From Macrostomum lignano (taxonomy: Eukaryota), in assembly GCA_002269645.1 (NCBI GenBank), contig NIVC01002392.1:114628-178627 (forward strand): 64,000 nucleotides of DNA. The letters run 5' to 3'. Below are positions 1 through 64,000 of the stretch, piece by piece. The position numbers and the translations under genes were made by a program. The number at the start of each line of letters is the position of its first letter. The first letter of the stretch is position 1. The notes under the pieces were generated by a model. The model was not told the origin of the DNA. It saw nothing but the letters and a program-made list of their open reading frames with translations, and ran no database searches.

Positions 1-370
1 TTCTCTGCATGCTTGGATCATAAACATAGAGTCTAGATATTGCATCACAACTTATTTCTTTGTATTGACCTTATCCCAAAATCTAATGTATAAATCAAGC
101 AGCTTCTTTTAGTTAAATTTGTTAACTGTTTTATCTATGCAAATAAAAAATTTTATTTTCTATAAAATATTGTCTAGCATCTTTTCCCAAAAGTAAGGCA
201 GCAATCCCAATGTCATAAAGTAGGACACCTGAAATTAGACTTTAAAAAGCCATATAAAAACTATGAAAAGACTATGTAAATGAAATATATAGGATTCTTA
301 TGTAGTTCAAAAAGGAGATCTTGGTAATATAATTCTTTAAAGTCACAAAATATTTTAAATGCAAATAGTT

Positions 371-520
371 AGATGGCATAGCTCTATGAGTAGGCCTTAA
401 GTGCCACTAATTAGTGGAACATTGTGGGTTCAAGTCTTGCCAATAGTGATATACTTTTTAGGGTTCATTTAGCCTTTTATCCCTTTTGGCTTTGGGGTCA
501 ATAAAATAAGTACTAGGTCT
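371..520 (+). mobile_element. Heavily mutated tRNA-derived SINE remnant
   Basis: A-box-like GATGGCATAGCT, B-box-like GGGTTCAAGTC, then TTAGCCTTTTATCCC...GGGGTCAATAAAATAAGTAC, resembling a common invertebrate SINE central domain (recalled from memory). No CpG left. Confidence 0.4.
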
Positions 521-1732
521 AGTTTTGTATTAGTAAAACTAACAATGAGGCTCTAAGTTATATTAGCCCTGTATCCTTCCTAAACTCTAAAGGCAAAGAC
601 TGCACATAATAGTCTCTTCCTTAATTTAGGGCTTAGAAACAAAAAAGAGCATTGCTCCTACAATCTATAATAGATCATAGAAGTCTATACATAGGCCCTA
701 ATCTTTAATAGAGGCTTTAGATCTTTTCTATAATCAGAAAAGTAGATTCTACCCATTTTTGAGTATAGGCTACATAGGCTATTTCTCTAGCATACTTGGT
801 GCATTTGGCACAAAAAGAAAAATGAAAGCCTGCAACTTGATATAGCTGGTACATGGCATAGATACCCTTGATCAATTATTAATATGAAAAATTAGTAATT
901 TTTGAAAAATATAAATTTTTGCATTTTTTAAAAAGCTTATACATTATAATAATATCTTTTATCTTTTATCATGACAATCAATAATTCTATTATGACAATC
1001 GAAACTTGAAAGACTACTCAAAGTTAAACTCTATTTGCTATTTGCTACTTGCCATTTTTATATAATTTGCTATAAATTTGTGGACAAAAACAAAGCCACT
1101 GCAAGTAATTGAGTCAAGCTAATCTAGAGTAACAATATATTATTTAACTGATTTTTAACTTTAAGATAGAGCCTATACGGTTCCTAGACCAGCGGCATAA
1201 ACCAACCCTAGATAGGCAACTTTAAAAAATCAAAAGGGAGACCAAGTATATTTTTTCCAAAAACAGAGCCATCCTTCTGCCTTCTTGGTCTTTACTTTCT
1301 ATCTGTCCCCCTTCTCAACAAATTTCTAGTTACATAATTATACTAGATATTATTGCCATCTTTGTCATTTTCATTAACCATGGGTTTTTGGCCATTTTTA
1401 TCATATCAAAAATGTTATTAAATCTAGATTATAAAGTGACCAACTTTTAAAAGGAAACTTTGTCATTTAAAGATATTATAATAGGACTATAAATTATAGT
1501 ATAATATTAATTGTAATTTGTAATTGTTTTAGAGATCTAATAATATATTATAATTTTATTTCTATGCCTATAAGTACAAATTTGCATCTATACTTTATAC
1601 ATCAGTGTATTTTGCTAGTAATAAGACAAATGGGAGGGTGACTATATGTAGATACATACAGGTGACTGTATGTCTAGTCTATCTTTTAGGTTTATAATTG
1701 TATGTATTCAATTGCAATGTAGCCACTTATGG

Positions 1733-3409
1733 TAGTGTTCTACTGTAGCTGTAGCTACAGCTATGGGATCCTATGGCAAGTATGGTAAAATAGGTGCCTA
1801 CGGCAGCTATGGATACGCCTATGGTAGCTAGCTGCTCTTATGGCTACTACTATGGAAATATAGTAGTTGTTGTCATATTCTGTAGATTCCCATAGCCATA
1901 GTTATTGATATTAAAAATTGAAAAAAATATTAGACACAGGTAGAGTAAAACAAAGATACTTTTAGTAAACTGTATTTTCAACTTAGAAACTTTTACAATA
2001 TACCTAAAAAAGTACAATAAAACACTAGCAGGAAAATCAGGAAAATGAAAGCAAAGGCAAACATTTGCATTTTTATCTTTGATAATACAAAATTAATTAA
2101 TTTTGTTTGAGGAATTTTGTAACTTTGCATTGTCAAAGATAAAATGTGAATGTTTGCTTTTGCTTTCATTTTCCTGACTTTCCTCAAATGGTATACCTTA
2201 CCTGGAAAACACTAGCAAACTCTAATTTTTATTAATGTGAAAAAGTTCAGCATTAGTACTTTCAGTAACAATTAAGTATTGTTGCTCTGAAAAAAGACGA
2301 AATATAATCTTACAAAGGCATTCTTGTGTTTCTTTTATTTTCTAACTTCATTTGCTGTTGTTTAAGCACTAGGTTATTTTCTTGATTCAAAATATTTTGT
2401 TTTCTAGACTTTTTGTTAAAACTATGGCTAGGCCTATAGGAACTACGGGAATATGGTAATATTGGTCCCTATGGCTATGGAATACAGAGAATTAGAATAC
2501 ACTATAGTTTTGCTTACGGCTACGACTACAGTATAGTGTTCTGCTGCCGCAAGTTTTGACCTCCGTAACCGTAACCGTAGCCGTAAGAAAGAAGCAACTT
2601 CCGTAGCCGAATTTTGCCGTCATTACGGGCTAAAAAAGTCCGTAACCGTAATTTGCCGTAACCGTAGCCGTAATGATATTTTTGCATGAAAAGTGGGGCA
2701 GACAGAAAAGGACAAATAAAAAGGATAAAAGGATAGCAATAAAACGTACTTGTTGTTCGTTCATGCATTAATATTAATTTATTTTTTTCGTAAATATAAT
2801 ATCTTTATCTAAGTATTCTATAGCATTGTTGTATGCAATTGTGTGCTTGGTGCCTTTTTCAGTTTTCTGTGTTGTGATTCTGTTTTGTTTCGCTACAATA
2901 TGCTAAGGAGCTAAATGCTACATATGGCTAAGAAATAAGAATGCCAGATTCTTAGTCTCTTGCAGGCTTTGACTGGCTCTCTCTGTCTCACTGCTATCAT
3001 GCTATCGCTATGCTATGCTATGCCGGATGCCTAATGAGAAAATTTGTGAAAAAATTCATTTTTTGTTTTCAAAAAGTTTCGTAGATATTTAGAAACTTAA
3101 CAAATGTAAAAAAAATAATAACTAGTAAAACAAAATGAAAACTGGTTGAAGTTGATATAAAAAAAATTTCTTTTATAACACTAAACAGTTAAAAATAGAT
3201 AATTTTTGTTACGGCTACCAATTACGGCAAGTCTAGAAAAATCTCTGTAATCCGTAACCGTAACCGTAAGCTCAAAATATGTCCGTAACCGTAATCCGTA
3301 ATGAAAATACGGCTTCAAAAGTGTCGTAGCCGTAATTTGCCGTAGCTGTAACCGTAATTACGGCGGAACACTACTACAGTACATGAACCCTCCTTAAGGA
3401 GGAACACTA
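1733..3409. mobile_element. Older non-autonomous hAT-type element (outer member of a nest)
   Basis: TIR TAGTGTTC at 1733 and GAACACTA ending 3409. Degenerate 8-bp TSD ACTTATGG (1725-1732) / TCTTGTGG (3410-3417). Subterminal TATGG/CTGTA repeats look like CpG-decayed TACGG/CCGTA. Confidence 0.7.
2534..3373. mobile_element. Younger non-autonomous hAT element, 840 bp
   Basis: TIRs TAGTGTTCTGC / GCGGAACACTA. Perfect 8-bp TSD CTACAGTA at 2526-2533 and 3374-3381. Clustered subterminal CCGTAA/TTACGG repeats at both ends. Confidence 0.9.
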
Positions 3410-5153
3410 TCTTGTGGCTATTGATATAACAATAACGTAACTTGGTTGACAAATTTATATATAGCAAAGTTTTTGATATAAAAATGAATGACAAAGTGTT
3501 TATAGGGAATCAATATCAATGATGAAGTGTCTACATTAGTATTATAGATAAAAAAGTAGTAGGCCAGGCTTAAGTCCTAAGATGACAGTGTCCAAAAATA
3601 TAAATAGGTGACAAAGTAATAAGATGACAAAGTGTTTAATAACTAACCATAGCATATGTCAACCCAAGTGCTGGCACATAGTACAACTAAAAGGATATAA
3701 AATTGCTTTAGGGGCCTAACATGGGCTTCTTGAAGTTTATGTTGATAAAATAGTTGCAATTTTGATAGGATCATAATTCCGTCTCTATGAGGGTTTTTGA
3801 TGGTGCTGATTTCAAATTTGAGCTCCATTTTTTGGTAGCTTTAACCCAATTATATGTAGCTTAAAGCCAACCACCGGGGCATGGGGAATGGGGGGGGTTA
3901 AGGTAGGGAGATTTTTCATGAGGATTGATTTTATCAACATTAACTTCAATAAAGGCATGGAGACCCATTGTAGGTTATGTTGATTTATTCCAATCCTAAT
4001 AGGGGGGGGGGGTTGTAGCTTAAAGCCAACCACTGGGGCATGGGGAATGGGGGGTTTCAGGGTGGGGAGATCGAGTGAATTGTGATTGCATCAACCAACC
4101 GTACAGCTGTACAGGTAACTTTCTGCTGTTTTTTTTTACATTTTTGAGATTTTGGGTGTCCCATAAGTGTCCACCACAAGTTTTAGAAACACATGGTGCA
4201 TGAGGAAAAATGGGGGAAATTTTTTCTAGGGGCCTACATTTGTTGTGCTGTGCAATACATCTTCATGGTTGTGGGATCTTTTAATTAAACTAAGTACATA
4301 ATTTGGTCAAAAAATCTATAGTATAAACCAAGTAGAATATAATGCTCACAGAGCAATGCCTTTGCAATAGGGCAAAAAGCCAGGCCTTTGAAAAAAGATG
4401 TGACATAAAATAATAGGCCTAACCCTAAGTAAGGTCAAGGAATAGCCTGAGTAAGGAGGGGATGGTCTGAGGCCAAAATAAGGTGAAATAAGGAGTATAA
4501 GGAGAATAAGGAGACCTTCCACACCACGGAAATGGTTAAAAACTTTTAGCAGACATTTTAAAAGTTTAACCTTCAAATGTTCATTGGAAAAAGGGTCAAG
4601 TAAAGAAAAAGAAATTAAAAGTTGTATTCAAGTTCAAAATTACTTAACGAAACATCGAAGGACAGTTGCGATAAAGCATACGAAACTGAAAAAACCGATA
4701 GACAGTGCTACACCAACGTCAAAACCATAGATGTAGCCTAGCTACTAGCTACCATCGTCCATCCGTCGAATGCCAGCAGAATTCTTGCATTCCAGGAATT
4801 ATAATAATTTTAAGTTTTTAAAAATAATAACAAAATAAACAAATAAATGTTTTTATTACTTTTCAATACGAAGCGCAGCACAAAGTCGTTTCAAACTGTT
4901 TATTACTCAAACTTTGCGTTCTATTTTCAGCAAAGTTGGATACAATTGGCTTTCAGTTAGTCATAGTTTCAGATTAATAGTTCTGCTATAATTTCGACAA
5001 ACCCTTCAAAGCCTCTCTCTGTATTCTACACACGATTGAATTGTCACTTCTATGCTGATCAATCGTTTGCATATTTAACTGGAACGCAGGAAACTTAAGT
5101 GCTACATAAGTCGTTTCTTTTAGTGATTATTTTACACTGAGCTTGCCTGCATA

Positions 5154-6669
5154 ATGGTTACTTCACTTCGAAAAAGGTATATGTACATACATGTAGAATT
5201 AATACAATTTGTAGGAATGTAGCATTTGCTATTTGATAAATGATGAGTTTTAATTTCTTTCTTTTGTGGGCTTTAAGTCTTAATTATTTTTCAACATATT
5301 TTTGCAAGAAAGTTAAGAAAAACAAAATTAACATAATTAACTCAGATTTATGATTTATGTATACTGCACATCTATTAAATCTAATTATTCCAGATGTACC
5401 CAGGTTATCTGCTCAGAAATTAGACAGCTCAAGCTAGCCTACCTGCTCAGCTTTCCTCCGTTCATTCGCAACCAATTGCACGATATGATGTCGCGTCGCT
5501 CGCTCACTGGCTCAGACAGCCTTCTCGCGGCTCAGCTGGTCACCTGGGCTACTCAGCGAGTAGACTGGAGCAACTTTGATGAAATCACAGACGAATGCGT
5601 GCAACACTTGTCCGCCTGCAAGTCGCTGCAATCGTTGAATCTTAACGCTATGAAGGGCAGTCGCGAGGTTCCGACAGAGAAAATACTTCTAACCGTGTTG
5701 CCTCATCTGGCCAACCTGCGCGAGGTTCAGCTGCGTCGCTGCAGCCAGGTGGGTTTCGTTTGGGTTTTGTTTCTACTCCGTGTGAATAGATGTGACACTC
5801 GGGTGGGATTCATATCCCAACATCCGTGAGTTTCAGGACAGAAGCTGTGTGCATCATACGATGCTCGTTAGATGGACCAGAGGAATTTAGACTGGATATC
5901 CCACAGACATTCGGGTCCACATGGATCTCCCACGGATCCACAAGGATAGCCAACAGGAGGCATTCGGGTCCACATGGATAGCCCACAGCAGGCATTCGGA
6001 TCCACATGGACATCCCACTGATCCACATGGATAGCCCACAGGAGACATTCGGATCCACATGGATATCCCACAGGAGACATTCGGATCCACATGGATATCC
6101 CACAGGAGGCATTCGGTTCCACATGGATATCCCACAGGAGGCATTGGGATCCACATGGATATCCCACGGATCCACATGGATAGCCCACAGGAGACATTCG
6201 GATCCACATGGATATCCCACAGGAATCATTCGAACTCTCACTGTCCCGCACCCGTCGCTTCGAACCGAAGGTGACCGACTCAGTGGTGGACGCCCTGACC
6301 GCAGCGTCGGGCCGGCGCCTGCGGGTGCTGAACCTGCAGGGCTGCTCCAGCTGCACCGACGCCAGCCTCCGCCACATCGCGGAGAGGTGCCGCTGCCTCG
6401 GCAGCCTCAACCTGAGCGGCTGCAGCATCACGGATAAAGGTGTCGCCATCTTGGCCGCCTCGCCATTGAGCAAGCTGCTCAGCGAACTGCAGATTAACCA
6501 GTGCGTCTCCATCACTGACGCCAGCATCCGCTGTCTGGTGGACTCTTGCCCTAAGCTCAGCATTCTCACCTTCACCAACTGCCCTCTGCTTACGGTGGAG
6601 TCTCGAATAGCCCTGGAAACGATGCAGAACCGAGGCAAAATGAAGCAACTGTTCTGGACTGTGTACTGA
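5154..6669 (+). CDS. AMN1: Protein AMN1 homolog (antagonist of mitotic exit network 1; F-box/LRR-like), 258 aa
   Basis: Exons 5154-5176, 5394-5748, 6271-6669 with GT-AG introns and matching phases (777 nt). Cys-containing LRRs (LNLQGCSSCTDASL, LNLSGCSITDKGV) and the AMN1-type C-terminus KMKQLFWTVY. Exon 1 is less certain. Confidence 0.9.
5890..6225. repeat. 32-bp minisatellite in AMN1 intron 2
   Basis: Unit CACATGGATATCCCACAGGAGACATTCGGATC, about 10 degenerate copies. Produces the spurious repetitive ORFs at 5810-6638. Confidence 0.9.
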
Positions 6670-7169
6670 CACCGTACACAATTCCGCTAAATGCTTTCTG
6701 CGAATTATTTCGACAGTTCTTGGTCTCGATTAGCTCTCTGAATAGAACACTTTAGTAATTTAGTAACCTAATTGCTAATACTATTTTTGTCTCATAATTG
6801 TACCTACTGTCTCCACAGTTCAAAAGCTATTTGAACGCTTTTTTCTTAGAAGCTTTTGTTTCTAAGAAATGTGTGCCCAATTTACGAGCAAAACAAAGAC
6901 TTTTAGAAACCGTTAAACCGTCAACGCATAAATCATGCTTTGCGTGACAATTTATTCCAGAAAATATTGCGCATCTACATGTAACCGGTGGCGATTGACC
7001 ATATTTTTCACTTTCTACAGCAGCTCCCAGTCAATCAATGAAGTGATCCAGATTGCACAAATAAAAACTTTCTACTGTTAAAAACATTATTTTTCTTTTC
7101 TTTTTGTAACCGTTAGGCTACTAACAGTAGTTGTAAAGTTTATTTCGTTTTTTAATATTATTTACTGTT

Positions 7170-7502
7170 ATATCTTAGCGGCAAACGCGTCTGACTCTCG
7201 CGCCACGACCCCTGGTTCGATTCCCTGCGCGGCCAACATTCATTTGGGGGCTTGTAGTGCACGAAAATTAGCCGAGGCCGTTGTCATGCGATTCACAGCC
7301 ATGACGGCCAACCTCCAAGGCACAGACAGTGTACATGCCTGATGATTTGACAGTCGTATTAATACGTGCCTGCGTACAGTATCTTATTGGCCCTCAGGTA
7401 TGTGCTCTCAGGAGTCAGCAGAATGGGCAGAATCATCTCATCAGAGCTGGTTGTGTGGCCACAACGCCTCCTGCAATTATTGTTATTCCATGAATGAATG
7501 AA
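7170..7502 (+). mobile_element. tRNA-derived SINE, second family
   Basis: TAGCGGCAAACGCGTCTGACT...GGTTCGATTCCC head (A/B boxes) and (ATGA)n tail at about 7490-7502. Confidence 0.55.
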
Positions 7503-7957
7503 CGGAGTGGGACAAGTGGAACAACAAAACTACATGTATCTCAGATTGGCATTGAAATTCGTTAACCCTTCCTCTGTTCTATGGTTCTGGGCAATGATCT
7601 GAAGGCCCGAAACTCCGCGTGGACTGCGGCCCGAATCGCTACACACAGTTTGCGTTCATCCGCTTATCAGCCAATGAAAAGCCTCTCGGAGGCAGAGCTA
7701 GGAGAAATCGAATGCAAGAAAAAGAGGATTTTCGGGGTGTACATTTCCCTAAGATTCAGCATAAATGGGGATGCAGATGAAGAAGCATCATCCATCCAGC
7801 ATCTTCTTCATCAATTATTAAAGCCAGCCTGCGGCCTCCTTTATCGTAGGTACTATCAATAAATTCTTGCAGCATGCGCTGCTGCACTTTCTGGTGAAGG
7901 CCGTGAGGTGAGGGACTTCCGCAACCCCAGCTGCTGCAGTCGAACTGAACGCTTCCG

Positions 7958-8665
7958 ATGCCTCAGCAGGGCTGGAGCTGCCTGCAGCGTTTCCTGTCCG
8001 AGGGCCACTTCCGGCAGAACGCCTGGACCCTGCTGGCCCTGGCCGCCAGCCTCATCGCCGCTGACGCGCTGCAGTTCCTCGCCTGCTTCCTGCCAGCCAG
8101 CGCGTCGGCCTGTCTGGAGCTGTACAGCCGGCCCGGCGACGCCGCCCTCCGAGTGCTGGCGCTGCCGCTGGCGCCGGCGCTACTGGCGCCAGGCAGCCTC
8201 AGCCTGCTGGCCGCCACCCGGTCGCCCAGTTTGTCCGGCTGCGCCTGGCGCTCGTGCTGTCTGGCGCTGCCGGCCGCCGCCTGCCTGCTGGCCGCCGCGG
8301 TCAGCAAAGTCGCCGACCAGGCCACCATCCGTCTGCGCGCCGAGGCGGCCAGCGACTCGGCCGGAGCCGCCGCCGCGCTGGCCAACCTGGCCGGACTGAC
8401 GCTCTGCGTGGCCGGCGACTGCCTGCTGCTGGTCTTTCTGGCCATGCAGGCCTGCGTCGCTCGAAGCTGGCAGCGGCGTCGGCGGCGTCGGAGATGCGTC
8501 GGCGGCTCAGCGGCTGGGCGGCGGCTGGAGGAGGATTTCTTGGATGACGGAGATGAGGCGGCGGCGGAGGCTGAAGATTTTTTTCGGCTGCCGGCGAGAG
8601 AAGACGACGGGACGCCTGACGATCTGGGGGCGAGGCTGGCGAGGTCGCCTGCGACAGCGTTGTGA
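7958..8665 (+). CDS. Predicted multi-pass membrane protein of unknown family, 235 aa
   Basis: GC-rich ORF with the same CTG/GCC codon bias as the recognised genes. About 4 hydrophobic Ala/Leu/Cys segments, then a poly-Arg stretch and an acidic tail. 5' end uncertain. Confidence 0.55.
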   Translation: MPQQGWSCLQRFLSEGHFRQNAWTLLALAASLIAADALQFLACFLPASASACLELYSRPGDAALRVLALPLAPALLAPGSLSLLAATRSPSLSGCAWRSCCLALPAAACLLAAAVSKVADQATIRLRAEAASDSAGAAAALANLAGLTLCVAGDCLLLVFLAMQACVARSWQRRRRRRRCVGGSAAGRRLEEDFLDDGDEAAAEAEDFFRLPAREDDGTPDDLGARLARSPATAL

Positions 8666-8702
8666 CTCAATCGGAACTGGCCTGACAAGCCTGGGCGCCA
8701 CT

Positions 8703-11432
8703 GGATGTCAGGGATAGGAGTCATGCAGTGTCAGGGATAGGAGTCATGCAGTGTCAGACACAGGAGTCATGCAGTGTCAGACATAGGATTCATGCAGTGT
8801 CAGACATAGGAGTCATGCAGTGTCAGACATAGGAGTCATGGGATGTCAGTGATAGGAGTCATGCAGTGTCAGACATAGGAGTCATGTAGTGTCAGGGATA
8901 GGAGTCATGCAGTGTCAGACATAGGAGTCATGCAGTGTCAGACATAGGAGTCATGTAGTGTCAGGGATAGGAGTCATGCAGTGTCAGACATAGGAGTCAT
9001 GTAGTGTCAGGGATAGGAGTCATGCAGTGTCAGGGATAGGAGTCATGCAGTGTCAGACATAGGAGTCATGCAGTGTCAGACATAGGAGTCATGCAGTGTC
9101 AGACAAAGGAGTCATACAGTGTCAGACATAGGAGTCATGCAGTGTCAGACAAAGGAGTCATGAAGTGTCAAACATACGAGTCATGTAGTGTCAGACAAAG
9201 GAGTCATGCAGTGTCAGAGATAAGAGTCATGCAGTGTCAGAGATAGGAGTCATGCAGTGTCAGAGATAAGAGTCATGCAGTGTCAGGGATAGGAGTCATG
9301 TAGTGTCAGGGATAGGAGTCATGCAGTGTCAGGGATAGGAGTCATGCAGTGTCAGGGATAGGAGTCATGCAGTGTCAGACATAAGAGTCATGTAGTGTCA
9401 GGGATAGGAGTCATGCAATGTCAGACACAGGAGTCATGTAGTGTCAGGGATAGGAGTCATGCAGTGTCAGAGATAGGAGTCATGCAGTGTCAGGGATAGG
9501 AGTCATGGGATGTCGAGGATGGGAGTCATGGTATGTCAGGGATGGGAGTCATGCAGTGTCAGGGATAGGAGTCATGTAGTGTCAGGGATAGGAGTCATGC
9601 AGTGTCAGGGATAGGAGTCATGCAGTGTCAGACATAGGAGTCATGCAGTGTCAGACATAGGAGTCATGCAGTGTCAGACATAGGAGTCATACAGTGTCAG
9701 ACATAGGAGTCATGCAGTGTCAGACAAAGGAATCATGAAGTGTCAGACATAGGAGTCATGTAGTGTCAGACAAAGGAGTCATGCAGTGTCAGAGATAAGA
9801 GTCATGCAGTGTCAGAGATAGGAGTCATGCAGTGTCAGAGATAGGAGTCATGCAGTGTCAGAGATAGGAGTCATGCAGTGTCAGACATAGGAGTCATGGG
9901 ATGTCGGTGATAGGAGTCATGCAGTGTCAGGGATAGGAGTCATGCAGTGTCAGGGATAGGAGTCATGCAGTGTCAGGGATAGGAGTCATGGGATGTCGAG
10001 GATGGGAGTCATGGTATGTCAGGGATGGGAGTCATGCAGTGTCAGGGATAGGAGTCATGTAGTGTCAGGGATAGGAGTCATGCAGTGTCAGACATAGGAG
10101 TCATGCAGTGTCAGACATAGGAGTCATGCAGTGTCAGACATAGGAGTCATGCAGTGTCAGACATAGGAGTCATGCAGTGTCAGACATAGGAGTCATGCAG
10201 TGTCAGACATATGAGTCATGTAGTGTCAGACATAGGAGTCATGCAGTGTCAGACATAGGAGTCATGCAGTGTCAGACATAGGAGTCATGCAGTGTCAGAC
10301 ATAGGAGTCATGGGATGTCAGTGATAGGAGTCATGCAGTGTCAGGGATAGGAGTCATGCAGTGTCAGGGATAGGAGTCATGTAGTGTCAGGGATAGGAGT
10401 CATGCAGTGTCAGGGATAGGAGTCATGCAGTGTCAGACACAGGAGTCATGCAGTGTCAGGGATAGGAGTCATGCAGTGTCAGGGATAGGAGTCATGTAGT
10501 GTCAGGGATAGGAGTCATGCAGTGTCAGAGATAGGAGTCATGCAGTGTCAGGAATAGGAGTCATGGGATGTCGAGGATGGGAGTCATGGTATGTCAGGGA
10601 TGGGAGTCATGCAGTGTCAGGGATAGGAGTCATGTAGTGTCAGGGATAGGAGTCATGCAGTGTCAGACATAGGAGTCATGCAGTGTCAGACATAGGAGTC
10701 ATGCAGTGTCAGACATAGGAGTCATGCAGTGTCAGACAAAGGAGTCATACAGTGTCAGACATAGGAGTCATGCAGTGTCAGACAAAGGAGTCATGAAGTG
10801 TCAGACATACGAGTCATGTAGTGTCAGACAAAGGAGTCATGCAGTGTCAGAGATAAGAGTCATGCAGTGTCAGAGATAGGAGTCATGCAGTGTCAGAGAT
10901 AAGAGTCATGCAGTGTCAGAGATAAGAGTCATGCAGTGTCAGAGATAGGAGTCATGCAGTGTCAGAGATAAGAGTCATGGGATGTCGAGGATGGGAGTCA
11001 TGGTATGTGAGGGATGGGAGTCATGTAGTGTCAGGGATAGGAGTCATGCAGTGTCAGAAATAGGAGTCATGCAGTGTCAGACATAGGAGTCATGCAGTGT
11101 CAGACATAGGAGTCATGCAGTGTCAGACAAAGGAGTCATACAGTGTCAGACATAGGAGTCATGCAGTGTCAGACAAAGGAGTCATACAGTGTCAGACATA
11201 GGAGTCGTGCAGTGTCAGACAAAGGAGTCATACAGTGTCAGACATAGGAGTCATGCAGTGTCAGACAAAGGAGTCATACAGTGTCAGACAAAGGAGTCAT
11301 GCAGTGTCAGAGATGGGAGTCATGCAGTGTCAGGGATAGGAGTCATGCAGTGTCAGAGATAAGAGTCATGGGATGTCGAGGATGGGAGTCATGGTATGTC
11401 AGGGATAGGAGTCATGCAGTGTCGGACATAGG
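8703..11432. repeat. 23-bp minisatellite, about 2.7 kb
   Basis: Unit GGAGTCATGCAGTGTCAGACATA with GGGATA/GAGATA/ACAAA variants. Confidence 0.97.
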
Positions 11433-11929
11433 ATATTATTAAATTACTTTATACCCAAATATGCATGCTTGTATCACAAATATTTGTTGTATTGATTTGC
11501 ACTCAGTTTTAATTTTCAAATCAAATATAATTTACGTACTGATCGGGTATAGTACTCGTATATTGACCTTACTGAAGATTTGGATCGATTTTATTAACGC
11601 AAATGCAACTGGGATCGTCCATTCGCTTTTTATGGATGTATCAGATGTCAAACTGGGTGAGAATTTGATGCCGTCCAAGGTAGCAGGTTAAAATGGAAAT
11701 TAAATTCAATCGATTCTTGTGCAGATCCAATTTCGATGATCGAACCATAACTGCAGGCAGAAATTCTGGTCACTGAGGATGAGATGACAGCTCAGTTTAA
11801 AGTTTCGAGTATGCCAAAATTTAAATGCAGAATTACCGCCTAGATAGTTAGGCTCCCTTTGAATATAGCTTGTAATTTAGATGAAGTCAAACTGAAGTCC
11901 TATCTGAAGTCAGTCTGAAGCATCTTAAT

Positions 11930-12980
11930 ATCAATCTGAAGTCATTCAAAGTCAACCTGAAAAAACTCAAAGTTCATATGAAGTCAATCTGAAGTCAAGC
12001 TGAAGTCAATCTGAAGTCAAGCTGAAGTCAATGTGAAGCCAATCTGAAACAACTCAAAGTTTAAATCTGAAGCTAATTTGAAACAACTCAAATTCATCTG
12101 AAGTCAATCAGAAGTAAATTTGAAGTCAACCTGAAGTCAAGCTGAAGTCAGTTGGAAGCAAATTGGTTAATCTGAAGTCAGTCTAATTCAACCTGAAGTC
12201 AAGCTGAAGTCAATCTAAAGTCAAGCTGAAGTCAATCTAAAGTCAAGCTAAAGTCAGTTAGAAGTTAAGTTGAAGTCAAGCTGAAGTCAAGCTGAAGTCA
12301 ATCTGAAGTCAATCTGAAGTCAGTTTAAAGTTAAGTTGAAGTCATGCTAAAGTCAGTTTAGAAGTTAAGTTGAAGTCAAGCTGAAGTCAATCTGAAGTCA
12401 AGCTGAAGTCAGTTTAAAGTTAAGTTGAAGTCATGCTAAAGTCAGTTTAGAAGTTAAGTTGAAGTCAAGCTGAAGTCAAGCTGAAGTCAAGCTGAAGTCA
12501 GTTTAAAGTTAAGTTGAAGTCAAGCTGAAGTCAAGCTCAAAACAGTCTAAATTCAATCTAAAGTCAATCTGAAGTCGAGTTGAAGTCAAGCTGAAGTCAA
12601 GCTGAAGTCAAGCTGAAGTCAAGCTGAAGTCAAGCTGAAGTCAAGCTGCAGTCAAGCTGCAGTCAAGCTGAAGTCAAGCTGAAGTCAAGCTGAAGTCAAG
12701 CTGAAGTCAAGCTGAAGTCAAGCTGAAGTCAAGCTGAAGTCAAGCTGAAGTCAAGCTGCAGTCAAGCTGAAGTCAAGCTGAAGTCAAGCTGAAGTCAAGC
12801 TGCAGTCAAGCTGAAGTCAAGCTGCAGTCAAGCTGAAGTCAAGCTGAAGTCAAGCTGCAGTCAAGCTGAAGTCAAGCTGCAGTCAAGCTGAAGTCAAGCT
12901 GAAGTCAAGCTGAAGTCAAGCTGAAGTCAAGCTGAAGTCAAGCTGAAGTCAAGCTGAAGTCAAGCTGAAGTCAATCTGAA
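11930..12980. repeat. 11-bp tandem repeat (AGCTGAAGTCA)n
   Basis: Degenerate on the left, nearly perfect from about 12590. Confidence 0.95.
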
Positions 12981-13427
12981 GCAGATCAAAGACGCCTCTT
13001 TTGTCTTCAGAGAAACCTCAGAGCCAAGATGCAGCGAATTACGAAGTCGAATTTCCTTGAACGGCCACTCCAGGGGCCTCAGCCAAAATATTCCTCATAG
13101 ATGGCCGGAGCTGCTGGTCCGCCTCCCATGATTAGCTGGGGATTTTCAAAAGCAGCAGCGGCAGGAAATCCCTGTTTCCCCTTTATTTCTTGATTAAAGA
13201 GAATGGGGAGTCCGGTTTCCAGGAAATCGCCAAGAGAAGCGAGTCCTGACCGCTTCATCTCCTGGGTACTGAAAGGAGATTAGCTGAGCGGGCCAATGGG
13301 ATTTCTGTGACTTCCTGCTTTGGCCCTCCATCAACTACTGAGAATTTTTTTTGAATCTGATTGCTGAATAAAGTGCATAGCAACTACCACTCGCTTTCGA
13401 TAATCTGAGGGCACGATCGGACAATGT

Positions 13428-13565
13428 TGATGCCATAGACACAGATGCCATAGACACAGATGCCATAGACACAGATGCCATAGACACAGATGCCATAGAC
13501 ACAGATGCCATAGACACAGATGCCATAGACACAGATGCCATAGACACAGAGATGCCATAGACAGA
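13428..13565. repeat. 15-bp tandem repeat (GATGCCATAGACACA)n
   Basis: About 9 copies read directly. Confidence 0.95.
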
Positions 13566-14037
13566 TTTTTGTATTACAAAACTGACAGCTCGCTAAGGCA
13601 ATCTGCATTGGCATCTTGGATTGTAATCTGCGATGAAAAAATGTTAATTGCAGTTTTGTAAAATTTTCCAAACCCTTGCCCAGAAACTGCGGGGCTTTTA
13701 CCATACCTTAATTCCGACAATCGGCCCCAACCTCTACCCCCTGTCGACGCCTGCGGCACAGCAAATATACAAACCCGACTGTTCTGTAGCTGATAGCCAC
13801 ACTTGATTGAAGGCGAGGTTTCGCAAGTTCTGCCCCCCACCCCCACATTTCATCCGCCCTGCTTTCAATGCATTCTAATTCATATTATTGAATCCGGCAG
13901 GTTGAACCAGAAGTGCAGGAAAGCAGATTCCTGCCAGCTAGTTATATTGATAGAGGCAACAGGGCAAATTCTCTTCCACCGAACATCTTCAACCTTTTTT
14001 GACTGTCAGAGCATTGTTTTTGGTACCTTCGAACCGC

Positions 14038-14230
14038 TGTTATTTAATTTGTGCCATTGACAGCCAATGTTGTTAATTTGGTGCCATTGACAGCCAATGT
14101 TGTTAATTTGGTGCCATTGACAGCCAATTTTGTTAATTTGGTGCCATTGACAGCCAATTTTGTTAATTTGGTGCCATTGACAGCCAATTTTGTTAATTTG
14201 GTGCCATTGACAGCCAATTTTGTTAATTTA
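14038..14230. repeat. 30-bp tandem repeat
   Basis: GTGCCATTGACAGCCAAT(G/T)TTGTTAATTTG, about 6 copies. Confidence 0.95.
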
Positions 14231-14758
14231 AGTGAGAACTTCAGCTTAAGAACTCACCCTTTGTACAGAATTGAGTTGCCCGATTAGAAGCGTTACAATT
14301 TGAAGACAGATTTTTCTAACCAATGTGCTTTCCTATGGTATTTGCTGTTTGCTTTTGCCGAGCGGACAGGCTGCCTGACTGGCTGAGGACCTAACGAGTA
14401 AAAGATGCAAATCTAAGAATCAGAAAGAGCGCCCCCGAAGATCAAGAAGAATGCTTTTAGCTGCGCACCAGCGTGTAGGGGATGAAATTCGGGCACTGAC
14501 CGCCCCGAGGGGATTTTCAGATAGGGAGAATACAAAAAGGACACAGTGACATTTTTAACCACTTCCTTTTCACAAGGCGCTGACTTTCCCTAGGGTGGGC
14601 GGATAAGCCGCAGTTCTTGTCTGCCTGTTGGGGCTAATTAGGGCTCCAGGCGTTCCGGCCAGAAGTGAAACTTAGCTTTCTAGCTTCAGTAGGGTGTTAG
14701 CGTCTCACTCACTGCATCTCACCAACTACATATATTGTACTGCTACCCTACTGGCCAG

Positions 14759-15245
<487 letters not shown>

Positions 15246-16639
15246 ATGTACTGATAATGCCAATTTCAGGACACTTTGGGAAACGTTTCTATGGAATGAA
15301 ACGGTGGTTCTCATCCGAAATATTTCTTGAAGAAGCCACTTGTACTCGTAGTTCCCCGAATGCAAGGTGTTCCACCCAACTGCGCCGCAGTTTCCTGTGC
15401 CGTACGTTATATGAAGCATTTAATCACAAAGCAATCCCGAAGCAGATTTTCGGTTTTCATGTTATGCCCCTGGGCTAAAGCCAATAAATCGTAGGTTCTG
15501 CGACCTTGAAATGTAAAAAATACGATTAGTTCAGAGTTTTACAGCTAAAAAAGCCGTAGTGAATGAATGTCACAATCGAAAGTAGACATCATGCAGTACA
15601 CAGAGGTGTATGGGGGCACTTGCACTAGAATTTGCTATTCACCCATCTGAATGTCAGCATTTCTGTAGCGATTTCGGGTCAGAGAGAGCCGATAAATTCA
15701 AGTGCACGCAACTGCCGATCTGCAGTCCAAGTCGAGCCCTGCACGGAGGTCACGACCCCGTGTCTATCGCATCGCATTGGCCGAAGTCAATTCGGTGTCA
15801 ATTCTTATCCAAACATCCCAATTGAAACCCATCGTTTTGGCCACCAACCCTGCATCCCCAGCCATAGCAGTCTGCATGATTCCGGGAACCAGATGGGAAA
15901 TCAGATTCTGAAAAAAGCACATATGGACGGATGTCGCTCCCCCTGCAGCACATCGCTGCAATCAACTGTAGATATGTATTATATCTGTAGCTGAAAGCCA
16001 GCTGCATGCGTGATACATGTACGAGAAATGACGTGTACTATACTGGCACCTGTGTTTGCTGTTTGTGATGGAGGTTTATAAAGCGGTTTAGTGCACATTG
16101 AGAATATTCGATATAGACTGGCCGAGAATGGCCGAGATACGCTGCAGTAGCTAGGCGACATCTGGCGGCCGAGTACATGTAGCTTTCGTGCGTGTCGTAC
16201 ACGAACAGATGGCGAGCTGCAGTAGAGCAGGACTTGCATCATAAATTCTTTAACAGTATAGTTGACGAGCTAAAAGTACATGTATTTAGATTTATTTTAA
16301 TGCTACATGTAATGAATTGAATGAGTTCAATAACCTGGACAGCACGGGGGCCTGAAATTATCTGATTGAAACTACATGGACATGTATACTTTGAAATGTT
16401 CTAGACATAATTTATGGCCCTGCATGATATGGATACGCGTGATGACTTGAATGTAGATATTTTATGCTAATGTATTTAGGCAAGGCCGCATATTCAAATT
16501 TAAGCGCATAAATATGCACTCACAATTCCAAAATATATAATTTCGATTGTGTATGTGCTTTGTGCAGCGGCTCAGCTGCCATACTCTGACAACTTTTGTT
16601 CCCATATACAATACTAGGATTAAAAAGCCATGTACATGT

Positions 16640-17130
16640 AAGTGTATGTTTGTATGAATTCGTTTATCGTGACTAATCATCGAGTGATGGATTCCCGGAA
16701 TCTTCAGCAAATACCTAAGAGCAGCCCTGAAAGTCTTCTCAAAAGCGCTAAATTCAACATTGCCGATGATATCCAATCCTCGTAAATTTTTCAAGTACCG
16801 GTGGATTCCTGCGCGCATAACCAGAGAACTGCAACTGTACGCGGTTCCATCATCCTTTTTAACCACAGAAAAGTACAGGCGCAGATACTGTCATGAATAT
16901 CGAGTCGGTGTCGTCTCAAGTTGTGATGGCAGTCCTCGATCTTCAAGAAACTTTCGGAAAGAGCAGCGTACGTAGCTGTTGCCTTCTCAGTAGACCAGAC
17001 TTTGCCCATGTCCTCCATCTTGGCAATTTCATTCAGGTCTTGGTCAGTCATAGCCGGACATGTGGATACTTCAGCCAAAAATGTATTAATCATTTCCTTC
17101 TCAAGTACTGGCAGTCCCGTGAACTGAGAA
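16640..17130 (-). mobile_element. Crypton-like (DUF3504/tyrosine-recombinase-associated) fragment, frameshifted
   Basis: Two overlapping minus ORFs give MTDQDLNEIAK...STEKATATYAALSESF and VKKDDGTAYSCSSLVMRAGIHRYLKNLRGLDIIGNVEFSAFEKTFRAALRYL. This matches the Crypton/ZMYM-type core-binding motif (KKDG..Y...SL...RAG..RYL...DI....F). No catalytic Tyr domain recognised. Confidence 0.65.
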
Positions 17131-19597
17131 ACAGCTTCTTCTTCCTCGCACCGTCCAACACTAAGCATGGTCACGAATTGAAGTCGTCCGATGAGAGACC
17201 AGAAATTTATTTCTCTGCAATTCCTTAGCATGGTCGATTTTGAATATGACGGCAGCAGTCTCACTTGTTTCTCTCGTTTTTAGCTTCTCTTCGCTTCTTT
17301 ATTCTTTCTCTTAATTGAACTGATAGTTATATGGTTGAAATGTGGGGGCATCGCCCCCACACACCCCCATGCCCATATTCATCAATGCAGCTCATGCGCT
17401 CGTATAACTCAGTTACATAGTCTATGGTACAATCACCGAAGGCGCCTCTGGCTTTCCCATTATCGCCCAAAGCCTGGGTAATAATATACTATTATACGAG
17501 GCGTACATGTGAAGTGCCAAATTAATGAATGAGCATTTAAAAGAACAGCCTAAATCGCAGCCAGAATTATTGTCAAGTCATCTATAGTAATTCCTTAGGC
17601 TGGCTGTATATATCAGACTTTAAATTAAAGTGTCTAATTAGAGACTGCGTGTACATGTACATATACATGTGTAGCATGTTCCACACGTAGAACTTTTCTG
17701 GATAAACACAGAGGTCATGATAAACAATTCAGAGCGTAATCACCAGTGGAAAAACGTTATTCTTAACGCAAATAATTCGCACTGTGTGATTCCAAATAGC
17801 TTGTGCATCAAGTCAAGTTGTTTACAAGTAGCGAAGCCGAAGCCTGTCATCCAGTACAACTTTTTACGGCGCAAAGATATTTAAACAAATTAATTTGTGC
17901 AAAATAAAGGCTTAACGTTAACTTGAATAAATATGCCACACACTGTAATTTATCTATTAGGAATTTTTCAGGTATATGATGAAATTGCCCCTGTGTTGTA
18001 GCGGTAAAAGCTTGGTCCCATCTGTTTATTATCGATGAAGATACAACATTTTTCTGGACCTGTGGTACTTTCTGAATACATTCTCCAAAAATCAATTGAC
18101 AATATTATGTTATGCTTATCCTTGTGTACTTTGTAACTTTTCCGTTCAGTTGAGAAGTTAAGCAGACCATGTGATGCTTTTAGCATTTTTTCGGGACAGA
18201 GCAGTTAAAATTGTTTCACCTTAATATCCGAATTCCCAATTGTCTTGAATTTCTACAAGGTCCAGCAACTCCTGCCTCTGTCTGCTTCCTAAAACTCAAT
18301 TGTTTGGATTGGGAAATTAATTCAAGCTTCAATGTATTTTTGAAATCTGTTTTCGACTTTTCATCCAAGTTTTTTTACTACGAATTCTGCCATTTGAAAT
18401 TGAATTTCAGTTAAATTTATATGGTAAGCTTTGCCTGTCTAGTCTTTAAATTAGAAAAAATTTTAGTTTTGTAGTCTTGAATGAGTTAATAGAAATAAAT
18501 GTTTAAATTTTTTTCTCCTTTATAGTCATATTGTATTAAGTGCTTTATTTTGACATTTTTGCATTCAAGAAGCATTTTATAAAACAAAAATGTGCACATG
18601 CATTAAAATAGAAATAATGCGTTTTCTGCCTCTGAGAAAAGCAAGGCTGCTATTAGTGTAAAAATCTATCTAGTTACATTATGTTTAATTCAACTTGCGA
18701 AGGAAAAAATATAGTTTAAATGCCTTATAAGATTTTTAGGATTTTAATGATACTTTAGGTCAACATTAGGACACTGCAATTTAGACATAAGATTGATAGG
18801 CTCCCGAGATAAATTATGATTTTATAATTAACAATAAACTTCCCATATAACAGTATTTTATTATAGTAAATATACTTTTTCGTACTAATTTTTATGGTAA
18901 CAAATCGGAAAATTGGTTGAGCCATTTTTCCATGAATCAATTAGATACTCGTACGAGCTAGCAGTGTACAACGTCTCATTTGATTTTGGTAAAGTTTTAG
19001 TCAGTCCCTGGCACGTGACACTGGTAGTTTAAATTACAAACCATAAACTAGCCTGTGCCCTGCGAAACAATGAGGACTGCGAGTCCAAAGGTCCCTTACG
19101 AGAATAGAGCCTGTGTAAAGTGACATTGGGGGGGGGGTAGAAAGTGAAGTTCACTTCCGGTTTAAATGTAGTTGAAAATTTTATAGTGTTTTCCGTGATT
19201 AACTTGAACAGGGAATCTCGGATTCGGATAAAACAATAACAATAATAACACAGCAGTAGTAGTATATATAGTAGTATAAGCTGCTTTTTTTCTTTCTCTA
19301 ATCATTGACTATTAAGCTCTAGCACTCTTTATTTACCAAACTGGTTGCAAGACTACATTGAACATGTATAGAAGCAGTAATAAATTATTCTATTTATTTG
19401 TCTATGAATTAATAACAAAGAGAGTTTGTTTTAAAAATCACTCTTTTTTGTCCTTCACAGTCGTGTGTAGCGATTGAAACATTTTTATATACTTTTAACT
19501 ACTCGTATTTTGAAATGAAGTGATCGAATCCCCTTTATTTGGAAATTCACTCTCTCTATAGCACATAGCTCGTAACAAACTATTGTCCTTAAAACCG

Positions 19598-20365
19598 TTC
19601 CCTGAAACCCGCCCCTCCCTGAAACCTGTCCCTCCCTGAAAACCGTCCCTCCCTGAAACCCCCCTCCCTGACACCCGTCCCTCCCTGAAACCCCCCTCCC
19701 TGACACCCGTCCCTCCCTGAAACCCGTCCCTCCCTGAAACCCGTCCCTCCCTGACACCCGTCCCTCCCTGAAACCCGTCCCTCCCTGAAATCCCCCTCCC
19801 TGAAAACCGTCCCTACCTGAAACCCCCCTCCCTAAAACCCGTCCCTCCCTGAAACCCCCCTCCCGGACACCCGTCCCTCCCTGAAACCCCCTCCTGACAC
19901 CCGTCCCTCCCTGAAACCCGTCCCTCCCTGAAACCCGTCCCTCCCTGACACCCGTCCCTCCCTGAAACCCGTCCCTCCCTGAAATCCCCCTCCCTAAAAC
20001 CCGTCCCTCCCTGAAACCCCCTCCCTATTACCCGTCCCTCCCTGAAACCCCCCTCCCTAAAACCCGTCCCTCCCTGAAACCGCCCTCCCTAAAACCCGTC
20101 CCTCCCTGACACCCGTTCCTCCCTGAAACCCGTCCCTCCCTGACACCCGTCCCTCCCTGAAACCCGTCCCTCCCTGACACCCGTCCCTCCCTGAAACCCG
20201 TCCCTCCCTGAAACCCCCCTCCCTAAAACCCGTCCCTCCCTGAAACCCCCCCTCCCTAAAACCCGTCCCTCCCTGAAACCCCCTCTCTAAAACCCGCCCC
20301 TCCCTGAAACCCCCCTCCCTGAAACCCGCCCCTCCCTGAAACCCGCCCCTCCCTGAAACCCGCTC
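19598..20365. repeat. About 17-bp C-rich minisatellite (CCCTGAAACCCGTCCCT)n
   Basis: Direct reading. Confidence 0.95.
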
Positions 20366-21617
20366 TCCCTTGAGGCCAGCCTCCATCAATCCGCCCCCAT
20401 CAGTCTGCAAATGAAAGCCTGCAGCCTCGCGCGCTAATTGCAGTGAAAAATTTCCCCACCGCAGTCTCCCCAGCTTTCAAGCCAGTCCCGCCAGTCACGC
20501 ACGCTCAGAATAGAAAAGAAAGTTGGCTTCCGGGCAATGCGCCCACCCCAAATGTGACACAGCCTGCTGGCACATCCATCCATAAGAGAAGAGAGGCAGG
20601 GCACGGCTGGCGAGATGAAAATGAGAGTTTTTTAAAGCGAGGCTGACAGACAAAGTCACTCCGCGCAGCCAGGATTTTCTACTACGCTTTTTTTTCCATC
20701 CTCATTGCGTCCATCCGGCCGCCTCCGCGGACTTTCGCAGTCCAATAAATGGCGGCCCCTCGGCCCCAATTGGACAGCAGCGAAGCGAGAGACACTACAA
20801 TAGGAGAGGAGGGTGAGGGAAGCCAGGGAGAAAAGCCGGAGAGACACACCTAGCAGGGTTTGGAGCATTCGTTGCTGGTCGAGATTTTTGCTTGAGCACA
20901 GATTTTTTTTGCCTTCGCGAGCAACAGCAGAGCCATGTGGTTGTCTGGCGGCGGACCGCCTGGGCCGGCGGCGCAACGGAAGCCCAGGTGAAACAAAATT
21001 ATATTTTTGCCTATTGTGCGCACCTCGCGTTGCTATGGAGAAATCACGGCGTCGAGTTCGAGGCTTTTTTTGCGGCCCCTCCCAATTGTTTTGCTGTGAG
21101 CTGCCAGGGGAAATCGGTTCCTGTTTTTCTTTGGCAGCATTTCTCCACGCAACCAGCTGCCAAGCAAGCCGCGATGAGGCTGAAAATCGATAGGAGCAGC
21201 GCTGAGGCGGCCAGGGGGGGGGGGTCGGCAGGTTTGAGAAGAAACCTTGGGACTTTGCGCGAACGGGCTGGCAAATGTTTGCCGAGCGGCCCTGCCCCCG
21301 CGGTTGCCATGGACGCTACTGGAAAATCCCCCCTTTCAGCCTGCTGCCGCATCGGCTGCACCAACTTGGCCTGTCTCTCCATTTCTTTGGCTTCCAAGAC
21401 TCTCGCTTAGCATTGCTTTTAGCGTCCGTTCAGCCAAGTGAAAAGCTTTTGTCTTCTGCTTTCAGCTCTTTCTTTCCCAGGACTAGTGCACTTTTAAGAA
21501 TTTGAAGATCCCATTGAAACATTTTCTTTAGAAATTTAACAAGTACCAAGGAACATTTTTGGCAAGATAGCTTTGAGTGACATCCGAATGATTTCTGACA
21601 GCCCAAACTGGCATGCT

Positions 21618-24112
21618 TTGACACCCGAAACTGACTCCCTCTGACACCCGAAACTGACTCCCTCTGACACCCGAAACTGACTTCCTCTGTCTCCCGAAAC
21701 TGACTCCCTCTGTCTCCCGAAACTGACTCCCTCTGACACCCGAAACTGACTCCCTCTGTCTCCCGAAACTGACTCCCTCTGTCTCCCGAAACTGACTCCC
21801 TCTGACACCCGAAACTGACTCCCTCTGAGACACCCGAAACTGACTCCCTCTGTCTCCCGAAACTGACTCCCTCTGTCTCCCGAAACTGACTCCCTCTGAC
21901 ACCCGAAACTGACTCCCTCTGTCTCCCGAAACTGACTCCCTCTGAGACACCCGAAACTGACTCCCTCTGTCTCCCGAAACTGACTCCCTCTGAGACACCC
22001 GAAACTGACTCCCTCTGTCTCCCGAAACTGACTCCCTCTGAGACACCCGAAACTGACTCCCTCTGTCTCCCGAAACTGACTCCCTCTGTCTCCCGAAACT
22101 GACTCCCTCTGAGACACCCGAAACTGACTCCCTCTGTCTCCCGAAACTGACTCCCTCTGAGACACCCGAAACTGACTCCCTCTGTCTCCCGAAACTGACT
22201 CCCTCTGTCTCCCGAAACTGACTCCCTCTGAGACACCCGAAACTGACTCCCTCTGTCTCCCGAAACTGACTCCCTCTGTCTCCCGAAACTGACTCCCTCT
22301 GTCTCCCGAAACTGACTCCCTCTGACACCCGGAACTGACCCCCTCTGACGCCCGGAACTGACTTCCTCTGTCTCCCGAAACTGACTCCCTCTGAGACACC
22401 CGAAACTGACTCCCTCTGTCTCCCGAAACTGACTCCCTCTGTCTCCCGAAACTGACTCCCTCTGACACCCGAAACTGACTCCCTCTGACACCCGGAACTG
22501 ACTCCCTCTGACACCGAAACTGACTCCCTCTGACACCCGAAACTGACTCCCTCTGACACCCGGAACTGACTCCCTCTGACACCCGGAACTGACTCCCTCT
22601 GACACCCGAAACTGACTCCCTCTGACACCCGAAACTGACTCCCTCTGACACCCGGAACTGACTCCCTCTGACACCTGAAACTGACTCCAACTGACACCCG
22701 AAACTGACTCCATCTGACACCCGGAACTGACTCCCTCTGACACCGAAACTGACTCCCTCTGACACCCGGAACTGACACCCGAAACTGACTCCCTCTGACA
22801 CCCGGAACTGACTCCCTCTGACACCCGAAACTGACTCCCTCTGACACCCGGAACTGACTCCCTCTGACACCCGAAACTGACTCCCTCTGACACCCGGAAC
22901 TGACTCCCTCTGACACCCGGAACTGACTCCCTCTGTCTCCCGAAACTGACTCCCTCTGACACCGAAACTGACTCCCTCTGACACCCGGAACTGACTCCCT
23001 CTGACACCCGGAACTGACTCCCTCTGACACCCGAAACTGACTCCCTCTGACACCCGAAACTGACACCCGAAACTGACTCCCTCTGACACCCGGAACTGAC
23101 TCCCTCTGACACCCGGAACTGACACCCGAAACTGACTCCCTCTGACACCCGAAACTGACTCCCTCTGACACCCGGAACTGACTCCCTCTGACACCCGGAA
23201 CTGACACCCGAAACTGACTCCCTCTGACACCTGGAACTGACTCCCTCTGACACCCGGAACTGACTCCCTCTGACACCTGGAACTGACTCCCTCTGACACC
23301 TGGAACTGACTCCCTCTGACACCCGGAACTGACTCCCTCTGACACCCGAAACTGACTCCCTCTGACACCCGGAACTGACTCCCTCTGACACCCGGAACTG
23401 ACTCCCCCTGACACCCGAAACTGACTCCCTCTGACACCCGGAACTGACTCCCCCTGACACCCGAAACTGACTCCCTCTGACACCCGGAACTGACTCCCCC
23501 TGACACCCGAAACTGACTCCCTCTGACACCCGAAACTGACTCCCTCTGACACCCGAAACTGACTCCCTCTGACACCCGGAACTGACACCCGAAACTGACT
23601 CCCTCTGACACCCGGAACTGACTCCCTCTGACACCGGAAACTGATTCCCTCTGATACCCGAAACTGACTCCCTCTGACACCGGAAACTGACTCCCTCTGA
23701 CACCCGAAACTGACTCCCTCTGATACCCGAAACTGACTCCCTCTGACACCGGAAACTGACTCCCTCTGACACCCGAAACTGACTCCCTCTGACACCCGGA
23801 ACTGACTCGCTCTGACACCCGGAACTGACTCCCTCTGACACCCGAAACTGACTCCCTCTGACACCCGGAACTGACACCCGAAACTGACTCCCTCTGACAC
23901 CCGGAACTGACTCCCTCTGACACCGGAAACTGATTCCCTCTGATACCCGAAACTGACTCCCTCTGACACCGGAAACTGACTCCCTCTGACACCCGAAACT
24001 GACTCCCTCTGACACCCGGAACTGACTCCCTCTGACACCGGAAACTGACTCCCTCTGACACCCGAAACTGACTCCCTCTGACACCCGGAACTGACTCCCT
24101 CTGACACCGGAA
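21618..24112. repeat. About 23-bp minisatellite, about 2.5 kb
   Basis: Unit GACACCCGAAACTGACTCCCTCT and variants. Its minus strand has no stops in any frame, which explains the 841-987 aa ORFs. Confidence 0.97.
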
Positions 24113-24516
24113 ACCAGCTGTCTCTGGCGCCCTAAATCCCGCATTCCATCTGCTAGTTGCCGTATCTGTTTTTTGGCCTGTCTCGAAGCGCCTCGCGGGC
24201 TAAAAATAGCTACTGCCCAACTACTGTTGAGCGCACCGCAACTAATGAGCCAAGCCTGAGCACCGAGACCGACTGCGAGACAACACAAAAATCCACCCAC
24301 GCCCACGGGTTTGCGCGACTCCCCCTGCCCCGCAGTTTTTTTTGCGGTTCCTCCCTGCCTTTTTCGGCAGTAATTATGAAAATTGCTTTGCATATTTTTG
24401 TTTTATTTCTTTTCTGGCCTTGTAACCAGGGGCAACCGAGTTAAATTTTCTATTTCTGACTGAGTGAATCAACAATTTTAAAAAGTCCCGTGAGCTCCTA
24501 ATTTCGCGTCGCCTGA

Positions 24517-34600
<10,084 letters not shown>

Positions 34601-35444
34601 TCTGAAGGAGACGCGAGCCCTGTGAAGATGGCCAATCAAATCTGAAATTATCAATTCGTCTTTTCATTAACCGCCTTGACGAAGTGCAATTCCAAACCTA
34701 TTGATAGGGACCTTTGAAATAATTTAATTGAGAAGAAAATTTGACTGGCAGCTTCGGTGATTTGCGGGAATTTTTCAATCAGAAATTTTCAACCTTCTCC
34801 GTCCGAATTCGGCTAAGACAATCAAATGCACAGATTTTTTAGAAAATTTCAATTTTCCCTCTCCTTTTCTGAGAAACCGAACTCGATAAGTCCCAGCATA
34901 ATAAAGCTGCAATATTACCCATTGGTTTCATGTCGTCCCCAGTTACCTCTCCAGCCTCCTTTCAGCTGCGCCCTATTCTCAGGAAGCTTCCGATGCTGAA
35001 ATTCTTTTTATTTTTAACCCAATGAGCATTACTTGCTACTTTTAGTAGAGCAGTTGCAGAAAAATTGTTTCTCTTTTTGAAAACTGTTACAGACAAAGAG
35101 CAGTTCCTTGTTGAAGGCACAGTTGGAGCATGATGATTTTCTTTTTTTATTCGCTCAGATTTAATTAATCCATGCTGGTCCAGATGGCTCTCTGTTCTCT
35201 TCGTTGAGTTAAGCAAATATAATCACAAGCCTGACTTGCAATATCGCCTTTAAGCAGGGCGCCACATTCCTGCTCATTACGCTGCCCTTTTCTCTAATCA
35301 ATGCGAGTGCGAAATTTCAATGTTTTTCATAGAATTTCTGTTTTATGTATCAGTTGATAGGAGAGACGCTTCACAGGACACGCCTTAAGGCTGCAACCCT
35401 CAACCCAGCAACCCTCCACTTCAGCACCCATACACCCCAATACC

Positions 35445-35846
35445 ACTCCACCCAGCACCCCTCCACCCCAGCACCCCTCCACCCCAGCACCACTCCACCC
35501 CAGCACCCCTCCACCCCAACACCCCTCCACCCCAGCACCCCTCCACCCCAGCACCCCTCCACCCCAGCACCCCTCCACCCCAGCACCCCTCCACCCCAGC
35601 ACCCCTCCACCCCAGCACCCCTCCATCCCAGCACCCCTCCACCCCAGCACCCCTCCACCCCAACACTCCTCCACCCCAGCACCCCTCCACCCCAGCACCC
35701 CTCCACCCCAGCACCCCTCCACCCCAGCACCCCTCCACCCCAGCACCCCTCTACCCCAGCACCCCTCCACCCCAGCACCCCTCCACCCCAGCACCCCTCC
35801 ACCCCAGCACCCCTCCATCCCAGCACCCCTCCACCCCAGCACCCCT
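35445..35846. repeat. 17-bp minisatellite (CCCCAGCACCCCTCCAC)n
   Basis: Direct reading. Confidence 0.95.
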
Positions 35847-36277
35847 ATGCTGCCTCTCCAACCCTCAACTCATCTTCGCCAACAGATTCGTACGAGTACA
35901 TCGCGGCTTTACTACACCTTCTGCTGTCCTCCTAATCCGAATCTGTTCAATCAGAGATTTTTCTCTATAATTTCCTCGCAATGCGGAGCACATGAGAGCA
36001 GATAGCGGAAGTGATGAAGCCCGCCTGTCCCTGTCGGTTGCAGCTTTGCATCTGAATTTCCTGAGTACGTGGGTAGAAAAGCTTTGAAGAATAGGAAACT
36101 AATCTTTGTTTATAATTAAGGCTTCTTTTTTTGCGCTGCTTTGTTTGTGCAGCCATTTTTACGTAGTTTAGACAGCGGTCGGGCGCACAGAACTGACAAA
36201 TTGAGTAAATCAAGCATATATGCATTCATAATCTGCAATTTCTGAAATGATCTACTGACCTAAAATTAATAACCCAG

Positions 36278-37345
36278 ACACATGCAGGCAGTTTGTCACC
36301 CTGACACATGCAGGCAGTTTGTCACCCTGACACATGCAGGCAGTTTGTCACCCTGACACATGCAGGTAGTTTGTCACCCTGACACATGCAGGTAGTTTGT
36401 CACCCTGACACATGCAGGTAGTTTGTCACCCTGTGACCTGCAGGTAGTTTGTCACCCTGACACATGCAGGCAGTTTGTCACCCTGACACATGCAGGTAGT
36501 TTGTCACCCTGACACATGCAGGTAGTTTGTCACCCTGACACATGCAGGCAGTTTGTCACCCTGTGACCTGTAGGCAGTTTGTCAACCTGACACATGCAGG
36601 TAGTTTGTCACCCTGACACATGCAGGCAGTTTGTCACCCTGTGACCTGTAGGCAGTTTGTCAACCTGACACATGCAGGCAGTTTGTCACCCTGACACATG
36701 CAGGCAGTTTGTCACCCTGTGACCTGTAGGCAGTTTGTCAACCTGACACATGCAGGCATTTTGTCACCCTGACACATGCAGGCAGTTTGTCACCCTGACA
36801 CATGCAGGCATTTTGTCACCCTGACACATGCAGGTAGTTTGTCACCCTGACACATGCAGGTAGTTTGTCACCCTGTGACCTGCAGGCATTTTGTCACCCT
36901 GTGACCTGCAGGTAGTTTGTCACCCTGACACATGCAGGCAGTTTGTCACCCTGACACATGCAGGTAGTTTGTCACCCTGACACATGCAGGTAGTTTGTCA
37001 CCCTGACACATGCAGGTAGTTTGTCACCCTGTGACCTGCAGGTAGTTTGTCACCCTGACACATGCAGGTAGTTTGTCACCCTGACACATGCAGGCAGTTT
37101 GTCACCCTGTGGCCTGTAGGCAGTTTGTCAACCTGACACATGCAGGCAGTTTGTCACCCTGACACATGCAGGCAGTTTGTCACCCTGTGACCTGTAGGCA
37201 GTTTGTCAACCTGACACATGCAGGCATTTTGTCACCCTGACACATGCAGGTAGTTTGTCACCCTGACACATGCAGGCAGTTTGTCACCCTGTGACCTGCA
37301 GGCATTTTGTCACCCTGTGACCTGCAGGCAGTTTGTCACCCTGAA
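36278..37345. repeat. 26-bp minisatellite
   Basis: GTTTGTCACCCTGACACATGCAGG(C/T)A units with a CCTGTGACCTG variant. Confidence 0.97.
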
Positions 37346-39650
37346 GCAGATGGTGTCTACAACTCGCAGGCCAGTTGGACCAGTTTAGGCCAGAAAGAAA
37401 CTAAAAAGCAGCAACTCTAGAAAGCTCCCGCATTCAGGTGATGGGGAAGTGTCTGCTGTAGTCCGCTCAAGCGATTGCAGATTCCCTGAGACTCGTGCAC
37501 AGCGCGCTAAGTCCGGCAGTCCGATACAATCCGTTCCTAATCTTCATGCGAATTCCTGACGGACTCTGTCAACAACCCTCTCATATGCGTGCTCCATGTT
37601 TTGCATAGATTCCAGAGTCCCTCCATCTGTTATCCTTGCTGCAAAGGAAGCTGAGATGCCTCCTCATAAGCAATCGCTTGCAGGCTGAAAGCTGCTAGAG
37701 CTCAGGTGAGTCCGGCTTTAGGTCTCTACCTCACTCACGGCTGGCTTGAGCCGACAGAGAAGCAATTTGCGCGGGATCAACCGATAAATTGAGGAATAAG
37801 TAATGCACTCAGGGAAAAAACTAACTCAAGAGGAGTATCTGATGGAGCATTAGGATGGAAAGAATTTTTTTGGAGAGTTTCTTGTCGAATCGCAAAAGCT
37901 AAAAAGCTGGGAGGGTTGCTCAGAGAGAACTGAACTGATTGAACAGCCAAGGCCTTTTTAGACCTGTAATATAAATTGGGCAAGTCTGCCATATTGAAGG
38001 ATCAGTAAGAAATTTATTAGATAAGCCCGTTTTATCCTGACAGATGAGCCTGACAGATGAGCATTAAATGAGTAGAGCGTATGCGCGAGTGCCTGAGCTG
38101 AGCTCAATGTTGGCTGTATGTTTTCTCCCAGCTGAGGCTCCCAAGTGTGCAGTTGGCATTACAGCAGTAGCATTCGCAATTGGCTGTTCCTCTTGTACAC
38201 CTGAGCTTCTTGAGTCTCGGGACTCGGGAGGTGGGAAGGAGGTTAGAGGGGAGTTTCAGACCGAGCAGCTGAAATGTAAGCCGTGTCACTCCCGAGCTCC
38301 CAGATCCCGGATGTCCCGGCATTGGACAGGCGCCTAGGGAGGCTTCTCTCTCTTCTCTCCTCTTGTCAAGAGGCGGCTCGGGCACTGTCGAATATTTCAT
38401 ATTTTTCCGTTCTGCCGTTCCACTTCCCTATGCCTCAGAGTGGAGCTTGAGTGCAATAAACAAGAGTAAGATAGAAGCAGATCACACTTCATCGCTCGAG
38501 ATGGCCTCCAGCAGTCAGTGGGGCCAGCCTGTACCAGCGCCTGCCACCTCGGACCCGCTTGAAATTCTCGTCCGTTCCGGGTCGTTGCGAACCGAGGGTC
38601 GAAAGGTAACTGCAGGGACGGGGGTTGAAAATTCTACTCGTGGCTAGTAGTTAATTTTTCCGCATATTATCCTGATTGTCTCAAAGCTGCAGGGAGCAAT
38701 TATCGTTAATTAGGTACTAATTACCTCCTCAGAAGACTTTCGGCGACTGGCATCTAGCTTACCTTGCTCATCGTTTGTATAGCTTTCACATTGATTTAAT
38801 TTAACTAATTAAAGGCCGCACCAGAAGATCGAAAGATGATAGCTTCAGAAAATACGTTAGATACAGTTAACTTAAACAGCTGCTATTAGCTCGTGAAAGG
38901 ACAGCTTTTCCGAGGTTTTGTCATCAGGCTGAGTTATTTGGTGATAGCCTGAATCTTAGAGCCTGTAAGTAAGGCAAGACGTTCAAAGCAGAAATGCTTC
39001 CGCAGTAAAGATGAAAGCTGATATTGCTGTAAGCATGCCATGGCAGAGCGGAACCAGCGCTATTGAATCACGTGCCTCTCAGATCGCATGGCTCAAGAAT
39101 AGTCGCTGAGTTGATGCTCAAAACAGTAGATCAGATATTGAAAAGAGGCCTTTGATGTGGGCAAACCTGCAGCTTGGGTAGATAGATAGCGGCCCAGCTA
39201 GCGGAGAGAGTCAAAGAGGCGAGCAGTTTTCACGATCAGTCAGGTCCAGAGCTCTCGTCCGTGCGTGACCGGCATTGCGGATCCGGGACAGAGCGCTGGA
39301 GGGTAAGGAGAGCCGATCCAGCCTTCTTAGTGCACTTTACCATGGATGATGATAAGGCTTTATGGCCGGAGGTTGAGAACTTACCTGCGTGAGGAGGGCT
39401 TCCGCGCCGAGTAGGCTGCGCTTATGAGGGAAGCGCTCTCAGTGGTCTCGCGGGTTTTAGCTAACTCCCATTTCATAGTCCTCGGGTGAGCAGTCATTCG
39501 CATTGTGACTTGCTTAGCTTACATTTTTTGCTGGATGCGCTGTTCTATGAACTTTTTTCAACTCAGATTATAAAGCGTTTCAGAAGCTATCAACCGGAGC
39601 AACTGGCTCAAGTAGTGAACAGTATCACAAGGTACTTCAAACTCATGAGG

Positions 39651-39900
39651 AGGTTGTAGCTTAGTGGTCAGAGCGTCGGATTCACGATTTGAAGGTCGGG
39701 GGTTCGATTTCCGATTCCAGTGAAACTATTTGTGTCCTTGAGCTATACACTCAACTCTGCATTGCTTCAGTTCACCCAGCTGTAAAATGGGTGTGTGTGT
39801 GGCAACCCACCAGTCCTTGGACTTTGCAATAGCTGCGGCTGAGCTGCCGGTTGCACATCTGGCCCAATTTGGGCAGGTGTAATCAATTATTTTTATTATT
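39651..39900 (+). mobile_element. CORE-like SINE copy with internal deletions
   Basis: Same head, CORE-like block and tail as 32634-32940. Confidence 0.85.
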
Positions 39901-41081
39901 GGGCTTACGCTAAACGCGGAGCAAAGAATTTGGAGCTGAAAAGAAGGAGCTTTGGACTATCTTAATGGTTTTACGCGCTAAATGCTATTCTCGTATTGAC
40001 TTGGACTTGCTGGAAACAAACAAAGCAGCAGTGGCATCGACATCGACCTAGTTAGTCTTATTGCTGCTGTACCATGCAAGTAGACCAAACTGGACCTTTC
40101 TGAAACTTGTCTCAAGGCGAAGACGATATGTGAAAGATTCTGGCAGACCAGCAGAGTTGGAACTCATTTTCAATGCGCCCCTGTAATCTACCAAAGTGCA
40201 TCCAGCTGGAGACAATTTTAAAGATATCTTATTTTGAGATGAGTTAAAAAAGTACAATCGCATCGGCAATCGTTGATACCTGAGTTAACGAAAAATTCCA
40301 TGTTTGCCTTCCTCCCACGTTTGAATCCCAATGTCAAGTCAGTTCATAAAAACTGCATGCTTGCCTCTTCCCATTGTTCCCCGCACGGTCTCTCTCTCTC
40401 TCTCTCTCTCTCTGAGTCTGCCGTCCCCCGTGCATCCCAACCCCCAACCGGACTTCTTTGGGGGTGAGAGCGGCCTCAAGCCCCACACCGATAAGCTGTA
40501 CTCAGAGTCGGCAAGGGCCACCCAGTCAGGAAAAAAGTAGGGAAAACAACGATGGGAGAGAGAAATGGGAGACGGATCCGCAAGGAAGAACGCGGTCGGA
40601 AGGCAACAATCGTGGAGCTAACAGAAAGCAGTTAGAATGCAAGAGGTTAGTTGGATGGAATTGGAAGACCAGAAGCGAAGGCTTGGTGAGCTTTAGTGCA
40701 GGCAAGTCGTTTAATCGGCCTTTCCTAACTCAGAGTAGGTTGCAGCATCTCCCCATCTCGCCTCCCCTGTGTGAACCGCGATAGGCCCAGAGAGAGACAG
40801 GGAGATTCAATTGCTACGGCTGCCCTGATCTCGTATTTAATAGGAAATGCGATTCCCGCGCTTTCTAACTAAACCAAAATAGGATAGGACGCCATTCAGA
40901 ATATACGAGCGTACAAAATCCAAATTGTTAAGTAGAAAATAACTCAAGCCAGACCCTCTAAAGAATCCTTAGTTAACAGAGCATAAAAATTCAGACTAGT
41001 TATAACAGACCCATCGAGACCAGAACAGAATCGGAGAGTCAGACAGGAGGACAGCCAACAAGCCCACTGAGGCGGCAGTGT

Positions 41082-44000
41082 ATGGCCAAAGCGGCTAAAT
41101 TGCAGACAATGCGGGCTCTTCACGACTCCATCCGGCGTTACGAGACCTCTAACACCTCGCGTCGACGCAGCTCGGTGGCTCTGCGTCCTGAGCCACCGAC
41201 ACCGTCAGCTCTGCGCCGAGCAGCTGCTGAATCTGCATCGGTAGACACGGAGAATGCAACCGGGGGCGCATGCTCCAGATTTTACGTAGGCCTGAGCGCC
41301 TGTCTTGGCCGCGTGACTGCAACGGCAACCACGGCGGAAAACCCCCTGCCAGAGGAGCCAACATTCTGGCAGCAGGCCAAGTTCAGCTGCCGCTGCCCGC
41401 CGCACGGCTACGTGGCTCGCTGGATCACCGGCCTCGTGTCCATCCTGGTACTATACGGCACGCTCATTGTGCTGGTCGGCGAGAACGCGCTACCGCAGAC
41501 CTGCGAGTTGGTTGTCACTGCAGCCACCCCCACAGATACGACCGAAGCAGCAAACGTCAGCTCTTCAGTACCAGAAAATGAGAACTCGAACAGCACGACA
41601 GACTCAATCGTGACAAAGTCCTGCCACGGTGGAAACATCTTCGGACTGTTTGTGCTGTTCGTCTGCTCGATGGTGGCCAGCTCCTGGTCCAAGAAGCTCA
41701 ACTTGCCTCCTCTGCTCGGAATGCTAATTGTTGGCTGTATCCTTGGCAACGCTCCGGAGATTAACGTTGCCAGGCACATTCGAAAGGAGTACTTCAATAA
41801 GCTTCGCGAATTGGCTCTGTGCGTCATCCTGCTACGCGCCGGCCTCAGCCTCGACCCCAACACCCTGCGGCGCCTGTCAGCGGCCGTGTTCCGCCTGTCC
41901 TTCGTGCCCTGCCTGGTCGAGAGTTTCGTGAGCGCGGCCGCCGCTCGCCTGATCCTGGGCTTTCCCTGGGAGTGGGGATTTATGCTGGGTGAGTCTCGGA
42001 AGTTTTGACGAGTTGATAAACTCAAGTTTTCATCAAATCGATTCTAGGGTCTATAAGCAGTACAAAAATACGGTAGCAGTAAGGAGTTATGAAATAGAAA
42101 TTAAAAGCATAGAAGAGTCTAAAAAAAGTGAGCTGCACTCATAACACGACAGGCTTTGTACTGGGCGCGGTGTCTCCGGCTGTAGTGGTTCTTGGCATGC
42201 TGAAACTGGAGTACCGCGGCTACGGCGTTGAGAAAGGCATCCCGACGCTCATCATCGCCGCCTCCTCCATGGACGACGTTCTGGCCATCACCGGCTTCAG
42301 CCTGGCGCTGGGCATCGCGGCCGACGGCAGCGGCAGCAGCGGCAACGGCAGCATCGCCAGGGCAATTTTCCGCGGTCCACGCGACGCTCTGATCGGCATC
42401 GCCTACGGAGCGGCGGTCGGCGCGCTGCTCTGGTACATCCCTCACCGGCAGCACAAGCGGCCCATCATGTTCCGCTTCATTTTTCTGGTCGGAGCCGGCA
42501 TTGTGGCCCTGCTGGGCTGCGAGATGGTTCACCTCAAAGGCGCTGGTGAGAGACTCCACAAAGCTGTTTCGTATCGGAGTGTCTTAAGTGTAGTTGTACT
42601 TTTCTCCCTTTGCTGCATCTTCTCTATTGCTTTTGATGTCTTCCTGTCCTTGACCAGCATGGACAGGCAAAGTTCTCATTCGGAATCATATTCAATCATG
42701 CTTGAGCCTGAGAACTCTGGGAACCGGCTATGATTACGCATAATGTGCCCTCATAACTAGTCAGACATATCTCTCCAGGTTTCCGGCTTCCATCTGGCAC
42801 AGGAATTATCAATAGAATGATGCAGTATAATCGTATGATCGTTTTTGGCAATCAACCTCAATGCCATATACATGTACGATCAGTTTAGTATCGCGTGAAG
42901 ACTCGAGAAGTTGAGTCTTAAAGAGAGGTTATCTTTACTGTTGCTAATCTCATGCAAAATAACCCTGTGTTTAAATTTAAATATCAATATTTAAAAAGTA
43001 TAGCTTCTCAGGTAATGCGGTCATATGAAATTTCGATTGTAAATAGCACGAGGTGCGAGTGCTTGTGGTGCGTGATCACAGCAATCACGCGTGTGAAAAC
43101 AGAGAGTTGCCAGCGTGGCATGACTACTCGGCTTAGTCTACGATGTTGTTATCATTTTTCCTGCTTAGAGACGCCGTCTGTCAGATCTTCTTCTCACCTC
43201 TGCAGCCTGGAATATGTCAAAAAGAATTTCAAAAGCTCCATGGGCATGCAAAATGTCTGCATTTAATCGGGATTGTCTTTTCTAGTCCAAATATTCTGAG
43301 CGATGGATCTCGATTTCGAGCTCTGGAAGTGACGGCGGGAATTCTTCTGAGCAGGGAAGGACTGAGATACTTCCCAAGAAATCGCCTGCCAGTGACAGTC
43401 TCCGGGGCTGAAGGGCCTCCCGTACTCTCCAGGATCCAGGGTGAGTCGCTAGTGAGGAAGTGACTGTTGCGGGCAACGGTCAATTCGACAAAGCTGAAGT
43501 CCTCGAAACTCAATCAGACTGCAGTCGCGGACGACGTTCCATTCATATCAACTAAGCGATGTCCTTCGGCACTGCTAATTGGCAACTAATTAATTCATTT
43601 ATCTCTTTCCCTCTCTCGCACATTTAAGCCGTTCGGTCACATCGCGATGGAGATGCAAAATAAAATCTTTTCGATTCTCCAATTTTATCGTGTATTTTAA
43701 TAAGCCAAGCTTAACAAATTTTTCCTACTTTACGCTCGTACTTCGCCAAGCGATAAGCCGCAAAAGTGCATTGGGTTGAATAAGAAAATCTTCAACTGAA
43801 GCAAAAAAGTCATTTGAGAGTCGAAAGCAAACGAATACATGTAGACATTGGGAACACCGAACCTATCCACGTATGGGTATGGGATGCAAGAATAAAGTGA
43901 TGCGTTGCAAGTGTGTCACTCAGTTTTCCAAGGAGGTTGAGCGCTTGATTAATGTAGCCATGACCGGGTTGGTAACTCGGCAGGGACTTTTCGGGGCTGA

Positions 44001-45760
44001 GCAGATTGCCAAAGCCGGTTTGACAGCCTGGAGACGGGCGCTCCCCAAGTGAGTTGGTGACGGCACGCAACTCTTTTTGTTCCTATCAACATTGGGGGTG
44101 GTAGGAAAGGCTCTCCGTGCCGCCTACTACTGAATTGAGGCTGTTTCTCTCGAAATTGTGTTTCTGTTCGTGAGATTAATTAACCCTGATGTACGTAGCA
44201 TTCCTAATGCTTTGCACCGGGACTAAAGGTAATTCTAGCACTCTCCAAGGTGTAGCATCTCAGAATTTATAGAAAACCTCTAATTAACCCGGATTTTTAT
44301 TAGGCTCAAGACTTTTTAATCTCGGGAATAATCCACGTTGCAGGAGAGTCGTAGCCCCAGTGGTCTACCATGTCGCTCTAATGTGCCCCAGTCTGGATTC
44401 CAACTGCAGTCAGTCACATTAATTTTGGGGCTAAGCTGGAAAATTAACGCCCTTGAGGTCCAACCACCAGGGACACAGTGAAGTGTACATGCCCAACGAT
44501 AAATAAAGTTAGGGCTGCTGTACACTCCTGTGTGAGTGCCTGTGCGTATGACTGCGTACGTATCCGCTCGCTTGTGTGCCTGCTCAGGGAAGTCGTCGGA
44601 ATGGCAGTAATGCCTCTCGCCGGTTGTTTTAATACATTAAATTAGTCATGCAACTTCCGCACTTCAAACTCCAGGAGCCATGGCTGTGCTGACTCTGGCT
44701 TTAGTATCCGGCTACGGCTGGCGTCGCTGGGACGGCTGGTGCGACGAGAAAAACCCGATGCTGGCCCCGCTGGACACTCTGTGGTGGTTCATGCAGCCGC
44801 TGCTGTTTGGCCTCATCGGCGGTCAGATTGACTTCGAGAAGATCCAGCCGGGCCAGCTGGCGCGCGGCCTGGGCGTGGTCGGCATCGGACTGGCGCTGCG
44901 CATGGCCGCCAGCTTCCTGTGTGTGCTGGGCACCAACCTTAGCCTGAGGGAGCGGCTGTTTGTGCCATTTTCCTGGCTGCCCAAAGCTACGGTTCAGGTA
45001 GGCAAAAGGCTCAGTCGATATAGGACTAAAATCAATTACGTATAGCATTTCAAATAGGTATCTGTGCTTATGCTGGATTTCGTGAACGCAATGCGAGTCT
45101 TCACCAGGGTGACTTGCTAACCTTGATACCTACAAATGATTCTAGCTATTTTAAGTATAGGAATGTTCAATAATCGGAACCCAGGCAGTGGTCCTCCTTG
45201 ACAACCCTCTGCTCCAGGCCGCTATCGGTCCCGTGGCTCTTGACATGGCCCTGTCCAAGCAGAATCGCAACGACCAAGAGGTCGACTGGGCCAGCCAGAT
45301 CCTCACCATCGCGGCCCTCGTGATACTGCTCACCGCTCCAATTGGCGCCTTCCTGATCGCCTTCTTGGGCCCGAAGATGCTGCAGCGCGATCGCAACTGG
45401 GAGCAGCACCACTTCGAGCTGTCAGCCAGGCAGCACAGCGGCCAGCACACCCGAGCGAGGACCGCCAAAGCGGCTGCAGCTGCAGTGGCTGCCGTGGCCC
45501 TTGCCACAGCATCCGTAGCCGGCCGGCCGGGCTTCCTGCGCGCCACAGCCAACGATTGTCGACGCGACGCGGACGAAATCGTCGCCCTCGAGGACAACGA
45601 CGCAAATATTGAGACGGAAGTCCGGCCTAAAGCGGTTTCGAACGTCTCGACAGTAGACGAAACTAAAGAGGGCATCAACGGCGACTTTGCCCGACGCTTC
45701 GGCCTCGGTTTAGGCGCCTCTCAGACAGCTGCGGCCCGATCGCGGCGAACCTCTCTGTAG
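41082..45760 (+). CDS. SLC9B2: Na+/H+ antiporter of the SLC9B/NHA family, 721 aa, 4 exons
   Basis: Exons 41082-41988, 42153-42545, 44675-44997, 45218-45760 (2166 nt, phases consistent). Motifs PPLLGML, ILLRAGL, AVSPAVVV, SSMDDVLAI (di-aspartate) and WLPKATVQAAIGP. SLC9B1 versus SLC9B2 cannot be resolved. Confidence 0.93.
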
Positions 45761-47015
45761 AGATGGATTTCTCAGAGGCTGCCCAATGCGGCCTAGAATA
45801 GCTGTATCAAGGAAGTGGTTAAAAGACCTTCTTGGCAAATGGAAAGGAACGTTGGCATGCTCTTATTGATCGTAAAATTGCTTCTTTCTAATCAGAAAGA
45901 ATCTTAGCAAAGAAACTTGCTTCTTTTTATGTTGTTCGTATTCATTGCTTTGTAGGATTGATTTGTCTGGGAGAATGAAACAAGAACTAGGCTTAGTATC
46001 CGGCATTCTGGCACAGATTCAATACTACATGCTAGAATCTGAATCAATGCACTATTCATTCTATTAACTCTATGTAATGCACTATAGTTTATTGGAAAGA
46101 TATTAATAAATTCCCTATTAACCTTGAATGGAGAAGATTGAGAATCAAAAGTCATGTTTGTGCCACTTACCTAGGGCCTAAACTAGAAAAAATAGTTTTT
46201 TGTCTTCATTGAATTCATTTACGAGCGTAATACCGTGATATCGTGACCTGAGTCCAAGAATTAAAGAACTAGGCGCTGATGAAGCAGCTAAAAACTCTTG
46301 TTGGTTTTGTTGCTCTGGAGTGTCAGAAAGCGGCCTTGTTAACAATAACAACAAGAAAATACGCTGTCAGGTCTTTTAATAAACAGAGCATCACAGGCGC
46401 CTTAGGCAGCAGGTAAGTCAACGAAACACACCGACTACGCACCTGTCCCCACGTAGCATCAAATGAAACACAGACTGAAGACCCGAAGACTCAATCTAAA
46501 GAAAGCATTCGACAGTTCATACTCCAATGAATTGGCAAGAGGCTGAAAATTCCGAGTGCGAATCACCAAGGCAAATATGAAACCTACAAAAGTTAGTTTA
46601 GCCACCAAAAAGACGACAAACTATTGTCTGCAAATAGGCCACTCGTTTGAAATACATGTACTTGATTATAGTTAGCCTAAGCGTATTGAAACGCTTAGGT
46701 GAAACAGCAGCTCGCCCGTTGCAATTATCTATGGCTGACTTCAATAAATAAAAAACTCGTATGCATATAAGTATTTAGTTAATTTCATACCACTTAACGC
46801 AGTCTGACTTGAAGAATATAGGATTCAATACTTGGTTTTGAGTGCTTAAATGTCTATGGCACTCGTGCGCTTCGTATTGTAACACGATATTTAACACAAT
46901 ATTTAATTCTCTGCAAAATGCTTATTCTCAGTAACAAATTTTTTATTCAAAAAATAGGGAGTTTTGGCCATAGACAATTTCTTAGACATCATTCATTCTT
47001 TCTTTCTCTAGAATG

Positions 47016-47510
47016 CAGGGGGTGTTTTACGAACTGCGTCTTAAGACTGACTCCTTAGTTCCAACTTGGGCTCGAACTTAAGACTGAGCCGTAAATGCGT
47101 TTTACAAACACTTAGGAGTCACTTCTAACCTCGATCTTAGCTAAGGTCGAGCTTTGGTTGTGGACGAGAAAGTTTAGGATAGGGTTGACCATAGACTAAT
47201 TCCGTGGCGTAAAACTTTAGCCCAAACTTTATTCCAAAAGATCGGCTCTTGCTGTTCAGATAGCGACTTCAAACTTAGGACAACTCTAGATGTGTCCTAA
47301 AGTTAAGATCGACCATGACAGTTTTGGTCATAGACAGTCTCTCTTGATAAAACGCACCAGTCGTAAGTTCGATCTTATCTTCCCTTAGGTCAGGCCTAAG
47401 TTGGATCCCAGCTAAGATCGACTTTTATCTTCATAGAACACGTCCATCCTAAACTTTTAATCCTAAGTTTGATCTTAAGATTGAACTTTGGTTCGTATAA
47501 CACCCCCCTG
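47016..47510. mobile_element. MITE-like element, about 495 bp
   Basis: Inverted termini CAGGGGGTGTTTTACGAAC / GTTCGTATAACACCCCCCTG and internal repeated CTTAAGA/TAAGATCGA motifs. TSD not resolved. Confidence 0.7.
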
Positions 47511-48263
47511 GTGTGGAAATGTGGGGGCTCCACCCCCACACCGCTCCCTTGACCCCACTGTCTTCTGACTGCCATAGACATTTTTAGCGGGCCGTTAAAC
47601 CGACTGAATGCGTTGGAGTAAATGGGTTTTTACCATAGACAGTCTCAGCGGCCAGTAAAACACGCCTCAGCGTTGTACTTCAGCTAGTTTCTGCCCTCTG
47701 CAGCTTGACAGATTCAATGAGAGACTACGAGTTAGCCTACTCTCAAGAGTAAGGCGTGGATTATGAGAAAAAGTGATTGCACCAGTGTTTCATTTATACG
47801 AGTATTAAGACTCTCCTAGCTTTTGGAATTGAAAAGCATTCGAAACTCACCGAATGAATGTTGTAACAGCGTTTCCAAAGGGAAAATTGGAAGAAGAAAT
47901 TTGTACGGAACAACTAAAAAAAAATTCGAACTAAAGCGGGCCCCAGATTCCGGGATTGAAGTTCTCATGAACAGCTTCCAACCCTTGGTTTGATGCAAGC
48001 GAAGTCAGAACCCTCAACTCTCAAGCTGCCATTGGCGTGTATGTGGATTATGTTTTGCTAACTGCACCTTATCGCTGCTACAACGCTACGAGAACTTGTA
48101 CAACAAGGAAAGTAAAGACGTGTGTGAATGTCCTTACTTCCTCGGAGCACAAGCTAGCTAGTTGAAGAGTTACCTCTTCATTAACAAGTTCACAAAATGT
48201 GGGGTCATGTATGGTTTACGGTACATATTTACAGTACAGTACAGTACGAACATACAGTACAAG

Positions 48264-48815
48264 TGAGGGTTGTGAGGGTTGTAGCCTAGCGAGGGCTTGT
48301 AGCCTAGCGAGGGGTTGTAGCCTAGCGAGGGGTTGTAGCCTAGTGGGGGATGTAGCCTAGTGGGGGTTGTAGCCTAGTGACGGGTTGTATCCTAGTGGGG
48401 GTTGTAGCCTAGTGGGGGTTGTAGCCTAGTGACGGGTTGTAGCCTAGCGAGGGGTTGTAGCCTAGCGAGGGGTTGCAGCCTAGTGGGGGTTGTAGCCTAG
48501 TGGGGGATGTAGCCTAGTGGGGGTTGTAGCCTAGTGACGGGTTGTAGCCTAGCGAGGGGTTGTAGCCTAGTGACGGGTTGTAGCCTAGCAAGGGGTTGTA
48601 GCCTAGTGACGGGTTGTAGCCTAGTGAGGGTTGTAGCCTAGTGGGGGATGTAGCCTAGTAGGGGTTGTAGCCTAGTGACGGGTTGTAGCCTAGTGGAGTG
48701 GTTGTAGCCTAGTGGGGGATGTAGCCTAGTGACGGGTTGTAGCCTAGTGAGAGGTTGTAGCCTAGCGAGGGGTTGTAGCCTAGCGAGGGGTTGTAGCCTA
48801 ATGACGGGTGGTAGC
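48264..48815 (+). repeat. About 20-bp tandem array made of the SINE 5' end (A box)
   Basis: GGGGTTGTAGCCTAG(T/C)G units, about 27 copies, matching the first about 20 nt of the SINE copies at 32634, 39651 and 52397. Confidence 0.9.
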
Positions 48816-48821
48816 CATTAA

Positions 48822-49965
48822 AGGATTATAGCCTTGTGGTTAGAGCATCGGATTCACGAGTGAAAGGTTCGGGGTTCGACTATCGACCCGCACGGAACAA
48901 TTTCATTATGTCCTTGAGCACGAAACAACACTGCATTGCTTCAGTTCACCCAGCTGTAAAATAGGTGCCAGGATTAGTGCTGGAGTAACTGAGGGTGTGT
49001 GTGGCGACCCCCGTCCTTAGTCTAGGGGTGTTCGGGGTTCGGGGTCAGGTTGGGGTTCGGGGTCGGGTCGGGGTTCGGGGTCGGGTTTTGGTACCGGGTT
49101 CGAGGTTCGGGGTTCGGGAGGTGGTACCGGATCGGGGTTCGGAGTTCGGGGTAGGAGTAGCCTAGTGACGGGTAGGGATACCGGGTTCGGGTAGGGGTAC
49201 TAGGTTCGGGGTAGGGGTACCGGGTTCGGGGTTCGGGTCGGCTCTGGCCACCGGGTTTTCCTGGGTTTTCGGGATTTTGCACAATTATCACTTCTAAGTT
49301 AGTTTTCAGTCAGTTTTGACTCTTTATGCAAAATACACAATGCGAACAATTTATTGTGACTTTCAGTTCTTAAAAATAAAAGAAATAGTAAACAGTATCA
49401 CTGATGCCTGTCGAAATTTTTGAAAATAAGGAAAGTTGTCGATGCTGATATTTAAAAGTAATTTAGTATTGAAAAGACGTGGTTTGAACTTCATGCTTCA
49501 ATCATTTTTAAAAAACTATGTAATTTATGATTTTTTTATTTCTCAATTGGCTTTCTGAGTCAGCCAGGCCTGCAAGTGTATGATTAGTGTATAGTGTATA
49601 GTGTATAGTGTATAGTTAATAGTGTATAATCATAAAATGGGCATTAAAATAAAATGTTTCCCATGGGAGAAAAATACAAAAAGCGCTGTACTCTTTAACC
49701 AAACAGCGTATTTATTGATTAAAATGATTAAAATGTCAAACCAATGTCAAAACTTTCGGGGTTAGGTTCGTGGTCGGGTCGGGTTTTGGTACCGGGTTCA
49801 GGGTTCGGGGTTCGGGGTTTAAAAAAATGTTCGGGTTAACCCCGAACCCCGAAAAAACTGCCGTCCCGAACACCCCTACCTTGGACTGAACAGCCGTACG
49901 CAGCCTTAAGATGCGCCGCACAATACTACACTGTCCAGGACAGGTGTAATCAATTATTATTACTA
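48822..49965 (+). mobile_element. CORE-like SINE split by a hAT MITE
   Basis: SINE 5' part 48822-49022 and 3' part 49879-49965 join into the family sequence ...GTCCTTGGACTGAACAGCCGTACGCAGCC. Confidence 0.85.
49023..49878. mobile_element. Non-autonomous hAT element, 856 bp
   Basis: Perfect 14-bp TIR TAGGGGTGTTCGGG / CCCGAACACCCCTA. 8-bp TSD CCTTAGTC / CCTTGGAC (6/8). Subterminal CGGGGTT/CCGAACC repeats. Confidence 0.88.
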
Positions 49966-50891
49966 TTAAGATTTGCTGTAGAAAGTGAGCTTATTTTGTC
50001 ATTGCAATCGTCAAATTTCTTCCGGGTGCGAGCGCAACACGTTTAACTCAATGTAAGTGACGGAATCTGCTAAAGTGCAGTGCCAGAAGAAAGTCCATGA
50101 AGTGCTAGCTTTATCATCTGGAGAGATGCAAAATGAGATTCTTCTTATTAATGCTTCAGTCTTGAAACATTTCTCATTTACGAGCGTAGTTGGCTCGTAG
50201 AAAAGCCGAAAAGTGGCCGGCTATGAAGAGCAAAGAAAATAAACAGAACTTCAGGGGCAGAAAGATGCTAGGGTTGTGGTAGTAAAGAGTGCCAGTTTAG
50301 TTTTCTGCTTTCCAACTCTCTCTGCGGCCCTGTTTACTGACGCCGGGCGACTGCCAAAAATGGAGAAGCCAGGCCAGTGCAACGTCTTGCCTATCGCGAG
50401 AAAGGATCTAAACGTTTGAAACCGGAGGTAAGCAGTTAAGATATCGCAGGGGCTGAGCGAGAATTACTGCGCCCACCTCATTCGCTTTCTATTCGGGGTG
50501 AATGCCGACAGAGCGGCGCTCTGTTCAATCTGCCAAGCCGAAGCCAGCCCCAGTTCACGCACTGGCGCTCAGTTACAGAGTGGCTCGCACCGTGAGCACC
50601 GCAGGCTTCCTTATTCACCCACCCCAGCCAGACAGCATTTATTTGGAAATTTCATTTCTGCGTAAAGCAGTAGGTCTGTAATTTGCGTTCTTCATTTATT
50701 CTTTCTGTATAGCATTACGTGTCTGAAAATGTCTGTGGAGTTCAGCAATCGATCGTGGTCATCCGATTCGGCTCCGACACTATTTCCCGGAACTTTAGTT
50801 AGTCCGTTTAACCACTCCATAGACTTGGTGCGAGAGTTTAACAGTGAAAATGACGTAAGTCAGCAAATCTTTCCAATTTTAAATGAACAAT

Positions 50892-51155
<264 letters not shown>

Positions 51156-51209
51156 GGATCTAATCACACAACCGCACATGAAGTCAATCACTCCCGAAAA
51201 CCCCAGGCG

Positions 51210-53304
51210 GTGATGCAGAGGCGCAGCTCAACGGTGTCGCTCGCAGCAGCTACCGGTCGTGGAAGCCACGAGAGTATGGATTTGGATGAGCTGAAGCCGT
51301 TGGACCTTGAAACCGTAAGCTTGGACAAATTGAATCGATGTATAAGAAGTTTTCCAAATAGTTTTGGTATAACAACGGCGCACATTATCGTATTCTTTCA
51401 GCCGAACCAAGCGAACGCAAGTGAATCACTGCAGGAGCTTCACAAAGCTGAGGCTTTCAGCAGCTTTCCGCACCAGAAGGACCCTGATCCTTGCCTCGGA
51501 TCGGCTGCAAACCACTTGCCGCGGCAGTCCATGGAAGCCGTACATACTTTATTTTTGTCTAATCGACCGGACAATACACCGACTGATCTGTTATACGATG
51601 AACCCGGAACTACTGAACGCTACTCTGAGAGAGAGTGGAGCTCAGTTCTTTTAAATTCAAGAGACTCCTGGAGCTCGCATGGCGCCAGCGCTCCTGGACT
51701 TCCTCAGCCGTATGGAATGGGTCAAGTCGAAATGGAAAATCAGCAGTACTCTTATCAGCTGAGCCCGAGACAACAAAGTGGCGAAGAAGACCCAACTAAT
51801 CTAGGTAGACATGGCGAGTTTGCTGCTCCAGGTGCTCAGAATTTAGAATCAGCTACTTTTTACGCGACCCATGAGCAACAGCAGCAGCAACAGTTCGAGA
51901 TGTACCCAGCGGCAGCGTCACTAACATAGCGTGCAACTTTGAGACACTGGCCCCCAAAATGACTCGTCCGCCCGAAATTCCTTGCCAACTTGGCATGGAT
52001 AATGGCATTATCGAGGAGGCGTTTGCTTCGCACGAACCGAATCCGACAGGACATTGGACTGGTTTTGAGTCAATTCAGATTCTGGAGATGCCTCCCGCAC
52101 AACCGCCGATAGCTCAGCAGGCAGCCAACTCCATGATTCCTGCGCCTCCTATTGTTAAAGACGATGAGGACGACATTCTAGACAGCATTATTTCATGGGA
52201 ATCCCCGTCGCCTGATGAAACGCCTTCGCCGGACACAGAAGCTGAAGCTGAGCGCAAGGCACAATGCGTCCGGGAGATTATGTGTGAGTGTTGTGCTCGA
52301 GTGTTTTTCATTCTTGATGGTGTTGTTTGTTTATGGGATTTCTAAATACTTTATTGGTCACCTGGGCAGCTACATGTATTGCTTGTATTCCTGTAGAGGG
52401 TTGTAGCCCAGTGGTTGGAGTGTCGGACTCACTACTTAAAGGTTCGGGATTCGGTTCTCAACCCACTCAAGACAATTTGTGTCGTTGAGCAAGACACTTA
52501 ACTCTGCATTGCTTCAGTTCACCCCGGCTGTAAAATGTGTGCCAGCATTAGCTGGGATAATTGAGGGTGTGTGGTGACCCCCCCCCCCAGTCCTTGGACT
52601 GAACAGCCATAAGCAGCCATCAGCTGCGGCTGAATTTTCGGTTGCACATACACCCATTAGGGCAGGTGTAAATAAAGAAATAGTCAGGTTCTGTTCAATT
52701 ATTCAATTTATCTATTTAAACAAAAATAAACGTTAAAATTACAGGCCTGCGTCGAGGTATCAAAGCAGACGCACTGCCAAAGAAGCAGATACTGATTCAT
52801 GAAGTCGTTCACATTATGCTGCTCTGTGACCACAACGGTTGCCCGGACCTTAGGAAAATTTTGAGATTCTGCACGGAAGACGGCTTTGAAAGTTTCCAAG
52901 TCACCAACAACTTCATGGTGCACGACACTGTGCTCATGGGACAGGTCTGGAAGAGGCTCAAAGGCAACACAAAAGGCTACTACGATACTTTTGCTCGTGC
53001 AATGAGGTACGTCTTGGTTATAACTCAGATGAAATATTTTATTTACAAGCATTAATTATGCAGACTTGAGGAAAACGCCTGGAAACATTATTTTCTGTCT
53101 GTTAGCAGCTACCAATTGCATCAAAACAGTCGATCTCTATGCTCAATCAAACTTTTCAGAACCTGTCGCCAGCAGAAGAAGGACTACTTCGATTACCTGG
53201 ACTCCGGCAAAGGGTCAAGGAAACGGATGTACAAGCTGGGCAGCAGGTCAATCGCCGAAATCGAGGAAATTTCCAAAGTTTTACGTCGCTTCAAGCCTCA
53301 GTAG
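51210..53304 (+). CDS. Divergent ETS-domain transcription factor
   Basis: Proposed exons 51210-51314, 51402-about 51804, about 51882-52283, 52745-53006, 53160-53304. C-terminal ILIHEVVHIMLLCD...FMVHDTVLMGQVWKRLKGNTKGYYDTFARAMR/...RKRMYKLG follows the ETS pattern (F.i.D...va.lW...K.n..m.Y.k.aRa.R...KR..YKF). The intron near 51.8 kb is inferred from frame compatibility only. Confidence 0.7.
52397..52680 (+). mobile_element. CORE-like SINE copy in an ETS gene intron
   Basis: Same family head, CORE-like block and tail. Confidence 0.85.
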
Positions 53305-54529
53305 CTTGCTTGCTCTTGCTTGCAGTCAAGAACAATATAGACGCTTTCTTTAGTACAGCAACGAGTGTATCAAGATTTGAGCGTCATTCTTGAAAGAAAA
53401 AACATTCAAATTTCTTTTCGCTTGCAAATTTTTTCTTTCGATTTTTTCGAACCTTGCTTTCTATTTACGTCTAGACCTTTCGATCATATTTTCAATTCGC
53501 AATTTAAGAAATAATGTTTTTATTTTAGCATACGAAGGATAGGTACTGTACCATGTCGAAATTTAAACAAAGAAATTTTACCAATAGCCAATAGACATGA
53601 ATAATTTTACGATCAAAGCAGTGCAGAAACACATCTTTTCTTTACTAGTAAATTTGCGTATTATTGTTCATTTCTAAGAATTTCCATCATTTATCCAAAA
53701 TTTGCCATAATTCATATGCCATGATTTGCCGCCCGGAAGCCTTTGTTGCGTTGAAGTTTGTACTGGACTTTTCTACGCTCGTATGTTATTCATTTTAAAT
53801 GAAAAAATAAATGGTTTTCCATCATCTAATATTACTTTGGTTTTCGTACTATTCCCTCTTTTCAGTTAGGGATTTAAATACGCTATAAACAACTGCAATT
53901 GCGGTCAGTCACTTATTGGTGGTAACTCTAACTTTTCTTCACTAACTTATTTAAACTGGTTAATTTACTTAATTAGGCCTGTATCAGTTAATCTGAGTAC
54001 CTTTCTCCGTTTACATAACGGTCGAGACTGTCGAGTTTATCTGTAACAACAAAGCGGCCGCTTACGCTCGCACCTAAATGTTTGCCTCGAGACAGCTACC
54101 CTGCGGTAGGATGCGGTTTGTTAATAGGTGTTTATTTATTCCGAAGAAACTTTCATTCCACTCTACTACTACTAGCAGTATGCATCATCTGCAGAATGCG
54201 TTAGCAAAATAGGAAGTAAGTTTTTGTCTTTTTTATACCGACTTCCCAATATCTCAGCTTCTGGAAATTCAAATGACGCAAGTTTGCGTCTCTTCTTGAG
54301 TTGCTCTCACAGGTTTATCAAGCTATTTTTCAAAAATTCTACGGCAGACCGACAATCAAGCAGAGTTATGTTTTTAATTTTTTTTCAACAAACTTGTCGA
54401 TAACAATCGTTTTCGTTCGTTCGTTCAACAATGTGTCGAGCACAATAACCTGAAACAGTTAATCAACGTTATTGATAGACATGTACGAGCTAGCTCCTGA
54501 GAAGTGCTTGTGGTGTTTCTTTCCACACT

Positions 54530-57019
54530 TTAATCAAAATTCGGCATCAAAACATCTAGCCGATATTCGCTTTCATCCAACTCCAACTCTTGCCCTCGAT
54601 TTCGTCTAAACACGGAGCGAACCCGCGACCGGATCCAGCGGCTCAGACTCTGCGAGGCGAACGCGTGCAGCAGGCGGGTCATGTCGAATCGAAAGTCCAG
54701 GTCAGAGCTGATTCTGGCAACCCGGTCAGACAGCAGGGCGATCATAAAGTTGAATAGAAATATTGAAACAATGATGTAGTACAATATGTAGACAATTGAC
54801 ATGCTTTGGTAACCAGGAAGCGACAGGCTCGGTGAGAACGTGATCTGAAACACGCCGATCAGGGTGGACAGCCAGCTGGAAGTTGAATAGCTTGTGAACG
54901 CTGGCTCACACGGCATCATGAAGATGAACAGCCAACTGTAGATGCAAACAGTCAGAAGAGTGAGCTCTGAGAGTATTAAAAAAGATGGCATCAGGTTGAC
55001 CAGCAGGCAGCAGTGCTTAGATAGTGCGCTGCCCAAGAACGCAATGAACAGCAGGAGGACGAAACAGTAGCAGAATACCATGCTATGAATCATCACGATG
55101 AAAGCTTGGTTCCGTTCCGCGTTGTTTAAATGCACCGAGTCGTTAACTGGTGCAGCTAAAAGTAGGAGTCCGTGCGCACATAGAGCGTCACAAACAGTAG
55201 CTCGACTGGGAATAAAATCATCAGTATTAGCAGCAGCGCATTCCACCATGAGCTGAACAGGGACCGGCAGCGGCTTTGTGAGAACCACTCATGCCCATTT
55301 CTGAAAGGTTCGTAACAGGCAATCTTTGAACCCTTTACCAAAATAACGTTCGAAAATCATTCCATAAAATCAACAAGTCACCCTGCTTACACGAGTCGTT
55401 GTAGGTGGTAGTAACTCAGTAACAGTACCGCAGATAAAAGTATGCCAAAGATGTCGACAAACAGCACAAGCCATCGAAGCAGCTCGCGTAGGAAAAGGCT
55501 TCGATTCGTGCTGACTATCAATTCGATGCCTAAACACTTCTCAAAATGCGTGTCCAAGTTGCTCATGTCTGACTCCTTTAGGTAGACAATGGAATATAGA
55601 CGGATTGTGCCCACTGTTATGAGCAGCAAGAAGATGCAAAGCATAGCCAATATCATGAATCGCCAGCGCCAGTTGAGTTCGCTAAAGATGTCTGCCACCC
55701 AACGGCGAGCTAGAGGACTAGATAAAAAGCTTTTCAAGCTTCCGTCTCAGATGTACTTTTGTATCCTGTGGTGGATGTAGAGTGGCTCCGGTGCCATTTC
55801 AAGCATAGAATGAGCAGAGGGTGCCGGTGAAACCTCGCACCGTTGCTCCAGTGGTAGTCACTCAGGTCCAGGCTCCAAAGGCTGGCGATACCGTGCTGAG
55901 AGATCGCCTTGGAATACCTGAGTTGCCAAAATGTATTAGGTGAGTGCAGCTATTGCAGCATTGGATAGTTGCAGCATTGGTAGTTGCAGCATCGGATATT
56001 GTGCAAATAATCAGTTTTCCTTATAAAAGGCTCTTCATGTGCGTCATACGAGCTATTTTTAGATGTTATCTTACTCTTATTAATTTAAAAGCATGATATT
56101 TACTACCTTGAACTTCTCAAAATGGCCTCGAATAGACTGAACTGGCCCAAGAAGACGGCAAACTCGAGAGCGTTGCTGCCAGTTTGAATGCACTCGACGT
56201 CCAAAGAGCGCGTCAACAGTTCTACGTCGCTCAACTGACGCAGGAAGCTAGCGCACCGGCGTTGCTCCCCATCGGAGTCAATCGAAGTCGCGGCCCGCGC
56301 AATCAGCACGTGAATCAGCGGAGGTTGCGCTGGCACCAGTGGCGTCGGTATGATTGAACTGAAGCGAAGGCACAGCAGCCGGGTGCACTTCATCGACAGG
56401 AACGAAACGGCCACTTCCAACGGATGGCAGTGAGTGGCTGCAAAACGATTCGCAAATTCGAACTTATCGATCTCCCCTTTTCCAGTTTCCCGACTATCGT
56501 CGAGTTCCCAGGGCGGCTGCCAGTCTCCGAGTCGCATAGCAAAGAAGGCAATCAGGGATGCGCGACTGCAACTCGAGAGGAACTCGAAGTAGGCGGCATT
56601 GTCCTCTCGCAGGGCGGCAAACACCGCCTCAGCTGATGGCAGGGCAGCCACGGACGTTGTCAGTTCGTCCATTTCTTGGAGCTCTAATGGGTCTTCGCTA
56701 GTTTGGGTTGAGCTCACAGCGCTTCTACTGCTTTCACTCTTAAAGCTGCTTTGTGCGCTATCGTTTATCAAAGAGGCTGGATGCATCTGCAGACACGAAA
56801 GAGCCTTGGGAACCTCTGCTGGGCTATCTGCTTCATCCGTGTTGGCCAGCGGAGCCACTTGCATCCAGTTGAGGCTATCAGTAGTTGAATTTTTGACTTG
56901 CTCTCGTTGCCCAGACAAACGCTCGGATTCTACATAGGGCCAGTAAGTTGTGCATAAAAATGAAGATAGCTAAATAAAGACAGCTTTTTAAATATTATGC
57001 TGGTTTTACCTCGAGGCAT
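54530..57019 (-). CDS. Divergent TRPV-like cation channel subunit with two apparent frameshifts (possible pseudogene or sequence error)
   Basis: Exons 57019-57010, 56929-56107, 55917-about 55392, about 55300-54530. Ankyrin-like N-part (HPLEVAVSF, NALEFAVFLGQFSLFEAIL), QHGIASLWSLDL linker, multiple TM segments and S6-like YYIIVSIFLFNFMIALLSDRVARI. Frame changes near 55740 and 55160. Confidence 0.65.
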
Positions 57020-58291
57020 GGTGTAGTACCGAATCTGTTACAATAGTTGGCTGCAGCTCAGCTTTGATAATAAAGATTGTTCAGCGCAGTTCCATACAAC
57101 CACGGGGGGCTGATTCTCCCCGCTCTGATTAAAACCACGGTCAAATGTATCCCATCTCGATAATTGGCTTCCACTATTTGTACAGGGAGCAGTGGACAGA
57201 GAGAGAGGCTGGAACAGGCGGGCTGTTTGCTTAGAAAAAGCACGTACCTCTCCATTGCCTGGGTACCTTCACGGATTAAGGTCGGCATTATTGCGTTGAG
57301 TGCTGATTGCCTGGCTCTACCAATATCAGTTCAGTCCATTTTATTAATAATCTTTTCGCAGTGGAAATTCTGGCAGAGGTAATTATTACTGATGTAAAAT
57401 CTCTGCTGGTGCAACTGGATTTATTCATTTATATCGCTATTCACTGTGAGTCTTGCGAGTTATGGATAAATAAATAGAAACTTTAAGCTAAGATTACTCC
57501 TACTTCTATGAAAGTAGTATAGATAGAATAAGTTTTTCTTTTGATATCCACCTGAGTAGCTTTAAAAACGTAGAAAGAATACTACCAAAGAGAAGTTTTC
57601 TTTTCTAGGAAACCATACTGCCGTGTAAGCGATCGGGGATCGAACTTGTCATGAATTTTGCGAATTCTAATTAAAAATCTCAACCTACGCTGCAATCTTG
57701 ATATTAGTATTGATTGAAAAAATGGTGTCCAATTTAAATCTAAAAGAATAACTAAAATATGCACATCTTTGAATCAATAATTGACAAAATTGCTTGTTCC
57801 ACATCAAGCCTCTGATCTCACGGCTGCGACCATGGTAAGATTCCACTTTATTAGGGCTTCCATTTGGGACCATGGCGGCTGAGGATTTTCCAACAGTTTC
57901 TACTTCACAAATTACCAATGCGGCCGAATTACGCGGCCTAAGTGAGTAGTATATACTATACAAAATTGCAAGCAAACCGTTCTCAGAATTCAATCAATTT
58001 AACCCTTTATCAGTGGGAAATGACTCATTTCCCTTCATTACCGCTCGTCTTCACTTCGCTCAACTCGCTCCGCTCATCCTCGCTTCATTTCGGTCAATCT
58101 CCCCATTTCACACTTACAACGATTAATTCTCATTGAATTATGAGAATACGCTCTCGTCGTTCGCTTTGGTTTGCTGGCAATTTTGTATGGTACTCAAACT
58201 CTTCCAACTCTTCCAACACTTCCAACACTTCCAACTCTCTATAACCCCAGGCCGCGCCGCAGGCGCAAAGGGTCTTTTTCTGTTACTAAAA

Positions 58292-58591
58292 ATGAACCGA
58301 GTTTACAACTTTTCAGTAAGCGATACTTTTGAGACTGTTGCTAAGAATGCAGTGATAATAAAACAGCACATATTGAATGGAATAATTGATGAAGTTTATT
58401 TAAAATATGACGATAAGCACGAACTAAAACTTTATCCGTTAGAGTTGGATGGTTTGTATGATTTAGAACAAGAGGGAGAGTTAATATTTCAACTTGGTGA
58501 TTATTTAAATTCCGAGGATTGGGAGGTTAGATCAACAGATTCCGAATCAACAAACAGTTCTTATGAAACTAGTGATTCGGAGAGTCTGTAA
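58292..58591 (+). CDS. Viral small hypothetical protein, 99 aa (paralog family member 1)
   Basis: AAAAATG start inside the listed 58133 ORF. Contains KQHILNGIIDEVYL...KLYPL and an acidic Ser-rich tail. Confidence 0.6.
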   Translation: MNRVYNFSVSDTFETVAKNAVIIKQHILNGIIDEVYLKYDDKHELKLYPLELDGLYDLEQEGELIFQLGDYLNSEDWEVRSTDSESTNSSYETSDSESL

Positions 58592-58607
58592 AAAATATAA
58601 CTAAAAA

Positions 58608-58784
58608 ATGAAGGTAAATCGCATCAACGATACGCATGCTTTGCATGATTATTCCTATATCGGAAACGTGCCAGTTAAGGAACTTAATGAAAATTTAAGT
58701 TTGATAACAGTTGAACAAATTTCAATAATAATATTAGTAACTATAATAGTAATAATATTGTTTTTATTTGTTATAAAAAATTAA
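58608..58784 (+). CDS. Viral 58-aa single-TM microprotein (not in the ORF track)
   Basis: Hand translation MKVNRIND...EQISIIILVTIIVIILFLFVIKN*. AAAAAATG start. Confidence 0.55.
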   Translation: MKVNRINDTHALHDYSYIGNVPVKELNENLSLITVEQISIIILVTIIVIILFLFVIKN

Positions 58785-58833
58785 TTACCTTGCTGCCTCA
58801 AGTAAGCAATTATTTAAAAATTTATTCATAAAA

Positions 58834-59257
58834 ATGGAATTAAAAATTGATCAAAGGCTAAAAGATCTAAAACAGAAGATAAATGATGGTTTAATAAAAA
58901 TTGTACTATTAGAAGGAGTAAAAATATATCCACTAAAACCATCTGAAATTATGCAACTAGAATAGAAACTTAAAAAAAACTTATAAAAGGTTCATTAGCA
59001 ATATTGATGATAATGTTATTGATTTGGTTACATATTTGAATAATTATCAACTACCTACACAAGTAACTCATTATCCAGTGGGATTTTATATTGATACTAA
59101 TCTTGAATATAAAGAGTATTCATTTGCGCCACTAAAAAATATTAACAAACATGGAATAGAGAAGGGTAATTGTGAAAAACTTAATAATTTATCAATTAAG
59201 TTATTTCAAAATAACTTAATTATTTTATCAATAAGATGGCAGAAGTCAAAGAGATGA
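58834..59257 (+). pseudogene. Viral small protein (paralog family member 2), disrupted near 58965
   Basis: MELKIDQRLKDLKQKINDGLIKIVLLEGVKIYPLKPSEIMQLE* (58834-58965), apparently continuing in the 59024-59257 frame. Confidence 0.5.
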
Positions 59258-59544
59258 TAAAAAAGGATTTAATAAAATATGTCAAAATTCGAGGAGTAAA
59301 AATATATACACTAACCACAGATGAAATCAAAGGTCTAGAAATTGAATTCCCAAAACGATATGGAAGTGAAAGGAGGGTTGAAGTAAAAATAAGTGAATAT
59401 CTTAATGACAGGTGTTATAAGGATGGGAAACTAAGTATAGATTTTTGGTATTTAGACCTTGAACAAATTATTAACTCATTTAAATATAAATATAACGAAC
59501 ATCCAACACCATTAAAAACTTTAATAACAGATTATAAAAAATAA
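59236..59544 (+). CDS. Viral small hypothetical protein, 102 aa (paralog family member 3)
   Basis: KEMIKKDLIKYVKIRGVKIYTLTTDEIKGLEIE motif. Confidence 0.65.
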   Translation: MAEVKEMIKKDLIKYVKIRGVKIYTLTTDEIKGLEIEFPKRYGSERRVEVKISEYLNDRCYKDGKLSIDFWYLDLEQIINSFKYKYNEHPTPLKTLITDYKK

Positions 59545-59593
59545 ACATAAATCGCCCCCTCAAGTAATTATTATTTAAAATTTATTCTTAAAA

Positions 59594-59905
59594 ATGGATA
59601 AAAGCAAGCCTGATATAACACACATTCTTATTTTTCTAATTTATATTTTATTTATAGGCTATCCAAGCATTCGTTTATATCAAATAATTGATATCATAAA
59701 ACAACAAAATAATACATTGAATAAGACGAAAAAAGAAACAGAAATGACAATTTCAATAGTAATCATATCAATTGCAACTATAATATTAATAATAATTCCA
59801 TTACTTTTCTATATTATATGCATATGTCCCAATATGTGTTGTAAACGAGAAAAAGAACAACAAGAGCTCCCACAACACGACCCCCTAGATTCACTAAAAG
59901 TCTAA
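59594..59905 (+). CDS. Viral two-TM membrane protein, 103 aa, with a juxtamembrane Cys cluster
   Basis: Two Ile-rich hydrophobic helices and CICPNMCCK. Confidence 0.65.
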   Translation: MDKSKPDITHILIFLIYILFIGYPSIRLYQIIDIIKQQNNTLNKTKKETEMTISIVIISIATIILIIIPLLFYIICICPNMCCKREKEQQELPQHDPLDSLKV

Positions 59906-59931
59906 ATTAAACTAACATTATCTGCCCAAGC

Positions 59932-61536
59932 TTAGCTTGCAGATAATATCTGGTTCTCATAAAACGATCCCAATATTTCTTCACCATCTTTATCGGCAAT
60001 GATATAGGTCGTATGATTTGTATTTAAAACTTTACTGATAGTAAATTTTTCACTTATTTTCCAATATCCTTTTCTTCCTTTTTCAAACTTATCTTTCCAT
60101 TTATAGATATAAACAGAGTCACCAACTTTAAAAGGTTTAGTTTTCTTTTTTTCAAGTGATCCAAAAGTAACTTTAACATTTTAAGGGTTGTTATAAGCTC
60201 GTTGAGGAGTCATCTTTATCGTACGAAGTCCGCGTTCCGAAGGAACGATAGCTGAATGAAATGAATTATTATAATCTTTCACGACGTCTGGTAATATTTT
60301 TACCCACTTTTGGTTACCATTCAGACTAAACTGAAACCACAATTTCTTACCTAAAGTTCGATTAAATCTTTCAATCAGTGCGTTTTTACTTTCTCCATAA
60401 ATAGAATAAATTTTATTAATATACTCACCATTCGCGTCTTTTTTCCTTTCTTTTCCTTTTTCAAAATGATACAATTTATACATATGATGATTGTAAAATT
60501 CTTTTCCTTCATCAACACACAACCTTTCACTTTTTTCTCCAAGACTTCTAAAAGCAGAAGCAACTTCTTCTCCTTTTTTGGATTTCAAAGGAACAGCTCA
60601 CGCATATCGAGTAAAACCATCTAATATGGTTAAAATATATTTATATCCCATATCGGGCGGCATTGCCATTAAATCAGCATACCAAATTTCATTCTTTTTG
60701 AAGTTCATGATTTTTCTATAAAATTTAGGCTTTCGGTATTCTTTGTGAAGAACCTTTGCCTCATCAGAACTTAACCCACCACCACTTAATAATAAACACT
60801 CGACACAATTATTTCCATGTTGGTTGTAATTAATTCCCAAACCAAATTTAACTTTAGATTGCAAGATCTTTTTAACCATCCACCTAGTTAATCTTTGGCT
60901 TACTGATAAGCCCTGTAGATTGTCTAATCCCTCAATCATTTTTCTATCAGCTTCATGCTTTAATCTTAATGCTTCCTCAGGAGAATTATTATCAGCATCT
61001 CTGTATGCTAAGTCATGATAATATGCTAACCAATCAATGCCATTAATGGGAATTGAATCAGCTTTTGGAGTGTCATCTGGATTTAATCTCAAATCCAGTC
61101 CAGTACCGGGTAGTTTGCCCTCAATCTTTCGAAAGAGGCTGGAGCACACCTTAAGCGGATAAATTACCGCCCACCTCCGTCTGCTCTCTGAACCTTCTCC
61201 TTATATTTTTATACTTAGGAGCTTGGCTGCGCATTGCCACCTTGTCTTCAAGCTTGTTACCTTTGGGAAGAGGAGTTACCTCTGTTCCTTCAAAAGATTT
61301 CTCAATTGAAGTGGTACTTGAAGCTGTATGACGGGTTTCACGCAATTTGAAGGTGTCGCCACAAATAGTGACTAGCAAGGACATTGACTTCCTCACTCAG
61401 GCCTCGGTTAACCTGCGTACGAATACCCTGGGATGTGTAATTCATTCGTATATTTTCCAGTAGTAAAAACGCTTGGTAAGCTTGTTAATCCTTTTTGAAC
61501 ATCCAAAAATCCACCTTCAAACACAAGTTGGCTCAT
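59932..61536 (-). pseudogene. PLA2-retroviral-like integrase fusion gene, inactivated
   Basis: ATG 61536: MSQLVFEGGFLDVQKGL...ELHIPGYSYAG | 300-bp insert 61410-61111 | PGTGLDLRL...YYHDLAY...HEADRKM (PLA2); LHKEYRK...WYADL...ILDGFTRYA*AVPLK...VDEGKEF...IERFNRTL (DDE integrase); NNP*NVK...FKVGDSVYI...FYENQILSAS* (SH3-like). In-frame stops at 60600-60598 and 60183-60181. Reconstructed length 434 codons. Confidence 0.9.
61111..61410. other. Exact 300-bp insertion of unknown origin in the PLA2 Ca2+-binding loop
   Basis: Removing it rejoins YSYAG and PGT in frame. Visibly more GC-rich than the flanking viral DNA. No TIR or TSD recognised. Confidence 0.8.
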
Positions 61537-61538
61537 TT

Positions 61539-62024
61539 TTAATGGTTAATTAAAAAACAATTCTCTATCAGTTTAATGATCTCCAAATATTGATCGCCAT
61601 ATAAAAAATTTAAAGCAAACTCCCCTGTTAACAAGGTAACACCATTATCAAATATCTTCTGTACGGGGTTTTTAGTAGTATTATTAATGCAAATATAATA
61701 TAAATCAAATTCAAGATTAACATATTTAAATTCTAATAACTTTTGAATATTTCTAAATCGACTTGATGAATTATCTGTATTATCAGAAGATTTTAACTCT
61801 AACGCAATTTTTCTTTCGGTATGAATTAAATCAATTTTCTTTATTTTTCCAAAACCAAAATGTTCAATAGCTAATAATTCATAAAGAGATCCAAGTCTCA
61901 TTTGAATTGTTTTAATACGGTTTGCAATTATTAATTCATCTTGAAATATTTTATTTAGTATTCTGTCAGAACCAACCTTATCATAAATAGGTTTACAAAG
62001 ACAATCTTTTATCGTATTTTCCAT
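61539..62024 (-). CDS. PD-(D/E)xK nuclease resembling Eco47II-family type II restriction endonucleases, 161 aa
   Basis: RIKTIQMRLG...E...IDLIHTERKIALELKSSDNTDNSSSRFRNIQKLLEFK...YYICIN matches the D...E.K..NT.NSSS pattern recalled for Eco47II-like proteins, especially giant-virus versions. The ORF is uninterrupted. Confidence 0.7.
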   Translation of the reverse strand: MENTIKDCLCKPIYDKVGSDRILNKIFQDELIIANRIKTIQMRLGSLYELLAIEHFGFGKIKKIDLIHTERKIALELKSSDNTDNSSSRFRNIQKLLEFKYVNLEFDLYYICINNTTKNPVQKIFDNGVTLLTGEFALNFLYGDQYLEIIKLIENCFLINH

Positions 62025-62040
62025 TTTAAAAAAATAAAAT

Positions 62041-62718
62041 TTAATTAATTCCAGTATGTCCTGCAGCTTTGGCAGCGGCTAAAACGAGTTTTCGAGGAGT
62101 TTTTAAACCATCACCAACAGCCCTTTTGTTATTTATAGAACCAACAATCCTTTTATACAAACTGGTGTTTTTAGCAGCTCTTACTCCTAACTCATCATAA
62201 AAATTTCTAGCGCTTACTAATTCATCCTCAGTATATAAATCAGGATTAAACTTTACTCTAGGGTTCATAATAATATTATATGCTCCACCCAATCCTCTAT
62301 ATAGTTCATTCCGATTTTTATCAACTCCACCAATTCGATAATTATCATTACCTAAATCTGTCACACCAATACTTTGTGGTGCAGCTCTAGAATATTGTTC
62401 AACTCCACCCCGTTCTGCACTCTTAATCTCTGCAACTCGCAATAGTGCTTGATCAACATCATAAGCAGGCGGCTCATCCTCCACAACATCGTCCTCTTTT
62501 GGTTCCGTATTCTTAGCAATTTTTTCAAGAAGGTCTTTATCTGTTTTTTCTAGTTCACTAATTTTCCCCGTAATAGGATTAACAAAAGGAGCAGCAAATT
62601 TCTCACCAGCCAACTGTATTCCCAACTTTCTTTTTTGCAAATCTCTAACAAAATCAGAATATCTTTGCTTCTCTTTATAAATCGCTAACTCTCCATCAAC
62701 ATCCATAAACTGACTCAT
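62041..62718 (-). CDS. Polinton/adintovirus conserved virion-associated protein (GasderminX/PZ-like), 225 aa, C-terminus possibly shortened
   Basis: Ends GDGL...KLVLAAAKAAGHTGIN, resembling the G.GL...RL.LL.A...AGNTG..NE motif of Polinton proteins. Confidence 0.55.
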   Translation of the reverse strand: MSQFMDVDGELAIYKEKQRYSDFVRDLQKRKLGIQLAGEKFAAPFVNPITGKISELEKTDKDLLEKIAKNTEPKEDDVVEDEPPAYDVDQALLRVAEIKSAERGGVEQYSRAAPQSIGVTDLGNDNYRIGGVDKNRNELYRGLGGAYNIIMNPRVKFNPDLYTEDELVSARNFYDELGVRAAKNTSLYKRIVGSINNKRAVGDGLKTPRKLVLAAAKAAGHTGIN

Positions 62719-62752
62719 TTTTTAATATAAAAAACTTTTTTAACTTAAAAAA

Positions 62753-64000
62753 ATGGCTGAAACAAAAACCATATGGAGTGATAAATTTCATTTCAAAAAG
62801 CACCGTCAGTATATTAATGAGGTCAGGAAAAGAGATTTAAATTTTACTCAACCAACAAGTGATAATTCAAACAATTTTACTACGGGAACAGTAACATTTG
62901 ACATCGGCGCAACCAGCAGCATATTGGATATGAAAAATGCGTTTTTCCGCGTTAGATGGTTGTATACCAGAAACGATGGAACTGCCCTGGTAGCTGGTGA
63001 TATAGCTGACCGATCTGGTATTATTATAGAAAATGATTGGTTTTATAAATGTTTTTTCCCAAGCCCAACTAACAGTTAATGGAGCCGAGGTTGAGACAGC
63101 ATCAAACCCAGCAGAGATTAATGGAGTTTTGAAACATTTAAATTATACTTATTTATAAAAACAAGTTGGTGATAGTGTTGGATGGATGCCGGATAAGGTA
63201 ATGGTCAAGCAGTAGTTTTCCCCAACGTACAAAACGCAGCAGGCGCAGATACCGCAGCTCTTATTGCTTATCTTAATACCAATATAGTTCCAGTTGTAAC
63301 TACCATGACTAACACAAAAGATATGAACACCGGTTTTATAGATCGTCAGAATAAATTCCCAGTCGAGGTTTTAACCACGGCAACCGCATATGAGCAGGAC
63401 TTTTCAATCTTCCCACTATTTGGGTTCTTCTCACCAAATCGTGTATGGAAAGGATTAAAATTTGGTATACAGTTGCAAATATCTGGTGGATATCAACCTA
63501 GGAGGATACTTTATGGAACTTCGATTTCAACCGATATAGCTGCTCGCATAGCTTCAATTCAATTAGTCGTACCAACTATTGAGGTAACGGCTCCGCTTTT
63601 ACCAGGTAAAACACATCGATGATCAGTTAGAGCTTGATCAAGAAATATTTTATTTGAATCGTCGACACTTTATGCGAACCATTAATAACAACCAGGAAAA
63701 TGTCAGTGGCAAATACTGACATCAAAACGTCGGGTGAGGTATATTTTTGTTTGGTTTAAGATAACAAACAGAAGGAGCAAAAGAGCAAACGGGGATTTAT
63801 ATTGGCTTCAATCAGGTGACGTAGCAGCAACAAGCAGCCACCGCAACCGACAACGCGGTTTCAGCGATTAACGAGTTTAATGTCCAGAATATCCGCCTGC
63901 AGGTTGATGATCAATATTATCCGGTTAAAGACCCCCTTAATCTAAATCTTGGAAATAATAATGTTAATGATTTTATAAAATATTATCAGGATTATGTCAA
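62753..64000 (+). pseudogene. Polinton/adintovirus major capsid protein (double jelly roll, hexon-like), several frameshifts and stops, truncated by the window end
   Basis: Pieces across frames: TFDIGATSSILDMKNAFF; FSQAQLTVNGAEVE..NPAEINGVLKHLNY; NTGFIDRQ; PLFGFF; WQILTSKRRVRYIFVWF; FNVQNIRLQVDDQYYP..LNLNLGNN...YYQDY. Confidence 0.8.

Follow-up and report, generated by a model that had tools for sequence, protein, structure and literature searches.

The window, by which we mean the whole 64,000-nucleotide stretch of Macrostomum lignano DNA that was analysed, ends in a portion of a Polinton-like element whose features are collected in Table 1. One of them is an AT-rich open reading frame with no internal stops (24% GC). 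The stop of the ORF upstream of it is 16 bp away and the ATG of the gene that follows is 2 bp away, both distances as given in a preliminary description made from the letters alone, and the catalytic residues D65, E76 and K78 and the NTDNSSS motif reported there are found in the translation. The upstream ORF, there labelled "GasderminX-like", has no Pfam match, so that label goes unconfirmed. This copy of the element is decayed: its integrase contains stops, and the frame of its capsid-like gene is broken; the double jelly-roll match is confined to the corresponding gene of a second family, B, introduced below. Near the edge of the element there are a 9-nt tandem repeat (58194-58238) and a 25-nt inverted repeat (57954-58192). 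On the host side lie two stretches which we take to be exons resembling a Na+/H+ antiporter (41082-45760, plus strand) and an ion channel (54530-56864, minus strand).

Table 1. Features of the element portion of the window
Feature	Position	Strand	Remarks
Polinton-like element, end portion, family A	~58000..64000		AT-rich, no GGNCC; the contig ends at the window end
PLA2-integrase exon 2	59932..61110	minus	begins PGT; remainder of PLA2 plus rve integrase
Group I intron without ORF, 300 nt	61111..61410	minus	lies at GGN|CC (Gly|Pro); terminal A; placed from RF00028 and intron-less alleles
PLA2-integrase exon 1	61411..61536	minus	ends in HIPGYSYAG; terminal U paired with G in P1
Eco47II/EcoO109I-like PD-(D/E)xK endonuclease	61539..62024	minus	161 aa, free-standing; from ORF, Pfam, model and alignment
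Upstream ORF, 225 aa	62041..62718	minus	borders, on the upstream side, the slot in which the nuclease is exchangeable
Probable major capsid gene	62753..64000	plus	inferred by position; short broken frames in the window copy

Copies of the window's family, A, carry rve, DNA_pol_B_2 and Pox_A32 matches in Pfam; with an integrase, a protein-primed PolB and a packaging ATPase thus present in other copies, the Polinton label proposed from this stretch holds. The genome gives 86 Wnt matches, some of them on contigs that also hold element copies. The host is an animal, and contamination is ruled out by the many element integrations in animal contigs. Two nuclease-bearing Polinton families, A and B, are present in this genome; they differ in gene order and in replication genes. 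An Endonuclease_7 domain lies above the Pfam cut-off within polymerase ORFs of both (L083:1971-5945, L170:8157-9947 and L169:2-1915).

The nuclease had been described as Eco47II-type, and that assignment survives in part. Its match to the Pfam family RE_Eco47II (PF09553) has an E-value of 0.0013 and a score of 18.8 bits, below the curated cut-off of 25.9; its close relatives P0012 (31.8) and P0013 (34) pass the same score test, and 32 of the 38 relatives scanned match the family, many above the cut-off. An AlphaFold2 model (pLDDT 95.6), built from an 87-row alignment of the nuclease and its relatives in which D65, E76 and K78 are near-invariant, matches PD-(D/E)xK nucleases, which is the structural comparison that had been proposed. 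The best whole-length match is EcoO109I (Foldseek TM 0.59-0.62; Z 9.2, rmsd 3.9, 159 residues aligned, the next row at 6.3), and AvaII is also among the structural matches; both of these enzymes recognise sites with a GGNCC core. The predicted fold is therefore PD-(D/E)xK, with EcoO109I nearest. The lowest Foldseek E-value belongs to the nuclease domain of DdmD, at a TM of 0.42, and viral structure matches are all weak. A homodimer prediction scored high, as did its control, equally so. Sequence searches against solved structures gave no useful match, and among NCBIfam and PADLOC profiles the window nuclease matched none, while PADLOC REase_II was matched by distant relatives. PF11645, the I-Ssp6803I family, is not matched in Pfam and is absent among the fold matches listed.

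Searched against 1.84 billion representatives, the nuclease has 162 relatives at E<=0.001. Two distant ones, P0020 and P0072, occur as fusions with a C5 cytosine methyltransferase domain, which points to a restriction-modification origin. A plasmid search with the relative P0019 gave no matches; a scan of IMG/VR gave 48 pattern matches with none confirmed, and the JGI metagenomes contributed a single locus (L090) out of 302 candidates. In its own genome the nuclease has 103 matches, with 26 near-full-length copies at 91-100% identity and 22 at 57-66%. An identical nuclease is encoded at four places (G000 C56, C929, C2392 and C4057), and the window copy and that on C56 look like duplicates of one insertion, since the same broken neighbours are common to both. 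From 23 nuclease sequences read, 12 were distinct; dN/dS is 0.21 over 36 pairs of nine distinct family-A sequences and 0.25 over the three pairs of three family-B sequences, and D65, E76 and K78 are intact in all 12. The ORF is a genuine, intact gene on which purifying selection acts.

A PLA2-integrase gene does follow the nuclease, as the preliminary description said, but it is broken 125 nt past its ATG by a group I intron that had been overlooked. Rfam finds RF00028 at 61120-61420 with 63.3 bits (cut-off 50), and across 14 loci gives 11 such matches. The exact limits, 61410 to 61111, were set by the intron-less alleles L046, L055 and L068. The window intron has a P1 with the U-G pair and a P3-P9 core, and its P7 differs from that of family B through paired changes. 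It sits between the Gly and Pro codons of a PLA2 loop motif, YAG|PGT. Uninterrupted alleles read through in a single frame, with Phospholip_A2_4 and rve both above cut-offs; exon 2 of the window copy has two in-frame stops. Among 30 unselected exon-2 loci the intron is absent from three. A second, different group I-like intron is found at the same Gly codon in L006-L009, L062, L065, L069, L142, L143 and L148; its 3' junction gives no obvious in-frame Gly-Pro, and in L065 a GC-richer, foreign-looking piece interrupts the intron.

Group I introns normally end in G. The window intron and most family-A copies end in A (position 61111 here) with the P7 pairing kept, while the introns of family B, of L090 and of some family-A copies have the terminal G; the ends of the first intron type in family A are 44 A and 10 G, with 10 rows out of register, duplicates included, or about four-fifths A. 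That most family-A introns end in A puts their splicing in question. No RNA run was listed among the sequencing runs that hold the sequence. Contigs from runs guessed to be RNA span nuclease and intron, and their exon joints match intron-less alleles. In run X4 (guessed RNA) the joint falls exactly at the 5' splice site of family B, followed by an exon-2 variant that is absent from the assembly and from the loci, and this may reflect either splicing or an unassembled allele. No clean spliced joint was seen in the public contigs of guessed RNA status; a looser junction pattern gave mostly chance matches, and the three checked were unrelated.

One could take the nuclease for a relic, a passenger or a splicing helper, without a present nuclease role. 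The window element, with its integrase stops and broken capsid-like gene, fits such a picture, as do the many nuclease copies that are fragments, and, speculatively, introns ending in A might need a protein helper. Against this stand the dN/dS of 0.21-0.25, the unbroken catalytic triad in every distinct sequence and the continued absence of GGNCC described below, which together make the idea very unlikely.

The position of the nuclease relative to the intron differs between families. In family A it is free-standing, upstream of the intron-bearing PLA2-integrase gene. In family B, at all four loci read, a nuclease 58-66% identical to it is housed by the intron itself, occupying a stem-loop ahead of P3 and extending into the core; and in L090, on an unrelated JGI metagenome contig, a nuclease is found inside an intron at the same PLA2 codon. 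The same state can be recognised in the databases, where eight relatives of the nuclease continue into intron-core sequence: the low-information tail that follows the nuclease in them is what the core of a group I intron gives when translated. In the nuclease tree family A falls beside family B, and these are joined by three more intron-tailed relatives, with support of 96/85 when the tails are included and of 83/84 and 80/74 when they are trimmed. Exit of the nuclease from the intron in family A is therefore favoured over entry, with moderate tree support. A one-clade test that mixed in rows of unknown context is disregarded here. The intron next to the gene, and the intron-encoded state of the nuclease in family B, were both missed by the preliminary description, and it is these that explain the gene.

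The same description regarded the nuclease as an integral part of the viral gene block, which cannot be maintained: most intron-bearing family-A copies hold an unrelated HNH-like ORF in its slot. This ORF, of about 190 aa and CxxC/HNH-like, has 130 matches (examples are L044, L046, L050, L060, L062 and L068) but no Pfam match; its Atlas neighbours are viral hypothetical proteins, the nearest named HNH protein being at 0.89. In none of 106 locus rows do it and the Eco47II-like nuclease occur together. All 24 distinct nuclease-bearing places of family A examined carry an intron, 19 the first type and five the second, and the three intron-less family-A places have the HNH-like ORF in the slot; since there are only three of the latter, the mutual exclusion of nuclease and intron-less allele within family A is not significant by itself. 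The 24 intron-less places outside family A have no nuclease within 1.5 kb.

Gly-Pro is always coded GGN CCN and so always contains GGNCC, and it is this word that the intron splits, as GGN|CC. Intron-less alleles read GCAGGT|CCC, GCAGGC|CCG or ACTGGC|CCA at the insertion site. GGNCC is present there in 27 of 27 intron-less alleles found by pattern (the pattern itself required GGNCC) and in all three unselected ones, and the flanks vary widely, with GGNCC alone constant. If an enzyme cuts so short a word and there is no methylation, its carrier should be without the word. The examination of palindrome avoidance that had been suggested for the element did single out one word, GGNCC. Among the 256 words of the form ABnCD it is the most depleted in nine of nine family A and B sets and in five of five further family-B sets; the copies being related, this amounts to replication in two families rather than to fourteen trials. 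Three nuclease-bearing family-A copies have no GGNCC at all, with 14-15 expected under an order-2 model and 7-9 under order 3, the probability of zero per copy being about 4e-7 to 7e-7 under order 2. In the long ORFs of these elements Gly-Pro is absent. GGACC, GGTCC, GGCCC and GGGCC are all at zero and their 4-mers are common, 26-43 each; because of the former, the avoided word can be neither GGWCC nor RGGNCCY. Base composition was likewise rejected as the cause: CCNGG is present, and the AT-rich control C234 is undepleted (30 GGNCC, 20 expected).

Over the element-homologous parts of 24 of the 25 covered stretches, GGNCC occurs only at three intron-less insertion sites, at four extra sites (three in one intron-less copy and one in another) and in foreign-looking inserted DNA. 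Such a GC-richer piece accounts for the GGNCC within two copies (L023:7800-8530 and L085:8900-9670). In each of two family-B elements without the intron, GGNCC occurs exactly once in 12-14 kb, at the PLA2 Gly-Pro. Nuclease-free copies of both families are depleted too.

Control families were drawn from PF03175, because a search of this genome with the Pox_A32 family gave no matches and a protein search with the ATPase found family A only. Other Polinton families in this genome have 8-41 GGNCC per 10 kb; the six GC-richer pPolB controls have 10-41, with the word ranked from 3 to 160, and in the AT-rich control L173 it ranks first, at 8 with 15 expected (P 0.04 under order 2, 0.37 under order 3). 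In 17 stretches of host-like DNA there are about 1.8 GGNCC per kb, an observed/expected ratio of 0.67 under order 2 and 0.90 under order 3; in the host part of the window (1-57000) the word is at rank 1 under order 2 and stands at 93 vs 87 under order 3. Repeats may be a cause of this mild scarcity in host-like DNA. A background scarcity of GGNCC thus exists, and zero is reached only by families A and B.

From this avoidance, and from the fold neighbours, the nuclease likely cuts GGNCC, a predicted site that is intact in the intron-less alleles and that the intron destroys. In the available part of one paper an Eco47II homologue is described as a cutter of the same word, "without certainty" (PMC10305163).

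Homing endonucleases usually have recognition sites of about 14-40 bp, and the nuclease might be a conventional enzyme of that kind with a restriction fold, the avoidance of GGNCC coming from some outside pressure such as the restriction system of a co-infecting virus or methylation-driven decay. Homing enzymes with a PD-(D/E)xK fold and long sites do exist (I-Ssp6803I, 17 bp; PMC3424549, consulted in excerpt), relatives fused to C5 methyltransferases occur elsewhere (P0020, P0072), and the depletion extends to the nuclease-free copies. These last, however, share the history of the nuclease bearers, being close relatives with the slot swapped; the nearest folds are those of short-site restriction enzymes, the other Polinton families of the same host retain the word, and no base of the flanks is held constant around it. 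A long site is on this evidence very unlikely, and the avoidance together with the variable flanks points to one of 5 bp.

No methyltransferase was visible to the preliminary description, and extending the scan to 32 and 18 element ORFs, some small ORFs left out, likewise found no such domain; PF00145 has 12 matches in the genome, none of them at the listed element places. With no methyltransferase found in the scanned ORFs, the classical restriction-modification or addiction module, one of the roles that had been suggested, was rejected. Two others from the same list, a homing-like selfish gene and exclusion of competitors, gain support: the intron next door interrupts the predicted target, and in family B the gene is intron-encoded.

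We therefore propose, with a probability of roughly 0.7, that this restriction-derived nuclease with a predicted GGNCC site is the homing and exclusion enzyme of the intron in the adjacent PLA2-integrase gene. Observed are the modelled fold with its catalytic residues, the insertion of an intron at GGN|CC, a nuclease located within that intron in family B and L090, and the loss of GGNCC from the rest of the elements; cleavage, splicing and homing would follow from them. The carrier's protection from its own enzyme is best read as a purging of sites, with the last one masked by the intron: the PLA2 Gly-Pro site cannot be recoded, GGN CCN always spelling GGNCC, so the intron would mask it in the DNA and then splice out of the RNA. 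Expression of the nuclease would be confined to the element's replication as a virus, a limit suggested by the host's roughly 1.8 sites per kb. An intron-less relative in the same cell would be cut once, at the insertion site, and its repair from an intron-bearing copy would spread the intron; many cuts would fall in unrelated elements, in viruses co-infecting the cell and in the DNA of the host. In family A, the nuclease would have left the P2.1 loop of the intron to act from its neighbouring position, in the manner of collaborative homing. In this way a 5-bp cutter would gain single-site specificity, because the target genome has purged all its other sites.

The emphasis can also be reversed: the GGNCC cutter may have been selected as a viral weapon, breaking down host DNA in lytic growth or restricting larger viruses and unrelated Polintons, with the intron as its shield and homing incidental. 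The many sites in host-like DNA and in other Polinton families would suit such a weapon, the purging of whole elements goes beyond what homing needs, and intron-less family-B alleles persist (the 24 places outside family A). There is, moreover, a phage in which interference by intron nucleases has been shown (PMC11620839) and a giant virus for which it has been proposed (PMC5871332), to go by the portions of those papers available. Yet a nuclease internal to the intron, as seen in family B, L090 and the eight database relatives, is the arrangement of a mobile intron, and most family-A copies do without the nuclease. The two roles are compatible with each other, and we consider it unlikely that the weapon came first and homing was incidental.

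Going further than the homing and exclusion role itself, and with somewhat less assurance, we regard the system as probably a methylation-free restriction system of animal viruses, at once a gene drive at one site and a weapon against competitors, in which the nuclease alternately enters and leaves the intron and competes with the HNH-like gene for its slot. If this is so, a restriction enzyme can become a homing endonuclease without acquiring a longer site, the specificity being supplied by the target genome, and site purging with intron masking is an alternative to methylation. Endogenous viruses would then also bring mobile group I introns into animal nuclear DNA, and the sequences would be evidence of encounters and competition among animal Polintons as replicating viruses.

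No report of a nuclease, intron and purged site in this arrangement was found in the literature searched, most subscription papers lying outside the search. Among animal Polintons, the adintoviruses and their kin (PMC8502044, PMC10748475) share the integrase, pPolB, packaging ATPase and PLA2 domain, and have nuclease domains inserted in pPolB, as far as the accessible text of those papers goes. In the main text of PMC8502044 the words "restriction" and "endonuclease" occur 0 times and there is no group I intron, though its supplementary maps could annotate such a gene; in the part of PMC10748475 at hand a group I intron comes up solely as the place an HNH domain may have come from. That part, and that of bioRxiv 10.64898/2026.10.13.758929, touch only in general terms on nucleases, and on restriction-modification as a possibility, in these viruses. 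Polinton-like viruses of protists have HNH/GIY-YIG nucleases and RF00028 introns of about 300 nt, so that similar introns do occur in small eukaryotic DNA viruses; those reported are from three protist groups, with protist hosts only and no nuclease assigned, and a restriction-type enzyme or site purging is unmentioned in the available portion of the paper (PMC12220804). For Bodo saltans virus the masking of a nuclease target by an intron has been proposed as a device of competition, much as here, but its intron nucleases are HNH and GIY-YIG, and neither a restriction-type enzyme nor site purging is mentioned in the sections available (PMC5871332).

On the enzyme side, Eco47II (PF09553), EcoO109I (PDB 1wtd/1wte) and AvaII share with the nuclease the PD-(D/E)xK fold, D...ExK and a predicted GGNCC-type site. 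It differs from such type IIP enzymes in its length of about 160 aa, its score below the Pfam cut-off, its tie to an intron and the methyltransferase not found with it; Eco47II itself is listed as bacterial in the part of PMC3424549 available. I-Ssp6803I (PF11645) and I-Bth0305I are likewise encoded by group I introns and have a fold of restriction type, but their targets are long (17 bp for I-Ssp6803I, according to the same excerpt), and PF11645 is not matched here. The closest parallel in arrangement is collaborative (trans) homing with intron invasion, described for phages (PMC3984707, available in part), where likewise a free-standing endonuclease and a group I intron without an ORF have a common target. 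Here, by contrast, a restriction-derived enzyme with a predicted site of 5 bp is found in an animal host, its carrier is purged of every other such site, and an exit from the intron, not an entry into it, is what the tree favours. The arrangement is best read as a variant of intron-associated homing, derived from a short-site restriction enzyme and located in an animal Polinton, that apparently dispenses with methylation.
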